DNA of 64,000 nucleotides from Candidatus Fibrimonadaceae bacterium (GTDB lineage: Bacteria; Fibrobacterota; Fibrobacteria; Fibrobacterales; Fibrobacteraceae): NCBI GenBank assembly GCA_031281275.1, contig JAITFP010000075.1:18056-82055 (forward strand). The letters are read 5' to 3'. Shown piece after piece: positions 1-64,000 of the stretch. Position 1 is the stretch's first letter. Each line of letters opens with the position of its first letter. A program made the translations under genes and the position numbers. Under the pieces are notes generated by a model that was given only the letters and a program-made list of their open reading frames with translations, made no database searches and was not told the DNA's origin.

Positions 1-445
1 GCCAAGCCGTGCGAACTATCCAGTGAAGTTGGTTTGCCTGTGCAAGCAAGGCTTCGCCTTTGGCTTTTGCGCTGCCGTAGGCATTTATGGGGTTTATGGG
101 TGCATCTTCTGTTAGCGGCACGGGTGGAGAACCGCTTAAAACATAATCTGTGGAAATATGCACAACGCCTATGCCAGCTTTTGCAGCGCATTTACCCAGA
201 ACCTCTGGACCAAGGGCGTTTATTTTGTGGTTAAGCTCTGTTTGCATTTCTGCGTTATCAACGGCGGTATATGCTGCGCAGTTAATTATGATATCTGGTT
301 TGTTTGCGTGAATATAATCCATAACGGCATTTTCATCTGTTATATCCACTTCTTTATCGCTTTCAAAAACTTTAAAGCCTTGTTTTGCGAGAGCACACAA
401 ATCTTGCCCAAGCATACCGCCTTTGCCAGTAATCCAAAACGTCAT
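1..445 (-). CDS. rfbD: dTDP-4-dehydrorhamnose reductase, N-terminal ~148 aa (3' end runs off window)
   Basis: Reverse translation from ATG at 445: MTFWITGKGGMLGQDL...DITDENAV...PDIIINCAAYTAVDNAE...VVHISTDYVLSG...INAYGSAKAKGE...IVRTAW. This matches the RmlD Rossmann GxxGxxG, the YxxxK region and STDYVF motifs. ATGA overlap with the upstream gene stop (442-445). Confidence 0.8.
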   Translation of the reverse strand, partial: MTFWITGKGGMLGQDLCALAKQGFKVFESDKEVDITDENAVMDYIHANKPDIIINCAAYTAVDNAEMQTELNHKINALGPEVLGKCAAKAGIGVVHISTDYVLSGSPPVPLTEDAPINPINAYGSAKAKGEALLAQANQLHWIVRTAW

Positions 446-933
446 ATTCTTTTATTTAGGAATATAGAAATTTTGCTAAACGGCAAAGGGATAAAGGTTT
501 TGTCCCATGATTTTTTTAGCCTAAATGCGCGGCTATATTTTACATTAACCTCCACAAGCGGCACCAAAGCCTTGCGACAGAGCCACTCTGCACCGGGTTT
601 GGCTATGAGTGCCGGTCCCTTTGGACCATCTAAAGCCATGCCTGCCGAGCGACCCTCAGCCAAGGCTTTCAGCAAATGCCTAACCTCGCTTTGCCCCCTG
701 CTGCCCGAACCTCTAAAAACATCGTAGCCAAGGCTTTTAGAGAGTTTTGCGAATTTGCTTCCATCATCGCTTTTGCTTATCAAAACCGCTATATTCCTAC
801 GTTTAAAAGCCGCCAAGCAAGCAGGCAAATCTTGGTGCCACAAACCTATCACAACAGGCTCGCCTGCTGGCAAAGGCTTTTCAAATTTCACCCGCCAAGA
901 GAGGACGAGGAGTTTTAGGATTAGGTTTAGCAT
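442..933 (-). CDS. DUF374-type lysophospholipid acyltransferase-like protein
   Basis: 163-aa ORF. IGLWHQDL...ISKSDDGSKFA...RGSGSRGQ...ALDGPKGPA...G fits the DUF374/LPLAT pattern (GLWH..SxSxDG..RGSSxRGG..DGPRGP) as I remember it. Confidence 0.55.
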   Translation of the reverse strand: MLNLILKLLVLSWRVKFEKPLPAGEPVVIGLWHQDLPACLAAFKRRNIAVLISKSDDGSKFAKLSKSLGYDVFRGSGSRGQSEVRHLLKALAEGRSAGMALDGPKGPALIAKPGAEWLCRKALVPLVEVNVKYSRAFRLKKSWDKTFIPLPFSKISIFLNKRI

Positions 934-955
934 TTATAATCTAAATATAAATAAT

Positions 956-1046
956 GGGAGTGGCTAGTGGTAAGTAGTTAGTAGCCGTCCCAAAAATACT
1001 GGTTTCTGAGATTTTACCACTCCCCACTAGCCACTAACTACTAGCC
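956..1046. repeat. G-rich arm (956-986) and C-rich arm (1017-1046) made of three blocks that are each reverse-complementary but kept in the same order
   Basis: GGAGTGG 957-963 vs CCACTCC 1017-1023; GGCTAGTGG 962-970 vs CCACTAGCC 1024-1032; AGTAGTTAGT 973-982 vs ACTAACTACT 1033-1042. Intergenic, upstream of the TssF-like gene. Confidence 0.6.
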
Positions 1047-1063
1047 TAGCGATTAAATCAGCG

Positions 1064-1074
1064 TTTTCTATATT
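1064..1074 (+). promoter_or_regulatory. TTTTCTATATT element (putative extended -10)
   Basis: Exact match to the recurrent motif. Lies 71 nt upstream of the GTG at 1146, with an AAGAGG RBS in between. Confidence 0.3.
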
Positions 1075-1145
1075 AACCCACAAGGGAGCGACTTTATTAT
1101 ATCGGCAGGTAAAACTATTGTTTTATCTCAATTAAGAGGTTCTTT

Positions 1146-2504
1146 GTGAACCAAACAGAAATTTTGTCTGGGCTTGCTGCCCTAACCGCTAGGATTCGCC
1201 AAGAAATGGCGGAGACAGAGAATGAGATTGCACGGGATTTTGTGGAGAGCGTTGCGCCGGAATTGCTGCTCCCGTTGCCGTGCCGCTCGCTCGCAGAAAT
1301 TATACCCTCGCCAAACGACAACCAAAAAAGGGAAATTCCGTGCGGTGCCCTGCTATGCTCCAAAAGCAAGAACCCAAAGGAAAAACCATTCTTTTGGCGG
1401 GTTGCAGGCAGCCATATACTCAAGCCCGCACAAAAAATTATATCTGCCAAAACAGTGCAAGACTCTGGGGGCTTTGATTGCATTGAATTTGAAAGCAGCG
1501 GCAGCGGACCTTGGATCATTTATATTGCAGGAGAAAGTGAGTTTGCCTGGAATTTGTGGCATTTAATTTTGGAATACGCGAGCCATACCCCCAAGCCCTA
1601 TATCACCTCTAAACCGCAAAATCCTTGGGAACTTTGCAGGGACTTTTTTTGCTTTGAAGAAAAATTCCGATATATTTATATGGAAGAATTGCCCAGCAAA
1701 CTTCGCTTTTCAAAAAAAATCCCAAAAGAAATTTTCTCTAATATAAGCACAGAAAATTTCAAACTCAATGTTCTGCCAATAGAAAATACCTTTAAGCAAA
1801 ATCTGGAACCAATCCTAATAAACTTTAACGATATTGAAGCGAAAGTTCTTGCACTGGAAAAAAGACAAAGCATACTAAAACTGTGCAGCGTTTTGGCTGG
1901 GAATGCAGGAGAGGCAAATTTCAAAGAAATGGAATATCGCTATAATGGTTCCGAAAAAATAAGTTTTGCAAACCCCACCCCTAACACAGACACGCTCTCC
2001 ATCTCTGCCCTTGTTTGCGATGGCAACGAGGCTACCTCCTTGGAGCAAGGCTCTCCTTTGCAAGCAAAAAATTCTTCAATGCAAATGTGCGAAATTTATT
2101 CCGTGCTAAATGCAACTCCATTTTCACCTCCACTTGGTGGTAAATCTGCGGAATGGCAAATTCTAGCCCTGTTGCAAAAAAATTATCTGCAATTTTTTGA
2201 AGGCAACGCTCTAAAAAACGCACTTGAAACACAGCTTTGGAATGTACAGGGAAAAAGGAATTATCTAGTGCAGAGCATAAAAAGCCTTTCTTTGGAAAAC
2301 AAAAGCGCAGTGCACAAAGGCTGCCTTGTTCCTGCCGCAAGCATAAAAATAATTATGAATCTGGGTTCCATAGATAATCCGGGAATTTTAAAAGTATTTG
2401 GAGAAATGCTTTTTTACTTGTTCAAAAAAATTTTTATATGCAATATGCTGGTTGAACTCGTTTTGCGAATTGAACCCTTTGGAATGGAGTTGAAATGGGA
2501 ATAA
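1146..2504 (+). CDS. TssF-like (T6SS baseplate wedge, COG3519-like) protein with divergent or short N-terminus
   Basis: 452 aa. The C-terminal part AEWQILALLQKNYLQF...GCLVPAASIKIIMNLGSIDNPGILKVFGEMLFYLFKKIFICNMLVELVLRIEPFGMELKW parallels the remembered TssF C-terminus (AWRLISQLSLNYLSL...GRGLEITLDFDENAFRGTGVFLLGAVFERFLARYVSINSFTETVLR..GEVMRW). The N-terminal ~280 aa are not recognisable. Confidence 0.45.
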   Translation: MNQTEILSGLAALTARIRQEMAETENEIARDFVESVAPELLLPLPCRSLAEIIPSPNDNQKREIPCGALLCSKSKNPKEKPFFWRVAGSHILKPAQKIISAKTVQDSGGFDCIEFESSGSGPWIIYIAGESEFAWNLWHLILEYASHTPKPYITSKPQNPWELCRDFFCFEEKFRYIYMEELPSKLRFSKKIPKEIFSNISTENFKLNVLPIENTFKQNLEPILINFNDIEAKVLALEKRQSILKLCSVLAGNAGEANFKEMEYRYNGSEKISFANPTPNTDTLSISALVCDGNEATSLEQGSPLQAKNSSMQMCEIYSVLNATPFSPPLGGKSAEWQILALLQKNYLQFFEGNALKNALETQLWNVQGKRNYLVQSIKSLSLENKSAVHKGCLVPAASIKIIMNLGSIDNPGILKVFGEMLFYLFKKIFICNMLVELVLRIEPFGMELKWE

Positions 2505-3241
2505 AGAGTTCTTTTTTTGAATGGATATTTAATTTTTTAATGAAAAAAAGCGATAAAAAGCTGCGTATAATCGCAAGCAACTCGCTAAAACACCCGCTTG
2601 GGGATATAGATTTTGTTGAAACCAAAGAAGAGGAAGTTTTGCTAGCCGTAAACGAAATGAGTTTAACTGGTGCAGACTCTCCCCTGCCGGATAATTTTTT
2701 GAGAGGTATAAGGGTAGAAAATGAAAACTCCCTTGCTCTCTCGGAATTTTTAAATACATTGCAGCATCAAATATCAATGCTGAGGTTCGATGCCATTTTG
2801 GAGAGAAGTTCTTTTTTCTTGCAAAAGCTGGGAAATGAAAAATGGAAAAATCGTTTTGCCTCTTACAATGAGAGATTCTCGCCAGAATATTTGAGATGTT
2901 TTTTTTCAAAAATGTTTCCAAATGCCCAAGTATCCGTTCATTGTTTTGAGCCGCTTAGAATTGAAAACCCAAGCCCCATTGTTTTGGGCAAGGCGAATTT
3001 GAACAACTCGATGCTTTTAGGGAAATTTTGTACAAGCATAACTGAGGCTATGCGTGTGGACGTAAAAGACATTACATTAGAACAAAGCATTGAATTGAAG
3101 AGAAAAAAGAATTTTATCACAGAGAAATTTCCTTTCAAAATAAAAATAAAATTCAGTACAAAAGCAGAGAGTATTATTAGCAACAAATTATCTGAAAATT
3201 TTTGGCTTGGAAATTTTTTAAAATGGGAGATGTGGGTATGA
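2495..3241 (+). CDS. TssG-like (T6SS baseplate, COG3520-like) protein
   Basis: 248 aa. LRIIASNSLKHPLGDIDFV...LLAVNEMSLTGADSPLPDNFL...ALSEFLNTLQHQISMLRFDA tracks the TssG pattern (LRFRNSLSLAFPASEI...FFGLLGGQGALPLHYTE...AFLDVFNNRLTALFYEAW). 10-nt overlap with the preceding gene. Confidence 0.45.
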   Translation: MGIKSSFFEWIFNFLMKKSDKKLRIIASNSLKHPLGDIDFVETKEEEVLLAVNEMSLTGADSPLPDNFLRGIRVENENSLALSEFLNTLQHQISMLRFDAILERSSFFLQKLGNEKWKNRFASYNERFSPEYLRCFFSKMFPNAQVSVHCFEPLRIENPSPIVLGKANLNNSMLLGKFCTSITEAMRVDVKDITLEQSIELKRKKNFITEKFPFKIKIKFSTKAESIISNKLSENFWLGNFLKWEMWV

Positions 3242-3810
3242 AAAAAATGCTAGTGGCTGGTGGTTTGGTTTTAACCGCTTGCATGCAATTGGAATATGTG
3301 GAAATTCCTCTGGTTCAAGAGGAAATTTCTTCTAGTTCGGAAATGGAGGTTTCTTCTAGTTCTGAGGTAGAAATTTCTTCAAGTTCGGAAACCATTGTTC
3401 CAATTTTGCAAATTGGCAAACATGAGCTTTCGCATACGGGCATAAGTTATTACGATGCGATTCTCCTGTGTAATAAAATGTCGCTTGAAGAGGGCTTAGA
3501 TACTCTTTATCAATACGGCAAACCCGTGTTCACAGAAGATTCTCTTTTTTGGCTACCAAACATAAAAGTTTTGGAAAATCGCTCCGGCTACCGCCTGCCA
3601 ACCAAGGAAGAATGGCAGCAAGCAAAGGAAAACGGCGAAATAGAAAAATTAAACGATGATGTTGGCGAATGGCTTTATGGTGAGTCCAATTCCATGTATG
3701 CAAATTTTGAACTCGCTCCGCATTTTGTAAAGGCGGTGGGTTTGTATAGGGAAAAGGCTGGGAATCCTTTGTATGGAATGAGGGTGGTTAAACTGCTGGT
3801 CCAACAATAA
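3238..3810 (+). CDS. lipoprotein with Ser-rich linker and a SUMF1/FGE- or FISUMP-like (C-type-lectin-fold) motif
   Basis: MKKMLVAGGLVLTAC lipobox; EISSSSEMEVSSSSEVEISSSSE linker; SGYRLPTKEEWQQAKENGE...GEWLYGES. ATGA overlap (3238-3241) with the TssG-like stop. Confidence 0.5.
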   Translation: MKKMLVAGGLVLTACMQLEYVEIPLVQEEISSSSEMEVSSSSEVEISSSSETIVPILQIGKHELSHTGISYYDAILLCNKMSLEEGLDTLYQYGKPVFTEDSLFWLPNIKVLENRSGYRLPTKEEWQQAKENGEIEKLNDDVGEWLYGESNSMYANFELAPHFVKAVGLYREKAGNPLYGMRVVKLLVQQ

Positions 3811-5554
3811 ACACAAACGATAAAGTGGCGAAAACGAGCATACTTATGTATGAAAGTTTTCTCAGCCGTGAATTTGCCAAAATTTGAACTCCACGTGTGG
3901 AAAAATAAACAAGCGGGAACAACACGGGAAGTATATAACGAAATTCGTTTGAACATGAATATGGAACATTAGCCCGAAGGTAAATAAGCGCTACAAATAA
4001 AAATACTGTAAAAAGCATTTGTGGAATTTCTCTGTATTTTACATGTATCAAACCCCACAAAGCAAGAATAAAAATAAGCAAGGCTAAAATACATAACATT
4101 GAACACAAAAAATTACCAACAGGATGCTTCCATATTCCATTTTCTTTATATAGGCTTAGAGATGATTTTATGGTGTAATTCCAAAAATACTGCCTGCCGC
4201 CCTCATCTTGCCAAGCAGAAGTATAGGGAAAAAGCAAATAATCTTTTAAATCGAGATATAAATAATTGCCAACTGTACTTTGAACTCTTAACCCGCCGTG
4301 CAAACTGACAGCATTTGGAATAAATTCTACTCGATTTTTCTCAAAAATATCCACAATGGTTCTATAATTTGAAAGGCATACAGACAATGCCATTATGGAT
4401 ATGGAAATTAACAATACCCGCAAAGAACCTATTTTTAAAGAAAATAAAACTTTCAAGACATAAACAATAATCCAAACGCCCAAAATGACAAAACCGTTGG
4501 ATTTAGCGGCAACAGCAATGGATGCACCAATAGTAGCTAAGAGCATATCTGAGTTTTTGTGAAAATGCCAATATCTCTGAGCAAACAGCATACAAAATAA
4601 AGCACCAAAATAAAACAAACTGTCGTTGCCTATACGCGGAGCAGCCATCACAGAAATGGGCCAAAGCACCGATACAAGAGCCGTTAAATATGCTATGGCT
4701 CTGTTTCCAAATAGATTTATTATTAAGGCTACCCCAAAAATAACACAAGCAAAAGAGAGCAACATACTAAATTGCTGCTGAACTCTGTTAGTTAAACTAG
4801 GATCATAATTATCAGCAATTTTTTTTACCATTGCAGAAACAATGTAATATAACGGAGGCTGATAAGTAGCCCAGCCCTCATTTATTTTGGGTATGCGTTT
4901 TTCTTCTGCAACAATTTTTATATACTCTAAATGCGCATCTATATCGTAAGGATTTTGCATTGGACCGGTGTATGAATACACAACCAAACGCGCAATTATT
5001 CCCAGCAATATAATAGAAATAGCAATTAATTTAAATTTAAATTTTCTCAGAATTAATGCAACGGAAAATAAAAGGAACAAAGCAAAAACATATTGAATAA
5101 AATTTAAAGAATAAAAACCATTGAATAACGTTTCCATTCGCAACCCGCCAGGACCACCTGAATTTATTATTTTAAATTCAAAACTGTTCAAACCTTCTTG
5201 AACATATTTTGAAAAATCAAAGAATCTTCCGTTTGAATAATCGCAAAGACCATTAATGCCGTCAAGAGGGAATTGTTTTTCATTGATTAAAATTTCTTGA
5301 ATGCAATCATCTGGAACAATTTTAAATTTTGCATTTTTTTTGTTTTTAACTGATAAGTTTAAAGAAACCAAAAAAACCTCATCTTTTCCCATTTCTACCG
5401 AATATGGCAATTGTATAACTTCTGTTTTATTATCTCTCGTTACTTTTATATCTGATATTTCCATTTTTGTTGGAATTATCACAACATATAATGCCGCAAG
5501 CAAAATCAGCAAATAAAACAAAGGCTCACGCAAAATTTTTTTTATGATTCTCAT
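3788..5554 (-). CDS. polytopic GT-C-fold (ArnT/PMT-like) glycosyltransferase-type membrane protein with a paralogous N-terminal extracytoplasmic domain
   Basis: 588 aa. N-terminal TM anchor, then a beta-rich ~130 aa (PDDCIQEILINEKQFPLDGINGLCDYSNG..FDFSKYVQEGLNSFEFKIINSGGPGGLRM), then more than 10 hydrophobic helices including PRIGNDSLFYFGALFCMLFAQRYW. Confidence 0.55.
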   Translation of the reverse strand: MRIIKKILREPLFYLLILLAALYVVIIPTKMEISDIKVTRDNKTEVIQLPYSVEMGKDEVFLVSLNLSVKNKKNAKFKIVPDDCIQEILINEKQFPLDGINGLCDYSNGRFFDFSKYVQEGLNSFEFKIINSGGPGGLRMETLFNGFYSLNFIQYVFALFLLFSVALILRKFKFKLIAISIILLGIIARLVVYSYTGPMQNPYDIDAHLEYIKIVAEEKRIPKINEGWATYQPPLYYIVSAMVKKIADNYDPSLTNRVQQQFSMLLSFACVIFGVALIINLFGNRAIAYLTALVSVLWPISVMAAPRIGNDSLFYFGALFCMLFAQRYWHFHKNSDMLLATIGASIAVAAKSNGFVILGVWIIVYVLKVLFSLKIGSLRVLLISISIMALSVCLSNYRTIVDIFEKNRVEFIPNAVSLHGGLRVQSTVGNYLYLDLKDYLLFPYTSAWQDEGGRQYFWNYTIKSSLSLYKENGIWKHPVGNFLCSMLCILALLIFILALWGLIHVKYREIPQMLFTVFLFVALIYLRANVPYSCSNEFRYILPVLFPLVYFSTRGVQILANSRLRKLSYISMLVFATLSFVFIVGPAV

Positions 5555-5555
5555 A

Positions 5556-7316
5556 TCAAAACCCCGGCAATACTATAAACAAGAATGATAAAACTACAAA
5601 AATTAACATACTGAAATATATTCCTAAACGCAATCTAACATTTTGCAAAATTTGAGTTCCCTCAAAAGTAAATAACAGCATAGGAATGAGAATTGGGGCT
5701 ATGTAGCGAAAATCTTGCATACAGCTAACAGAATATCGTGCCCTTATGAAAATCAAACTGGCAATTAAAGCCGTAAAAAACAAAAAGCTTGGCAAATTCC
5801 GTATTTTCATATTCACAATTCCAAAAAAAATTAACAGAAAGAAGATTAAATTTATAAAATTCAATACGCTCGCAAAAATTTTTCCCAATTTGGAATTCCA
5901 AACCGAATATTCCCCAAATAACGTGGACTTTATGAAAAAATTCCAAAAATACTGCCTACCACCGGAGTCGGTCCAAGTACTTGTGTATGCCTCCATAAAA
6001 TAGTCTTTTGCATCAAAATAAAAAAAGCTCCCTAAAGAAGTTTTAACATTCAAACCAGAATTTACATTTACAACAGCCAAACTCGGTGCCTTGTCGCGGA
6101 AAAAATCCGAAACAATTCTATACTGAGAACCAATAGCAGAAAACAAAACTATAACAAAAATCCCCAATATAATTTTTAGCCGAGGCAACTCCCAAAAACG
6201 AAATATTCCGCATATAAACATAATAACTAAAGCTCCTAAAACAACAAAACCGGGTGATTTGAAAAGCACGGCAATGCCAGCACCTAAAAACGAAAGCAAT
6301 AAATACCTGCTTTTATGTTTGTTCCACCACATTTGAGCAAATAACATGCACATTAAGGCTCCAAGATAATAGGGTACGTCGTTCCCTATTCTAGGCGCGG
6401 TTATAACAAAACCGGGCCAAACCACAAAGAGCAAACTTGACAATATTGAGATTTTTTTGTCAACAAATAATCTGTACAGCAAAGCCACTCCAAATGCCAA
6501 AGAAACAAAGGAAAAAAGCATTGCTATTTGCTGCAAAAAACGAAGCGAGTAAAATGGATCCATTTTATTAAAAATGCTTATAATCCCAGCTCCTATCAAA
6601 TAATACAAAGGTGGGTGGTTGCAGCTCCAGCAAGCATCCGTTTGGGGAATTTGCTTATTTTCAATTATCATATTCATATATACAAAATGCCCGTATTCCA
6701 TATCGTAAACTCTTTCTGTTGGGCTGGTGTAGGAGAAATAAATTAACCGTATGCCAATTCCCAAAAGAACGAGTGACGTTGCAAAAATTCCAAATTTGAA
6801 TTTTCTCAAAATAAGAGCGGCAGTTATTAACAATAAAATTGAAAACAGAATATGTTTAAATCCAATAGAAGAAAAACCTTCATAAGGATAATCTATTCTA
6901 AGACCGCCAGGACCGCCATAGCTATTCTTTATTTTAACTTCTATTTTATTCAAACCTATTTGCACATATTTAGAGAAATCAATCATAGTTCCACTGCTGT
7001 AGTTGCAAGGTTCCTTTATCATTTCTTGCGGGAATACATCTCCATTTATTTCAATACTTAAAATGCAGTCATCGGGATGAAATTTATAAACAGCCTTTTT
7101 GTTTTCTTTAACATCTATATTAAAAGAAATTAAAAACTCTGAATCGTTTTTGATTTTATACGTTGAGATAGGAAAAGATTCCGAAGATGATACCCCATCT
7201 ATGGTTAACACAACATCGCTGATACTCGATTTTGTAGGAATAATCCAAAACCAAGCCAGAGCAAGCAAGGGCAGCAGGTAAAGCAGAGGCTCTCTTAAAA
7301 TTTTTCTTATTTTCAT
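5556..7316 (-). CDS. paralog of 3788..5554: GT-C-fold membrane protein with the same N-terminal domain
   Basis: 586 aa, collinear with its neighbour (HPDDCILSIEINGDVFP...IDFSKYVQIGLNKIEVKIKNSYGGPGGLRI; PRIGNDVPYYLGALMCMLFAQMWW). Confidence 0.55.
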   Translation of the reverse strand: MKIRKILREPLLYLLPLLALAWFWIIPTKSSISDVVLTIDGVSSSESFPISTYKIKNDSEFLISFNIDVKENKKAVYKFHPDDCILSIEINGDVFPQEMIKEPCNYSSGTMIDFSKYVQIGLNKIEVKIKNSYGGPGGLRIDYPYEGFSSIGFKHILFSILLLITAALILRKFKFGIFATSLVLLGIGIRLIYFSYTSPTERVYDMEYGHFVYMNMIIENKQIPQTDACWSCNHPPLYYLIGAGIISIFNKMDPFYSLRFLQQIAMLFSFVSLAFGVALLYRLFVDKKISILSSLLFVVWPGFVITAPRIGNDVPYYLGALMCMLFAQMWWNKHKSRYLLLSFLGAGIAVLFKSPGFVVLGALVIMFICGIFRFWELPRLKIILGIFVIVLFSAIGSQYRIVSDFFRDKAPSLAVVNVNSGLNVKTSLGSFFYFDAKDYFMEAYTSTWTDSGGRQYFWNFFIKSTLFGEYSVWNSKLGKIFASVLNFINLIFFLLIFFGIVNMKIRNLPSFLFFTALIASLIFIRARYSVSCMQDFRYIAPILIPMLLFTFEGTQILQNVRLRLGIYFSMLIFVVLSFLFIVLPGF

Positions 7317-7325
7317 TCCTGTTTT

Positions 7326-7336
7326 AATTTAGAAAT
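7326..7336 (-). promoter_or_regulatory. ATTTCTAAATT element (putative -10) 9 nt upstream of the ATG at 7316
   Basis: Minus-strand reading AATATTTCTAAATTAAAACAGGAATG; variant of the recurrent motif. Confidence 0.3.
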
Positions 7337-7341
7337 ATTTT

Positions 7342-7752
7342 TTATCTTTTCTTAAACACCACAAACCTCTGCCCCAGATAATTTAAACCCGTAAATAAGC
7401 ACATTCCAACAAATAAAGCTACATTTTCGCGAATATTTTGCGGTTCGCTATCTAAGAAATAGTTTATTAAAGGTTTTGCTAGCCCATAAGCAATAAAATA
7501 AGAAAGGACTATATTTAAAATAAATGCAACTATCATAAACAAACTCCATTTTTTTATGGTAAATGTGAAATATTTATTTAGAAAAAAACTTAAAATGCTT
7601 ACAAAAAAATAATTGCAGGCAGATGAAACCCAATAACTCAAATGAGCTATATTGTAAAGCAAAAACATTATAGCCGAACCTACAACGGTATTGATTATTC
7701 CAACGAGAATAAACTTAAAAAACTTTTCATCAAAAATCACTGCAAGTTTCAC
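7342..7752 (-). CDS. GtrA-family membrane protein
   Basis: 136 aa with 4 predicted TM helices. FKFILVGIINTVVGSAIMFLLYN...FFLNKYFTF is typical of GtrA-like proteins. Confidence 0.6.
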   Translation of the reverse strand: MKLAVIFDEKFFKFILVGIINTVVGSAIMFLLYNIAHLSYWVSSACNYFFVSILSFFLNKYFTFTIKKWSLFMIVAFILNIVLSYFIAYGLAKPLINYFLDSEPQNIRENVALFVGMCLFTGLNYLGQRFVVFKKR

Positions 7753-8478
7753 CTAAGCCTCTCTTGCACGAAGTTTACATATTGCCAAAAGAGATAGCCC
7801 CGGTAAATAAATATTAAATTTGGCAAAAAAAGCGCAAATGCGAAAATCAATGTTTAGAATAGCATAAATTAACCGAGTTATTATATGTTTGTCGCTAAAG
7901 TTCCAATTTCCAACAGCAGCTGGTTTTATTTTTTTAAATAAGAAACTGACCATACGTACAAAAAACAAGCTTGTGTAGAAATAATGAATTTTTTCTACGT
8001 TAAGATGTTGAGAATTCAACAAGGCAAGCAATCGTTTTTTATTGTATCTGCGGCTATGTTTTACGAATTTATCATGTTCAGAAAATAAAAACTGAAAAGC
8101 TGGAACCGTAATTAAAACAAAACCTCCTGCCGGCATTTTATCCAACACATCATTCAAAAAAGCCGTATCATTTTGAATATGCTCAAGAACATCCATAAAC
8201 AAAATAGTTCCATCGCAATTTAATTTTGGAAGTTTAGAAATATCATTAAAACAATGAATTCCATCTATAATTTTTGAGACTTCGTTATATCCTGTATCTA
8301 TTGCGTATATTGTACCAGAAACAAAAGGTAAAAGTTTTGAAGTAAAAAAACGATCTCCAGCACCAATATCGGCAACGTCGTTTATAATGTTTTTCTTAAG
8401 AATATTTAAAAGACATTGCGTTCTTGATAATTCCCAAGGATGACGGTTAACATTCGATGTTTTCTCAACTAAATCCAT
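7753..8478 (-). CDS. class I SAM-dependent methyltransferase
   Basis: 241 aa. Motif I VADIGAGDRFF, plus ILFMDVLEHIQND. Confidence 0.6.
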   Translation of the reverse strand: MDLVEKTSNVNRHPWELSRTQCLLNILKKNIINDVADIGAGDRFFTSKLLPFVSGTIYAIDTGYNEVSKIIDGIHCFNDISKLPKLNCDGTILFMDVLEHIQNDTAFLNDVLDKMPAGGFVLITVPAFQFLFSEHDKFVKHSRRYNKKRLLALLNSQHLNVEKIHYFYTSLFFVRMVSFLFKKIKPAAVGNWNFSDKHIITRLIYAILNIDFRICAFFAKFNIYLPGLSLLAICKLRAREA

Positions 8479-8480
8479 TA

Positions 8481-10529
8481 TTATTGTTCCATTCTATTTT
8501 TGCGAAAATACATTTTATAACGACCCATTTGCTGTTCCGTAAACTGTTCTGTTAGAATTTGATATGCTTGTGATGCAATTTGATCCCACATTTTTGAAAC
8601 TACCACAGCATCAGATTTTTCTATATTAGATATCAAAGAATCTCCAAAACCAGGAACTTCATTAAACCACCAAGATGCTTGTAAAAAATACGGACCCATA
8701 GGAGAATGTTTGGTATAACCGAAAATTCCTGGACCATTACTATTAAATTCATCTATGAAAGTGTATCTATCTATATTTAATTCATCCATTTTGGAATCTA
8801 AATAAATGGCTGCCTGTACTACTGGTTTCCTATTGTCATCCAAGTGTCTCTTTCGTCTATCATATTGAAAATCTGGCAAGTTTAACGTTGCTATTACAAG
8901 AAAAATAAAACTCACAAAACCCAATTTGGCAACCACAGAAATTTCTCCGTTCCAGTCTCTCTGCAAAAGTAAAACTAAAGCCATATAAAATGGCAAAGCA
9001 AATACATAGTGATGATTAAAAAATTCTCCGCCAACACCAACAGAATAAGTAGTCAAAAAGAAAGCGACTCCAAAAAGCAAAATTTTAGAAAAAATATTAT
9101 ATTCATCTTTTATTGAATTTATACTACGGAAAAATGGCATAGATAAAAGACCAAGCACTGCAATAGCAAGTCCCCACGAAAATGCATTCATATCATCATA
9201 TATACGAGAAAATTCCATAGCTCGACGAAATGGCGAACCATGTCTAAAAATATGGGTAGAAAACATAAAATTAAGGTAATGTAAGAAATCGAACAGCCAA
9301 CCGCAAATCAAAAGAATTAAAATCCCAAATAAAATAGCGATAGCCAAAGGCAAGGCAAAACGGTAAAGCCAACATTTTATGTTCCTGTACGCAATTAAAG
9401 ATACTCCCAAAAGTGGGAATAAAAATGGTTCTTTAAATCCGCAAGCTCCTAAAATTCCAATAATAGCAAGGGTTGTTGATAATATTTTCCCTTTTTCAAA
9501 ATTTGGCATTAGCATTCCAAACACAGCTATGCAACCAAAAGCTGCACCAAAAGATTCTACTTGAAATTCACCAGAACGTTCCGCAGAATACAAAGCAAGC
9601 AATAATCCAGCAAGCAGAGAAAAGGCAAGTTTTGAAACGGAACGATAATTTGATAGATAAAAATAGGTAATTACAGGAATCACAGCTGTTATCAGCAAAA
9701 CAAATGCTTGAAAGTATGACGTAAGAATAGAACTATCAGAAATTCTAAAAGAAATTGCACTCACAAGGAAAATTCCAAGGGGTTTAACATCCCAAAGCCC
9801 GCTCCAAGGACTAATCCCATTCACAATTCCTCTACCAATAGCATAATAAACCAGAGAATCCACAGTATATACATCTGTAAGTTCATAATCAATTCTAAGG
9901 CACAACTCCATAAAAGCATAAATCACAAAAGGAAACGCCAAAATGCAAGCAAAAATGGTCTCCTGATTTAATTTTACTTCCATCTTTTTTATAGTGAACA
10001 AGATTAAAAACAGAAAAAGCAGGAAAAAAATATGATATATTAACGAGAGAGAGCGAAATTCGTTGTAGAAAGGTACTTCAACCCGAAATCCACCAGGACT
10101 ACCATTATTCTTAATACGAAATTTAAAATGGTTCAAGCCTTCCTTAATATATTCTGAAAAATCAAAATCCACTCCTCTTATATAATCGCAAAGCCCCTGA
10201 ATACCCTCAAGCGGAATATTTTCGCCATTAATCCAAATTTCCTGTATGCAGTCATCCGGAATAACTTTATATTCCACAGTTTTTTTATTTTTAACCAATA
10301 AATTGTAAGATACTATAAACTCTTCACCGTTTGCCATATCAACAGAATAAGGCAATTCTATGTTTTCTGTTTTTCCGTCTCTTGTAACTTTTATATCTGA
10401 AAATTCCATTTTGGCAGGAATAAACACCAAATATAAAACAGCCAGCAATGGCAGCAAGCAAAACAAAGGTTTGCGCAATATGTTTTTTTTAACGCAGTTA
10501 AGCAATATTAAAATTCGTTCACGGTTCAT
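8481..10529 (-). CDS. membrane protein with the same N-terminal beta-rich domain as 3788..5554 and 5556..7316, but a different polytopic body and a C-terminal soluble tail
   Basis: 682 aa. IPDDCIQEIWINGENIPLEGIQGLCDYIRG..FDFSEYIKEGLNHFKFRIKNNGSPGGFRV, then many TM helices, then a ~120-aa hydrophilic C-terminus. Confidence 0.5.
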   Translation of the reverse strand: MNRERILILLNCVKKNILRKPLFCLLPLLAVLYLVFIPAKMEFSDIKVTRDGKTENIELPYSVDMANGEEFIVSYNLLVKNKKTVEYKVIPDDCIQEIWINGENIPLEGIQGLCDYIRGVDFDFSEYIKEGLNHFKFRIKNNGSPGGFRVEVPFYNEFRSLSLIYHIFFLLFLFLILFTIKKMEVKLNQETIFACILAFPFVIYAFMELCLRIDYELTDVYTVDSLVYYAIGRGIVNGISPWSGLWDVKPLGIFLVSAISFRISDSSILTSYFQAFVLLITAVIPVITYFYLSNYRSVSKLAFSLLAGLLLALYSAERSGEFQVESFGAAFGCIAVFGMLMPNFEKGKILSTTLAIIGILGACGFKEPFLFPLLGVSLIAYRNIKCWLYRFALPLAIAILFGILILLICGWLFDFLHYLNFMFSTHIFRHGSPFRRAMEFSRIYDDMNAFSWGLAIAVLGLLSMPFFRSINSIKDEYNIFSKILLFGVAFFLTTYSVGVGGEFFNHHYVFALPFYMALVLLLQRDWNGEISVVAKLGFVSFIFLVIATLNLPDFQYDRRKRHLDDNRKPVVQAAIYLDSKMDELNIDRYTFIDEFNSNGPGIFGYTKHSPMGPYFLQASWWFNEVPGFGDSLISNIEKSDAVVVSKMWDQIASQAYQILTEQFTEQQMGRYKMYFRKNRMEQ

Positions 10530-10933
10530 CTATGCGAAAATATATAAAATTGTTTACTAGTATAATTAAACACAAAAGCCACGCCGGTTCCGGCTATTTT
10601 TGAAAGCATTTTGTGAAAGCCCAAAATTTCCACGCAAAAGGCGGTCGTTCCCAAGTCAATGGCTAAACCTATTGCACCCACAAGAACTACCATCACAAAT
10701 TCAGTGCGTTTTTTTCTGCCTTCTTTGGATTTGAAAATAATTTTGCATAAAATAAAATTTACAGTTGCACTTATAAAAAAAGAGAACAATGCCGCAAGTA
10801 AATAGTACACTTCAAATTTAGAGTCTAAAAAATAAAAAACACTCCAATTCACAAATGCACAAAACAATCCGGCAAAAAAATATTGTATGAACATCGGTGC
10901 GAGCGATTTTAGAAAAGCCCTATTTACCCTCAT
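10526..10933 (-). CDS. GtrA-family membrane protein (second copy)
   Basis: 135 aa, 4 [24 protein letters not shown]...[13 protein letters not shown]...[13 protein letters not shown]. 4-nt overlap with the downstream gene. Confidence 0.5.
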
Positions 10934-12269
10934 GGTAATCCTCTTCGCTATTCACGCTCCAAATTGCAGATTTATCTTTTGAACCGTAACGAATGGCATT
11001 CACGGCTTCCTTTGCACTTAGCATTGAATGATCCATGTTGTTGTACTTGTGCATTCCGTTTCGCCCAATTAAAAATAAATTGTCAATGCCATCTAGCCAC
11101 GCTTTGAGTTCACCAAATTTATTGTAAGTTCCAAAATATGCCGGGTAGGCTTTTGGAACTTTTATCACCACAGAGTCCAAAACATTTTCTTTTTTTGCCA
11201 TGCCAATTTTTTCAAGTTCGCTTATGGCAAATTTTGAGAAAACTCTTTCACTCAAATTCCACAAATCATCGCCTTCGTTTGCAAAATATTCCATGCCAAG
11301 CCATATCTTGCTTTTATCCTTAACAAGATGCTCACTCCAATTATTGAAAATTTGCAACCTGCCCACTTTCACATCGCTTTCTTGAACATAAATCCAATTA
11401 TCTTTAATATCACCTACTTCAAGTTTTTCTAAAAGTACTCCAACCGTAATAAAATCCCTGTACACCAAGCCATTTGCAATTTCCTTAATGTTTGGCGGAA
11501 CATCTTCCAAAGCATTTATCAAATCTTTTATTGGCATTGAGCTTAGAACATAATCGTATTCTTTTAAATTCAATTTCTCTATTTTTGTGTTGAATTTAAT
11601 TTCGCCACCCATTTCCAAAATTTTATTTGCAACTCGTTGCCACAAATCGCCTGGACCAAGTTTGGGGTATAAAAATTCATCTATTAAACTTGTTTCTTTG
11701 GTGTTTTTAAAAAGAGCGTGCTTTATTGTTTTGGCAATGCTCAGTCCCTTTATTCTTTGCGCCCCCCATTCCGCACTTATTTGCTCGCATGGAATGCCCC
11801 ACACTTTTTCTGTGTAGTCTTTGAAAAATGTTAGATAGAGTTCTTTGCCAAAACGGTTCAGCATAAAATCTTGCAAATTTTTTTCTGTTTTAATTTGGAA
11901 TAAACTGGATTTTAAATAGCTTGTGCCTATTTTTGCCATTCTCCACAAGCCAAGACCTTTTATCGTATTTGCATTCAGCGATACTGGATAGTCAAAAAAT
12001 TTTCGCATATAAAGAATACGAGAGAGACGTGGGCGCAGCATCATATCTCCGTAAATTGTATTCCACCACTCCATAACCCAATTGTTCTTGCTGAAAAACC
12101 TGTGCCCGCCAATATCCATTCTATTGCCGTTGTGCTCCACCGTGCGGCTAATTCCGCCAACAAAATTTTCTTGCTCAACGACTGTCGGGTGAATATCGCC
12201 TTTTTTGAGAAATTCGAAAGCAGCAGTAAGCCCAGCTGGACCAGCGCCTATAATGAGGGCAGTTTTCAT
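10920..12269 (-). CDS. FAD/NAD(P)-dependent oxidoreductase (UDP-galactopyranose-mutase / amine-oxidase-like fold)
   Basis: 449 aa. N-terminal [17 protein letters not shown]...[14 protein letters not shown] dinucleotide-binding motif. First gene of the glycan operon. Confidence 0.6.
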
Positions 12270-12276
12270 GAGGTTT

Positions 12277-12287
12277 AATATAGAATT
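12277..12287 (-). promoter_or_regulatory. AATTCTATATT element 7 nt upstream of the ATG at 12269
   Basis: Minus-strand reading AAAATTCTATATTAAACCTCATG. Overlaps the plus-strand element by 2 nt inside a 38-bp divergent spacer. Confidence 0.4.
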
Positions 12288-12297
12288 TTTCTACATT
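12286..12297 (+). promoter_or_regulatory. TTTTTCTACATT element 10 nt upstream of the smc GTG
   Basis: Recurrent motif; there is no room for a separate SD leader. Confidence 0.4.
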
Positions 12298-12307
12298 AAC
12301 TTTCCCA

Positions 12308-15300
12308 GTGAAAATACAAAAGCTAAAAATTTTCGGTTTTAAATCCTTTGCGCAAAAGGTGGAAATCCAGTTGGAAGGAAATGGATTAACCGCCATAGTT
12401 GGTCCTAATGGCTGCGGAAAGTCCAATATAGTGGATGCTATTCGCTGGGTTATGGGCGAGCAGAGAGCCGGACTCCTCAGAATGGATAAAATGCAGGGGG
12501 TTATTTTTTCTGGAACAGAAGAAAGACCCGCAATGAGCATGGCAGAGGTTTCGCTTGTAATTGAAAACGATAGGGGGCTTTTGCCATCTGAATATGCAGA
12601 GGTTATGATAACCAGAAAAGCCTTTAGCGATGGTGAATCCAAATATTTGATAAATAATCAGGAGTGCCGCCTTGCAGATATAAAAAATCTTTTTGCAGAT
12701 ACAGGCATGGGCGCAGGCTCATATTCACAAATGGACCAAAGAATGGTAGATGCCCTGCTCAGCGACAAAGCAGACGAGCGCAGAACAATTTTCGAAGAAG
12801 CCGCTGGTGTTAGCAAATACAAAAAGCAAAAAAAAGAAGCTGTATCTCAGCTCGAGCGCGTTAGCGCAGATATGGAGCGCATAGCCATTGAACTGCAACA
12901 CGCCAAAAATCAGTTCAAGCAGCAAGAGAGAATGCTCGCCCGCGCCCAAGATTTGCGCACTTTGAAAAATCGCCTAAAAGAATTGGATGTCTCGGTTAGT
13001 ATTCATAAATACAAAGAAGGCAAGGAATCCCTACACGCCCTTTTAAAAGCAAAAACCACAGGCGAAACAGAACTCAGCGCACTCACTTCAAAGCAAACAG
13101 AGCTTGAAACCAAAATAGAAGAGAAACGGCTTTTGATTTCAAGCGAAGAAGAATATTTTAGGGAATGTGAAAAAGTTTATTACGATACCTCAGCAGAAAT
13201 AACAAAACTCAATTCAGATTACATAAATCTTCAAAATAGAGAAAAAGAGCTGGAAGAAAACAAAGCTCGCTGCGAACGCGAAATTAGCGAAAGCGAAAAG
13301 AAAATTTCGGAATTGAATGTGGAAATGCAAAGTTTGGGAAACGTTGAAGAGAAGGGCAAAAAAGAAACCGAAACATTGCTAAATCTGCGCGGCACGGTAG
13401 AAGACCTGCGCAAAAGGCACAGGGAACTTTCAGACAAAAGATTGCTATCTGTTCAAGAACAGGGAAAACTGCAAAGCCACTTGCAAATAATAAATGCCGA
13501 AATGAAAATGTTAAATGAACGGCAGCAACAAGCCGCAAAAGACATCCAAAACCTTGAGGCTCAAATACAAGAGCAAAAAACGCTAAAAAGCAGCAAAGAA
13601 AGTGAAAGCGAGGAGAGCAAAAAAAAGTCCGAAATGCTCGCAGAGAAAATAAGCGTTTTAACAAACGAAAAAGAGACTTTGAGCGAAACCCTTGAATCTT
13701 TGAAAAACCAAAGAATGGAAGCTCTTGGCAACAAAAATCGATTGGAAGCTAGGCTTGAAACCCTGCAAAGCATAAGTGAAAACATGGATAATTTAGAGGG
13801 CAACAAATGGCTCTTAAACCAAAAAACCGAGGAAGGAATTCTTTTGCTCTCCAATCAAATAGAAGTTCTGGAAAGCAAATTTGCATCCTTGGTTGAATTT
13901 TGCCTAGGTTCTTCTGTGCAAGCTCTTTTAATGCAAAATCAAGAGACTGTTTTGAACAGCGCAAAACTATTGAACAACGAAAACTTCGGTCGCGCTTTGC
14001 TTGCTTGGAACACAAATCTGTTTGAAGAAAAAATGAACATCGACGAGCCAGATGTTGCCCCGCTAGCCTCTCTTGTGAAATGCAACGAAAAATCCCTTGC
14101 CTTGCTAAACTCTCTGCTCTCAAAATATTTTTTGGCGAAAGATATTGAAACTGCGGCAGAACTCGCAAAAAAATATATCGGCAAGGATTTATGGTTTTGC
14201 ACCGAAAATTGCCAAGCAATAAGTGCTTTGGGCATTGCAAAAGTTGGAAGAGAGCAAAAAGAAAATTTGGGAATTTTGCAACAAAATGCGGAGATGAAAA
14301 ATTTAAAAACGGGCATAGATTCTCTAAAAGAAAAAGCAGAATCTGCAAATGCGCAAATTAACGCGGCAAGCGAAAAACTGCAAGAGCTTTCCATTTTAAT
14401 TTCAAATTCCCTAGAAGAAAAACAGGGCGCAGACACACACGCAACAAAAGCTAATTCAGAGGCAGAAATCGCAAATGCCAGCATTTTTGCCCTAAATGCC
14501 CAAAAAGAAAAAAACGAACAGGATATTTCAAAATTGGAAGCTCGCTTGCAAGAACTGAAAATTTCCAAAGAATCAAATGCCGAGCTTAATGCCGCAGGTC
14601 TTGAGCTGGAGCAGGCGGAACAGGAGTTTGCAAAAACAGATTCTGAATTGCAAAAACAAGAGCAGGCATTAAAAAACCAAGAAGATTTGGTTGCCAAGCT
14701 CGCCAACTCTCTGAACCGTTTGGATTCTGTTAGGGAGCAGATAAAAACCATCAACAACACCACTCATCTGCGGGCAAATGAGCTTGAAGAGATAAAAGAT
14801 AAAAAAGAATTTTTAAAAAGTGAGCTTGAAAGCAAAGCCATTAACATAGAAGAGCAAAACGAAATTTTGTCAAAAAAAGAAAAATTGAAGGATGCGGCTA
14901 GGGAAAAATACATGGCTATGGCTGGCGATATAGAAGAATGGCGGAGCGAACTTCGCGAAATAAACAATTCCCTGCGCGAAAAAGACAAAAATACCCACAC
15001 CTTGGAGCTTGCAATGCAAGATTCCACAAATGCGCTGGAAAGAATAAGAGAGCGTATTTTTCAGGAATATGAATTTGATTTGGAAAAAGAGCCTGCGGAG
15101 CAGGGTTTTGCCCCTGTGCCAATATATGAACGCGAAGCAAATGTTGAAATACACGATTTACGCGAAAAAATAAAGGCTATAGGTCCTGTGTCAATATCTG
15201 CCGCCGAAGATGTTGAAACGGAACGCGAAAGAGTATTTTCCATAGAGGCTCAATACAACGACTTGAGCAAAGCAAAAAACAGCTTGGTTGCCGTTATGGA

Positions 15301-15784
15301 AAGGCTAGACATAGTGGCTAGAGACCGTTTTGTGGACACTTTCCGCAAAATACAGCACAATTATCAGGAAGTTTTTGCGAGCTTAATGCGCGATGGCGAG
15401 GCTCTGTTAACCATGCAAAACGATTTAGATCCCTTAGAAGCCGAAATTGAAATAAATGCCCGCCCAACAGGCAAAAAAATGAGGGGAGTTAGAGCTTTGT
15501 CTGGAGGGGAACGAGCTTTAACCGCCACTGCCCTGCTTTTTGCCCTTTATATGGTAAAGCCCTCCCCATACTGTATATTAGACGAAATTGACGGTCCCTT
15601 GGACGATGCCAATATAGGGCGTTTTATGGCACTGTTGCGCCGTTTTAGCTCCCAAACCCAATTTGTCATTATTACTCACAATAAAAGAACAATGGCGGCA
15701 GCTGACAGGCTTTACGGCGTTACTCAAGAAGAAAAAGGCGTTAGCAAAGTAGGTTCGGTGCGTTTAGAAGACATAAATGAATGA
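12308..15784 (+). CDS. smc: chromosome partition protein Smc
   Basis: 1158 aa. N-terminal FKSF...IVGPNGCGKSNIVDAIRWVMGEQ Walker A, a long Glu/Lys/Leu coiled coil, and C-terminal LSGGERALTATALLFAL...ILDEIDGPLDDAN signature/Walker B. Confidence 0.95.
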   Translation: MKIQKLKIFGFKSFAQKVEIQLEGNGLTAIVGPNGCGKSNIVDAIRWVMGEQRAGLLRMDKMQGVIFSGTEERPAMSMAEVSLVIENDRGLLPSEYAEVMITRKAFSDGESKYLINNQECRLADIKNLFADTGMGAGSYSQMDQRMVDALLSDKADERRTIFEEAAGVSKYKKQKKEAVSQLERVSADMERIAIELQHAKNQFKQQERMLARAQDLRTLKNRLKELDVSVSIHKYKEGKESLHALLKAKTTGETELSALTSKQTELETKIEEKRLLISSEEEYFRECEKVYYDTSAEITKLNSDYINLQNREKELEENKARCEREISESEKKISELNVEMQSLGNVEEKGKKETETLLNLRGTVEDLRKRHRELSDKRLLSVQEQGKLQSHLQIINAEMKMLNERQQQAAKDIQNLEAQIQEQKTLKSSKESESEESKKKSEMLAEKISVLTNEKETLSETLESLKNQRMEALGNKNRLEARLETLQSISENMDNLEGNKWLLNQKTEEGILLLSNQIEVLESKFASLVEFCLGSSVQALLMQNQETVLNSAKLLNNENFGRALLAWNTNLFEEKMNIDEPDVAPLASLVKCNEKSLALLNSLLSKYFLAKDIETAAELAKKYIGKDLWFCTENCQAISALGIAKVGREQKENLGILQQNAEMKNLKTGIDSLKEKAESANAQINAASEKLQELSILISNSLEEKQGADTHATKANSEAEIANASIFALNAQKEKNEQDISKLEARLQELKISKESNAELNAAGLELEQAEQEFAKTDSELQKQEQALKNQEDLVAKLANSLNRLDSVREQIKTINNTTHLRANELEEIKDKKEFLKSELESKAINIEEQNEILSKKEKLKDAAREKYMAMAGDIEEWRSELREINNSLREKDKNTHTLELAMQDSTNALERIRERIFQEYEFDLEKEPAEQGFAPVPIYEREANVEIHDLREKIKAIGPVSISAAEDVETERERVFSIEAQYNDLSKAKNSLVAVMERLDIVARDRFVDTFRKIQHNYQEVFASLMRDGEALLTMQNDLDPLEAEIEINARPTGKKMRGVRALSGGERALTATALLFALYMVKPSPYCILDEIDGPLDDANIGRFMALLRRFSSQTQFVIITHNKRTMAAADRLYGVTQEEKGVSKVGSVRLEDINE

Positions 15785-15839
15785 TACGCAATTTTTTTTT
15801 CTAAATTAAGGGCTTAAATACATTTAATGGAGATGTTCG

Positions 15840-17126
15840 ATGAAAACTTTGCGTTTTGCTATTGTCGCAGCAGCCGTGGTCGGTAGCGTGTCTGTTTTTG
15901 CAACCAATGCTCGTGTAGAGTCTTTGGGAAAGAGTTCCACTTTTATTATGGACGACGTTTCAATTTTCGACAATCCTGCTAACATCAACCTTTATCCCAA
16001 TTTTTTAATAGGTGAGCTTGGCAACTATCTTTATCCCACAGGTAGCGTAGAGCCTGGGCAAAACCAAGACCCGCTTGATGCTTGGTTCGGTGGTATATTT
16101 TCGCTTAAAATTAGCCAAGATAATTCACTCTCCATTGCAGGTGTGTTAAACCGCAAAGAAGAAAGACTGTTGAAATATTTCCCAGATTGGATAGAGGGAA
16201 GCAACGGAATTAACAAAAAAACTCCAGCGCCTGTGACAAATTTTGATGGCTTTTTGGGTGCAAATCTAGACAACAAAGCCTTTGGTCTCCACATATATGT
16301 AGCTCATCAAGATGGCATTGACGGCGATGGTAACATTACCACAGACGGTTTTGTATCTGCTTTGCAATTAGACGCGGGCACGAATATTGAAATTTCAAGT
16401 AACTATTCCATAGAAGCTTCTATTGGTACTGCTCGCATGCAATATGGTCCTAGCAAGCGTAAATTTTTCGATACCGACCTACTTTCTCTATTTTTCGATG
16501 CCCGCATGTTTTCAAGAATTAGCGCTATAAATGGTCATTTGATTCCTGTGATTTCTTTTCGCAATATGAATGCACCAGGTCGTGATGAGCTAGATATTGG
16601 CGCAGGCGTGGGCGTGGATGCTGCCTTTGACAGAGGTTTCTTTTGGCTTGGCTTAAAAGGTTTCTATAATAAGCAACGCGCAGGAGACACATGGCAGCTT
16701 ATAAGCGGCGGTGAAACCGTATATATGGGCACGGGGGATGATACTTGGGGCAGAGATAGAACAACTCTGAAGCAAATTGGCGGCACAATTAGTTTTGGCA
16801 TTGAAAGAAATATTTGGTGGGATTGGTTTGTTCTCCGCGTTGGCGGTCAAAAAACCATTGCTTATGCAGACTACAAAGACAATGGCACTAATGTCAGCAG
16901 TATTTTGTGCCCAACTCAGGGAGGTTGCCCAACCAACGGAAATTACTTTGTAACCAACCCAGCTAACAATGGCACAAAAAGCGATAATGTTGGCTTTGGC
17001 TTTGGGATAAATATTGAAGAAAAGCTGAAAATAGATGCCGCCGTAGCCGAAGATGTTGTGTTCCGCAATCCATTCCAAGGTGAAGGTCGTTTAATAAGCA
17101 GAATTTCTGCAACTTATTCATTCTAA
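15840..17126 (+). CDS. outer-membrane beta-barrel (porin-like) protein
   Basis: 428 aa. Signal peptide MKTLRFAIVAAAVVGSVSVFA, alternating beta-strand pattern, C-terminal ...ISATYSF. Confidence 0.5.
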   Translation: MKTLRFAIVAAAVVGSVSVFATNARVESLGKSSTFIMDDVSIFDNPANINLYPNFLIGELGNYLYPTGSVEPGQNQDPLDAWFGGIFSLKISQDNSLSIAGVLNRKEERLLKYFPDWIEGSNGINKKTPAPVTNFDGFLGANLDNKAFGLHIYVAHQDGIDGDGNITTDGFVSALQLDAGTNIEISSNYSIEASIGTARMQYGPSKRKFFDTDLLSLFFDARMFSRISAINGHLIPVISFRNMNAPGRDELDIGAGVGVDAAFDRGFFWLGLKGFYNKQRAGDTWQLISGGETVYMGTGDDTWGRDRTTLKQIGGTISFGIERNIWWDWFVLRVGGQKTIAYADYKDNGTNVSSILCPTQGGCPTNGNYFVTNPANNGTKSDNVGFGFGINIEEKLKIDAAVAEDVVFRNPFQGEGRLISRISATYSF

Positions 17127-17130
17127 TATT

Positions 17131-17490
17131 TTGTGGTATAGGCTCTTAATTTTACTATCATTATTGCTGCTGGTCTCTTGCGCAGACCCAGCTTTTAGGG
17201 TCCACGAGCGTTTGGAAAAAACCTTGCAGCAAGATTTGGAAAGCATGGTGGCTCAAATAATCAAAGGCTCTGGCAAGCAAAATGTTTTAGATACTCCTTA
17301 TTTTGTAATCAAAGATTTAAGGGAATTTCATGGAGATACCGCAAAAGTTTACTCCGCTTATGCAGAGGTGGAGTTTTATTATTTAAAAGATATAAAGGTA
17401 GCCGAAAAACGCAAATTCCGCTACGATGCAAACCGCCATTACTGGGACAGGTATTTTAAAGAATTGTTCTATTACTCAACTGCGCCCTAA
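17131..17490 (+). CDS. small lipoprotein, unknown function
   Basis: 119 aa with a TTG start. LLLSLLLLVSCADP lipobox. Begins 4 nt after the preceding gene. Confidence 0.4.
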   Translation: MWYRLLILLSLLLLVSCADPAFRVHERLEKTLQQDLESMVAQIIKGSGKQNVLDTPYFVIKDLREFHGDTAKVYSAYAEVEFYYLKDIKVAEKRKFRYDANRHYWDRYFKELFYYSTAP

Positions 17491-17616
17491 CCTGCTCGGG
17501 ATATAATCCTAAAAAAGCCAATAAATACGGTTCATTCTGAAAATACTGTAAATTCTGATAATTCTGGTTCAGACAATATGGCAGAAGTGGGAATTTTTTT
17601 TATATTTACCAAAGGT

Positions 17617-18549
17617 ATGTCCATTTTAAGGAAATTCCATTTTTTGATAAACCCTATAAGCGGAGGAGGGCTAGGCAAGGAAGTATTTGATTTTTTGCCG
17701 GAAATCATGCGTTCTATGGATTTTAAGGAAGATGAGTGGAAACGGGAATTCACCGTTATTGACCTTTTTGAAGAACAGATTAGAGATGCCCTAGCAGGCT
17801 CGGAGTGCCTTATAGCGGTTGGAGGCGATGGCACAATGACGGCTGTGTTCAGCGTTCTTTTGCAGCACGAGGAATTTAGGCAAATAAAGATTGGGCTTAT
17901 ACCCCTTGGAACGGGGAACGACCTAGCAAGGGTTTTGAACCTCTATTCCGCACTTGTGGATAGGGGCTTGCTGTACATAGTTCGTAAACTTGTTGTGGCA
18001 AAACACAGGGAGCTTGATTTGTGGCAGGTAAATGGGAAATTCGCAATGGCAAACTATTTTTCCGCAGGCATAGATGCCCACATTGCCCACGATTTCAATA
18101 GAGACAGAAAAGAGGGGAAAATAGCGGGAAATTCCGTGCTTAAAAATAAATTGCATTATGTGAAAAGATTTTTTGCCAATAAAAACTATCGTTTAAAATC
18201 TGGAGAGCTGCATATAACAGATGAATTTGGCAAGAAGAGCATTTTTCCTCTGCAAAACAATTGTACGGTTATAGTGGGCAATATTCCCAGCTTTGCCGGT
18301 GGCAGCAATCCTTTTGGAAAATCCGATATGGCAGACGGCTTGCTGGAGGTTTTAAGAATCAAATCCATTAATAACTTTTTAAGAGCCATTTCAATTGGGG
18401 CAAGCGGCTATGTTATAAAAGCCAAGGAAATTGAAATTCACCTCGAAAAAGAGGAATTTATTCAAATAGACGGAGAAGACTTCAAAGACAAGCTAGAAAT
18501 GCCAATTTTCATTAAATTTGGCGGAAAAGTAAATATGTTGCATTTATAG
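17617..18549 (+). CDS. diacylglycerol/lipid kinase family protein (DAGK catalytic domain, YegS/BmrU-like)
   Basis: NPISGGG, IAVGGDGT and LIPLGTGNDLARVL motifs. I chose the start MSILRKF at 17617, preceded by TTTTTTTATATTT. Confidence 0.75.
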   Translation: MSILRKFHFLINPISGGGLGKEVFDFLPEIMRSMDFKEDEWKREFTVIDLFEEQIRDALAGSECLIAVGGDGTMTAVFSVLLQHEEFRQIKIGLIPLGTGNDLARVLNLYSALVDRGLLYIVRKLVVAKHRELDLWQVNGKFAMANYFSAGIDAHIAHDFNRDRKEGKIAGNSVLKNKLHYVKRFFANKNYRLKSGELHITDEFGKKSIFPLQNNCTVIVGNIPSFAGGSNPFGKSDMADGLLEVLRIKSINNFLRAISIGASGYVIKAKEIEIHLEKEEFIQIDGEDFKDKLEMPIFIKFGGKVNMLHL

Positions 18550-18600
18550 CTAAAGTTTTTCAGAAATCTGCCGATATAAAGAATGAGGTGTGATTTACTG

Positions 18601-19170
18601 ATGATTAGTGCTGTTTCTACTTCACAAAACGACTATTCTCTGATTGTAACCGCAGAAAATAGCAACAATGCCACAAATGAAGAGCCAAAACGCTCAGATG
18701 AAGAGAAATTTGGCTATAAACTTTCTTTATCAGATGAAAATTGGAAAACTTTGGGCAAAAAAGGGAAACTCAGCGAAGAAGACCAAAAAAAAGTGGAAGA
18801 ACTTAAAAAAATAGACCAAAAAGTTCACACTCACGAGCAGGCTCATTTAAGCGCGGCAGGGGGATATGCTCGCGGTGGTGCGCATTACGATTATGTGACC
18901 GGACCAGATGGCAATAGATACGCAAATTCAGGGCATGTAAATTTAGATACGGGCAAAGAAAAAACTCCAGAAGCAACCATAATAAAAGCAAATATAATTC
19001 AAAAAGCCGCCCTTGCCCCAGCAGACCCTTCCCCAGCAGACAATCAAATAGCAGCCAATGCAGCGAAAATGGCAGTAGATGCCCAAAAAGAGCTAGCAGA
19101 ACAAAAGAAAGGAACAAATGAGCCAGACAGCCCAGATGCACCTCAGGTAAATGTTAGCGAATCTAGCTAA
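18601..19170 (+). CDS. SprA-related / putative metalloprotease family protein
   Basis: HTHEQAHLSAAGGYARGGAHYDYVTGPDGNRYANSGHV...PADPSPADNQIAA resembles the SprA-related (PF12118-like) family as remembered. GAGGTG RBS before the ATG at 18601. Confidence 0.45.
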   Translation: MISAVSTSQNDYSLIVTAENSNNATNEEPKRSDEEKFGYKLSLSDENWKTLGKKGKLSEEDQKKVEELKKIDQKVHTHEQAHLSAAGGYARGGAHYDYVTGPDGNRYANSGHVNLDTGKEKTPEATIIKANIIQKAALAPADPSPADNQIAANAAKMAVDAQKELAEQKKGTNEPDSPDAPQVNVSESS

Positions 19171-20202
19171 TTATTTCTTTTTCTTTTTGTAATCAATTTC
19201 TGGACGCAAAACTTGACCGATGGTCACCAAAAGAGAAATTATGGGTTCTTTGTGGTCTCCAGAAATATCAAAAGCGGCAATTCCGCCATAGCCATTTGAT
19301 TTAACAGCCTCGGCAATAGCCTTAACAGAGGGAATTCCGTTGAAAACTATGGTTTCATTTTCACTAACTGCAACTTCGCTTTTTGAAGATTCGTCAAAAG
19401 ACACTTTGTAGGCTTCTTTTTTGTTGAATTTCTCCATAATCTCTTTATATTGCAAAACTCCATCATTGCCAGAGCCTGCCCCTTGGTGGGCGGAACCTAG
19501 TCCATTTGCTTTGTAAAATGTTCTGCCATAAAATGGTATTATTGGCACAAGTTTGTTTTTTGGAACGCCTGCGCTTGCAAAGGCGGCTAAAATTTTAATG
19601 TTAGCCTCGGTGTTTGAATTGGGTTTTACCTGCGGGTCGTTTGCAGATGCATCATCTGTGAACCACAATGAAAAATTATCTATTTTGCTCAAATCTACGC
19701 CAGAAACCGCACCTGCCAAAGATTCAATGCCTGGAACTGCAATGCTTATGCCAATGCCGGAATTTGCCAAATCCGCTGCTTGCTTCAATAATTTTGGCAA
19801 ATCTTCTGCGCTAATTGCGCCGCCGTCTAGTTCAAAAGCATCCACCCCGTATTCCTTTTGAAATTTTTTAACCGCTTCTTCTAAATTTGCTTCTTTCATA
19901 GCCGCTTCGCTGCCAATTCCCCCCACGGCAACCGAAAGCTTCACATTGGCAGCTTTTGCCTGGCTAACGAGAGCCAAAAAATTTTCCTTGTCCGATTCAT
20001 CGGCAAAAAGCAAATCCGAGCCAGAGGGCGTTAAATAGCCATAGCGAATATCCGTCACAAAATTATAACGCACATCCTTAGGAGTAAATTGCGAATATTG
20101 CGCCCAATGGGGAAAATAGGCTATTACCCTGTTTTGGGCAAAAAGCGTACCAGCGCATAACAAAACAAAAAACGGCAAAAATTTATTCATTGCAAACCTC
20201 AT
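19171..20202 (-). CDS. secreted GH18-like (chitinase-like TIM barrel) protein; canonical DxDxE not evident
   Basis: 343 aa, with a signal peptide. VIAYFPHWAQYS start of barrel; the expected DGxDxDWE position reads YGVDAFELDGG. Confidence 0.45.
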   Translation of the reverse strand: MRFAMNKFLPFFVLLCAGTLFAQNRVIAYFPHWAQYSQFTPKDVRYNFVTDIRYGYLTPSGSDLLFADESDKENFLALVSQAKAANVKLSVAVGGIGSEAAMKEANLEEAVKKFQKEYGVDAFELDGGAISAEDLPKLLKQAADLANSGIGISIAVPGIESLAGAVSGVDLSKIDNFSLWFTDDASANDPQVKPNSNTEANIKILAAFASAGVPKNKLVPIIPFYGRTFYKANGLGSAHQGAGSGNDGVLQYKEIMEKFNKKEAYKVSFDESSKSEVAVSENETIVFNGIPSVKAIAEAVKSNGYGGIAAFDISGDHKEPIISLLVTIGQVLRPEIDYKKKKK

Positions 20203-21026
20203 TTTACCACATATATCTTTTCGTTGGTTTTATCAAGGCAAAAAGTATATTTACCATAATCATAATAATAACCCTCTCTATTTTCTCGCCTAATTGCAAG
20301 ACTTTGAGTTTTTTCTACGCCATGTTCTTTATCACAATACTTGTAGGGTCTGCCATCGCTGCGACCAAAAAAATGATAATGCTGTTCAACAAGATATGGG
20401 TCAGGTTTAAAATTATTTAAATATTTTTTTGCCTCTTCCAGCGTTGTATCACGTACAAACAAGCACATAGCTTTAACTATGCCTAAATTATCTGATAAAG
20501 AATTTTTCAATTCACCCCAACCTCCGCTCAAGCAATTTTCTATAGCACACCCAGACGGATATTCCGTAGTTGTTATGTCTATTATCGTAATTGTTGTATC
20601 TCCTCTTGGCGTACCTGTTGAGTCAACTAACGTATATGTTGAGTCTCTTGTTGAATATGTTGTGTCTATAACAGGTTTGTTATAATTGCTGTTGTTGGCA
20701 TATTTTCCAGTGCATTTTTCCTTTTTGTCCCAGCCATCCACAGGGCACAGCAAATGATCCTCATAAATATATTTTGCAAAAGTCGAATCCGAAGAAAAAA
20801 TATTAACGCAATCTGTTATAGAATCTACTCCTTTTTTTGTTGTTTTAAGGTCTAGAATAATTTGGCTTTTAATCACATCGCCATTTATTTTGCCATATTC
20901 CACTGCGTCAAAATCAGCTGGCAAATCGGCTTTAACGGCTTCTTCTTCATTCACTGATAAATCTGCGCAAGAACCAAAAAACAGTGCTGCTGCCACGCAT
21001 AAAAAAACAAAAAATTCCTTTTTCAT
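20199..21026 (-). CDS. lipoprotein, unknown function (Cys-rich)
   Basis: 275 aa. FLCVAAALFFGSC lipobox. 4-nt overlap with the downstream gene. Confidence 0.4.
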   Translation of the reverse strand: MKKEFFVFLCVAAALFFGSCADLSVNEEEAVKADLPADFDAVEYGKINGDVIKSQIILDLKTTKKGVDSITDCVNIFSSDSTFAKYIYEDHLLCPVDGWDKKEKCTGKYANNSNYNKPVIDTTYSTRDSTYTLVDSTGTPRGDTTITIIDITTTEYPSGCAIENCLSGGWGELKNSLSDNLGIVKAMCLFVRDTTLEEAKKYLNNFKPDPYLVEQHYHFFGRSDGRPYKYCDKEHGVEKTQSLAIRRENREGYYYDYGKYTFCLDKTNEKIYVVK

Positions 21027-21036
21027 AAACTCCTCC

Positions 21037-23076
21037 CTAAAATTCCACCTTTACAGTGGCAGACATAATAGTTTTATCCAAATCATATTTTATACCATCG
21101 CCTTCAATTGAATTGGAAAGCAAGCCGCCTTGCAAATTGAAGTTTGCCCTTTCGCTTATTTTAACCTGCGGACCGCCTATAACCAAAAGCTCACCAACTT
21201 TATCTAATACACTATCTTCGAATTCCTTGCTCAACTGCTGGAAACCACCGAGCAAAGAAAGACCGCGCCAGATTCCCACTTTTAGCCCAGCCATAATGCG
21301 ATTTGTTTGAATGATGTTTTCCTGTTTGCTCTGCTCATAAGAACCAGAAATAGTCAAGGTTTTGCTCAGTCCTGCAAGACGTGCCACATTAACCTCTGCT
21401 CCGCCGCCAAAACGGATGTAATTGTCATATTCAGAGGAATACATTCCAAACACGCCACGCACATTTACCGCTTTGTTCCAAACAAAATTCAAATCCGCAT
21501 CACCACCGGTTCTATCTGGAGTGGCATAGCCATTCGGAAGCGCCAAATTAACAGAAGGGTCTAAACGTGAAGCTATGGAAGGCTCCCTGCGTTCCAAGCG
21601 GGTATAAGTTTGCTGCGTATAGGCATTGCGATAAAAATGAGAAAGTTTATAATTATTATCCAAACATGCTAATTGAGACAAGCGTGAACTTAATCTACAG
21701 AAGTAAAGATTTGGCTCTCCTTGTTTGCCGTCCACCACTGTCATAAAAGTCAAGGGCAAAGTATAATAAAGGGAATAATACATATTTTCCAAAGAACTCG
21801 TACGGAATTGCTGCAAATTCTGTTCCAAAGCAGCATCGCTGTTCAATATTGGCAAATTGGGCAAAAATGCAGGAGAAGCAGCAAGCTCGGATTCAAAATC
21901 CTTATCCGTTTTCAAAAAATGCCCTGATAGTTTTACTTCAAACGGTTTTTCGTTATAAGATACAAAGGCATTGCCGAGCAAAGCAACCTGATTATTAAAC
22001 TCTTCTTTTTCGGAAAGTACATGCTTAAAACGTTTATCACTAGGAGCCACGGTTTTGTAATATGCGTAATAGTTTTTATGCTCTTTACCATTCTTTTGAC
22101 CATCGGGCGCAACAACAGAAGGAATTGAGATGGAATCAAAAGCTAAAACTCTTACATAATCTGCTGAGTCTTTTTTGTATTTCCAATCACCCCAGTTAGA
22201 CAAAGCAAATTCCGCACCAGCACCAAAGTCTATGCCAGATATTGGCTTTTTGTTTTTATAGCCTAACTCAAAGCTCAACACATTATTTTTTTCGAAATCT
22301 ACAAGGGTATCTTTGCTTGGAGATTTTTTATCCAGCATGAAACTGCTAACTCTGTTAAAAGTGTAAACATCATTTATTCTAAAAGAAAAACCATAAGCTT
22401 CAGCACCAATGCGAGCCGCTGTTGAAAACCTGTCTTTATTTGGAGCAAAGTCAAAAAATATTCTGTCTGCTTCATCTGCTACTTTGCGCAAACGCACAAT
22501 GGTTCCCTGCAAAAAAATGTTGTCAAAAATACCAGCAGATATGGCGTATTCTGCATTCAATCCCTGCAAAAGCCTGCGGTTTGTGCCGTCTAAATATCTC
22601 TCTTCCATAGCTTCTTTTTTAAGGTTGGCAAAAATTTCCGGCTCCATAATTAGGTTTGGCTCTGGCAAATAAATTGTGAGCGGAGTGTAGGCAACTCGCA
22701 TGGTTCCCAAATTGAATTTTAATTTTTTATCCAACACACTGCCATCGTAGCTCCACCATCTAATTATGGGTTGGTTCATGCCCTCGCGATAGGCAGATTG
22801 CCAATCTTTATGAAAACGCAAATCAAAGGTCGCTCTTGTTTCGCTACTCGGACTCACAGAAAGTCTCAATAAAAAATCGCTGAAAGCCAAATATTCCGAA
22901 AATGATTCTTCATTTGCATCTAAAGTAGAAGACAACATTCCACCCTTAGCGCTGCCTCCTAGGGAAAATCCCACCACATTCTCTTCTATGCTGTCTAATG
23001 CAGAAATTATCCTTTCCTCAGCAAAAGAAAGGCTTGTAAGTAAAACCAAGGCTATTATTGCATATCTCATATTCAC
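21037..23076 (-). CDS. large outer-membrane beta-barrel protein (paralog of 23080..25185)
   Basis: 679 aa. Signal peptide, C-terminal ...ATVKVEF. Shares RVAYTPLTIYLPEPNLIMEPEIF...NRRLLQGLNAEY with its neighbour. Confidence 0.5.
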   Translation of the reverse strand: MNMRYAIIALVLLTSLSFAEERIISALDSIEENVVGFSLGGSAKGGMLSSTLDANEESFSEYLAFSDFLLRLSVSPSSETRATFDLRFHKDWQSAYREGMNQPIIRWWSYDGSVLDKKLKFNLGTMRVAYTPLTIYLPEPNLIMEPEIFANLKKEAMEERYLDGTNRRLLQGLNAEYAISAGIFDNIFLQGTIVRLRKVADEADRIFFDFAPNKDRFSTAARIGAEAYGFSFRINDVYTFNRVSSFMLDKKSPSKDTLVDFEKNNVLSFELGYKNKKPISGIDFGAGAEFALSNWGDWKYKKDSADYVRVLAFDSISIPSVVAPDGQKNGKEHKNYYAYYKTVAPSDKRFKHVLSEKEEFNNQVALLGNAFVSYNEKPFEVKLSGHFLKTDKDFESELAASPAFLPNLPILNSDAALEQNLQQFRTSSLENMYYSLYYTLPLTFMTVVDGKQGEPNLYFCRLSSRLSQLACLDNNYKLSHFYRNAYTQQTYTRLERREPSIASRLDPSVNLALPNGYATPDRTGGDADLNFVWNKAVNVRGVFGMYSSEYDNYIRFGGGAEVNVARLAGLSKTLTISGSYEQSKQENIIQTNRIMAGLKVGIWRGLSLLGGFQQLSKEFEDSVLDKVGELLVIGGPQVKISERANFNLQGGLLSNSIEGDGIKYDLDKTIMSATVKVEF

Positions 23077-23079
23077 CCC

Positions 23080-25185
23080 TTAAAACTCCACATTGATGGT
23101 TGCTTCAAGTATATTTCGCGAAAATTCATGTTTCAATTCTATTTCCTTACCAATTACGTTTACAACAGCGTAGCCTGGCATATTTGTTTCTGGCTTTATA
23201 GTAGTTAATTGATAAGTATTTTCAACACTCATAATTCCGTAATTTATGGAGAGCCAAGCATTTTTAGCCACGGTATAATCTAAACCAGCCATCCATTGAT
23301 TCTGCTTTGCTTTTATAATGGGCACAACGCTAATTTTTAAATTTAAATTATTCATCTGGTCATATAGAATATTTGCTCCAGATTCATTTAAATCGGAGTT
23401 TATTTGCTGGAACCCAAATGCCAACCCAAATCTCTTATAAAAGCGATAATATAAACCAGCATTTATAAAATCACTGGTATATTCTGCCGTGCCCTGTTCC
23501 TTAGCAGAACCCTTGTAACTGCCGCTCAACTCAACCCCCCAGAGGTCAACTTTTGCTCCACCGCCAAATTCTGTGTACTTTGCAATTTCCGCGGTGCCCG
23601 CAGCGAGTTGCTTATAGCTCGCAAACAAACCCTTAACCTCTGCTAATCCTTTCCAGTTCGCAGTTAAAACTTCTTGAAAGCCCATTCTATTAGGAGTTGC
23701 AAAACCTCCGGGCAATGCCATCTGTAAATTTAAATCGGAAAGGTTTTCTAAAAGAGCAAGCTCCGCACGTGTTAGAGTTGATGGGTTCCAAGAGGTTTTG
23801 GCATAAGGAGAATTGTTATAGCTCATATTTTGATCGCCAGCTTCTGGCAAGGTAGAATTAAAGGTAGAACGCATGGGTGAGTGTTTGGGCGTAAAGAAAT
23901 AAAGAGCATCAAAAGAGGAATAAAGCGGTGAATAAACCCCATATTTGCTCAAATTATAAGTTTGGTCTGTACAGGGACTTCTCCTGCAACCCAAATCTTT
24001 ATCTGAATTCAACACACGCCGAGCAAAGAAAGATGGCGACTGCGCCACATTGTTAAACCAAGAGGAATCGTTGCGAATAAATGAACTTGAAAGAACAATA
24101 TCTGTGTTTAAAATACCTTTATAACCCAAATCCATTTGCGCAAGGATGGCTTTGCCTTCTTCAAGCTCAGGAGATTCGTCTTTAGACATAGCAAATTCAG
24201 CAGTTAAATTTGCAACCAAGGAACTATTCCCAAGTATCCCTGCAATATCTGCCCCTGCCCTGCCAGCAATAATAGAAGTTTTTTGCGGAATGGAATCCAA
24301 TGTATTTATCAAAGAGTCTCTATCGCCAGGAGAGCGGCAAATGTTTTCTGGGCAGGAATATTTCTTAGAAGAATTTTCATCGTCAAAAATTGACAGATAA
24401 GTTCCGCCAATGAGCAGGTTTTTATTGAGTGGCAAGAGTTCAAGATTGCCAGCAAGCAAAAACTTGTCAAAACGCCCTGCCTGAGTGGCTCCTGGAATGC
24501 CCTCATTTGGAAGCATATTGCCCATGGCGCCGCTCGCATCTAAATAACCTGCGCGGCGAAGCCGTGCCCCCAAAGCTTCAACTCGCAATTCGCCCAATTT
24601 CTCTCCCAACTGCGGACGATATTGCAAATTGAAGCCCTGCAAATTCCTCTGATTGCCTTGAATCAAGGCTTCTTTCTGAGCCATTTCCCTTTTGCGAGCA
24701 AAAGCCGTTGGCTCGTACATGATGTCTATGCCAGGCATATAAAGGGTTAAAGGCGAATAAGACTGCCTGAAATCACCCACAACCCAGTAAAAATTCTCCG
24801 TCAAGTTCCCCTCTATATTCATCCAGGGAACGCTTACCATTGTGGCAGCAGCAGCAAAGTATTCCTGCGCACCTGCACCTAAACGCAATTTCAAGTTAGC
24901 GCTTATCACATCCCAAGGGCGAAATTTGAAATCCAAATCTAACTGCAAAAACTCAGAAATCTCGTGGTTTGGCATTTTATTCGTATAAGTCCCAGTGCTA
25001 TCTGGTTTTTCGTTCCGAGATTCAAAATAAGAATTAAAAGAAGCACTGCGAACGGTTCCGCTTATTTCAAGTCCCTTTTTAGCATTAAGAATTTCAACTC
25101 TATTCTCTATTTCTTGCTCAGAATTTTCAGTTGCAAAAATCAAAGAGCAAGAGGCTAAAACGGCAAAAATCAATTTTTTATTCAT
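23080..25185 (-). CDS. large outer-membrane beta-barrel protein (paralog of 21037..23076)
   Basis: 701 aa. Signal peptide MNKKLIFAVLASCSLIFA, C-terminal ...ATINVEF. RQSYSPLTLYMPGIDIMYEPTAF...QRNLQGFNLQY. Confidence 0.5.
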   Translation of the reverse strand: MNKKLIFAVLASCSLIFATENSEQEIENRVEILNAKKGLEISGTVRSASFNSYFESRNEKPDSTGTYTNKMPNHEISEFLQLDLDFKFRPWDVISANLKLRLGAGAQEYFAAAATMVSVPWMNIEGNLTENFYWVVGDFRQSYSPLTLYMPGIDIMYEPTAFARKREMAQKEALIQGNQRNLQGFNLQYRPQLGEKLGELRVEALGARLRRAGYLDASGAMGNMLPNEGIPGATQAGRFDKFLLAGNLELLPLNKNLLIGGTYLSIFDDENSSKKYSCPENICRSPGDRDSLINTLDSIPQKTSIIAGRAGADIAGILGNSSLVANLTAEFAMSKDESPELEEGKAILAQMDLGYKGILNTDIVLSSSFIRNDSSWFNNVAQSPSFFARRVLNSDKDLGCRRSPCTDQTYNLSKYGVYSPLYSSFDALYFFTPKHSPMRSTFNSTLPEAGDQNMSYNNSPYAKTSWNPSTLTRAELALLENLSDLNLQMALPGGFATPNRMGFQEVLTANWKGLAEVKGLFASYKQLAAGTAEIAKYTEFGGGAKVDLWGVELSGSYKGSAKEQGTAEYTSDFINAGLYYRFYKRFGLAFGFQQINSDLNESGANILYDQMNNLNLKISVVPIIKAKQNQWMAGLDYTVAKNAWLSINYGIMSVENTYQLTTIKPETNMPGYAVVNVIGKEIELKHEFSRNILEATINVEF

Positions 25186-25203
25186 ATTTCACAGCCTCGC
25201 TTA

Positions 25204-27555
25204 TTAAAACCAAACCTTTGTTTCGGCTTGAACATAGTGAACATTCCAATCATTCTGCGGCAAATTTTCATCTTTGCTGGTCAAATATTTATAACGGAAA
25301 TGCAAACCCGCACGTGAGGCAAAATCCCAGTCAAAGCCAAAGCCAAGAGATGTATGCCTAATATTTATAGGAGATAGCTTATAATCGTAAATTATACCTT
25401 TTTTGTACAATTCACCATAAGAACTTGGAGGAGCAATAGCACCGAGGTTATCCGGTGATGCAGTTGGGTTTAATACAAGTTCGGCATAAGCCTTTTCTGC
25501 ACGGAACATTTCAATTCCAAGAATTAAAATCGCATGGAATTTAGGAGTAATGGCTATTGCCGGCTCGGATTGCGCAAACCAATTCCACATAAGCATATCG
25601 TTATCGTATTTATCTGTGTAAGCCACCGGAATAAAGGATTTTGAAACACCAGAAAGAGCAGTGTATAATTGCAACATTATATTTCTATCCGTGCCAAACC
25701 AATGCCCTATATCGTAACCCATGTCCACGGCTACCGAAGAATTCCATTTTACATTAGTTGGCATATTGCAAGGCACCTGCCCATTTATCCTTGCAGAATC
25801 ATTGAAGTAACTGAACTGAGCGCAATAAAAGGCATCTTGAGCATTATCGTAAGCAGCAAAGGCATCCCAAGTTTCAGCATAGCCGCTGCGCAGTCCTCCT
25901 GATTGATCGCTGAGTTTGAACTTGGGCGAAGCCGGACCTCTGGCAAGTCTGTAAGTATAGCGTCTGAGTTTATCATCATAACCCGAATCTGCATTAAAGA
26001 AAGGCTTATGTTTGGTCCAACTGGTGGAGGTTTCCCATATATACCGCCCCACTAAATTATATTTGTAATTTATTATATCTGCACCTTCTTCCACTTGCCT
26101 GTGAATTCCATATTGTACATCAAAACGACCTCGGTCAAATTCAGGTTCCAATTTGAGATTTGCTCCAACCATATTTGGTCCATAACGGAAAGTTCCAGCT
26201 CCAACATAAAATTGGTCTTTGCGCCAAGATGCAACTCTATCTGGGTTTGCCATTGAATATGGAGAATAAAAATCTTTTGGCAAATAAATGAGTTCCAAAG
26301 TTATTGGTTCCCAATGCTTATCTTGCGCTTTTACATAAAGACCAAAAGCAGGCGTGGAAGGCGAAGAACTATATTTGCTCGCATCATAACATTTAGCATT
26401 AACATAATTAAATAAAGATGGATTTGTACTTAGACAAGAGGGATCGGAAGGGCGGAATGAGGTGGTATCGTCCCAACTTAAAGCTAAATCAAAAGACAAA
26501 AAGAATTGCGGGTTAAGATTGCCTTTTAAATCTATGGTGGCTACACGCAAATTTTCAAATTTCACGCTGCTATCGGGATAAATAACATAGGGAAAAACAT
26601 TAGTTTCGTATATCTGTTCAGGGTCAAAAGTAATTCCCATGTAATTTGCGCCAATAGTTAAACTAGCTTGATCAAAATCAATTTTTTCCTTTGCAAAACG
26701 CCCACCTATAACCGAGCCGCGATAGTCGTAAGTACCTATCATTGCTAGTTCGCTGTTATCTCTGGTGTTTAAACGGAGTCCGTCTCTGGTTCCAATGTCC
26801 ACGCTGTTGGGTTGGGAAAGCATTAATTGCCCTTTAAAGTTCCAAGGCAATGTGTGCACATCCAAAAGCATTCCGCCAAAAGAACGGTTTGTCCAGAATG
26901 CCCTGCCCCCTTCTTTCACTGGCTTAAAACCTTTTTCTTTGTAATAGGTGCTCACAACCTTTTCTTCTTCGTAAAGTTCGTATTGAGAAATAAAGCGCGG
27001 GCTGGTTTCACGTTCCCACACTGTGAGCGGGCTTTGAGTGGTCCAAATAACTCCGCCCATAAAAAGCGTTGCTCCAAACTGCCCACCGCGCATATCCAAG
27101 CCGGCAAGCATGTTTTCGTTTATGGAAGCTCCATAAAAATCAGCGGATGGATGGAACCACTGCACCCTTTCGCCCGTACCGCCAATATTTCCTGGATTAG
27201 GAGTGAATGCCTGTTCATTTGTGTAAAATCCGCTAAAATCAAAAGGCAAATAAAGATTAGAGAATAAGGTTAAAAAAGAAGCTGGAGAAACCACAATAGT
27301 AGCGGTTAAAGCAGAATTAATAAAAGTGCGCAAGTTTTCGCTGCCTTGCAAGGTAGCGGTCTTTGTATAGTCAGTATGGGCAAAACGCACCACAAAGTCA
27401 CCGGAAACAGCAACGGGAGAATCATCTTTGCCTATAACTGTGGAGCCAGCATATTCTCCAAGCGAATCCAAACGAGCCTCTATATCAGAGAGGTCGCTTT
27501 GAGCATACACAAAAGATACGAAAAAAAACAAACTGAATAAAATTTTTATTCTCAT
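25204..27555 (-). CDS. very large outer-membrane beta-barrel protein
   Basis: 783 aa from MRIKILFSLFFFVSFVYAQ (the track ORF extends to 27615). Aromatic-rich beta pattern, C-terminal ...AETKVWF. Confidence 0.5.
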   Translation of the reverse strand: MRIKILFSLFFFVSFVYAQSDLSDIEARLDSLGEYAGSTVIGKDDSPVAVSGDFVVRFAHTDYTKTATLQGSENLRTFINSALTATIVVSPASFLTLFSNLYLPFDFSGFYTNEQAFTPNPGNIGGTGERVQWFHPSADFYGASINENMLAGLDMRGGQFGATLFMGGVIWTTQSPLTVWERETSPRFISQYELYEEEKVVSTYYKEKGFKPVKEGGRAFWTNRSFGGMLLDVHTLPWNFKGQLMLSQPNSVDIGTRDGLRLNTRDNSELAMIGTYDYRGSVIGGRFAKEKIDFDQASLTIGANYMGITFDPEQIYETNVFPYVIYPDSSVKFENLRVATIDLKGNLNPQFFLSFDLALSWDDTTSFRPSDPSCLSTNPSLFNYVNAKCYDASKYSSSPSTPAFGLYVKAQDKHWEPITLELIYLPKDFYSPYSMANPDRVASWRKDQFYVGAGTFRYGPNMVGANLKLEPEFDRGRFDVQYGIHRQVEEGADIINYKYNLVGRYIWETSTSWTKHKPFFNADSGYDDKLRRYTYRLARGPASPKFKLSDQSGGLRSGYAETWDAFAAYDNAQDAFYCAQFSYFNDSARINGQVPCNMPTNVKWNSSVAVDMGYDIGHWFGTDRNIMLQLYTALSGVSKSFIPVAYTDKYDNDMLMWNWFAQSEPAIAITPKFHAILILGIEMFRAEKAYAELVLNPTASPDNLGAIAPPSSYGELYKKGIIYDYKLSPINIRHTSLGFGFDWDFASRAGLHFRYKYLTSKDENLPQNDWNVHYVQAETKVWF

Positions 27556-27562
27556 GCAATCC

Positions 27563-28297
27563 TCACAAAATATTGCGGAAAGGATAACCCTCCGGTCCTT
27601 TGTATTCTTCGCCAACTTTTTTGATTACTATATCGTCTATCCAAACTTTGAAATATTGATTTTCATCTTTGCGAACTTCTATTCTAAATCCCTTTACATT
27701 ATTCCAAGAGAAAGGCATAAACACTTCTCTGCGGTTTTTGGCATCCCAATAAACGCCCATAGTCCCAAAGAGTTTAAGAGGGATGCTTATTCTTTGCCAC
27801 TCAGTTGTTAAATCTCCAAAACTTTTGGAACCTATCTTCACCTGCAAAGATTCGCCGCCGCTTTTCACCCCATCGTCAACAAGCACGTATTGAGCAACTT
27901 CGCCACCTTTGTCGCTCTTAATCCAAAATTCCAAAACTCCCTCTTCAAGATATGGAGTTATATCTTTAGAACCAGCAATACATATTGCAACGCCGGAATA
28001 ATCGCTTGCAATTAGCTCTATTTCCATAGATAAATCGCCTTCCATAGCATATTTGTCTGTCATAAAAGGTTCTGGGTTTTCACGCGGATATTGGTAGGTG
28101 TAGCCTCCACCTCTGGGTATTCTTTCGCGCATAATAACAACCAGCACGTCTTGGTCTGCTTTGAAGGGTTTAACGGTTTTTTTCAAAAATCGCTCGGAAT
28201 CGCGGTTTTTGTAATCGTCAAAGGCGGCGAAAGCATTTATAGAACACAACGCCGCAAATAGAACTACAAATCTGGAAATCATATCCATAATATACAT
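27563..28297 (-). CDS. secreted CBM-like beta-sandwich protein
   Basis: 244 aa, with a signal peptide. ...VLEFWIKSDKGG...WQRISIPLKLF...VKGFRIEVRKDENQYFKVWIDDIVI resembles CBM11/CIA30-type carbohydrate-binding modules. The true start may be an internal Met. Confidence 0.4.
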   Translation of the reverse strand: MYIMDMISRFVVLFAALCSINAFAAFDDYKNRDSERFLKKTVKPFKADQDVLVVIMRERIPRGGGYTYQYPRENPEPFMTDKYAMEGDLSMEIELIASDYSGVAICIAGSKDITPYLEEGVLEFWIKSDKGGEVAQYVLVDDGVKSGGESLQVKIGSKSFGDLTTEWQRISIPLKLFGTMGVYWDAKNRREVFMPFSWNNVKGFRIEVRKDENQYFKVWIDDIVIKKVGEEYKGPEGYPFRNIL

Positions 28298-28314
28298 TTT
28301 TTTAACACAAAAGA

Positions 28315-29517
28315 TTATTTTTTAACAATTTTCATGCTTTTTGTTTGAGAACCCTGTTTCAAGAGCAAAATGTATATACCCTTGTTCAAATTAGAAAGAG
28401 AATTTCCCATTTTTTTGCCCTGCAAAGAGAAAATTTCAAAAGAAGTATCTCCATTAATGGCTAAATTTTCCGCCTCAATCGGTTTTATGGGAGTTTGTCC
28501 AGACCTCCAAGGTGCGGATTTGGCATATTCGTTCAATTTGTTAAATACATATTGCCCCTCTTGTGTCATTTTGGTTTTGTCTGTCCAGCTTTGCATATCG
28601 AATTTCTTTGCCGCGTCCTGAATTCCAAAAAAAGCGGAACCTGCGTATTTATCGTTTACCTCCCAAGCTGCCGAAGATATTTTATTCTGGTCCATAAAGG
28701 CAAACCATTTGTCTGTTTCTGTTGGATTATGTGTATCGTAATGATTCTTATCGCTCTGCCCGCCATCCGAATGAGTTGTGCCCCATTCGGTTACGAAAAT
28801 GGGCAAGCCGCTGTTAAGCGCGGTATTTATGTTATTCTGAAAATTGCTCAAAGGATGGGAAGAGGCATAAAAATGCACAACATAACCTACATTTGCATCG
28901 TTGATTGCATTGCCCACAACTTTTTCTACCTGTTGAGAATAGAAGGGAGTGCCAACAAGAATAAGGTTAGAGGAGTGGGCGCGTATTACGGGAATAATTT
29001 GTTCGGCATAGGCTTTTATATCTGCCCAGGGCGTGTTGATTGGCTCGTTGTATATCTCAAAAATCACATTCTCATAAGAGCCATATTTGCTCGCCATGTA
29101 TTCAAAAAAATCTTTTGAATTTTCCACTTCAGTATGAGCATTATGCGAATGCCAGTCTATAATGAAATAAACATCGTTTGCTATGGCAGCATCTGATAAT
29201 ATCTCTACCCTAGCGCGGTTTTGAACAATGGGTGAACCGGCGGCAGAACCAGTGGCGCCATAAGCGGCTCTAACAACTTCCGATTTCCAGTCTCTCACCA
29301 TTGCATCCACAGCATCGGCTCTATAAAAACGCGCGCTTTCCCAGTTTGTTGTTGTCCAGCCAAAGCTAACACCTCTAACCTGAACTGCCGTGCTACCCGT
29401 TTTTGAACCGACTATCTTGTTTCCGCTGGCTTGAAGTTTGCCGTAATAAGAAACGGGACCATTGCCAGCAAAGGAAAAGGCAAAAAATAAAGCAAATATC
29501 AAGAATATATTTTTCAA
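28315..29517 (-). CDS. GH5 endoglucanase (cellulase) with T9SS-type C-terminal sorting domain
   Basis: 400 aa, with a signal peptide. GVSFGW...IIDWHSH...IFEIYNEP...HFYA...FVTEWGT are GH5 motifs. C-terminus FEIFSLQGKKMGNSLSNLNKGIYILLLKQGSQTKSMKIV. Confidence 0.8.
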   Translation of the reverse strand: MKNIFLIFALFFAFSFAGNGPVSYYGKLQASGNKIVGSKTGSTAVQVRGVSFGWTTTNWESARFYRADAVDAMVRDWKSEVVRAAYGATGSAAGSPIVQNRARVEILSDAAIANDVYFIIDWHSHNAHTEVENSKDFFEYMASKYGSYENVIFEIYNEPINTPWADIKAYAEQIIPVIRAHSSNLILVGTPFYSQQVEKVVGNAINDANVGYVVHFYASSHPLSNFQNNINTALNSGLPIFVTEWGTTHSDGGQSDKNHYDTHNPTETDKWFAFMDQNKISSAAWEVNDKYAGSAFFGIQDAAKKFDMQSWTDKTKMTQEGQYVFNKLNEYAKSAPWRSGQTPIKPIEAENLAINGDTSFEIFSLQGKKMGNSLSNLNKGIYILLLKQGSQTKSMKIVKK

Positions 29518-31739
29518 TTTACAACCCTCAATGTTTTAACCTGTGAACCCTGGCTTAAACGCAAAATATAAACACCTTTTTGCAAATTAAGGCTACTGAG
29601 CGAAACCTCTTTTGAACCAGCGTTTTGATGCCCGTTCATCAAGCTCCCCAGTTTTTTCCCAGAAAGTGAATAAACATCCAGTTTTGCAACACCGCTACTG
29701 GCAAGATAAAGTTGTACTTTGCCAAAACCAACAGGAGCAAGCCCTATGCTTTTAGCAGCGTTGAATTGATATGCAATCGCATCTGGCTCAATGGGTTCTG
29801 GGTCTATAACTCCTGGTATTGATGTTGGCGGTGTCACATTAATTTCTGTGCCACTTCCATCAAGCGTTATGTTTGCCCTGCCAGTAGGCGAAGACAATGA
29901 ACCATCTGTTATCACTGCCAAAAATGTGACTTTGCCTATTTTGCCAGCCTCTGGATAATACATATATTCATCGTCCTTCACCTTTTCCAATCTTCCGGGA
30001 TACTGCGAGTCTAGGTACATTTTAGAGAATGTTATAGGGTCTCCGTCTGCATCTTTGCCGCTAAATCTTTCCATATCAATCTTTACAGGCTCTGTGTTTG
30101 GCACCTTTGGTGAAAATGTATTGGTCATGTTTCTAATTTCGGGCGCAAAATTTTTAATATTCAAAACAACGCTCCCTTGTCTGTTTCCATTTTCATTTTT
30201 AACGGTGTATTTAAGCGTTGCCTGAGAACCATCTGTATTATGTTGAGAAGCATCTGGAGTGAAAGCAATGTCGGTACCTGAAACGGTAGCCGTTCCCATA
30301 CCAGATGGTTCAACAGAAGCCGATACCAATTGGACTCCCTTTCCGAGAGGATCTTCTGCTGAGAGATGAGTGATAATATTCAAAGTGGTTTTGGCTCTGC
30401 GGCTCACATCAATGGGGGCTTTGTCTGGTACAACCGGAAGCCTCTTATTCAAGTTCACTGTGATTTTGCTCTGAGTGGTGACACTGCCCTTGGTCACTTT
30501 GTATATAAGCACAACTTTACCTGTTTTGGAACCATCGGCTTTATATGTGATGCTGTTAGCGGTATTCGTAACTTCTACAGGAATTGATGCGTCACGAGAT
30601 TTAACCTCTGTGATATCACCGGATAAACCGAGCTGGGTGGCAGTCCACGTTACCGTTTCTCCATCATTAGCGCTAAATACAACATCGTTGCCTTTGGGGT
30701 GGTCGGTTGGTATATACGAAGTCCATTTTTTTGAATCCATATATGTTCTAAAATGCCCACCGGAAGTTGAAAAATTGCTTGTTGAAAGATTTGCAACGGT
30801 GGTTCCATTTTTAAATATGGAAGATTCTTCAAAATTTGATGCACTCCAATTGCAGCTGCTTATGTTGGCTCCATCCATCCACGTTATCCATTTGCTTGCA
30901 TTATTGAGATTGCCTTTGCCATTTGCTTCTGTGAAACCAAATTCAGAGCCAAAAACTGCATATCCGTTTGTTCTCGCACTGTTTGCACTGGTCATTACGT
31001 TATCGTGCCCGCTTCCTCCACCTTGTGCTGCGTAAAAATGGAAGGTAAAAGCAACGTTTTTTGATTGGGCTTGTTCTTTGGTACCAAAATTGCTAGCCTG
31101 GTCCGAAGGGTTTTGAGACCACTGACGGCTGCCTATCAACACCAAGTTGTTGCTGCCAGCATTACGAATTACGTTTATAACTGCGTTAGCATACGAGGTT
31201 ATTTGAGCTGTGCCAGTATTAATAGGTTCGTTATATACTTCCCAGATTATATTCGGCACGTCTTTGTATTCTCTAGCCATTTCGCCAAAAAACGAAACTG
31301 CATCTGACTGCTCGGCATCGGCATTGTGGGAATGCCAGTCCACTATCACGTATATATCGTTTGCTATGGCAGCATCAATCACTTTTCTTATGTAATTCTT
31401 TTGACCTTCCTTGTTATTTTGCAAGTATCCAGCAACTCCGCCGGGTTTGTTCACCGGTTCGGTGTTGTCTCCATACCACTTTATTGCCATTGCTGCGCGA
31501 ATAATGCCTATTTGCATATTATCAACAAACCAATCCACGGTTTCTAGATTGTAAAAGGGAGTGCCAGAGCCATCGCTCCAATAGAGGCTTGGACCTTTGA
31601 GCATAACCGCCGAATTGGTCCCTGAAACGGAGCCGCAAATATTATTATTGTTGCAAACTTTTAACATACCAAAATGGCTAACCGGACCAGCCAAAGCCTG
31701 AGTCACAAGCAACAGAAATGCCAACGCAAGGATTTTCAT
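29514..31739 (-). CDS. GH5 endoglucanase with Ig/cadherin-like repeats and T9SS-type C-terminal sorting domain
   Basis: 741 aa from MKILALAFLLL. IVDWHSH, WEVYNEP, HFYAA and GSEFG are GH5 motifs. The middle is beta-rich; C-terminus LDVYSLSGKKLGSL...LQKGVYILRLSQGSQVKTLRVV. Confidence 0.8.
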   Translation of the reverse strand: MKILALAFLLLVTQALAGPVSHFGMLKVCNNNNICGSVSGTNSAVMLKGPSLYWSDGSGTPFYNLETVDWFVDNMQIGIIRAAMAIKWYGDNTEPVNKPGGVAGYLQNNKEGQKNYIRKVIDAAIANDIYVIVDWHSHNADAEQSDAVSFFGEMAREYKDVPNIIWEVYNEPINTGTAQITSYANAVINVIRNAGSNNLVLIGSRQWSQNPSDQASNFGTKEQAQSKNVAFTFHFYAAQGGGSGHDNVMTSANSARTNGYAVFGSEFGFTEANGKGNLNNASKWITWMDGANISSCNWSASNFEESSIFKNGTTVANLSTSNFSTSGGHFRTYMDSKKWTSYIPTDHPKGNDVVFSANDGETVTWTATQLGLSGDITEVKSRDASIPVEVTNTANSITYKADGSKTGKVVLIYKVTKGSVTTQSKITVNLNKRLPVVPDKAPIDVSRRAKTTLNIITHLSAEDPLGKGVQLVSASVEPSGMGTATVSGTDIAFTPDASQHNTDGSQATLKYTVKNENGNRQGSVVLNIKNFAPEIRNMTNTFSPKVPNTEPVKIDMERFSGKDADGDPITFSKMYLDSQYPGRLEKVKDDEYMYYPEAGKIGKVTFLAVITDGSLSSPTGRANITLDGSGTEINVTPPTSIPGVIDPEPIEPDAIAYQFNAAKSIGLAPVGFGKVQLYLASSGVAKLDVYSLSGKKLGSLMNGHQNAGSKEVSLSSLNLQKGVYILRLSQGSQVKTLRVVN

Positions 31740-31766
31740 TCGAGCCTCCATATATAGATACATATA

Positions 31767-31777
31767 ATATAGATAAT
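31767..31777 (-). promoter_or_regulatory. TTATCTATATT element upstream of the GH5 operon (27 nt before the ATG, GGAGG RBS between)
   Basis: Minus-strand reading AATTATCTATATTATATGTATCTATATATGGAGGCTCGAATG. Confidence 0.35.
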
Positions 31778-31881
31778 TTTAAACTGAAATAACATAAAAT
31801 CGGGTTATTTTCCAAAAAAATACGTTTTTACGTGATTTTTACTATATTATTTTTATACTAAATTCCCTAGGAGGTTGCTTT

Positions 31882-32724
31882 ATGTTCAAAAAAATACTTG
31901 CGGCAGGTGTCGCACTTGCTCTTTTTGCCTGTTCTCCAGATAAAGGAGAAGATAATACCCCCACCAATTCTTCGAAAGGTGGCGGCACCATTAGCTCCAG
32001 CAGTGCTGTGGTTGTTCCAATTCAAATAGCTGAAAATGGCGAGCAACCCTCTATATTGCTTCAAACTTTTTACTATACTTATGCCTTGAAAGCAAACGAG
32101 CCAGAAGATTTAACGCCATATTGGAGTTGCTCAGTTGAAAAACAAGATGATAAGCCAGATACTGCTTGCCAAAAAGATATGACAAATGCAGTTCTGCAAC
32201 ATAAGCTCACAAATCAATATTCCCCTCTTCATTACGACCGTGTGCTTACTCGCATAAATCCACTTACTAGAGGCATTACATTGAAGGAATGGAACTTAAC
32301 GGGAAATGGAGACGAGGCTGCATTTGGATTAAATGTTTACACAGATGAGGCAAATATCCAAAATATAGGGGAACGTGGACTTACCAATTTAAATAGAATT
32401 GTTTCTTTTGAATACAAATATGTGGGCGGTGCTCATGAATTCCGCGTTGGTTCCAAAACAGAAGCCGATTTTTGGTATTATGACGTTCCAGCAACCGCAG
32501 GTGAAATAACATTCGATCCCCGTCCCGAAGAAAGTGAATACAGAACAATAACAATTCCCATAAAAGACCTAAAAGGCATGGGTTCGTTTGCTACAAACAA
32601 CACTCCTTTTGATATTTCAAAAGCCGCAAAATTCCTGTGGGCTGTGAAATACAAAGCTGGAAACGCGCAAAACAACAAAAACTCGCTTATACTTTATGAT
32701 TTTATGGGATACGTAGAGCAATAA
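31882..32724 (+). CDS. lipoprotein, unknown function (possible carbohydrate-binding beta-sandwich)
   Basis: 280 aa. LALFACSPD lipobox; AGGAGG RBS; TTTACTATATT element at 31838-31848. Confidence 0.45.
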   Translation: MFKKILAAGVALALFACSPDKGEDNTPTNSSKGGGTISSSSAVVVPIQIAENGEQPSILLQTFYYTYALKANEPEDLTPYWSCSVEKQDDKPDTACQKDMTNAVLQHKLTNQYSPLHYDRVLTRINPLTRGITLKEWNLTGNGDEAAFGLNVYTDEANIQNIGERGLTNLNRIVSFEYKYVGGAHEFRVGSKTEADFWYYDVPATAGEITFDPRPEESEYRTITIPIKDLKGMGSFATNNTPFDISKAAKFLWAVKYKAGNAQNNKNSLILYDFMGYVEQ

Positions 32725-32735
32725 AATAGAGAAAT

Positions 32736-32772
32736 AAAAAAGCCCCCGTTTGCAAGAAACGGGGGCTTTTTG
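32736..32772. terminator. bidirectional rho-independent terminator
   Basis: AAAAAA GCCCCCGTTT gcaag AAACGGGGGC TTTTTG. A 10-bp GC-rich stem flanked by A- and T-tracts, between convergent genes. Confidence 0.85.
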
Positions 32773-32787
32773 TTTCAATGGATTATA

Positions 32788-33996
32788 TTATTTCAATACT
32801 ATCCTGCTGGTGTAGCCAAGCGAAGGAGAGCGAACCATATAAATGCCAGTGGGCAGGTTGCTGAGGTTCATTTTGCCATCTGGTGTTAATGTTTGGGACT
32901 TTACAATTGCACCCTGCAAGCTGTAAATTTGAACCATAGCGGGTTTAGAAATAGAAGCCGAGAGCATTCTGCCATTCAGAGTAAAGTTCACGTTTTGGAT
33001 ATTCTTGCCCGAAACAATTGGGTTTGGATTTGTTATTGTACCATCGCATGTACCCTTGGGACCAAATGCGTAGAGCTTAAAGTTCACTGTTTTTGGTTCG
33101 TATGATGATAGGTTAATTTTAACCGACATCATTTCTTTGATAGCTTTTGTTATTTCTTGCGCATTGGCTTTGCTCCATCCTTCCTGCTCAAAATCACCGC
33201 AAACTCTGGGTTCTGTGCCAGCGCAGGAGGTACTCCATGTAAAATCTTTAACTACTGGAGCGCCTGATGTTGGTGGAATAAGAGCATAATAAGGATCGTA
33301 AAAATTTCTACCCGGTGAATTTTCAGCATCGGTCTCGTCCCAACCCAATATAAGGGAAAGCTGACCACCGCTTGCCTTATCCTGTGCCGGATCATTATTG
33401 CTTTCGTATTTCAGGCAAAAACCATCACCATATTTGGTCATATCTCTCTTCACAAATACAGGAGGAGTAGTACCTTTATCGCCACCAGCAGGGGTGCTAA
33501 AATTAGTAGCAAGCGCTGCTATGCTAGGTTCCCACACATCAGGTCCGTTAATACCGGCGCCAACTGAAAGTTCAACGTCGAGAACACCATTTAAAAAACT
33601 TGTGCCATCTGCCCTATTTGTGACATCTGGACCTTGGCAATCTGGGTAATCTGGTCCCACAAAAGATTTTGCTTCCCCACTTATTTTAGCTTTTACATAG
33701 TTATCGGCTGTGCTTTGACCGGGCGTTTTGCCTGCCATATCTACTCTACAATTATTAGCGTTGCCTCCTATGACTGGTCCGGCTATATAACCAAACCACC
33801 AGCCGCCCATCTTTTTAAAGCAATCGTTATCTGGATTTTGTTCGTCAAATACTGAATCGTCATCTTTGCAATCCACTACCCAAGGAAATGCCACCTGACC
33901 ATGTGGCGCGCTTGGAGTCCACCACGGTGAACCCGCCGCAAAAACCATGCCGGAAGCAAAAACCATTGCTAATCCGACTTTTTGAAATCTATTCAT
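32788..33996 (-). CDS. secreted protein of unknown function with T9SS-type C-terminal sorting domain
   Basis: 402 aa, with a signal peptide. C-terminus VQIYSLQGAIVKSQTLTPDGKMNLSNLPTGIYMVRSP. GGGAGG RBS. Confidence 0.5.
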   Translation of the reverse strand: MNRFQKVGLAMVFASGMVFAAGSPWWTPSAPHGQVAFPWVVDCKDDDSVFDEQNPDNDCFKKMGGWWFGYIAGPVIGGNANNCRVDMAGKTPGQSTADNYVKAKISGEAKSFVGPDYPDCQGPDVTNRADGTSFLNGVLDVELSVGAGINGPDVWEPSIAALATNFSTPAGGDKGTTPPVFVKRDMTKYGDGFCLKYESNNDPAQDKASGGQLSLILGWDETDAENSPGRNFYDPYYALIPPTSGAPVVKDFTWSTSCAGTEPRVCGDFEQEGWSKANAQEITKAIKEMMSVKINLSSYEPKTVNFKLYAFGPKGTCDGTITNPNPIVSGKNIQNVNFTLNGRMLSASISKPAMVQIYSLQGAIVKSQTLTPDGKMNLSNLPTGIYMVRSPSLGYTSRIVLK

Positions 33997-34129
33997 AAGG
34001 ACCTCCCAAAATATGTTATCCTATAAATATATAAAAAAAATGACAAAAAGGTGTTAAAATATGGTTAAAAATGACAAAAAGATTAAAAATATGTGATTTT
34101 TAACCAGAATTTAACAGGAATTTTGGGAA

Positions 34130-34139
34130 TTTCTATATT
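34130..34139 (+). promoter_or_regulatory. TTTCTATATT element 10 nt upstream of the ATG at 34150
   Basis: GGAATTTCTATATTAATACTGATTATG. Confidence 0.35.
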
Positions 34140-34149
34140 AATACTGATT

Positions 34150-35850
34150 ATGAACAAAGTTCTGTTTTTTTTAGTTTTATTATTGCTGTCTTTAGTTTTT
34201 GCCCAAGAAGGAGCTATAAGAATTAAAATTCCTTTGGATTCCACAGGTATGCTTATAGGCTCGCCAAAGTCTGAAACACAGCCACAAAAACTTGGGCTTT
34301 CTGGCAACAGACCTCTCAACTTGGCAGAACTTTCTGCCAAAGACACAGCCAGCTATGAAACCTATTCCCGCAGGCTTGCGCTTGTGCAAGACAGCATAGC
34401 CGCTATGCAAAAAGAAATTGAAACCTCAAAAAAAAGAACTGCAGCACAAATGCCTCCTTTGGAACCAAAGGATGAATACGAAAAACAATCCGAGTTCGAA
34501 TATCGCAAGGAAAAAAGGGAAAGAGAGCTTGGCGAAAGAATGTTACGCGACTACAAGCCCTTTGCAGATAGGCTTTTCGAGCTTGAGAAAACAAAAAAGA
34601 AAATAGAAGATAACAGATCCACACTCTATTGCATCGTAGAAATAAACACCAATCCGGTGGCTTCCATTTACATAAATAACGAAGAAATTGGCACAAGCCC
34701 AGCTAAATACGACCGTGTGTTGCCGGGCAATACAGTGATAAAAGTACAAAAGGAAAACTACGAACCTTGGGACACAACCATAACATTGCAACCAATGCAA
34801 AAGATAAAACTGAGCGCAACATTGCAGGAAAAAAGCATTTTCAGCAAAGAGGGCGAAATAGACTTTCCAAAAATCATTGCAAGCGACACCACCGTGAAAG
34901 GCTATCTCGCTAGAATGAATAGAGTCAAAGCCAGAATGAAGCAGATTGACGAAGAGATAAAAATTATCCTTGCAGATGAACATCAAAAAAAAGACGAAGC
35001 TACTCAAAATTTATTGAAACATAAGCACGAGGCATACACTAGTCAGCTGGTGCGTACGCTAAACGTCCTTGAAAACAACATAATAGCCACAGAAAGCCAA
35101 CTCATAGCAGAAACGTCCTCAAACGCCAGCATAACGCTAGGTACCTATGATGTGGAAAATGAGGTTTTTGAACTAGAAGTGCAAGACACGGCAAATACCA
35201 AAAGCCCGTTCCATTTCACCGGTTGGGTTGGCATACCGCGCGACACGGCAAAAGCCATGAATCGCAGCACAGACGGCTTTTTGGTAGGCGTGAACTATCT
35301 TAACTATCCCTTTGTTTCAGACGCTTCCTCTTTTAACCTAGCGATGAAGGAACTTTCTCTCTCACGCAAGGCAGTTCCTCTCCAAGTGGAGGGCGATTTT
35401 AAGCCGAGCAAATTTGGACTTATGGAAGGCTACAGCAAATGGCGCCCTCATGCGGATTCCCTTTTGAACGGCACGCTAAAAGCAAATAGCTGTCTTGATT
35501 TGGATTATGTAATTGGCAAAAAAATATGCGATGCGAGCGGCATTGCCACCACTGAACTCCCTCCCCAGTCCGAATCAGCAAGCCTAGGCTGGCGCAACTG
35601 GACAAGAATTTTAACATTCTCCACAGCAGCAGTGCTAGGAGGGTTTGCAGTTGTAAAGTATTTTGATCAAGTAAAGTACGTAAACAGAGCAAATGAACAG
35701 CGAGATGAGATAGCTAAAAATCCAGGCTATCCAGAAGATCTCTATAATACTTACTCGGATAAGGCGAAAAAAAGTGGGGATTCAAAGATTATTTTTGGCG
35801 TAGGTGTAGGTGTTTTTGCCGTAGCTGGGGCATTGACTTTCGTTTTTTAA
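34150..35850 (+). CDS. PEGA-domain protein with coiled-coil region and C-terminal TM anchors
   Basis: 566 aa from MNKVLFFLVLLLLSLVFAQ. VEINTNPVASIYINNEEIGTSPAKYDRVLPGNTVIKVQKENYEPW is a PEGA motif. Two hydrophobic C-terminal segments. Confidence 0.5.
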   Translation: MNKVLFFLVLLLLSLVFAQEGAIRIKIPLDSTGMLIGSPKSETQPQKLGLSGNRPLNLAELSAKDTASYETYSRRLALVQDSIAAMQKEIETSKKRTAAQMPPLEPKDEYEKQSEFEYRKEKRERELGERMLRDYKPFADRLFELEKTKKKIEDNRSTLYCIVEINTNPVASIYINNEEIGTSPAKYDRVLPGNTVIKVQKENYEPWDTTITLQPMQKIKLSATLQEKSIFSKEGEIDFPKIIASDTTVKGYLARMNRVKARMKQIDEEIKIILADEHQKKDEATQNLLKHKHEAYTSQLVRTLNVLENNIIATESQLIAETSSNASITLGTYDVENEVFELEVQDTANTKSPFHFTGWVGIPRDTAKAMNRSTDGFLVGVNYLNYPFVSDASSFNLAMKELSLSRKAVPLQVEGDFKPSKFGLMEGYSKWRPHADSLLNGTLKANSCLDLDYVIGKKICDASGIATTELPPQSESASLGWRNWTRILTFSTAAVLGGFAVVKYFDQVKYVNRANEQRDEIAKNPGYPEDLYNTYSDKAKKSGDSKIIFGVGVGVFAVAGALTFVF

Positions 35851-35860
35851 TTTCTACATT
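35851..35860 (+). promoter_or_regulatory. TTTCTACATT element 7 nt upstream of the ATG at 35868
   Basis: TTAATTTCTACATTTTCTAATATG. Confidence 0.35.
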
Positions 35861-35867
35861 TTCTAAT

Positions 35868-36785
35868 ATGGTTAGCTTTCGTTATTCCGCACCTATAGCA
35901 GCAATGATTGGTATGTTGCTTTTCTCTTGTGCTCCTGAAATTAAGCCTTTGCCATCAGAAGATGAACTAAAAAGTTCCTCCTCTGTTATTCCAACTCCTC
36001 CAATTTCTTCTTCATCTAGCAAGGCAACGCAAGGAGGTGGGCAGCTAGCTCAATTGGATGTGATAATCCGCGATTTCTCAGCTCCAGCTAACAGTCTTGG
36101 AGAAAGACAGGCTGCTGGTTATACCGGCTATTATGGCTTTCAAGAATTTGACTACAGCAAAAGTACTCAACAAAGAGAATGCAACGCCAACGGAGCCACA
36201 AAAGGCATGGTTAAATATACATTGGATTACAGTCAGTGCAAAGCAGGAGAAGAGAGACGTAATTGCGCAAGACCCATACCTGCAGACCCACCTCCAGAAA
36301 AAATGTGCTATGGAAAAGATTTGCAAAACTGGTACACCGATGGCGAGCATACAAAAACCTTTCACGAAATAATAACCTTAACACTCAAAAATGGACTTTA
36401 CGAAATAGATACTGCCGGATATTTTCCCTTGGATAAATATCCAGATAGCGAGACTTTCGGTAAGCAGAATTCAGATGGCAATGGAGTGAGGCATAATTTT
36501 GGATTTACGGTTGCTGGCTCGGCGGAATTTAAGTATATGGAAGGCAATAACGATAACTTCTTTGCCTTTAGAGGCGATGATGATATGTGGATGTTTATAG
36601 ATGGAGAGTTGGTAATGGATTTAGGCGGTGTTCATCAGGCTTTATCAGATTCAGTTAACATAGATGCCGTAGCAAGCAAAAGAGGTTGGGAAGATGGTTC
36701 TAACCATACAATAAACTTTTTCTATGCAGAAAGGCAAACTGCGGCATCAAATTTAATGCTTCGTTTTAGGCTTACTGGTCTTTAA
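35868..36785 (+). CDS. fibro-slime domain lipoprotein (PA14-like)
   Basis: 305 aa. LLFSCAPE lipobox. FGFTVAGSAEFKY...FAFRGDDDMWMFIDGELVMDLGGVHQA is the fibro-slime (TIGR02148-type) signature. Confidence 0.75.
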   Translation: MVSFRYSAPIAAMIGMLLFSCAPEIKPLPSEDELKSSSSVIPTPPISSSSSKATQGGGQLAQLDVIIRDFSAPANSLGERQAAGYTGYYGFQEFDYSKSTQQRECNANGATKGMVKYTLDYSQCKAGEERRNCARPIPADPPPEKMCYGKDLQNWYTDGEHTKTFHEIITLTLKNGLYEIDTAGYFPLDKYPDSETFGKQNSDGNGVRHNFGFTVAGSAEFKYMEGNNDNFFAFRGDDDMWMFIDGELVMDLGGVHQALSDSVNIDAVASKRGWEDGSNHTINFFYAERQTAASNLMLRFRLTGL

Positions 36786-39700
36786 GCAGCCAAAAAACTC
36801 CCGTCAAGTTTTTCTATTGAATCTGCAATATCCTTTCCGCCCGAAAAATAAATTCCATCGGAATTTTCTTCATTTACACCTCGTATAAAAATATAATAAA
36901 CTCCGCCAAATTTTTCTTTGAAATTGAAGTTTTCGTATATTTGCTCTAACCAGCGTTTTAGTGCGGCTGCGTAGATATAATATTGCAAATGATAAGCACT
37001 ATTACGCATAGCTTCTTCCATTCCAGCATTTGAAAAATCGCCGAGGCTGTTTGATTTCCAGTCTAGAATATAATATTTTCCGTCTTTGCCCAAAAATACC
37101 AAATCCATTGCACCTTTTATGTATTTTGCGAGCAATTCCTCATTTTCAAAATTCAAGATTTTTTCTTTCATTATTTCTTTTATTTTTTTCAAATCCAAAT
37201 TCTCTGCTTTCATAAAAAAATTCAATTCCGCTGCCCTGTTGCTAGCTTCTATTTCACAAAGTTTTCCGGCTTCGCCTAAATTTTTATTCAAAATTAGTTT
37301 AACCCGTTTTTCAACCCAGGCTTTTCTTTTTTCTCCCTCAGCCGTATTTTTGGAAAATTCCTTAAAGCCGCCCAATTTGCTTTCCACCAAATTGCGAATT
37401 TCATTTTCGTTTGCATCAAAATCCACATTCTCAAAAATACTGTGCAAAAGAGTTCCCATCACTTTGCCAGCTGGAATTTTTATCTCTGCCTCTTGCAAAA
37501 TGTGAATATGGTCTTTATGTTCCAAATTTAGCGAAATTGATGAGAAACTCGTATGTTGCCAAGCTGGAACTATTTGGAAATTTTTCGATTTAGGCGGTTT
37601 TAACTGCTGGTCTTGCTCGTTTTCTGAATTTAATTTGGAACTTTTTGGATATTCAATATCTGCAAAGCTATTCACTATCTGTATATTTTCATCTTCAGAT
37701 ATTTTGCTGCAAATTTTTTGCCCCGTAGAATAGATTTCTTTATAAGCATATACTATATATAATCTGTAAATAGGGCGCGTAACTGCTACATAAAAATTTC
37801 TTGCAGATTCTTGCAGAATTTCCTTTTGTTCTTTTGATTTTGCATTATCACTACCTTTGATTATTTTTCTATTGGAAATTTCATATTCCACAATAATATC
37901 ATTTTCATTTTCGTTATGATAAACTGGTGGCGATTTTTCATAAATAGATTTACCTGGCATTTCACCAGCAAGCATTATGTCTGGAACAAAAACTACTGGG
38001 AATTCCAAGCCTTTTGAAGTATGAATAGTCATAATTTGAACCGCATCATCGTCTGTTTCCAATTTTTCCTCAATTTCTTCGCCGCTCGCACTTTCAATCA
38101 ATTCTGCAAATCTCCTCAACATTCTTTCGGGAACTCTGCCAAATAGCGTTTCTTCTTCATTTAAAATCCATATAAGCTGCCTTAAATTTGTTGCATTTCT
38201 CTCGCCATTTTTTGCCTTTCGTATTTTTCCCCAAAGATTGCAAGAATCAAAAAACGAATTTATAGCCCGCATTATTCCATAACGCTTCCATGTATCAAAT
38301 GCCTCCGCAAAAGGTTTTATGTCTTCTATGGATAATTCTTTTGTGGATACGTCTCTTGTTTCCATCAGTGCTGCTTTTACTTGGCTCTCCTTTTGGCAGT
38401 GCACAAAAGCCCTTAACAGGCGTACAATATAATCTGCGGCATTGCTTTTGAATACGCTATCTGAGCGGCGAATAATTGCAGGAATGTTTTTTTTGTTTTT
38501 TCTAAGGGCATCTCTATATTCTCTTGCCTCTACATTTGTTCTTGTTAAAATTGCTATATCTCTTGCCTTTATCCTTCTAGTTTTATTCGTATCTTTATCA
38601 GATATTTCCGTATTGGTTGAATACAGCAAGCGAGCTATTTCTTGTACAATTTCCGGTTTAATGGAATTAAACTCCTGAGTTTCTTTGCTCTTATATTCTA
38701 CCTTTCGCACTACAAGCGGTTTTTGCTCTTTGCCGTTTATTGTAAGTTCTGGCAGATTTTTTTTCCCAGATTCAATAATTTTGTACTCTATTTTTTCATT
38801 TCCAAAAGGATTTTCTATATCAAAAATTTTATTCAATGCGTATAATAATCTTTTTTGCGTACGAAAATTTTCCCCTAATGGATATTGGAATTTTGCTTCT
38901 TTTTTTGCGTGTAAGTAGGTATCAATATCTCCGCCTCTAAATCTGTAAATAGCTTGCTTTGGGTCTCCAATCATAAAAAACGATTTGCCCTTAAACAGAT
39001 AACTGAATATTTCGAATTGCATTTTATCTGTGTCTTGAAATTCATCTATCAAAATTGCTTTATATTTTTTTTGCACGGCTTCAAAAAGTTTTTTTTCGCT
39101 ATCTTTATCTTTTTTCACCGCTTTATATGCATTTATTATTAAATCGTTATAACCCATAACTCTTAATTTTTTCTTTTCCACTTGCAAGGTTTCCAAAAAC
39201 TCCTTCCCCATTTTATACTGCAACTTCGCAACTAAATTTTCTTCATTTTTCCCAAGTTCTTTAAATTTTTCAAGGTTATTATTATATTCTTGGAATAAAG
39301 GATTTTTGTCTATATATCTTTTCCCAATTTCACCGCCCTTATTAAATATCACATTTTCTTTCTCTACCGCCGCTTTAAGCCGCAAATAATTTTCTGTTAT
39401 ATAACTCACATCTTCATATTTTATTTTTGCAGCGGGAAAATTGATGACGTTCTCTATTCCCGTTTTTAAAATGTCTGGAGAAAATTTTGAAGGCAAATCT
39501 TTTATTTCTTCATTTTCTAATTTTTCAATTTCCTTTCGCCAAAAATCTGCTACTATTCTATCTTCTATACCTCTTTGATTTTGAACAAATTCCATTTCTT
39601 CAAAATTTCCAATTTCAAAATCAAATTCACTGAGCAACCTTCTGCAAAAGCCGTGAATGGTGAAAACAGGCATTTCGTCTATGCGAGCAATGGCATCTAA

Positions 39701-39961
39701 CAAATTTGCTTTTTGTTCCAGAGTTAAACTTTCGCCGCTACTTGAGGTATATTCCTCTCTAATCCTTTCAGCGGTCTTTTTTTTAAGTTCTGCGGTAGCA
39801 GCTTCCGTGAAAGTGATCAAAACTATTTTTTCTATAGGCAAAAGCTCTTTCAAAAGACGAAAAACTATTAACCCTATGGTATATGTTTTGCCTGTCCCAG
39901 CACTAGCTTCTATGAGGACTTTTTCGTTTAGCGGCAGGGCGTTGATGTTAAGAGGTTGCAT
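36782..39961 (-). CDS. recB: exodeoxyribonuclease V beta subunit (RecB-type helicase-nuclease)
   Basis: 1059 aa. VLIEASAGTGKTYTI Walker A, ILIDEFQDTD, UvrD-type helicase motifs, and a C-terminal nuclease GAMDLVFLGKDGKYYILDWKSN. Confidence 0.85.
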   Translation of the reverse strand: MQPLNINALPLNEKVLIEASAGTGKTYTIGLIVFRLLKELLPIEKIVLITFTEAATAELKKKTAERIREEYTSSSGESLTLEQKANLLDAIARIDEMPVFTIHGFCRRLLSEFDFEIGNFEEMEFVQNQRGIEDRIVADFWRKEIEKLENEEIKDLPSKFSPDILKTGIENVINFPAAKIKYEDVSYITENYLRLKAAVEKENVIFNKGGEIGKRYIDKNPLFQEYNNNLEKFKELGKNEENLVAKLQYKMGKEFLETLQVEKKKLRVMGYNDLIINAYKAVKKDKDSEKKLFEAVQKKYKAILIDEFQDTDKMQFEIFSYLFKGKSFFMIGDPKQAIYRFRGGDIDTYLHAKKEAKFQYPLGENFRTQKRLLYALNKIFDIENPFGNEKIEYKIIESGKKNLPELTINGKEQKPLVVRKVEYKSKETQEFNSIKPEIVQEIARLLYSTNTEISDKDTNKTRRIKARDIAILTRTNVEAREYRDALRKNKKNIPAIIRRSDSVFKSNAADYIVRLLRAFVHCQKESQVKAALMETRDVSTKELSIEDIKPFAEAFDTWKRYGIMRAINSFFDSCNLWGKIRKAKNGERNATNLRQLIWILNEEETLFGRVPERMLRRFAELIESASGEEIEEKLETDDDAVQIMTIHTSKGLEFPVVFVPDIMLAGEMPGKSIYEKSPPVYHNENENDIIVEYEISNRKIIKGSDNAKSKEQKEILQESARNFYVAVTRPIYRLYIVYAYKEIYSTGQKICSKISEDENIQIVNSFADIEYPKSSKLNSENEQDQQLKPPKSKNFQIVPAWQHTSFSSISLNLEHKDHIHILQEAEIKIPAGKVMGTLLHSIFENVDFDANENEIRNLVESKLGGFKEFSKNTAEGEKRKAWVEKRVKLILNKNLGEAGKLCEIEASNRAAELNFFMKAENLDLKKIKEIMKEKILNFENEELLAKYIKGAMDLVFLGKDGKYYILDWKSNSLGDFSNAGMEEAMRNSAYHLQYYIYAAALKRWLEQIYENFNFKEKFGGVYYIFIRGVNEENSDGIYFSGGKDIADSIEKLDGSFLAA

Positions 39962-39969
39962 TTGTGTAT

Positions 39970-39981
39970 AAGGTAGAAAAA
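39970..39981 (-). promoter_or_regulatory. TTTTTCTACCTT element 8 nt upstream of the recB ATG
   Basis: Minus-strand reading AAATTTTTCTACCTTATACACAAATG. Confidence 0.35.
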
Positions 39982-40026
39982 TTTACTATTTTACAAATAT
40001 GTCTCCAGCAGTTAAAGACTTTTTAG

Positions 40027-40037
40027 TTTACTATATT
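40027..40037 (+). promoter_or_regulatory. TTTACTATATT element 18 nt upstream of the ATG at 40056
   Basis: The same variant as upstream of recC and of 31882. AGAGG RBS between. Confidence 0.3.
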
Positions 40038-40055
40038 AACAAATAGAGGTTATTT

Positions 40056-40313
40056 ATGCAAGAATACGACAGGGAAAAGCATTTGAGAGACCTTGAATAT
40101 TTCAAGGAAAATCAAAATGAACTTTGTAAGAAATACAAAGGGCTTGTTTTGCTTTTGCAGAATGCTGCAGTTGTAAATGCTTTTAATAGTTTAAGAGAAG
40201 CATCTGACAAAGGCAAAGAAATGTTTGGTTATGGGAATTATTCAATACAGCCTTGTGTGGAAGGTGAGCCGGCGTATTCTATGGACTGTTATTCTCGAAG
40301 GATTAAATTTTAA
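40056..40313 (+). CDS. small hypothetical protein (85 aa)
   Basis: ORF with RBS. No family recognised with confidence. Confidence 0.4.
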   Translation: MQEYDREKHLRDLEYFKENQNELCKKYKGLVLLLQNAAVVNAFNSLREASDKGKEMFGYGNYSIQPCVEGEPAYSMDCYSRRIKF

Positions 40314-40468
40314 TGACAAACAATGCGATTACGTACAGATTTAATTTTACGGACGAAGTAAAAAAATATGTTTATGATTATCAAAAAGGTCTAGATAAAA
40401 GTGATAGCCCAAATACTAGACGTTTGGGTAGAATACTATTTGATTATTTGAATGAAGATGAGAAATAG
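40313..40468 (+). CDS. small hypothetical protein (51 aa), TAATG-coupled to the preceding ORF
   Basis: MTNNAITYRFNFTDEVKKYVYDYQKGLDKSDSPNTRRLGRILFDYLNEDEK. Below the ORF-track cutoff; read by hand. Confidence 0.25.
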   Translation: MTNNAITYRFNFTDEVKKYVYDYQKGLDKSDSPNTRRLGRILFDYLNEDEK

Positions 40469-40478
40469 GGAGGTTAAT

Positions 40479-40604
40479 ATGAAACAAATAACTTGTGAAT
40501 TGCTAAACGACAATGAAACAGTTTTTTCACTTATGTTCCACAGGATTTGGCAGAACGGGAAAGCATACCTAGTAGGTAGTGTTAGCCCTGATAGCCCTTT
40601 TTAA
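40479..40604 (+). CDS. small hypothetical protein (41 aa)
   Basis: GGGAGG RBS 5 nt upstream. MKQITCELLNDNETVFSLMFHRIWQNGKAYLVGSVSPDSPF. Confidence 0.25.
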   Translation: MKQITCELLNDNETVFSLMFHRIWQNGKAYLVGSVSPDSPF

Positions 40605-40615
40605 TTTTCTATATT
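40605..40615 (+). promoter_or_regulatory. TTTTCTATATT element 6 nt upstream of the ATG at 40622
   Basis: Exact consensus copy. Confidence 0.35.
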
Positions 40616-40621
40616 TAAGCT

Positions 40622-40729
40622 ATGACCCCAAACCCTAAAACCCATTTCGCCCCTCTTGCAGAAGATCTAGGTAAGAGTTTGGCTATTTGTATTGCTATTG
40701 AACAAATAGCAAAGGGTTTGGCAAGGTGA
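40622..40729 (+). CDS. possible 35-aa leaderless ORF (or 5' leader of the following gene)
   Basis: MTPNPKTHFAPLAEDLGKSLAICIAIEQIAKGLAR. Supported only by the motif position. Confidence 0.15.
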   Translation: MTPNPKTHFAPLAEDLGKSLAICIAIEQIAKGLAR

Positions 40730-40757
40730 ACAAAAATGGAGAAAGGAGAAAGATAAA

Positions 40758-41231
40758 ATGGAAATTCATAGATCAGATTTTCGTCCCAAAAGAATTATTT
40801 CTGTTAATTATGAATCATTTGAATGGTTTATAAACTGCCTTATAATTCTTAGCATTGCTCTTGCCGTTATAGAGTTTATATCGGCAGAATCTTATCAGTC
40901 ATTTATTTATATCCAATGTTCAATTTTGGGCATTTTTATATCAGAAATGGTTATAAAATATATTGCATTTGGCAAAGGGCTTTTCAAAAGTTGGAATCTT
41001 TTTGATTTTTTATCAGTGGTTTTAATTGTTATTTGCGAGATATTATTTATTTATGGAGGTTTAGCAACTATTTTACGAATTGTCCGAATAATTTTACGTT
41101 CTTTGCGATTTTTATTAAAAGCTAAACAAAATAAAGAGTATCTAGCAAAATTGGAAGAATCTTATAAGCAAATTCAAGAGGGGAAGAAAAGAACTCTTAC
41201 TATGGAAGAATTGGAGGATTTAGAAAAATGA
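40758..41231 (+). CDS. voltage-sensor-domain (S1-S4 of Ion_trans family) membrane protein with a YefM/Phd-like C-terminal tail; sits in the antitoxin position upstream of yoeB
   Basis: 157 aa. S2-S3 GIFISEMVIKYIAFGKGLFKSWNLFDFLSVVLIV (compare NaChBac-type F..E...R..A....FF+S.WNWFDFLIV). S4 LRIVRIILRSLRFLLK. No S5-P-S6. Tail NKEYLAKLEESYKQIQEGKKRTLTMEELEDLEK. ATGA overlap with yoeB. Confidence 0.55.
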   Translation: MEIHRSDFRPKRIISVNYESFEWFINCLIILSIALAVIEFISAESYQSFIYIQCSILGIFISEMVIKYIAFGKGLFKSWNLFDFLSVVLIVICEILFIYGGLATILRIVRIILRSLRFLLKAKQNKEYLAKLEESYKQIQEGKKRTLTMEELEDLEK

Positions 41232-41488
41232 AACCTATTTTTTCCGAAAAAGCTTGGCAAGAATATACTGAATGGCAAAATCAGGATAAAAAAACTATTA
41301 AACGGATAAATGAACTTATAAAAGATATTCGAAGAAATGGCTTTAGCGAAGGCATTGGCAAGCCAGAACCTTTAAAACACAAAGGGGTTTGGAGCCGCAG
41401 AATTGACGATTATAATAGATTTGTTTATACTGGCAACGAAAATAGAGATTTGGAAATAATATCCTGCAAGGGTCATTACGATTCCTAA
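41228..41488 (+). CDS. yoeB: type II toxin YoeB/Txe family mRNA interferase
   Basis: 86 aa. FSEKAWQEYTEWQNQDKKTIKRINELIKDIRRNGFSEGIGKPEPLKH...WSRRIDDYNRFVY...ISCKGHY closely follows E. coli YoeB as remembered. Confidence 0.85.
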   Translation: MKPIFSEKAWQEYTEWQNQDKKTIKRINELIKDIRRNGFSEGIGKPEPLKHKGVWSRRIDDYNRFVYTGNENRDLEIISCKGHYDS

Positions 41489-41523
41489 GTAACTTCATTC
41501 AACAATAGGAAAACAAATCAACA

Positions 41524-41535
41524 TTTTTCTATATT
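41524..41535 (+). promoter_or_regulatory. TTTTTCTATATT element 6 nt upstream of the ATG at 41542
   Basis: Exact consensus copy. Confidence 0.4.
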
Positions 41536-41541
41536 CCCAAT

Positions 41542-42150
41542 ATGGAAAAATACCAGATTATGATACAAAAACATCTAAAAAAATTAGACGAAAAAATTGA
41601 AATATTTATCAAATCGGGAAAACATTTACGAAATATCGCATTGATAGGCGTGGTATTTGCTGTAATAATAACAGTGAAAATTATAAATGCAATATTTGGG
41701 CAAACTTATGGTTCCGCAACAATCTATGGCAAAACATATAAAACCATTGTTATAGGCAACAAAACCTGGATGGCAGAGAATTTGAATCACGAAACACGAT
41801 TTTCAAAATGTTATGATAACGAATTCAGAAACTGCTACAAATATGGCAGATTATATAATTGGTACACAGCCCAAAAAATATGCCCTGAGGGTTGGCATTT
41901 GCCAGCAAATAACGAATGGGATGGGTTCTTTGCATCCTTGCTTGGTGGCATCGGTGTTCCCTATCCTACCGGCGACAGCACTATAGGTGCCAAATACTAC
42001 AATATTGACCATAGCGGCTATTGGTGGACTTCCACAAATTACGATATGGAAAATGCCATTGCCCGTAATATATACATAGATGAAGAACGCATTAAATGGG
42101 ACAAATTCGATAAAATAGGCTTGTTCAGTGTGCGGTGTGTTAAGAATTAA
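41542..42150 (+). CDS. membrane-anchored 'Fibrobacter succinogenes major paralogous domain' (FISUMP, TIGR02145-type) protein
   Basis: 202 aa with an N-terminal TM. IGNKTWMAENLN...YGRLYNWYTAQKICPEGWHLPANNEWD...GYWWTST. The 3' end overlaps the recC 3' end by 11 nt. Confidence 0.7.
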   Translation: MEKYQIMIQKHLKKLDEKIEIFIKSGKHLRNIALIGVVFAVIITVKIINAIFGQTYGSATIYGKTYKTIVIGNKTWMAENLNHETRFSKCYDNEFRNCYKYGRLYNWYTAQKICPEGWHLPANNEWDGFFASLLGGIGVPYPTGDSTIGAKYYNIDHSGYWWTSTNYDMENAIARNIYIDEERIKWDKFDKIGLFSVRCVKN

Positions 42151-45100
42151 AATACCCCCCAAACAACCTCTCAGAGCAACTCACAAATTCCCGTTCCACC
42201 CCCAAATCCTTCAAAGACTTTGCACTCCCTAAAACTTTTTTCGCATATTGAGAAAATTCTGCGAGTTCCCCATTAAAACCATTGCCGAAAATTTTTCCTT
42301 CCGCAACTTTTATTTTTTCTTCTTCGCTTTTATCAGATTTTAAATATTCCCAAGCAGCATCTGGGAAAATCGGCAACATTCTTTTTTCCAATTCCTGTTT
42401 TAGCTCCCATAATTTATTTAAAATTTCATTTGCTTCTTCTTTTGACATACCTCGCAATTCTATTACTGCATCTTTTAAAAATATTTTCGTATTTTGATTT
42501 TCATTCTTGGCATTTAAATTCAAATGATATAACCAATGTTTTAAACGATATTTGCCTTTATCTTTGTTCGGATAAATCCAATATGTTCCTTCCTTTTCAT
42601 TTTTTGCCTTTTCCTTTAACTCTTCCATTTCAATTGCCGTGCTGTCTATAATTTTGCTTGCAAATTTGCCGCTTGGCAAACTGCCTTTTAATTGGGAAAT
42701 TTTAACTTCTTCCATATATTTGTCGCGATTTTCATTTTTTAAAATCAAATCCGATAATTTCCACTTATCCAGCGCACTCTCTACAATGAAAGGTTCCTTA
42801 TTTTCCAATAGCTCAATAGGTTCTGGCAATTCTATTTTGCATACATATTTTAAAAAATACTTTGGAGCATCAGATAAAATTCTAAATAAAATATCAATAT
42901 CTCTTTTTTCTTCTGCTTCTTTGAATGAGGGTTTCCATTCCCAAATATTGCAATCAAAATTTTCAGAACTATGCCACCTATCATCATAAGTGCTCAATGT
43001 TCCGTTGAAATATTTTCTTGAAAAAGGTTGCAATGGATGTTTTACTATTAAATCTTTTTGTTCTATTCCATATTGTTCTTTCAAATTTTTCAAAAACATA
43101 ATCACTACGCTGGAAGGTTCAAGGTCTTCTGCAGTTTTTTCGCTTTGACCAATCCAACTTATGTAAAGTTTTTCCCTTGCACTGCAAATTAGCTCCAAAA
43201 ACATCAAGCGTTCCTCATTTGCCACATCTTTGTCGCCCTGTTTGTATTCTGTCATAAGGCTAATATCTTTGATTTGTCTTTGACGCGGAAATTCTTTGCT
43301 GTTCATTCCAATGCAGCAAATAACCTTGTGCGGAACAGCTCGTATTGTTTCAAAATTTGAAAAAGATACTTTGCCTGTCATAGAATATGATGATTTTGTG
43401 CTTGATTCCATTTTTCTCTGCAAAGCATTTTTCATCGTTGAAAAGCTAATTTGTACTTTTGAATTATTGCCAAAGCCTATGCATATTTCCTCTTTTAAAG
43501 AATTCCAAACATCTATGACTTTTTGGTAAGGGTCATCTTGGTCCTCGTTAAAATCAGTTGCATCATCGCCAAAAAATGCTGGCAAATTTTCCTTTAAAAA
43601 AACATCCCAGCCTTCTATTGATTTTTCCTTTTTGCTCTCAACATCAAATTTTTCCAAGGTTTTTACAAAATGCGCAAACTCGCCTAAAATATAAGCAGAA
43701 TTTCCCTCTATATCTGGATAGCAATAATCGCCAAGTTCAGAAAATCCATTTTCCGAAATCATAAAAAAACCCGCTTTCAACTGTTCAAATCCACCTGCAA
43801 AAGAATAATTAGGTGCTGGATCCGAGCTGTTAAGGCTATGCCGAATAGCATTTTCTTTAACCCATTTTTCCAAACGATCCCTATCGTTTGAATCCAACTC
43901 CCTGCCTTGCACGAACATTGAGTATTCAAACAAAGCGAGAATTTCTGGAGCTTCGTACCTACCGTCAATTTGAGAAAAGAGCAAATTCAAAAGTTGTGCG
44001 GTTTTATCGTATTTTTTTATATCTCTGTCTGCTATTTGAAATGGAATATCGTACCTGCGAAAAACGCTTTCTATTGAACTTGCATAAGTTTCAATGTTTG
44101 GAGAAACAACGGCTATATCGCTTGGCTTCAATGTTTTTTCCTCTGCAAATAAATCAAGCAAATAATCGCATAAAACTTCGATTTCTCTTAAAGGGGAAAA
44201 GCAACTGTTGAATGTTAGTCCTGTGTTTAAGGTACAAGGGACAAGGGATAAGGTATAAGATTTGTTGTTGTCTTGAATTATGTCATTTTGAATTTTTGAA
44301 AGCAAGGTTTCACTTGAATTCTTTTTTTCTGAGTTCAAAAATTCACAGGATATTTTTCCTTGTTCTTCGTACTGCGATATTTGCTCATAAATTACCTGCG
44401 CGCTTCTACCTAAATTTGCTATCAGTCTGTTGCCTAAATCCCAATATAGTTCATTTTCATTTGCAATTTTATTATTTGCCCAAGCCTCTTTTCGCATTCT
44501 TGCAATTTTCTTATCGCTAACAGAAGCCCCGATATATTCCTCGCTAACCTGAAGCAAATATAAATTCACTTTGCTGCCAGCCTTCGATAAATGGATTAAT
44601 GTTGATAGGTGAATTGGAGCAATTGACAAAGGGGCAAAAATGAAAATTTGTTTGGGCAAAAACTTTTTTTCGTTTTTTAATTCACTTTCAATAGATTTAT
44701 AAAGCTCATATATATTTTGTTCGTCTTTATATTTTTCTTTGAGTTCAAGCCAAAGTTTTTTTTGCCATTCTTCGTTTTTTGTAATGCTCTCATCTGGTTT
44801 ATTCTCTGTCCATTTTTCAATTAACTCTGGTCTGTAAATTTGATATGCAAAAAAGAGAGAAGCCAATTCACTAGCAAATAAGAATGTTTTTTTTTCGCCT
44901 TCCAGCAAAGCGTAAATTGCCCATACCAAATTGTGTGGGTTGTATATATTTTCTTTTTCGTCTTTTTTGTTTTGAGATAAATTGTAGGCACATTGCATTA
45001 AAAGCCCAACTAAGGGTTTGAAAGGCAATGCAGTCCATATTCCATATTTGTCTGCACAGGTTTTTTTCAAATATTCCTGCAAACCTTTTGATTCGCAAAT

Positions 45101-45226
45101 TATCAAACTACCACCAGTTAAAAATCCGCCTTTGGCGGCAGTTGCACCAAAGTTGCTTTTGGATAAAATATCTTCTAAAAACTTGTTAGCAAGCGTTTCT
45201 ATGTTTGTATGGAGGTATGTTTGCAT
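42140..45226 (-). CDS. recC: exodeoxyribonuclease V gamma subunit (RecC-like)
   Basis: 1028 aa. Size, the N-terminal MQTYLHTNIETLANKF (compare M..V.HSN.L..L...) and synteny with recB. Assignment is weaker than for recB. Confidence 0.65.
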   Translation of the reverse strand: MQTYLHTNIETLANKFLEDILSKSNFGATAAKGGFLTGGSLIICESKGLQEYLKKTCADKYGIWTALPFKPLVGLLMQCAYNLSQNKKDEKENIYNPHNLVWAIYALLEGEKKTFLFASELASLFFAYQIYRPELIEKWTENKPDESITKNEEWQKKLWLELKEKYKDEQNIYELYKSIESELKNEKKFLPKQIFIFAPLSIAPIHLSTLIHLSKAGSKVNLYLLQVSEEYIGASVSDKKIARMRKEAWANNKIANENELYWDLGNRLIANLGRSAQVIYEQISQYEEQGKISCEFLNSEKKNSSETLLSKIQNDIIQDNNKSYTLSLVPCTLNTGLTFNSCFSPLREIEVLCDYLLDLFAEEKTLKPSDIAVVSPNIETYASSIESVFRRYDIPFQIADRDIKKYDKTAQLLNLLFSQIDGRYEAPEILALFEYSMFVQGRELDSNDRDRLEKWVKENAIRHSLNSSDPAPNYSFAGGFEQLKAGFFMISENGFSELGDYCYPDIEGNSAYILGEFAHFVKTLEKFDVESKKEKSIEGWDVFLKENLPAFFGDDATDFNEDQDDPYQKVIDVWNSLKEEICIGFGNNSKVQISFSTMKNALQRKMESSTKSSYSMTGKVSFSNFETIRAVPHKVICCIGMNSKEFPRQRQIKDISLMTEYKQGDKDVANEERLMFLELICSAREKLYISWIGQSEKTAEDLEPSSVVIMFLKNLKEQYGIEQKDLIVKHPLQPFSRKYFNGTLSTYDDRWHSSENFDCNIWEWKPSFKEAEEKRDIDILFRILSDAPKYFLKYVCKIELPEPIELLENKEPFIVESALDKWKLSDLILKNENRDKYMEEVKISQLKGSLPSGKFASKIIDSTAIEMEELKEKAKNEKEGTYWIYPNKDKGKYRLKHWLYHLNLNAKNENQNTKIFLKDAVIELRGMSKEEANEILNKLWELKQELEKRMLPIFPDAAWEYLKSDKSEEEKIKVAEGKIFGNGFNGELAEFSQYAKKVLGSAKSLKDLGVEREFVSCSERLFGGYFNS

Positions 45227-45232
45227 TGTAAG

Positions 45233-45243
45233 AATATAGTAAA
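45233..45243 (-). promoter_or_regulatory. TTTACTATATT element 6 nt upstream of the recC ATG
   Basis: Minus-strand reading AACGTTTACTATATTCTTACAATG, directly after the stop of the preceding gene. Confidence 0.35.
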
Positions 45244-45246
45244 CGT

Positions 45247-46263
45247 TTAAACCTTCCTAAAATACCCTTCCTTCTCTGGCAAAAGAGAATCGGGGATTAA
45301 TTCTCTTGGAATTAGAACTGTCATTTTGTATTCGGCAACTTTAGGATGTTCTCCCGCCTGTAAACATAAAACGCCAGCTTTTATTATTGATGCTAATATT
45401 TTTTCGTAATAAGCAACAGAATTGTTGCAGTTTGTTTCTATCCAAGAATCTATATATTTTTCTACTATTTCTCTCTGCATTCCGTCAACCGCCATCTGTA
45501 TGCCAGTTTCTAAAAAATCTTTTTTCAAAAGTTTTTCTTTATCTATAAAGTTTTCCAAAGCAAGTATGCCCTCTCTACGGGCTATTTCGCAAAGTTTAAT
45601 TAACTTAATACATATTCTCTCGGCTTCCATTTCAAAAATTTTCTTCATTCCTATTTCCAAAACAGATTCATACTTGTAACGTGTTCTTGTTGCTCCACCC
45701 TGTACTTCTGTTGCTTCTATAACTTGTTCTTTAAGAGATTCTGGCACCAGCATAAACAGCCAGTCTTCCTGTTTAACCGCTTCAATGTACATATCTATGG
45801 TCTTAAATTTTTCTGGTACTTTAGTAAGCAACCACGCTGTCTTTTTAACCGCTTCAAACCAGAATTCTGCCGTTCTGATTTTTTCTGGCACCTCAGCGAG
45901 CAACCACTCATCTTTTTTAACCACTTCAAGCCAGAGTTCGGTTGTTCTAAATTTTTCTGGTATATATTCTTGTACCAATTCCCACGAATGCCTTTTAACT
46001 ATTTCAATATATAGTTCCACAGTCTTAGCATTTTCTGGTATGTATTCAAGTTCAAGAAAAACGCACCGGACTTTAATCGCTTCAAGACATACTTCCGTAG
46101 TTCTAAGTTCTTCTGGTACATAACGAAGTGCATAACGGTTTTCCTTTACTACTTTAAGAGCCTGCGCAACTGTTTTAATTTTTTTCTTCGGTTTGACTCT
46201 TTGGTAGTCTAATAAATTCTCTGTGAGCAAATCTATTTCTTCTTTGCTTAATATATCACCCAT
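45247..46263 (-). CDS. soluble protein: ~5 DUF4116-type 24-aa repeats followed by a TM-less MotA-cytoplasmic-domain-like region
   Basis: 338 aa. Repeats VPEKIRTAEFWFEAVKKTAWLLTK and similar. C-terminal ARREGILALENFID...FLETGIQMAVDGMQREIVEKY...IIKAGVLCLQAGEHPKVAEYKMTVLIP. No TM-length hydrophobic stretch. Confidence 0.55.
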   Translation of the reverse strand: MGDILSKEEIDLLTENLLDYQRVKPKKKIKTVAQALKVVKENRYALRYVPEELRTTEVCLEAIKVRCVFLELEYIPENAKTVELYIEIVKRHSWELVQEYIPEKFRTTELWLEVVKKDEWLLAEVPEKIRTAEFWFEAVKKTAWLLTKVPEKFKTIDMYIEAVKQEDWLFMLVPESLKEQVIEATEVQGGATRTRYKYESVLEIGMKKIFEMEAERICIKLIKLCEIARREGILALENFIDKEKLLKKDFLETGIQMAVDGMQREIVEKYIDSWIETNCNNSVAYYEKILASIIKAGVLCLQAGEHPKVAEYKMTVLIPRELIPDSLLPEKEGYFRKV

Positions 46264-47323
46264 TTTTCACCTCCAACTCTTCTTGATACACCGCCTCAAA
46301 AACTTCATTTTTCAAAGATTCCGGTATATCATCGTCAAGCAAATCTTTTAGACGAATTGTTACAAAATCTTCTCCCCACCATTTGCGCTTAGATTTGACT
46401 ACCTCAATGTAAAGCTCAACTGTTTTTAGGCGTTTTGGCACATCTTTAATTGCGAATGGGCTATTCTTAACCGCTTCAAGGCAAAGTTCTTTTGTCTTAA
46501 ATTCTTTTGGCACAAATTCAAGTGCACAACCGTAGTGCTCGGTTGCCTCGGCACAGAGTTCTTGTGTCTTAAATTTTTCTGGCACATATTTAAGTGCCCA
46601 ACCATTCTGCTTAACTGCTTTAACACAGAGCTCTTCTGTTTTGAATTCTTCTGGTACAAATTCAAGCGCGCAGCCGTCTTGTTCAACTGCTTTGCGGCAA
46701 AATTCTTCTGTTTTGAATTCTTTTGGCACAAATTCAAGCGCACAGCCGTATTGCTCGGTTGCTTCTGTGCAAAGTTCTTTGGTTTTGAATTTTTCTGGTA
46801 CATATTCAAGCATAATACCGCAATTTTTTATTGCATTGCAACATATTTCTTCTGTTCTAAATGCTTCTGGTATAAATTGAATCAGCCAACCATATTGTTT
46901 AATTCCTTCGGGGTAGAATTCTGTCCAAGTTGGTAGCAGTTCCATAGGAATAATGGATTTTATAAAAATATCAGTCATGCGAGGGTTTTCACCTGACTGA
47001 AGGCTTAAAATTCCAGTTTTGATAACCGAGAACAATATTTTATTGTAGTACTCGCAATGACCGGAACTATTTGCTCCTATCCAGAAATCTAAATATTCTT
47101 CTATTTTTGCGTTCTCCATTCCATCAACCACCATCTGCAAAGCAAATTCCAAAGGGTCTCCGTTTGGGTCTTTTTCTTTGTCTATAAACTTTTCAATGGA
47201 CAAAAGCCCTTCTCTTCTACACATCATAGCGGCAAAGCATATACGAAAGTGTATCCTCTCGTATTCTTTTTTGAAAGCCTCCACAGTAGCTTTTTCTACG
47301 GCTGATTCATATTTGATAGTCAT
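46256..47323 (-). CDS. soluble protein: MotA-cytoplasmic-domain-like region followed by ~7 DUF4116-type repeats
   Basis: 355 aa from MTIKYESAV (AGGAGG RBS; the track ORF extends to 47368). CRREGLLSIEKFID...LEFALQMVVDGMENAKIEEY...VIKTGILSLQSGENPRMTDIFIKSIIP, then VPEKFKTKELCTEATEQYGCALEF repeats. Confidence 0.55.
   Translation of the reverse strand: MTIKYESAVEKATVEAFKKEYERIHFRICFAAMMCRREGLLSIEKFIDKEKDPNGDPLEFALQMVVDGMENAKIEEYLDFWIGANSSGHCEYYNKILFSVIKTGILSLQSGENPRMTDIFIKSIIPMELLPTWTEFYPEGIKQYGWLIQFIPEAFRTEEICCNAIKNCGIMLEYVPEKFKTKELCTEATEQYGCALEFVPKEFKTEEFCRKAVEQDGCALEFVPEEFKTEELCVKAVKQNGWALKYVPEKFKTQELCAEATEHYGCALEFVPKEFKTKELCLEAVKNSPFAIKDVPKRLKTVELYIEVVKSKRKWWGEDFVTIRLKDLLDDDIPESLKNEVFEAVYQEELEVKNG
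46430..46900. repeat. 72-nt-period in-frame tandem repeat array (DUF4116 units)
   Basis: TT(T/C)TGG(C/T)ACA(A/T)ATT(C/T)AAG recurs near 46505, 46575, 46647, 46719 and 46791. The units at ~46505 and ~46719 are near-identical. Confidence 0.7.
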
Positions 47324-47348
47324 TTTTTCACCTCCTTTCTGCTTATTT

Positions 47349-47969
47349 TTAGAAGGGCAGTTCGCCATTGAAGCATTTTCCCTCGTTTTCTAAGGCTCGT
47401 TTTGCTATCTCTATAGGCTCAATGCACCACTGAACAATTTCTGGAACAGCCACTTTAAGCTCTGCAATAGCCTTGCTAAAATATTCATCGTCATAATTAA
47501 TACTTTTGCAAAGATACGCTCGCGCCCGCCATATTCGAGCTTCAAGGCAGTCTGGATCTTTTTCAAGCGCAGCGGTGTAGCTTGTTATTGCTTCGTCATA
47601 GTCTTCATTGACAAAATATTCATCGGCTTTGGTTAGGAATTTAAGAATATGAATTGGTTTTTGTGCGAAATAACCGTTTTCAAAAACTAAAGTCTCGTAG
47701 CTTGCCTGTTTTGTGTTAGCTGCAATGAGTGCTTTTGCTTCTGCAGCATCTACATTGTATTGCAAGAATAAAGTTTCGGCAACCGTTTTCCAATCGGTTT
47801 CGCTGCTTGCTACGCTGTCAAATTTGCAAACACCGTCAATTTTGACTGTTATTGAGCGAAGCATCGCTACTGCTTCTTTTTCAATGGCGTTCAAAATTTT
47901 CTGGTCTGAGCGCAGGTCATAGATTCTGCTTGCTATGGCTTTTGCTTCTTGTTTTATTGTATCACCCAT
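47349..47969 (-). CDS. TPR-containing protein
   Basis: 206 aa. ADEYFVNEDYDEAITSYTAALEKDPDCLEARIWRARAYL is a TPR signature. AGGAGA RBS. First gene of a 3-gene operon. Confidence 0.55.
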   Translation of the reverse strand: MGDTIKQEAKAIASRIYDLRSDQKILNAIEKEAVAMLRSITVKIDGVCKFDSVASSETDWKTVAETLFLQYNVDAAEAKALIAANTKQASYETLVFENGYFAQKPIHILKFLTKADEYFVNEDYDEAITSYTAALEKDPDCLEARIWRARAYLCKSINYDDEYFSKAIAELKVAVPEIVQWCIEPIEIAKRALENEGKCFNGELPF

Positions 47970-48007
47970 ATTTTTCTCCTATTAGGCCATAATAGCCATT
48001 TATTAGT

Positions 48008-48032
48008 ATATAACATACAATATCCAAAAATG
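48008..48032. repeat. 25-bp sequence ATATAACATACAATATCCAAAAATG, identical to 52387-52411
   Basis: Exact match read in both places. In both cases it lies just upstream (minus-strand sense) of the first gene of a DUF4116 block and is followed by a TTTTTCTATTTT element. Confidence 0.85.
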
Positions 48033-48040
48033 GGGTTATT

Positions 48041-48052
48041 TTTTTCTATTTT
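48041..48052 (+). promoter_or_regulatory. TTTTTCTATTTT element 9 nt upstream of the ATG at 48062
   Basis: Variant of the recurrent motif. Confidence 0.35.
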
Positions 48053-48061
48053 ATAAAAATT

Positions 48062-48487
48062 ATGTCCGCAAAAGACCACAAAGCAAAAGAGAAAAAAGAA
48101 ATTGCTCAAATGCTTGCAAAGCAGCTCAGGGCTGGTACTTATTTTGCCAAGAAGGAAGAAGACGGATATGCGATATTTTCCAAGGAAGGCAATATTAAAA
48201 TCGGTAGCCTTGTTATCAATAGAAGATACGGTACTCGCATATTCAAATCTTTTGTATATGAAAAAGGAATGAAGCCTAAAGGCATCCCTACGGAATTTAC
48301 AACTTCATTGCTCAGTCCAGTCTGGGACTTTTGCTATAAAAACTTAGGTCCCATAGAAGGCTTTGAAAAACCAGAAAAACCAGATTTATACGGCAAAAGA
48401 TTTTGGAAACATGCAACTAGGGAAGAACGACGTGCAGCCATAGAAGAATATATAGAATGTTTGGATCGCCAGGTGTTTTCCAGCTAA
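48062..48487 (+). CDS. hypothetical basic protein (141 aa)
   Basis: ORF with an upstream promoter-like element. No family recognised. Confidence 0.4.
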   Translation: MSAKDHKAKEKKEIAQMLAKQLRAGTYFAKKEEDGYAIFSKEGNIKIGSLVINRRYGTRIFKSFVYEKGMKPKGIPTEFTTSLLSPVWDFCYKNLGPIEGFEKPEKPDLYGKRFWKHATREERRAAIEEYIECLDRQVFSS

Positions 48488-48488
48488 C

Positions 48489-50054
48489 TCAACACCCAAA
48501 AACTGTTATTTTATCATATTCTCTAACATACAATTTCTCTTCCCAGCTCTTGCTCACATCCCTGTCAAAAACAACAAGCCAGCCTCTTTTCGTTCCGCAT
48601 CTCTCCATATAAGCAGAAAGCTGAACCAAGCCTTCTGGAATGGTTTGCTCATTCTTTAATATCTTAAGCTCAATAGGATATTTTTTGCCTTCCCATTCTA
48701 TGCAAATATCAGCACGTTTTTTACCCAAAGCCATCTCTCTGGATATGCTGCCGCCGCCGTTTAGAACCCGCTGCAAAAAAGCTTGTATAACCAAATGCGG
48801 AGCGGCTTCATCGTACTGGTAAAAATTCTCTTTGTAACGCTTTATCCATATTTCGCTATTCTCACGCCAAAAAAACTGAAACTCGCGTAACAGAGTATCT
48901 ATATCTATTTTATCATCTTTCACATATTTGGGCAGGTTATCATCAGGTCTTTCAAGTTTAATGCTATCTTGCAACGAATAATTCAAGGCTCTTACTATCA
49001 CTTCAGCGTAAATCGGATTCGCAGGCTCAACAACGCCATTCTCGGAATCTCTTATCAAACCCAAATCCCTTGTGTATAGATAATCATCAGAACTTTTATC
49101 TATAAACATCTCGCCTAGTATAAGTGGTTCTATTATATTACGAACCCTATTTTCCTTTAGCCTCTCCATTAAACTGTCAAAATGCGTGCCCCTAGCTAAA
49201 ATTATGTTGTTGATTGCGGTTTTTGCCATTTCTATCGTTATGGGAATCGCGTAATCTTTTTTACAGATTTTTTCCACACATTCACGAGCTACTGCGTTTA
49301 CCAACCAGGGATGCCCTTGGGTTTGTTCATAAATGTAATCCGTTGCCTGTGCCTCAAAAACTTGCTTCGTTTCTTGTGTGTGTTGGTTGTAAAGCTCGGT
49401 CACATTTTCTTTCGTGAAATTTCTCAAATTCAAACTTTCGGTCACAATATTAAACGGGCTTGAACTGCCTAGCGTTTCGCTGTCACTCCTGATGTGGGCT
49501 TTATAGTCTCTTATATTCCTCATTCCAACAAGAGCAATGCTGTGAACAAATGGAGTTCTTGCACGGGAAACAAAACCATTCCGCAATTGTCTTAAAAAAG
49601 TGATTAAGGTTCCGTTGCTGAGGCAATCCGCTTCGTCAAAAAGTATAATCAAAGGCTTATCCAAAGAGCGGCAATAGTCCACAAGCGCAATGTTTAGCAC
49701 ATTTGACACTCTGCTACAATCCGCCTCCTTTGCAAAATCTGGTGGCAGACCTTGGATTTTTATGCAATCCTCTATATTTCTAACAATTTCGGGTATTCCC
49801 CTTTCTGGTTCGGTAAATGATTGCACTCCTTCTAAAGAACAATACAAAGCATGGTATTTGCCTTCTGCGTTTATTTTATCCGCAAGCTCCAGCAAGAGAG
49901 TTGTCTTTCCGCTCTGTCTTGAGGCATGGATAACGAAATATTGTTTTGAATCTATCAAATCCATTAATTCTTTGCAAATGCCACGCAAAGGGTCGAGCAT
50001 ATAATGTTCGTTTGTATTACAAGGACCTGCTATGTTGAAGTATTTTTGAGGCAT
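48489..50054 (-). CDS. AAA-type ATP-binding protein with C-terminal PD-(D/E)XK-like nuclease domain
   Basis: 521 aa from MPQKYFNIAGPCNTNEHYML (the track ORF extends to 50147). Walker A HASRQSGKTTLL, Walker B LIILFDEAD. C-terminal RADICIEWEGKKYPIELKILK (D..E.K). Confidence 0.6.
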   Translation of the reverse strand: MPQKYFNIAGPCNTNEHYMLDPLRGICKELMDLIDSKQYFVIHASRQSGKTTLLLELADKINAEGKYHALYCSLEGVQSFTEPERGIPEIVRNIEDCIKIQGLPPDFAKEADCSRVSNVLNIALVDYCRSLDKPLIILFDEADCLSNGTLITFLRQLRNGFVSRARTPFVHSIALVGMRNIRDYKAHIRSDSETLGSSSPFNIVTESLNLRNFTKENVTELYNQHTQETKQVFEAQATDYIYEQTQGHPWLVNAVARECVEKICKKDYAIPITIEMAKTAINNIILARGTHFDSLMERLKENRVRNIIEPLILGEMFIDKSSDDYLYTRDLGLIRDSENGVVEPANPIYAEVIVRALNYSLQDSIKLERPDDNLPKYVKDDKIDIDTLLREFQFFWRENSEIWIKRYKENFYQYDEAAPHLVIQAFLQRVLNGGGSISREMALGKKRADICIEWEGKKYPIELKILKNEQTIPEGLVQLSAYMERCGTKRGWLVVFDRDVSKSWEEKLYVREYDKITVFGC

Positions 50055-50061
50055 TAGGGGT

Positions 50062-50072
50062 AAAATAGAATT
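50062..50072 (-). promoter_or_regulatory. AATTCTATTTT element 7 nt upstream of the ATG at 50054
   Basis: Minus-strand reading TTCAAAATTCTATTTTACCCCTAATG. Supports the shorter start. Confidence 0.35.
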
Positions 50073-50285
50073 TTGAATCGCTCGTATAAGAGTGAGCTGG
50101 AAAAAAACGATTTTCGCAATATCTGCATAAATAGTGATATTCATCACAAATAATAAAAAAATTGCAAAAATAACTTAGCTTTTTGCATATCGCATGTTAT
50201 ATAGAGAAATCAAACTACAAAGTTTCTGGTGACGAGTGTCATGAAATTTAATTGTAGTTAAATGCCAAAAATAGGAGATTATATT

Positions 50286-50489
50286 ATGGCAATAGCATCA
50301 GTAATACAAAAAAACGGTCAGATAACAGCTTATGACGAAAACAACCGAATGCTTTTTCAAAAGTTTGCTCCCACTGGTGGGAACACCGAACTTATGGGTT
50401 ACACATCATCAACGGTTACTATTAAGCGAGCTCATGAGATAATCGTTTATGATGACCGCGGCAATACAAAATCCCAAAGGTTTGCATAG
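50286..50489 (+). CDS. small hypothetical protein (67 aa)
   Basis: AGGAG RBS before the ATG at 50286. MAIASVIQKNGQITAYDENNRMLFQK... Confidence 0.35.
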   Translation: MAIASVIQKNGQITAYDENNRMLFQKFAPTGGNTELMGYTSSTVTIKRAHEIIVYDDRGNTKSQRFA

Positions 50490-50604
50490 TATCTGACAGA
50501 AGAATTATTTGGTTTTTCGTATTTAACAATAATTTGTATCTTTCGCTATGATTTTAGCATAGTGCAAATTATGTATATAGTTCCCCTCCTTAGATTTGAA
50601 ATTG

Positions 50605-51273
50605 CTACGATGAAGAGATTTTTTCAATAATTTTTTTCCATCCGTTTTTTGGATTGTCTAAGCAATTCTCAATATTTTTTTTTGATATAGAAACATTCCG
50701 CCAATTGTTCAGAAAAAGTATGTTTTTGTATGTTTTTAATTCTTCAATCTGGGAAAACAACTGCTTTCTCATTACAATAAATAATTTTCGCTCGGTTATG
50801 GCTTTTTCAATTAGAGCTTGATTGTATTCCTGAGATGGAATACATACTTTTCCGCTAGTCCATTTATTGGAATGATAAGGAAAATATTCTACGCAAAATA
50901 CATTATTGGCAACTTTTTTAATGCCACATTCTTCTATAAGTTCTTTTAATCTCTGTCTCCACCATTTGCCGCCATTTGTTTCTTTTAAATTATCATTCAA
51001 ATAATAAAATGGGCATTTATGTCTATAATTTTTGAAAATATAATTTTTAAGATCTTCCATATCCTCTTTATCTGCCTCGTTAAACCCTGGATTTAAATTT
51101 AATAAATAAACTTGAGCTTCAGGATTTCCTATAAATGGTTCAGGAAACAATTCTAAGTTTAACTTATTTCGTAATTTATCTATATGTGCTCTATCAATGT
51201 CTAAAATATATTCGCCATTAGCATCAGACGAATTTTTCATTTTTTCCCATGGATTTGGAGTATCCGTTTTCAT
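50605..51273 (-). CDS. hypothetical protein (222 aa); weak resemblance to uracil-DNA-glycosylase-superfamily motifs
   Basis: GAGGAAAA RBS. PFIGNPEAQVYLLNLNPG and VEYFPYHS loosely recall UDG motif A (G..PxAxhhhhGExPG) and motif B (HPS). Speculative. Confidence 0.35.
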   Translation of the reverse strand: MKTDTPNPWEKMKNSSDANGEYILDIDRAHIDKLRNKLNLELFPEPFIGNPEAQVYLLNLNPGFNEADKEDMEDLKNYIFKNYRHKCPFYYLNDNLKETNGGKWWRQRLKELIEECGIKKVANNVFCVEYFPYHSNKWTSGKVCIPSQEYNQALIEKAITERKLFIVMRKQLFSQIEELKTYKNILFLNNWRNVSISKKNIENCLDNPKNGWKKIIEKISSS

Positions 51274-51310
51274 TTTTCCTCACTTGGGCTTTGCCCGGTT
51301 AATTGTTTGG

Positions 51311-51655
51311 TTATAATATAGAAACTCCTTCATCATCATTATCTGCCATATATTTTTTCATTACAATCTTGATTTTTGGAGTTATGAGTTCCTTGGGCAC
51401 AAATTCAATCGCATCGCCAGTTTGCTTTACCGCAGCAAGGCAAATCTCCGAGATTTTTAGTTCTACAGGCACATATTGAAGCGCACAGCCGTTTCTCTTC
51501 ACCGCAGCAAGGCAAAGTTCTGGGGTTTTGTGTTTAGATGGTACGTAAGCCAGTTCATAGCCCCATTGCTTTACAACGGCAAGGCATAATTCATAAGTTT
51601 TGAATTTTGTGGGAACGAATTTAAACGTATCGGAGTTATTTTTCACCATAATCAT
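51311..51655 (-). CDS. DUF4116-type repeat protein (~4 units)
   Basis: 114 aa from MIMVKNN. ATGA overlap with the upstream stop (51652-51655). VPSKHKTPELCLAAVKRNGCALQY repeats. Confidence 0.55.
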   Translation of the reverse strand: MIMVKNNSDTFKFVPTKFKTYELCLAVVKQWGYELAYVPSKHKTPELCLAAVKRNGCALQYVPVELKISEICLAAVKQTGDAIEFVPKELITPKIKIVMKKYMADNDDEGVSIL

Positions 51656-52380
51656 TTCCCCTTCACCAACAATTTCTCCACTTCTAACCTCATACTCTCT
51701 GGAACCCAATTTCTATTATAAGGATATGCTTTGCACGCCTCAAAGCACAATTCCACTGTTTTCAGATTTTCTGGAACCCTACTAAGAGCATCGCCGCAGC
51801 TTGTTACGAATGCTTTGCAAAATTCTGGAGTTATCAAGTCTTTTGGAACTAAGTTCAAGCTCATAATACTCCCAAGAGCATCGTCACTTTGCAGAACGGC
51901 GGCAAGGCACATTTCTGTTGTTCTCAAATTTTCTGGAACAGCTTCAAGATTACGCCAGTCTTTTTTCACAGCGGTTAGGCACAATTCCGACGTTTTCAAA
52001 TTTTCTGGAGTGCAATAAAAATCATTTAGACCGGAGTATTTTACATTTTTTACATTCCTTTTAATTATACGCTCCAAGCCTTCTTTGCGACTTATCAAGT
52101 CTTTTCGTTCTATGCGCAATTTAGAGTTTTCTTTAAGTAAATAATCAATTATGTCTGCCAAGCCATTGGGTAAAACGTAAAGAGGGTTTGCTGGCTCATT
52201 TCTGTGTTCATAATGCTCTTTATAATCCAGCAAAGCCTTTCTCATATTTATTTTCCAACTTATATTTTGCAGAATGTCTATTTTCTGCTCCATTGTGGTT
52301 CTATTATATTCATCGCAATAAGGGTCTAAACATTCCCTTAATTTGCCCAAAAGCTCGTTTAAATCTAAAGTTTCACTCAT
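51652..52380 (-). CDS. protein with N-terminal helical region and ~4 DUF4116-type repeats
   Basis: 242 aa from MSETLDL. I prefer this start because the 5 upstream codons of the track ORF fall inside the duplicated 25-bp promoter-region repeat. TPENLKTSELCLTAVKKDWRNLEA repeats. Confidence 0.5.
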   Translation of the reverse strand: MSETLDLNELLGKLRECLDPYCDEYNRTTMEQKIDILQNISWKINMRKALLDYKEHYEHRNEPANPLYVLPNGLADIIDYLLKENSKLRIERKDLISRKEGLERIIKRNVKNVKYSGLNDFYCTPENLKTSELCLTAVKKDWRNLEAVPENLRTTEMCLAAVLQSDDALGSIMSLNLVPKDLITPEFCKAFVTSCGDALSRVPENLKTVELCFEACKAYPYNRNWVPESMRLEVEKLLVKGK

Positions 52381-52386
52381 ATTTAC

Positions 52387-52411
52387 ATATAACATACAAT
52401 ATCCAAAAATG
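52387..52411. repeat. second copy of ATATAACATACAATATCCAAAAATG
   Basis: Identical to 48008-48032. Followed by GGTATTTTT...TTTTTCTATTTT as in copy 1, with a ~16-nt indel. Confidence 0.85.
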
Positions 52412-52448
52412 AGGTATTTTTGGCAAAAAAATTTTATTTTTCTATTTT

Positions 52449-53642
52449 TTAGCTTTTTATGGCATTTTTCACCTCTCTTTTAATATATGCTGGCACATAT
52501 TTAAGCACATAGCCATTTTGTTTAACCGCTTCAATGCAAAGTTTAGCAGTTTTGAAGGCTTTAGGAACATATTTGAGCATATAACCATCTTGCTTAACCG
52601 CTTCAAGGCACATTTCCGCAGTCTTTAAGTTTTCTGGCACATATTGAAATGCCCAGCCACACCGCAGCTTTACCGCTTCATTGCAGAATTTAGCCGTTTT
52701 TATAGTTTCTGGCACATAGTTAAATGCATAGCTATTTTGCTTAATCGCTTCAAGATAGATTTTGGCAGTTTTGAGATTTTCTGGCACATATTCAAGCATT
52801 TTGCCCTCATTGCCTTGCATTGCTTTAAAACAGATTTTGGGAGTTTTTAGGGATTCTGGCACGTATTTAAATGCAGAGCAATTACTTTTAACCGCCTCAA
52901 GGCAGAGTTCCTCTGTTTTTAAATTTTCTGGCACATATTCAAGCCAGCAGCCGTTCTTTTTAACTGTTTCAAAATACATTTCCGCAGTCTTTAAGTTTTC
53001 TGGCACGTGTTTAAGCACATCAACTCCATTCATAACTGCTTCAAAGCAAAGTTCTGCGGTCTTGAGATTTTCTGGCACATATTCAAGCATCATCCCATCG
53101 CGCTTAACCGCTTCAAGGCAAAGTTCAGCGGTTTTTAGATTTTCTGGCACATATTTAAGGGCATCGCTATCTTGTTTAACTGCTTCAAGGCAGAGTTCAG
53201 CGGTTTTCAAATTTTCTGGCACATATCTAAGTATCCAGCCTTCGTGCTTAATCGCTTCAATGTAGAGTTCAGCGGTTTTTAAGTTTTCTGGCAATTCAAG
53301 CCAATCAACCCAACGGTATTTGGTGGAAATAGGCTTAGGCTCGGCAAGATTATGCAATGAGTTTATAAAATTCTTTATAGATTCTTGGGCGTGAGCAATA
53401 AATCTAGTTCCATCACAAGGAAATGTTTCTATGGCTTTAATTAAACCCTTTGTTCCTGCTTTCACAAGATGCTGCATAGGCGCTCTGTCTTTATATCTCA
53501 TTGCAATTTTCAAAACATAATTCATATTTGCGTCTATTAATTTTTTTCGCGCAGCACGGTCTTTTTTATTTTCCAATAAATGATATTCCTCTTCCATTGT
53601 TAAAGCTGGAATATCTTTGTATTTGTATTTTTCTTCATTCAT
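52449..53642 (-). CDS. sigma-70 region-2-like N-terminal module fused to 11 DUF4116-type repeats (no region 3/4)
   Basis: 397 aa from MNEEKYKYK (the ATG lies 1 nt after the trkA stop). LTMEEEYHLL...ARKKLIDANMNYVLKIAMRYKDRAPMQHLVKAGTKGLIKAIETFPCDGTRFIAHAQESIKNFI, then 11 copies of VPENLKTAELCLEAVKQxGxxLxY. Confidence 0.55.
   Translation of the reverse strand: MNEEKYKYKDIPALTMEEEYHLLENKKDRAARKKLIDANMNYVLKIAMRYKDRAPMQHLVKAGTKGLIKAIETFPCDGTRFIAHAQESIKNFINSLHNLAEPKPISTKYRWVDWLELPENLKTAELYIEAIKHEGWILRYVPENLKTAELCLEAVKQDSDALKYVPENLKTAELCLEAVKRDGMMLEYVPENLKTAELCFEAVMNGVDVLKHVPENLKTAEMYFETVKKNGCWLEYVPENLKTEELCLEAVKSNCSAFKYVPESLKTPKICFKAMQGNEGKMLEYVPENLKTAKIYLEAIKQNSYAFNYVPETIKTAKFCNEAVKLRCGWAFQYVPENLKTAEMCLEAVKQDGYMLKYVPKAFKTAKLCIEAVKQNGYVLKYVPAYIKREVKNAIKS
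52480..53300. repeat. 72-nt-period in-frame tandem repeat array (11 units)
   Basis: TTTTCTGGCACATAT(T/C) recurs at roughly 72-nt spacing (near 52631, 52777, 52923, 52995, 53067, 53147, 53209, with degenerate copies between). Several units share stretches of more than 20 nt identity. Confidence 0.75.
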
Positions 53643-53643
53643 A

Positions 53644-54303
53644 TTACATCCTATCCAAGGCTTCGTTTGGTCCAAATAAAAATAATGCATCTCCATCACT
53701 AAATTCATATTGTGCTTTTGGAACAGCGTTTAGCTTTCCTGTTTTTGCATCTTTAATGGCAATAACCTGAACTCCATATTTGTTTATCAAATTAGCATCC
53801 ATCAATGTTTTGCCCACCAAGTTTTTGGGGCATTTCCATTCCATAACAGAATAACCGTCCATAAGCGGCATAAAATCCAAAATGTTGGGGCGACCTATTT
53901 TATCCAGTTTGTTTGCGAGTTCAACAGCCATATCACGTTCTGGTTGGAATATGTATTCTGGAAGCAAACCCATTTTTTCAAGTATTGCGCAATGAGCGGT
54001 ATCGTTTGCTTTTGCCATTATGTTCATCACACCCATTTCCTTTAAATTTAAAATTGTGATAAGCGAACTTTCAAGAGAGCCTATGCACACTATCACAAAA
54101 TCTGCTTTGGCAAGCGGAAATCTTTGCAGCATATTTTTTCTTAAAGAATCTGCAACTGCCGCCTGCGAAGCAAAAGGCGTTATGTCTTGGACAATTTCTG
54201 CTTCCTTATCTACGGCAAGCACCGAATGCCCAAGCTCCGACAAACGCTTCACTAAAAGAATGCCTGTATTTCCAAGCCCTATCACTATGAATTGTTTAGA
54301 CAT
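53644..54303 (-). CDS. trkA: Trk/Ktr potassium uptake NAD-binding subunit
   Basis: 219 aa. FIVIGLGNTGILLVKRLSELGHSVLAVD Rossmann motif plus a TrkA-C-like C-terminus. Confidence 0.85.
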   Translation of the reverse strand: MSKQFIVIGLGNTGILLVKRLSELGHSVLAVDKEAEIVQDITPFASQAAVADSLRKNMLQRFPLAKADFVIVCIGSLESSLITILNLKEMGVMNIMAKANDTAHCAILEKMGLLPEYIFQPERDMAVELANKLDKIGRPNILDFMPLMDGYSVMEWKCPKNLVGKTLMDANLINKYGVQVIAIKDAKTGKLNAVPKAQYEFSDGDALFLFGPNEALDRM

Positions 54304-54304
54304 A

Positions 54305-55651
54305 TCAACCCACCATCACGTTTTCCTCTGAATAATAAGCATCCGAATGCGGTTGCAGAACCACAGCTTGAACCAAAACCAAAGGACCAAGCCTGCCTAC
54401 AAACATAACCACAGATAGCAAAATTTTTCCAGATGTTGTTAAATATTCCGTTATTCCCATGCTCAAGCCACAAGTTGAAAACGCACTCACGGTTTCAAAC
54501 AATAATTCCAAAAAACGATCCTGCCCCGCTTGTACAGACAAATTTGCAGTTTCAAAATTCAAAAGCAAAATACAAGTAATGGCTATAAATATAACAGATA
54601 GAACAAAAATTCGCACAGCGCGAGATACAGTTTCTTCAGGTATTGTGCGGTTGAAAGCCTGCGTTTTTTTGCGACCTAAAAATCTATTTATGCCAAGCAA
54701 CACTATTATCGCAGCAGTTGTTGTTTTTATGCCGCCGCCGCAGCTTCCAGGGCTTGCCCCTATGAACATGAGCAAAATCATAGTGAAAAGCAGAGGAGCG
54801 CCAAGGAGCGCAAAATTCACCGTGCTATAACCACCGGAACGCGCGGTCACGGATTGAAAAACGCTTATCAAAGCTTTATCGAAAAAAGAGTAGCCTTTCA
54901 AAACGCCATCCCATTCCATATTCAGCATCAAAAGCATTCCAAAAATTATCAGCGTAACTGTCATAAGCAAAACGAGTTTTGTGTGCAAAGTCAAATATTT
55001 GCCCGGTATTTTATTTTTTTTTGACGACACAAATTCAGACAAAGCCAAAAAACCAAAACCTCCACAGATTATTAAAAATATCAATGTTATATTCACCACC
55101 ACATTTGTGGAAAAACCTTGCATAGAATTATCTAGCAAGGAAAAACCCGCATTGCAGAATGCGCTTATGGCGTGAAAAGCCGAGAAAAACAAACGCTCCC
55201 AGATTGGCATATCCGAAAATTGCGTGAAAAGCATTATGGCACCGCATAGTTCAATTGCCAATGTAATTATCACCACTTTCATTACAACATAAGCGGTACT
55301 TGAGTTATCGTCTGCGGAATAACTGCTGCTCAAAGCCGATAATTGACCAAAACTCATTTTGGAATGCAGAATAAGCATTATTATGGTTGAAATAGCCATT
55401 ATCCCTATGCCGCCCACCTCTATTAAACTGAGTAATATGAACTGCCCTGCAAAACTGAGTTCGTGCCCAATAGACACAACAGCAAGCCCATTTACACAAG
55501 AAGCGGATGTTGCCATAAAAAGCGCATCTGAAAATGTCAAGCCAGAGTTTGAACTAAAAGGCATTAAGAGCAAAATTGTGCCAAGCGAAATCAAAGCTAG
55601 AAATCCTGCCACAGGGTAAAGCATTGGATGGCGGCTAATGTAACTTGACAT
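54305..55651 (-). CDS. trkH: Trk/Ktr potassium transporter membrane subunit
   Basis: 448 aa, polytopic. Repeated pore-loop-like motifs (SASCVNGL, CNAGFS, TARSGGY, STCGLS). Ends 1 nt upstream of trkA. Confidence 0.8.
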   Translation of the reverse strand: MSSYISRHPMLYPVAGFLALISLGTILLLMPFSSNSGLTFSDALFMATSASCVNGLAVVSIGHELSFAGQFILLSLIEVGGIGIMAISTIIMLILHSKMSFGQLSALSSSYSADDNSSTAYVVMKVVIITLAIELCGAIMLFTQFSDMPIWERLFFSAFHAISAFCNAGFSLLDNSMQGFSTNVVVNITLIFLIICGGFGFLALSEFVSSKKNKIPGKYLTLHTKLVLLMTVTLIIFGMLLMLNMEWDGVLKGYSFFDKALISVFQSVTARSGGYSTVNFALLGAPLLFTMILLMFIGASPGSCGGGIKTTTAAIIVLLGINRFLGRKKTQAFNRTIPEETVSRAVRIFVLSVIFIAITCILLLNFETANLSVQAGQDRFLELLFETVSAFSTCGLSMGITEYLTTSGKILLSVVMFVGRLGPLVLVQAVVLQPHSDAYYSEENVMVG

Positions 55652-55659
55652 TTATTTAC

Positions 55660-56412
55660 CTAATCCTGTTGCGCAGGCAACTTTGCCAAAGCCTCGGCGG
55701 CAGATTTTATGTTTTCCGTTGGGGTATCGCTAAAAAGCCTCCCGTCTTTTAATTTTATTGTGCGATTGCTGAATTCCGTGATTTCTGGATTGTGGGTCAC
55801 AAAAACTATGGTTTTCCCTTGCTTGTTCAATTCCTGAAACAAAACCATAATTTCATAACCAGTGCGTTCATCCAATGCTCCAGTTGCTTCGTCTGCCAAA
55901 ATCATAACGGGGTTATTCACAAGCGCGCGCGCTATGGCAACCCTCTGCTGCTGCCCACCAGAAAGCTGGCTTGGCAAATGGTCGCTACGATTCACAAGCC
56001 CAACTCTTTCCAAACAGGACATTGCCATTTTTCTGCGTTTTTTGGAAGATACTTCTGAATTGTAAAGCAGGGGTAATTCAACCTGTTCAAGTGCGCTGGT
56101 ACGTGGCAAAAGATTAAAGCTCTGAAACACAAAACCTATTTTTCTGTTTCTGAGTGTTGCAAGAGCATCTTTTTTTAACTTGTATGTTGGCTTGCCGTCC
56201 AAAATATATTCGCCGCTTGTTGGTTTATCTAGCAAGCCAAGTGTATTTAGGAGCGTTGTTTTTCCGCTGCCGCTTGCACCCATTATTGTTACAAATTCTC
56301 CTGCAAATATTGAAAAACTAACACTGCGCAAGGCGTGTATTGTTTCTGCGCCCATATAAAAATCACGCTTAACGTTTCTTATATCTAAAATTGCTGTTCT
56401 ACTCTCATTCAC
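55660..56412 (-). CDS. ABC transporter ATP-binding protein (MacB/LolD/FtsE-type)
   Basis: 250 aa. [38 protein letters not shown]. No FtsX-type permease gene adjacent. Confidence 0.85.
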
Positions 56413-57770
56413 AAAGTACCCAATATTTCAATTATTGTTTCTCTAACAATTCCAGTAGTTTGGCTGGCTACCGTGGAAAGAACTTTACGCGCTTCGGGCG
56501 TGTTTATGGTGCCAAGGGCAAGAACAGCTTCTCTTGAAATGGATTCATTTGAATTGTCTGCAACTATGCTGCCCAAAGGCTCTAAAAAAATCGGGTCGGG
56601 GAAATGGCTCATAATGCGAATGGCAGCAATTCTGTTGTCTGCTGCGAGGATTCTATTTTTTGCTTCTCTAATAAGAAATCTTTTTGCTACCTCTCCCCTT
56701 TCTATAAAAATCTGCTCTTTTGCCTGCAATGAATCTGGGTTGAATTCGTCTGCTCTATAACCTGCAACAATTTCCTTGAAATTTTTTTGCATATCCACCA
56801 TATAATCGCCACTTGTATTTGGATCTATTTCAAAGTAATAGAGCATTTCAAGGTTATCTAATTTCGCACGTAAATTGATTAAATCCATATTTTGAACTGC
56901 AAGTTGGTTTTTTAAACTGTCAATCTCATGTTTTCTGCTTTGAATGTTTTCGCTAAATCCGCCATTAATGGCAATGGACATATAAACTCCAGGAGCGCGA
57001 TATCCGTTGTATGCGCCAGGATTTTTGATTCTAAAGCCAAAATGTTCGTCTTTATTAAAGAAATATCTGTAAAAATCGCTTGCACCTGCACTTATTTGCA
57101 AATATTTAATAGGCTTCAAAGATAATCCCGCATTGTGATGCGAAAATCCGTATCTAAAAAATCCCTCATAAGTGATGCTCAATTTCTGCGTACCCAAACC
57201 CTGCTCAAAGCCCCAAAAAGGCGCTATATCATCTGATTTCATAAAAGGAAAGATCGATACTCCACCTAAGAGCTTCCACCAGTCATTGCCCCACTCCGCA
57301 ACTGCGTAAAATTCTCCGGTTTGTTCTTTGCGCTCGGTTTTGGGAACGGAATAGAAATATGCTTCAGGGCTTTGCACAAATGCTCTTGCCCCAATCGCAA
57401 TGGCAGGCACAACCAAAAAGGCTTTGTTAACCCGGTCTTTTACATCTAAAGAAATGGTGCTACCAAACTGAAGACCCAGCTCCAAAGAGTTCAAAAAACC
57501 AAAACGAAGCGAACTCACAAAGGGATGCCTATCGCACATATAATTGCTAACGCAGCTTGACTGGTGATAGCCAATGGTTCCGCGAACCTGAAAAGCCTTA
57601 TCGCCCAAAACTTCCGCAGAAGGCACAACCAAAAAATCGCTACCATCGCTAAGAGCAAAAACAGAACCTTGCGCAAGCACAAAGAATAGGAAAAATAATT
57701 TTAACCGAGCAAAAAACACTCTACCTATCATAGCAAGATTCTCTATCTTTCTTAAAAAAGATGTTTGCAT
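56409..57770 (-). CDS. secreted protein: beta-rich N-terminal half, coiled coil, C-terminal HEAT/PBS-lyase-like repeats
   Basis: 453 aa. Hydrophobic signal region; IDSLKNQLAVQNMDLINLRAKLDNLE; AAIRIMSHFPDPIFLEPLGSIV...REAVLALGTINTPEARKVL. Confidence 0.4.
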   Translation of the reverse strand: MQTSFLRKIENLAMIGRVFFARLKLFFLFFVLAQGSVFALSDGSDFLVVPSAEVLGDKAFQVRGTIGYHQSSCVSNYMCDRHPFVSSLRFGFLNSLELGLQFGSTISLDVKDRVNKAFLVVPAIAIGARAFVQSPEAYFYSVPKTERKEQTGEFYAVAEWGNDWWKLLGGVSIFPFMKSDDIAPFWGFEQGLGTQKLSITYEGFFRYGFSHHNAGLSLKPIKYLQISAGASDFYRYFFNKDEHFGFRIKNPGAYNGYRAPGVYMSIAINGGFSENIQSRKHEIDSLKNQLAVQNMDLINLRAKLDNLEMLYYFEIDPNTSGDYMVDMQKNFKEIVAGYRADEFNPDSLQAKEQIFIERGEVAKRFLIREAKNRILAADNRIAAIRIMSHFPDPIFLEPLGSIVADNSNESISREAVLALGTINTPEARKVLSTVASQTTGIVRETIIEILGTL

Positions 57771-57776
57771 ATTCTG

Positions 57777-57787
57777 AATATAGAAAA
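57777..57787 (-). promoter_or_regulatory. TTTTCTATATT element 6 nt upstream of the ATG at 57770
   Basis: Minus-strand reading AAATTTTCTATATTCAGAATATG. Exact consensus. Confidence 0.4.
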
Positions 57788-57824
57788 TTTCTGGAGTTCC
57801 TTACGTAGAGGCTCTAGTTGGGAA

Positions 57825-57835
57825 TTTTCTATTTT
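57825..57835 (+). promoter_or_regulatory. TTTTCTATTTT element 6 nt upstream of the ATG at 57842
   Basis: Divergent partner of the element at 57777-57787. Confidence 0.35.
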
Positions 57836-57841
57836 TATTAT

Positions 57842-58144
57842 ATGACAAGTGAATTTATGGGAAAAATCCCTATAAAATATCGAGAAGATATTGAAAAAAC
57901 AACTAATTTGCTCAAGAATGAGGGCTGTAGCGTTTTTCTATTCGGTTCTATGGTAACAGGGGAAATAAATAAAAATTCCGATATAGATATTGGAATATCA
58001 GGACTACCTCCGAAAAAATTTTTTAGAATATATGCAAAATTAGATAAAGCGGCATCAAATAAAATAGACCTAGTTGATTTTGATACTCAGAAAGATTTTT
58101 ACAACCTTCTAGATTCACTAGGTGAGGTAGTAAAAATTGGATAA
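57842..58144 (+). CDS. minimal nucleotidyltransferase (MNT) antitoxin-type protein
   Basis: 100 aa. FLFGSMVTGEINKNSDIDIGI (GSx10DxD). Confidence 0.7.
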   Translation: MTSEFMGKIPIKYREDIEKTTNLLKNEGCSVFLFGSMVTGEINKNSDIDIGISGLPPKKFFRIYAKLDKAASNKIDLVDFDTQKDFYNLLDSLGEVVKIG

Positions 58145-58592
58145 AAAGTTAAAGATAAAATTATCTTTTGAAATTTCTCAAATAGATAAATTGATTAATG
58201 ACGGCAAACCTTTATTGAAATTATGTGAAGAAAAAATCCCGAACTATATTGAAATATCCGCAGCAGCGTTGTTATTGCATTCTTTTTATAATGGGATAGA
58301 AAATATTTTGATTTTAATATTCAAAAATAGTAAAGAAGAAGTTACTGGTGAAAAATGGCACTCAGAATTGTTGAGCAAAGCATTTGTTTCAGTTGCAAGC
58401 AGAAAGCAAATATTCAATGATGAATTAAGTGAACCTCTGGAAGAATATTTGAAGTTCAGGCATTTTATTAGACACGCTTACGGATTTCAGTTAGAATGGC
58501 TGGCAATGGAAGATTTAGTGAAAAGAATAGAGAATATTTGGAATAAAGTAAAAGAAGACCTAAATGAATTTATGTTAGACCCACAGTTGTGA
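58137..58592 (+). CDS. HEPN-domain (HepT/DUF86-like) toxin-type protein
   Basis: 151 aa with a TTG start overlapping the MNT stop by 8 nt. KFRHFIRHAYG contains Rx4HxY. Confidence 0.6.
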   Translation: MDKKLKIKLSFEISQIDKLINDGKPLLKLCEEKIPNYIEISAAALLLHSFYNGIENILILIFKNSKEEVTGEKWHSELLSKAFVSVASRKQIFNDELSEPLEEYLKFRHFIRHAYGFQLEWLAMEDLVKRIENIWNKVKEDLNEFMLDPQL

Positions 58593-58680
58593 ACGCTAAA
58601 CAAGTAGTCCTTACCGTCGTAGCTGTAGTTGGCGTATTTATTTGACTTGATAGCTCAAAATGTAGAAAATGTGAACGGCA

Positions 58681-58693
58681 TTTTTTCTAAATT
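58681..58693 (+). promoter_or_regulatory. TTTTTTCTAAATT element 10 nt upstream of the ATG at 58704
   Basis: Variant of the recurrent motif. Supports the MKSIKF start. Confidence 0.35.
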
Positions 58694-58703
58694 AAATTAT
58701 TGT

Positions 58704-59444
58704 ATGAAATCCATCAAATTTTTGCCTTTTTTAGTTGCCACTGGCTTTTTTGTCGCCTGCGCTCCATCAGAGAAATCCATTCCCACCGGTGTTGATATAT
58801 ACAAGGTAGAGGCAACGGCAAACGAAGCTCTCAAGCTTGCAAAGTTAGATTCCTCAAACATAGTCTCCATTTCACGTTATTTGGAACATTTGTCTAGACG
58901 AATAGACCTGTTAGATAGTTTATCTTTAACGGCACCTTTGGCTATGACAACCGAAAACCAATTGCAATTAGCTCTTTTAAGAGAAGAGGTTATATTTTTA
59001 CGTAAATTTTTGGAAAACCAAAATAAAGTTCCATTGATAAATCCTAGCCGCGAGCAAGCTCCCTCGGCTCCAAGCCCCTTGCCTCCAGAATATGAGCAAG
59101 CCCAGTACCTGTTTTCTCAAAAAAAATACAGCGATGCCGCAAAAGGTTTTGAAAAGGTCACCGTTCTTTACCCTAGAGGCGACTGGGCAGATGCCGCTTG
59201 GTACTGGGCTGGCGAATCGCAAATGGCACTTGGCAACTATGCGCAGGCAATTTCCGCTTTTGAAAAGGTTTTCTTTTATGCAGAATCCATTAAACAACCA
59301 GATGCGCAATTTCAAATAGGTATGTGTTTGCTTAAAATGGGAAGCAAAGACCTTGCAAAGGTAGCTCTGCGCAAGGTTCAGGAATTTTATCCGAAAAGCC
59401 CAAGAGCCTTGCAAGCACAATCCGAGTTAAATAAAATTAGATAG
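58704..59444 (+). CDS. cpoB: Tol-Pal-associated TPR protein YbgF/CpoB-like lipoprotein
   Basis: 246 aa. FFVACAP lipobox, coiled-coil N-terminus, C-terminal TPRs YEQAQYLFSQKKYSDAAKGFEKV...AWYWAGESQMALGNYAQAISAFEKV...QFQIGMCLLKMG. Confidence 0.6.
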   Translation: MKSIKFLPFLVATGFFVACAPSEKSIPTGVDIYKVEATANEALKLAKLDSSNIVSISRYLEHLSRRIDLLDSLSLTAPLAMTTENQLQLALLREEVIFLRKFLENQNKVPLINPSREQAPSAPSPLPPEYEQAQYLFSQKKYSDAAKGFEKVTVLYPRGDWADAAWYWAGESQMALGNYAQAISAFEKVFFYAESIKQPDAQFQIGMCLLKMGSKDLAKVALRKVQEFYPKSPRALQAQSELNKIR

Positions 59445-59446
59445 CT

Positions 59447-60319
59447 TTAATTCCTAAATGTCGAGGAATGTTGTCTGCGGAACTGGTTTTGCTTTGCCTT
59501 ATTGCTTTCGCGTTCTCTGCGGCGAAGTTCGGTATCGTCTGGGAAAAGCTCTTCAAACGCAAAACCTATGCCCACACCAAATACAACTCCAACTGGTGGA
59601 ATGCCTCCTTTACCATTATTTTCTTCTACTAAGGAAATATATTTCTCACCTGTTCCGGTGTTATATCTCCAAGACGGATTAGACCTTCCAAATGAGTCAA
59701 ATGAATCGTCCCTATTTTTAATCCCTTTAGCTTTGATTCCGTTGCCTATGGTATAAACACCAACTATTGCCTGCAAAAAATACCACTGGTCGCTCAAATA
59801 AGAAACTGCCGCATCGAATTCATAACCGTAGCAAAGCAAAATTGAACGAACATTGCCTTTGGATGGTTCTGATACATGATCGTAGAAAACGGTTCCATAA
59901 GAAACCTGAAAACTTAAATGTATTGGATCTTTTGGAAATAGGTAATACGCAAAGCCCAAACGCCACCCCAAACCACCGTCTAAAGTATATTGCTCAAAAA
60001 CTGGGTCGTCGTGAGAAAGTATAAAACCTAAGGTTAAGAAACCCGAAGCATGCCACTTGGTTATATATTCTGCTCCAGCACCAAAGCCAAACCAGTTAGC
60101 ACCCATAGTGGGGAATTTGGTTCCCATTCCCATTTCCAAAATAAGACGGTCTTTAAGCCAATCGCGGCGGCGCAGGGAGTTTGCATATTCGTCTGCACGT
60201 TGGTCTTCTTCCCATTGCTTGCGCGCTGCTCGGTCGTCTAATATAACGGATCTCTGTGCCCAAACAATATTTGCGCAAAGCAATAGCAAAATAAGAAAAA
60301 TGGAGATTTGCTTAACCAT
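59447..60319 (-). CDS. probable outer-membrane protein with a basic C-terminal tail
   Basis: 290 aa. Signal peptide ISIFLILLLLCANIVWAQ, Gly/aromatic-rich beta pattern. Confidence 0.4.
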   Translation of the reverse strand: MVKQISIFLILLLLCANIVWAQRSVILDDRAARKQWEEDQRADEYANSLRRRDWLKDRLILEMGMGTKFPTMGANWFGFGAGAEYITKWHASGFLTLGFILSHDDPVFEQYTLDGGLGWRLGFAYYLFPKDPIHLSFQVSYGTVFYDHVSEPSKGNVRSILLCYGYEFDAAVSYLSDQWYFLQAIVGVYTIGNGIKAKGIKNRDDSFDSFGRSNPSWRYNTGTGEKYISLVEENNGKGGIPPVGVVFGVGIGFAFEELFPDDTELRRRERESNKAKQNQFRRQHSSTFRN

Positions 60320-60365
60320 AGTTCTCTAAAAATACATTTTTTTTTGCTACATAGCTAATTTTAGG

Positions 60366-62990
60366 CTATCTTTTTTCCAAATTATTGAGCATTTCTTCGT
60401 CCACAAGCATTTTTCTGGGCTTGCTGCCGTTTTGTTTGCCACAAATGCCCTCTGCCGTTAATTGATCCATCAACCTGCCTGCACGAGAAAAACCTAAGCT
60501 GAGCCGCCTTTGCAGGGTACTTATTGAAAGTTCCCCCGCTTCCAAGCCTATGCGTGCAGCTTCCCAGAACTTGGGGTCTTTGCTCTTAACAGGGGTAATA
60601 TTGGCTTCATCTTCGCCGTCAGCCTCCCCTGCTAAATCAAAAGATTCTATGCGCTCATAGTTCACATTCTGGCTTGAGCAAGCATTTGCAAGGGTTTCTA
60701 CCTCAGAATCCTTTAAAAATGCCCCGTGAATGCGCACAGGTTCGGGATTATCGTTGGAACGGAACAACATATCGCCTTTTCCAAGCAGTTTTTCTGCTCC
60801 CACACCGTCTAAAATGGTTTTAGAGTCCACATAAGAGGCTACCTTGAAACTTATGCGAGAAGGTAAATTTGCCTTTATAACGCCTGTTATCACATTTACA
60901 GAGGGTCTTTGGGTTGCTAAAACCAAATGAATTCCCACTGCCCTCGCTTTTTGCGCTATTCGTGCAATGCTCGTCTCTATTTCCTTGCCAGCCGTCATCA
61001 TAAGGTCTGCAAGTTCGTCTATTATCACAACAATAAAGGGCATAAGTTTTCGCTCTTCTTCTGGAACCTCTTCGCCCAGCTCCGATGCCTTGAATTTATC
61101 GTTGAAACCCTCTATGTTCCTCACCCTTGCCGTTGCCAAAACCTCGTATCTCCTGTCCATTTCAACGCAAAGCCATTTTAAAGCCTGCATTGCTACCTCT
61201 GGCGAAGTTATAACTGGGTGCAAGAGATGCGGAATGTCTTTGTACATAGCAAGCTCTACTACCTTTGGGTCAACCAAAATAAGGCGAACTTCATCGGGTG
61301 TTTTGCTGAAAAGAATACTTGCCAAAAGAACATTTATGCAAACAGATTTTCCAGCTCCGGTCTGTCCGGCAATTAGCAGATGCGGGGTTCTGGTTAAGTC
61401 TGTAACATAAGAATCACCCATAATGTCTTTGCCAAGCACCACTTGGATTTTCTTTGGGTCTTTGGTGAATTTCGCAGATTCAAGTATTTCACGCCCAAAA
61501 ACAATTTGGGGCTTGCGGTTTGGTATTTCTATTCCAACCGCGCTTTTGCCAGGTATTGAAGCTATAACTCTAACCGAGGCTGTTCTAAGCGTTAAAGCCA
61601 AATCGTCTGCCAAACTTTCAAACCTAGATACCTTTACCCCAGGACCAGGTTCTATTTCAAAGCGGGTAATTACGGGTCCGGTCATTATGCCTGTCACTTT
61701 GCCTTTTACCTTGAAATTATCCAATTGAGATTCTATGTCTTTGCCTATTTTTTGCAATTCTTCTTCTGTGTAATCTATGGTTTGGTCCGGAACAGGAGAG
61801 AGAATTTCTTGGATTAAGGGAATGCGGTATTCATCGTATTGTGTTAGAGCGCTTATGCTTGTTTCTAGTTGAGAGTTGAGAGTCGAGAGTTGAGAGTCTA
61901 TTTCTGGAAGTTGAGAGTTGTTTTCTATTGGAATTTCGATTGGTATTTCTTCATTATCACGCTTGCTCAGTAAACCCTCTATCTTAAGCTCTCCACCTTT
62001 TACGTCTTCCCATTTATTCATTTCTTCTATGCGTTTGTATTCGGCAAGTTCATCGCGCAAACGGCGAACTTGGCGTGGGTCTGTGGCACGTTCAAGTTCG
62101 CGGTTTATTTTTTCTATTGCATTTGCGGGAGTTTCTTCTACTGAAAGAATTTGAGTCTCCGTAGCAGGATTAAAAGGCTCTTTGTTTATAGGCAAATCTT
62201 CTTTTTCTTGTTTCCCAAAAGGCGAACCTTTAGCAGGTTTAACCGCTCCAAGCCTAACGGCAACAAAATCACCGGTATCGGGTTGCCTAATATATATGGT
62301 CACTTTTGGTTTTTCTCTTGCAAAATCAAAATTATAAAGCACTGTTTGAATACCAAATTTTATTTTTCTTGCTATTTCTGGCAAATGCCTCGGTTTTAAA
62401 CCAAAGCAAAAAGCGGTCATAACAATGCCAAGATATGAACAGAACAAAAGCCCGCCCGTATCTTGCCCAAAAATAGGCGGAAATATTCTTTTTGCCAAAA
62501 ACAAACCGATGAGACCCGCATATTCCCGCGAAACCATTTTAATATTCAGCGGAACATTTTTTAAAATATCTGGCATTATTATAGCCAAAATTACGCTGAA
62601 AAAAACATAAAGAAGCACAAAGCCAAAAGCATAATGACCGTAAGAAATAGTGCTTTCTTTTGGTGGATTGGAAACTTTTTTCAAAAAAAGCCAAATAATA
62701 AGGCAAAAGCAAGACAAAAGCAAAAATGTAAGGGGAAGAGGTCCAAATAAACACAACTCTATGTCTGCGAATTTTGCGGCATAAGGTCCAAAGAGATTTC
62801 TGTTTGTGTCTGGTTCTGAAAATAAGTCTCCAATTAAAAAAAGAACTGAAAAAACAAGGAATAGCGACAAAGAAACAAATAGCACCATAAGTTTCTCTCT
62901 GCCGCTACCATGAATTTTAGGCTCAACGGGAGAAGCTATGGTTCTAGTTCTTGCTTTGGATTTTTTTCTTTTTAAAGCTGTTCTGTGCAT
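60366..62990 (-). CDS. ftsK: DNA translocase FtsK/SpoIIIE
   Basis: 874 aa. N-terminal TM helices, linker with SQL repeats, motor domain LLIAGQTGAGKSVCIN, VVIIDELADLMM, and a C-terminal gamma winged helix LQRRLSLGFSRAGRLMDQL. Confidence 0.95.
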   Translation of the reverse strand: MHRTALKRKKSKARTRTIASPVEPKIHGSGREKLMVLFVSLSLFLVFSVLFLIGDLFSEPDTNRNLFGPYAAKFADIELCLFGPLPLTFLLLSCFCLIIWLFLKKVSNPPKESTISYGHYAFGFVLLYVFFSVILAIIMPDILKNVPLNIKMVSREYAGLIGLFLAKRIFPPIFGQDTGGLLFCSYLGIVMTAFCFGLKPRHLPEIARKIKFGIQTVLYNFDFAREKPKVTIYIRQPDTGDFVAVRLGAVKPAKGSPFGKQEKEDLPINKEPFNPATETQILSVEETPANAIEKINRELERATDPRQVRRLRDELAEYKRIEEMNKWEDVKGGELKIEGLLSKRDNEEIPIEIPIENNSQLPEIDSQLSTLNSQLETSISALTQYDEYRIPLIQEILSPVPDQTIDYTEEELQKIGKDIESQLDNFKVKGKVTGIMTGPVITRFEIEPGPGVKVSRFESLADDLALTLRTASVRVIASIPGKSAVGIEIPNRKPQIVFGREILESAKFTKDPKKIQVVLGKDIMGDSYVTDLTRTPHLLIAGQTGAGKSVCINVLLASILFSKTPDEVRLILVDPKVVELAMYKDIPHLLHPVITSPEVAMQALKWLCVEMDRRYEVLATARVRNIEGFNDKFKASELGEEVPEEERKLMPFIVVIIDELADLMMTAGKEIETSIARIAQKARAVGIHLVLATQRPSVNVITGVIKANLPSRISFKVASYVDSKTILDGVGAEKLLGKGDMLFRSNDNPEPVRIHGAFLKDSEVETLANACSSQNVNYERIESFDLAGEADGEDEANITPVKSKDPKFWEAARIGLEAGELSISTLQRRLSLGFSRAGRLMDQLTAEGICGKQNGSKPRKMLVDEEMLNNLEKR

Positions 62991-63004
62991 TTCTCTCGCT
63001 AGGA

Positions 63005-63016
63005 AAGATAGAAAAA
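63005..63016 (-). promoter_or_regulatory. TTTTTCTATCTT element 14 nt upstream of the ftsK ATG
   Basis: Minus-strand reading CAAATTTTTCTATCTTTCCTAGCGAGAGAAATG. Confidence 0.3.
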
Positions 63017-63027
63017 TTTGACAGTGA

Positions 63028-63040
63028 TTTTTTCTACATT
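63028..63040 (+). promoter_or_regulatory. TTTTTTCTACATT element 7 nt upstream of the rlmN ATG
   Basis: Same variant as upstream of smc. Confidence 0.4.
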
Positions 63041-63047
63041 CCCCCTA

Positions 63048-64000
63048 ATGAAATTTCAAGATATAAAATCTCTTTCGCAAGAAGAATTGCGCCAGTTTCT
63101 TTTGGAAAATGGGCACAAGCCTTATAGAGCAGAGCAGATTCGCACTTGGGTTTTCAAGCAAAAAATGCAAACTTACGAAGGTTTAAATGTTCCAGCAGAG
63201 CTTTGCCACTTGCTGGAAAACAGTTTTAGCATAAAATCGCTCAGAGAAGAATTAAAAATGCAGTCTGCGGACGGTACCATAAAATGGCTTTACAAAACAA
63301 CAGATAATTTACCCGTTGAAACGGTTATGATACCAACAGAAACAAGAGCCTCTGTTTGCGTATCCACTCAATCTGGCTGTGCTATGGGTTGTGCTTTTTG
63401 CCGCACTGGAAGCATGAAACTTAACCGTTCTCTTGAAGCAGGTGAAATTTTGGAACAGATAATAAATGCCATGAGAGAAAAAACGGTTACAAATGTGATT
63501 TTTATGGGTATGGGCGAGCCTCTTATGAATTTGGAGGCGGTTCACAGGGCTTGCGTTTGCCTGCACGACCAAAAAACTTTCTCAATGGGCAAAGGACGCT
63601 TAACTATTAGTACCAGCGGCATTGTTCCAAAAATAGCGGAACTTTTGGATAGAGGCACGCCTTGCCAACTGGCTGTGAGCCTTGTTGCAGCAGACAATGA
63701 AACCAGAGGAAGCCTTATGCCTGTGAACAAAACTTGGGACTTAACTGAGCTTTTGAAAGCCATAGATAATTATATGGAAAAAAGCGGCGAATGGGTAACC
63801 CTTGAATATATTTTGATAAAAGATAAAACTTGCACAAAAACTGCGGCAAAAAATTTAACTCGCATAGTTAAACCCAGAAGATGCAAAGTTAATGCAATTG
63901 TTTTAAACGATAATGAGAATCCTGAATTGCAAGCTCCTTCCGAACAAGAGGTGAATGAATTTCTAAATTTAGTAAGAGCAGAGTCCGTGCAAATAAATAT
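63048..64000 (+). CDS. rlmN: 23S rRNA/tRNA (adenine-C2) methyltransferase RlmN, radical SAM (3' end runs off window)
   Basis: Hand translation: MKFQDIKSLSQEELRQFLLENGHKPYRAEQIRTWVF...VCVSTQSGCAMGCAFCRTG...NVIFMGMGEPLMN...TISTSG. Open to the window end, so absent from the ORF track. Confidence 0.9.
   Translation, partial: MKFQDIKSLSQEELRQFLLENGHKPYRAEQIRTWVFKQKMQTYEGLNVPAELCHLLENSFSIKSLREELKMQSADGTIKWLYKTTDNLPVETVMIPTETRASVCVSTQSGCAMGCAFCRTGSMKLNRSLEAGEILEQIINAMREKTVTNVIFMGMGEPLMNLEAVHRACVCLHDQKTFSMGKGRLTISTSGIVPKIAELLDRGTPCQLAVSLVAADNETRGSLMPVNKTWDLTELLKAIDNYMEKSGEWVTLEYILIKDKTCTKTAAKNLTRIVKPRRCKVNAIVLNDNENPELQAPSEQEVNEFLNLVRAESVQIN

Follow-up and report, generated by a model that had tools for sequence, protein, structure and literature searches.

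The gene under study lies on the reverse strand of the window, that is, the whole 64-kb stretch of DNA that was analysed, and encodes a protein in which a sigma factor-like N-terminal segment is followed by an array of DUF4116 repeats. Translation confirmed both the open reading frame given in the original prediction (52449..53642, minus strand) and the residues quoted there (read over 15-95). The features of the locus are as follows:

52449..53642, minus strand: complete sigma2-DUF4116 fusion gene, 397 aa, no internal stops (open reading frame and translation)
53349..53609, minus strand: sigma-70-family sigma2 domain, regions 1.2-2.4, residues ~12-98, with the degenerate region 2.3 FIAHAQESIKNF (PDB and NCBIfam matches, AF2, Foldseek, column analysis)
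53292..53348, minus strand: low-confidence linker NLAEPKPISTKYRWVDWLEL, residues ~99-117 (pLDDT <50 in both AF2 models)
52490..53293, minus strand: 11 tandem DUF4116 units of 24-25 aa each (Pfam, Tandem Repeats Finder, AF2)
to 52452, minus strand: C-terminal cap after the 11 DUF4116 units (units counted by eye)
53644..54303, minus strand: trkA (TrkA_N and TrkA_C), directly upstream of the fusion gene (Pfam)
54305..57770, minus strand: genes for a HEAT-repeat protein (HEAT_2) and an ABC ATPase (ABC_tran), and trkH, further upstream; putative operon (Pfam)
51311..52395, minus strand: two DUF4116 proteins of 247 aa and 132 aa in overlapping open reading frames, directly downstream (Pfam, E = 1e-10 and 3e-23)
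45247..47368, minus strand: two proteins in which DUF4116 is joined to a soluble cytoplasmic domain of MotA/PomA type (Pfam, NCBIfam, PDB)
41542-42150: Fib_succ_major gene, the only one in the window, ~10 kb from the fusion gene

The trkA stop codon (TAA, 53646-53644) and the ATG of the fusion gene (53642-53640) are separated by a single base, and the same 1-nt spacing is present in the ortholog locus L001. On this point, and on the HEAT/ABC/trkH/trkA genes placed upstream, coordinates and Pfam matches agree with the original prediction. The HEAT, ABC and trkH genes are separated by gaps or overlaps of no more than 8 nt, and their order is syntenic in L001. Judged from the conserved 1-nt spacing, it is plausible that trkA and the fusion gene are co-transcribed. 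A longer open reading frame reaching back to 53708 was discarded: the extension reads the end of trkA in another frame, and it varies in sequence among orthologs. The promoter scan of the window gave 29 hits, against 24.6±5.0 in shuffled controls, and the terminator scan 14, against 7.5±3.1; no site bearing on the trkA junction or on the 3' end of the fusion gene was returned, and the scans are therefore neutral on co-transcription.

The DUF4116 block downstream is the start of a variable island, which is missing from locus L013 and rearranged in L001. Comparison with the same two loci places the fusion gene outside this variable block, stably attached to the trk operon. The two DUF4116 proteins at 45247..47368, whose MotA part was recognised by the NCBIfam MotA models (E = 1e-8 to 1e-11) and by PDB MotA 6ysl (E = 1.8e-6), belong to the same modular family as the fusion protein.

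The sigma-like segment and the repeat array

When the PDB was searched with phmmer, the best match was the sigma2 fragment of RpoS (5h6x, E = 8.3e-12), followed by ~70 sigma chains. The NCBIfam models of RpoS, SigK and RpoH aligned over residues 9-93 with E = 3e-11 to 5e-10, their best scores for the fusion protein (39-43 bits) all lying far below the curated cut-offs for full-length factors (230-570). These matches go well past what chance would give, and they bear out the likeness to sigma regions 1.2-2.x that had been read from the sequence. The check proposed with Pfam Sigma70_r2 (PF04542), on the other hand, remained sub-threshold for the fusion protein (17.6 bits, E = 0.0033, against a cut-off of 24). 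Its relatives P0002 and P0266 pass this threshold with 30.3 and 31.3 bits, and the mini-protein of L014 lies just above it (24.3 bits); because relatives pass, the sigma homology of the fusion protein holds by transitivity. In the AF2 model of the N-terminal part, pLDDT was ~90 over residues 11-99. This model superposes in Foldseek on the sigma2 domains of sigmaS, sigma32 and sigmaA (TM 0.70-0.73, rmsd 1.5-2.4 Å), in keeping with the expected region-2 fold; it is not a fully independent line of evidence, because its alignment included true sigmas. Taking sequence matches and predicted fold together, we regard residues ~12-98 as a true sigma-70-family sigma2 domain. The linker that follows is kept in sequence among the orthologs.

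With the group 2/3 sigma factors (RpoS, RpoH, SigK/SigE; 5h6x, 5ipl chain F) the fusion protein shares 31-40% identity in the Foldseek alignments, covering regions 1.2, 2.1 and 2.2 and the backbone of 2.3-2.4, with a predicted four-helix fold. It differs from them in lacking regions 3 and 4, the -10 residues and the acidic residue at position 403, and in the basic surface of its region 2.2. Column analysis (sigma70 numbering) showed that the positions that melt the -10 element are replaced, as had been claimed: Y430 by H, W433 by E and W434 by S, along with Q437 by N. Among other sigmas, by comparison, 203 of 241 have Y at position 430, 137 of 234 have W at 433 and 154 of 232 have W at 434. 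The predicted absence of regions 3 and 4 was likewise upheld, since neither Pfam nor NCBIfam gave a Sigma70_r3 or Sigma70_r4 match in the fusion protein and residues 118-397 consist of DUF4116 repeats. This protein, lacking both the melting residues and regions 3 and 4, is not a functional sigma factor.

Residues that determine the fold in regions 2.1-2.2 are kept (N383, G408, G411, L412 and A415). The region 2.2 helix is the contact to the beta-prime clamp helices, and sigma2 of sigma70, as an isolated fragment, binds the beta-prime coiled-coil. Of 243 other sigmas, 231 have D or E at position 403, but none of 15 members of the family described below does; in this family the changes Q406E/K, E407A, N409K/T and I410K also recur along the region 2.2 helix. 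The fusion protein itself shows the loss of D/E403 together with E407A, N409T and I410K; the nearest full-length Fibrobacter sigma (P0161) retains D403 and E407. The E407A change was considered as proof of lost core binding and found not to be decisive, because A407 also occurs in 31 other sigma-family sequences, full-length ones included; the missing D/E403 is the more unusual trait.

In place of regions 3 and 4 stand the 11 DUF4116 units that had been counted. Pfam DUF4116 (PF13475), the second check proposed, matched with 208.3 bits (E = 7e-63), against a gathering threshold of 24.9, and Tandem Repeats Finder placed 11.1 copies of a 72-nt period at 52490-53293. The consensus, VPExLKTxELCLEAVKQNGxALxY, is in line with the 24-aa units of DUF4116 repeat proteins (PMC8078820). 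AF2 models the repeats as helix-turn-helix units (pLDDT 85-94) forming a predicted alpha-solenoid, and when the full-length model was compared with the PDB in Foldseek, the matches were confined to designed or HEAT-like helical repeats (TM <0.26), which do not characterise this solenoid any further.

Relatives, selection and other DUF4116 fusions

Orthologs with the same architecture were found in L001, L013 and P0001, with 89-95% identity over the N-terminal part, and versions ~42% identical with this architecture occur in two other metagenome loci (L014 and L093). Three genomes or contigs carry the gene with an uninterrupted reading frame. Against the full-length L001 ortholog, dN/dS of the fusion gene is 0.088; taken separately, the N-terminal domain gives 0.17 and the repeats give 0.066. 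The values for the neighbouring trkA and trkH are 0.05 and 0.12. The fusion gene is under purifying selection. Conservation extends to the degenerate segment FIAHAQESIKNF, a similar 'SIKNF' form of which is seen in relatives of ~40% identity.

The fusion protein belongs, as a diverged member, to a small and hitherto undescribed family of sigma2-only proteins. This family is seen mainly in Fibrobacterota, and its members either stand alone (~100 aa, among them forms of 104-107 aa) or are fused to DUF4116, Fib_succ_major or MotA-cytoplasmic modules. They share the signature KL(I/V)DANM...AG(K/T)KGL(I/V)xAI, which the fusion protein also carries, and have neither sigma3 nor sigma4. They further share a strongly conserved, family-specific region 2.2 surface, 'LVEAGKKGLIxAIE', and most stand-alone members keep Y430, W433 and W434. 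In a local hmmsearch, the family profile scored the fusion protein at E = 6e-52, a value that is partly circular because alignment A1 includes it and its ortholog, and the relatives at 1e-34 to 1e-50. The family was reached only through a profile search and an exhaustive phmmer search of 1.8 billion proteins. The phmmer search gave only eight proteins below 1e-10, five of which are family members (P0001, P0002, P0004, P0006 and P0008); P0003 and P0005 are RpoS-like with an internally duplicated region 2, and P0007, with two sigma2-like copies, was left unassigned. The profile search yielded only proteins of up to 211 aa and was apparently length-limited relative to the query, so that it is uninformative on fusions. 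With the N-terminal 117 aa as the sole query, a word-indexed homolog search gave no match, and neither did an exact-sequence contig look-up of the fusion protein with either start codon. A metagenome scan returned mostly ordinary sigma factors, with L013 and L014 as the only family members among them.

The stand-alone sigma2-only genes sit on contigs of 58-209 kb, and because these contigs are long the proteins can be taken as complete. Sigma2, Fib_succ_major and DUF4116 are encoded by separate, adjacent genes in L002, L003, L007 and L093 and occur as fused forms in P0002, P0266, P0158 and the 64-kb window, which makes them Rosetta-stone links. The 705-aa protein of L014 combines Fib_succ_major and DUF4116 (Pfam) with a sigma2 segment detected by pairwise BLASTP and a MotA-like end read by eye. 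The sigma2-mini gene adjoins a gene for a 754-aa double-AAA ATPase, which is 78-83% identical across four loci, and a neighbourhood of Fib_succ_major, this ATPase and DUF4116 is found in L002, L003, L009, L012 and L093 but not at the fusion gene: within the 64-kb window no homolog of the double-AAA ATPase was detected, and besides trkA only DUF4116 genes adjoin the fusion gene. In a second lineage, a 112-aa sigma2-only protein is likewise paired with an AAA ATPase. By PADLOC, the AAA ATPase beside stand-alone members resembles the defence ATPase IetA (E = 1.5e-35). The double-AAA ATPase beside stand-alone members is also a candidate for an alternative partner.

DUF4116 arrays elsewhere were found fused to the RNAP alpha-CTD, FliG, FliM, FtsZ, BRCT and DarT in the full-length homolog search, which was used to look for fusions and was dominated by DUF4116-only proteins; P0360, for instance, combines FliM, FliG_M and DUF4116. 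DUF4116 relatives bear the source names Treponema and Spirochaetia. Because these arrays carry domains of other machines, the fusion protein is one case of a wider pattern in which the DUF4116 solenoid is a general carrier of borrowed docking domains. Searches of the literature on DUF4116, Fib_succ_major and truncated sigma factors or clamp helices found no description of the architecture, nor of a function for DUF4116 or of its fusions to sigma2, alpha-CTD, FliG, FliM, MotA or FtsZ. The statement that no described protein resembles this one therefore stands as regards the literature, but the protein is not unique, given the small sigma2-only family. As an architecture it is both real and new; support for the mechanism first proposed is only partial and does not extend to core-RNAP binding as it was put there.

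Possible roles of the fusion protein

Our preferred reading, to which we give a probability of roughly 0.4, is that the fusion protein may act as a cytoplasmic, sigma-derived adaptor. With the -10 residues gone and regions 3 and 4 missing altogether, what remains of the sigma factor would be a surface for protein-protein docking only. A flexible linker of ~20 residues would join this sigma2 stub to the scaffold formed by the 11-unit DUF4116 alpha-solenoid, and the stub would most likely dock where its sigma ancestor did, on the clamp helices of the beta-prime subunit in core RNA polymerase, a binding that we infer from the sequence. There it might compete with true sigmas and with the NusG-type factors that share the site, or it might tether cargo bound by the solenoid to the polymerase. 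The adaptor itself would be unable to start transcription, and its expression is probably coupled to that of the trk potassium-uptake operon. The region 2.2 changes and the missing acidic residue at 403 could point to a partner other than RNA polymerase.

This last possibility is taken furthest by a reading in which the sigma2-like module no longer binds RNA polymerase and has been exapted to serve partners in its own gene family, namely the double-AAA ATPase, Fib_succ_major or other DUF4116 proteins. The sigma2, MotA-cytoplasmic, FliG and FliM domains would then be connectors or substrates in the assembly or remodelling of solenoid complexes. The conserved family-specific region 2.2 surface, the sigma2-mini gene beside the conserved 754-aa ATPase at four loci, the pairing of the 112-aa protein with an AAA ATPase in the second lineage and the multi-module proteins (the 705-aa protein of L014 and P0360) are all consistent with it. 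We nevertheless consider it unlikely, though deserving attention, as neither such an ATPase nor a Fib_succ_major gene lies beside the fusion gene, and the retention of Y430, W433 and W434 by most stand-alone members is hard to explain without a role related to DNA or RNA polymerase. An improbable reading is that of an integrated decoy or conflict-system sensor, in which the array displays host-machine domains that are attacked by effectors of phages or mobile elements, so that binding or modification of the bait, here sigma2, triggers an associated effector. It would fit the range of domains fused to DUF4116 (sigma2, alpha-CTD, FliG, FliM, FtsZ and BRCT, together with the toxin domain DarT), the IetA-like AAA ATPase adjoining stand-alone members, and the content of the downstream variable island, which encodes an AAA_35 ATPase along with a protein resembling Brig1 (E = 4e-10, well short of the cut-off of that model). 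The likenesses to Brig1 and IetA, however, are weak or generic. Moreover, the fusion gene is attached to the trk operon and not placed within the variable block, its dN/dS is low (0.09) with no diversifying selection seen, and the protein has no effector domain. MzaA of the MZA anti-phage system (NF041931, PDLC02203) also holds a sigma-70 region-2-like segment inside a larger non-sigma protein, and its models matched the fusion protein at E = 1e-4 to 1e-7 (PADLOC 1.3e-4) and stand-alone relatives at 4e-12. This match spans only the sigma2-like ~65-95 residues of ~700 aa, with 31 bits against a cut-off of 800, and MzaB-E were not found by PADLOC among the neighbours tested. Apart from this partial MzaA-region match, which is explained by sigma homology, PADLOC found no systems, and the fusion protein could be assigned to neither a defence system nor a phage with PADLOC, PHROGs or phage tblastn. 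Extended to the repeats in general, and in that form a decidedly long shot, DUF4116 solenoids would constitute a bacterial integrated-decoy platform, presenting docking domains of essential machines as effector baits or machine tethers, with the output supplied by AAA ATPases or by toxin domains (DarT, for example), by analogy with the decoy domains built into plant NLR immune receptors.

Phage T4 gp55/gp33 represents the split type of sigma factor. It is very improbable that the fusion protein is one half of a split two-subunit sigma, directing transcription with a separate sigma4-type protein, although such factors exist, as in B. subtilis SigO-RsoA (PMC7826278), and most stand-alone members keep the region 2.3 aromatics. 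SigO-RsoA and gp55/gp33 likewise carry a sigma2-type module on a polypeptide without sigma4, but they have a dedicated partner and drive initiation. The fusion protein, in contrast, lacks Y430, W433 and W434. A search for sigma4 or HTH proteins came up empty for ten unannotated neighbours of family members, for the annotated ones and for the neighbours of the fusion gene, and no known split sigma has anything like the 11-unit solenoid that here takes the place of regions 3 and 4. Sigma region 2 alone is also found in spoIVCB-type open reading frames, the N-terminal halves of sigK genes interrupted by the skin element, in which the halves are rejoined by excision; the 139-aa Clostridia proteins among our matches are of this kind. 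Unlike these fragments, the fusion gene is stable, conserved in orthologs and under selection. A non-functional chimera or pseudogene, arisen when a sigma gene recombined with a DUF4116 gene, might be suspected from the degenerate region 2.3 and the Pfam score under threshold, but it is scarcely credible: the gene has an unbroken frame in each of three genomes or contigs, dN/dS is near that of the housekeeping neighbours, and the degenerate segment is itself conserved. The original prediction had named orthologs that are full-length sigma factors, which would mark this copy as such a chimera or pseudogene, among the things that would speak against it; the orthologs share the architecture and are under purifying selection, which therefore tells against that outcome and effectively refutes the pseudogene.

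Sigma factors are usually regarded as indivisible initiation factors. The existence of a selected, conserved family with sigma2 alone or on a helical scaffold suggests that bacteria reuse the polymerase-docking surface of sigma beyond promoter recognition, be it for clamp competition, for tethering or for a new partner. If the region 2.2 changes have retargeted sigma2, the family would be a natural experiment in rewiring the interface between sigma and core. DUF4116 arrays that carry docking domains of RNA polymerase, the flagellar motor and the divisome would provide a first testable hypothesis for DUF4116, together with a compact set of natural 'minimal binders' for these three machines.

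A sigma2-like domain fused to a DUF4116 array next to trkA

The open reading frame at 52449-53642 (minus strand) encodes a protein of 397 aa, and translation of the window gave the same N-terminal residues as quoted in the original prediction. Its ATG (53642-53640) is separated by a single base from the trkA stop codon (53646-53644), as had been noted. A longer frame starting at 53708 was rejected, since it represents the out-of-frame trkA tail and the extension differs between orthologs. In agreement with the earlier reading, Pfam assigned the upstream genes to HEAT_2, an ABC ATPase, TrkH and TrkA; adjacent genes overlap or are spaced by no more than 8 nt, and the order recurs in L001, a contig of a Fibrobacteraceae metagenome-assembled genome (MAG). 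In its attachment to the trk operon the window gene differs from the other family loci described below.

At the sequence level, the similarity of the N-terminus to sigma factors is statistically solid. In a phmmer search of all PDB sequences, the top match was the sigma2 fragment of Legionella RpoS (5h6x, E=8.3e-12), followed by ~70 further sigma chains, all on residues ~12-93. The NCBIfam RpoS, SigK, RpoH and SigE models matched the same residues (E=3e-11 to 4e-9) with scores of ~40 bits, far under the full-length cut-offs. The Pfam Sigma70_r2 match proposed as a check was not obtained for the window copy (17.6 bits, under the gathering score of 24); this score was reached by the related fusion proteins P0002 (30.3 bits) and P0266 (31.3 bits) and, marginally, by a mini-protein of the metagenome locus L014 (24.3 bits). 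The AF2 model of the N-terminus, built from a 30-sequence alignment, showed four helices with a pLDDT of ~90 over residues 11-99. When compared by Foldseek with sigmaS, sigma32 and sigmaA, it matched their sigma2 domains, as anticipated (TM 0.70-0.73, rmsd 1.5-2.4 A), a result partly dependent on the true sigmas included in that alignment.

For a column-by-column comparison of residues, the 15 family members were aligned to one profile together with 243 further sequences of the sigma family. The fold-determining N383, G408, G411, L412 and A415 (sigma70 numbering) are retained in the window protein. In sigma70, Y430, W433 and W434 capture and melt the -10 element; in the window protein they are H, E and S, as expected from the predicted loss of promoter-reading residues. 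No match to region 3 or region 4 was found with Pfam or NCBIfam. With neither sigma3 nor sigma4, and with the -10 residues gone, the window protein is excluded as a sigma factor. The fold and regions 1.2-2.2 are common to it and sigmaS/sigma32-type sigma2 domains, but it does not pass the tests that define sigma factors.

The predicted DUF4116 array was confirmed by Pfam (E=7e-63), and Tandem Repeats Finder detected 11.1 copies of a 72-nt period at 52490-53293 (68% matches). In a single-sequence AF2 model the array consists of helix-turn-helix units (pLDDT 85-94), and the linker (residues 102-109) has low confidence. Foldseek against the PDB returned only designed and HEAT-like helical repeats with low TM, which agrees with the published prediction of DUF4116 as an alpha-solenoid (PMC8078820), the sole published statement found.

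The same architecture is present in three close relatives: L001 (92.7% identity overall), L013 (a contig-start fragment, 95% over the part present) and P0001 (a protein fragment, 88-89%). The degenerate stretch FIAHAQESIKNF is identical in L001. By the Nei-Gojobori method, comparison of the window with L001 gave a dN/dS of 0.088 over the whole gene, with 0.17 in the sigma-like domain and 0.066 in the repeats; the values for the neighbouring trkA, trkH and ABC ATPase genes were 0.05, 0.12 and 0.03. The same design was also found in more distant proteins of two metagenome loci, one of 620 aa in L014 and one of 644 aa in L093, in which a degenerate sigma2-like N-terminus bearing an 'SIKNF' motif precedes a long DUF4116 array; identity to the window protein is 42% over 416 aa for L093 and 39% over 69 aa for the N-terminus of L014. 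The window protein retains a selected sigma2 fold, which a flexible linker connects to a solenoid.

The sigma2-only family and its loci

An exhaustive phmmer search of 1.8 billion representative proteins with the 117-aa N-terminus yielded 1907 matches, eight of them below 1e-10. Five of the eight are family members (P0001, P0002, P0004, P0006 and P0008); P0003 and P0005 resemble RpoS but have region 2 duplicated internally; P0007, with two sigma2-like copies, was placed in neither group. A profile search revealed roughly a dozen proteins, 97-111 aa long, which stop right after region 2.4. Several of their genes lie on contigs of 58, 108 and 209 kb and are therefore complete, and a Fibromonadaceae MAG has one of them among its annotated genes.

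Y430 is kept in 13, W433 in 11 and W434 in 9 of the 15 family members. The whole family has changes in region 2.2, where its signature reads LVEAGKKGLIxAIE: position 403 is D/E in 231/243 other sigmas versus 0/15 members, E407 is replaced by A and I410 by K (13/15 each), and N409 by K or T. A407 was dropped as a decisive mark because full-length sigmas also carry it. The closest full-length relatives, Fibrobacter sigma-70-family proteins (P0161 and similar), keep D403 and E407.

A Fib_succ_major gene directly follows the stand-alone gene in L002, L003, L007, L008 and L093. A 754-aa double-AAA ATPase, 78-83% identical across four loci, adjoins a sigma2-only gene or fusion in all of them; its best PADLOC match is IetA (IetA/TRIP13-like), and in L003 it is followed by long DUF4116 proteins. 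No homolog of it was found within the 64-kb window.

Double-AAA ATPase genes and module fusions of the family
L002 3961-5832, L003 6876-9140, L009 6793-8730, L012 3-1928: 754-aa double-AAA ATPase
P0002, P0266: sigma2 + Fib_succ_major + DUF4116
P0158: DUF4116 + sigma2
L014, 705 aa: Fib_succ_major + degenerate sigma2 + DUF4116 + MotA cytoplasmic domain (Fib_succ_major and DUF4116 by Pfam, sigma2 by pairwise BLASTP, MotA-like C-terminal end by eye)

Three sigma2-type modules lie within one tightly packed gene row in L093. Operon-like rows with up to three such modules (L093 1695-10365, L014 134-5809) include degenerate fused, stand-alone and intact fused types, interleaved with Fib_succ_major and DUF4116 genes. 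A second, unrelated lineage of 112-aa sigma2-only proteins (the P0222 group; L010 6001-6339, L011 3044-3382) has the region 2.2 motif 'EAGKEGL' and has lost W433/W434; downstream of its genes come a 74-aa ORF, an AAA ATPase different from the double-AAA one, and GreA.

The downstream island and DUF4116 as a domain carrier

A variable island occupies 45.2-52.4 kb of the window, between the sigma2-DUF4116 gene and recC. In L013 (1-4741) it is absent and recC directly follows the ortholog; in L001 (11386-14989) it is present with a different gene order. The downstream block being thus absent or reordered, the sigma2-DUF4116 gene is a stable element bordering a variable island.

Features downstream of the window gene
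Next 7 kb: two DUF4116 proteins
Within 7 kb: TPR protein
50605-51273, minus: 222-aa Brig1-like protein (NF047634, E=4e-10, 39.6 bits against a cut-off of 230)
48489-50147, minus: 552-aa AAA_35/ATPase_2-type ATPase (Pfam E=1.4e-10)
45247-46263 and 46256-47368, minus: two adjacent proteins with DUF4116 and a soluble MotA/PomA cytoplasmic domain
41542-42150, plus: Fib_succ_major-domain protein (E=3e-19), between recB-like and recC genes
40758-41231, plus: 157-aa ORF (Pfam Ion_trans E=3e-11), between recB-like and recC genes

The 552-aa ATPase is 88% identical to its L001 counterpart and gave no PADLOC or PHROG match. The 222-aa protein has a 282-aa homolog in L001; Brig1 is an anti-phage DNA glycosylase, and the similarity is weak and far below the cut-off. 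The MotA/PomA copies (NCBIfam MotA models E=1e-8 to 1e-11; PDB MotA 6ysl E=1.8e-6) comprise the TM2-TM3 loop and C-terminal tail without transmembrane helices, at the C-terminus of one DUF4116 protein and the N-terminus of the other. The 157-aa ORF covers only the first ~116/241 positions of the Ion_trans profile and is possibly a truncated channel. Frames at 52762-53265 and 45785-46123 (both plus) were rejected as mirror artefacts of DUF4116 repeat DNA, with repetitive 'FSGTY...' translations.

A search with the full-length window protein retrieved further domains joined to DUF4116 in other metagenomic bacteria.

Domains joined to DUF4116 (Pfam E of the domain)
RNAP alpha-CTD: P0279 (3e-20)
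FliG_C: P0268, P0294 (9e-62, 6e-19)
FliM + FliG_M: P0360 (2e-59, 2e-11)
FtsZ (Tubulin domain): P0298 (2e-31)
BRCT: P0282 (1e-10)
DarT (toxin domain): P0313 (4e-12)

These compositions form a general pattern, in which single domains from large cellular machines are carried on DUF4116 solenoids. The sigma2 fusion is therefore one instance of it; the pattern appears in no paper returned by the literature searches.

Possible modes of action

The window protein would act via protein-protein contacts, and the likeliest partner by descent would be core RNAP, at its beta-prime clamp helices. Docking there, as a sigma/NusG competitor or RNAP tether, is the reading we tentatively prefer, with a probability of about 0.4. 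Because the region 2.2 surface is remodelled throughout the family, and stand-alone forms constantly adjoin an AAA-ATPase gene, two less probable readings have real scope: a retargeted partner of the sigma2 domain and, with a somewhat lower probability, a role as decoy or sensor in a conflict system.

Little probability is given to the SigO-RsoA kind of split sigma (PMC7826278), because a search for a sigma4 or HTH protein among the neighbours of the family genes came up empty; RsoA and gp55 resemble the window protein only in having sigma2 without sigma4. Least probable of all is a dead chimera: three relatives of the same design and a dN/dS of 0.088 speak against the pseudogene or one-off chimera that the original prediction had considered. 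MzaA matches the window protein only through its sigma-like segment, and neither PHROGs nor phage tblastn gave a phage relative of the fusion. The literature searched contains no description of the architecture, as had been supposed, or of the family. Both are real and selected, with a narrow taxonomic range, and any of the functions proposed here is putative.
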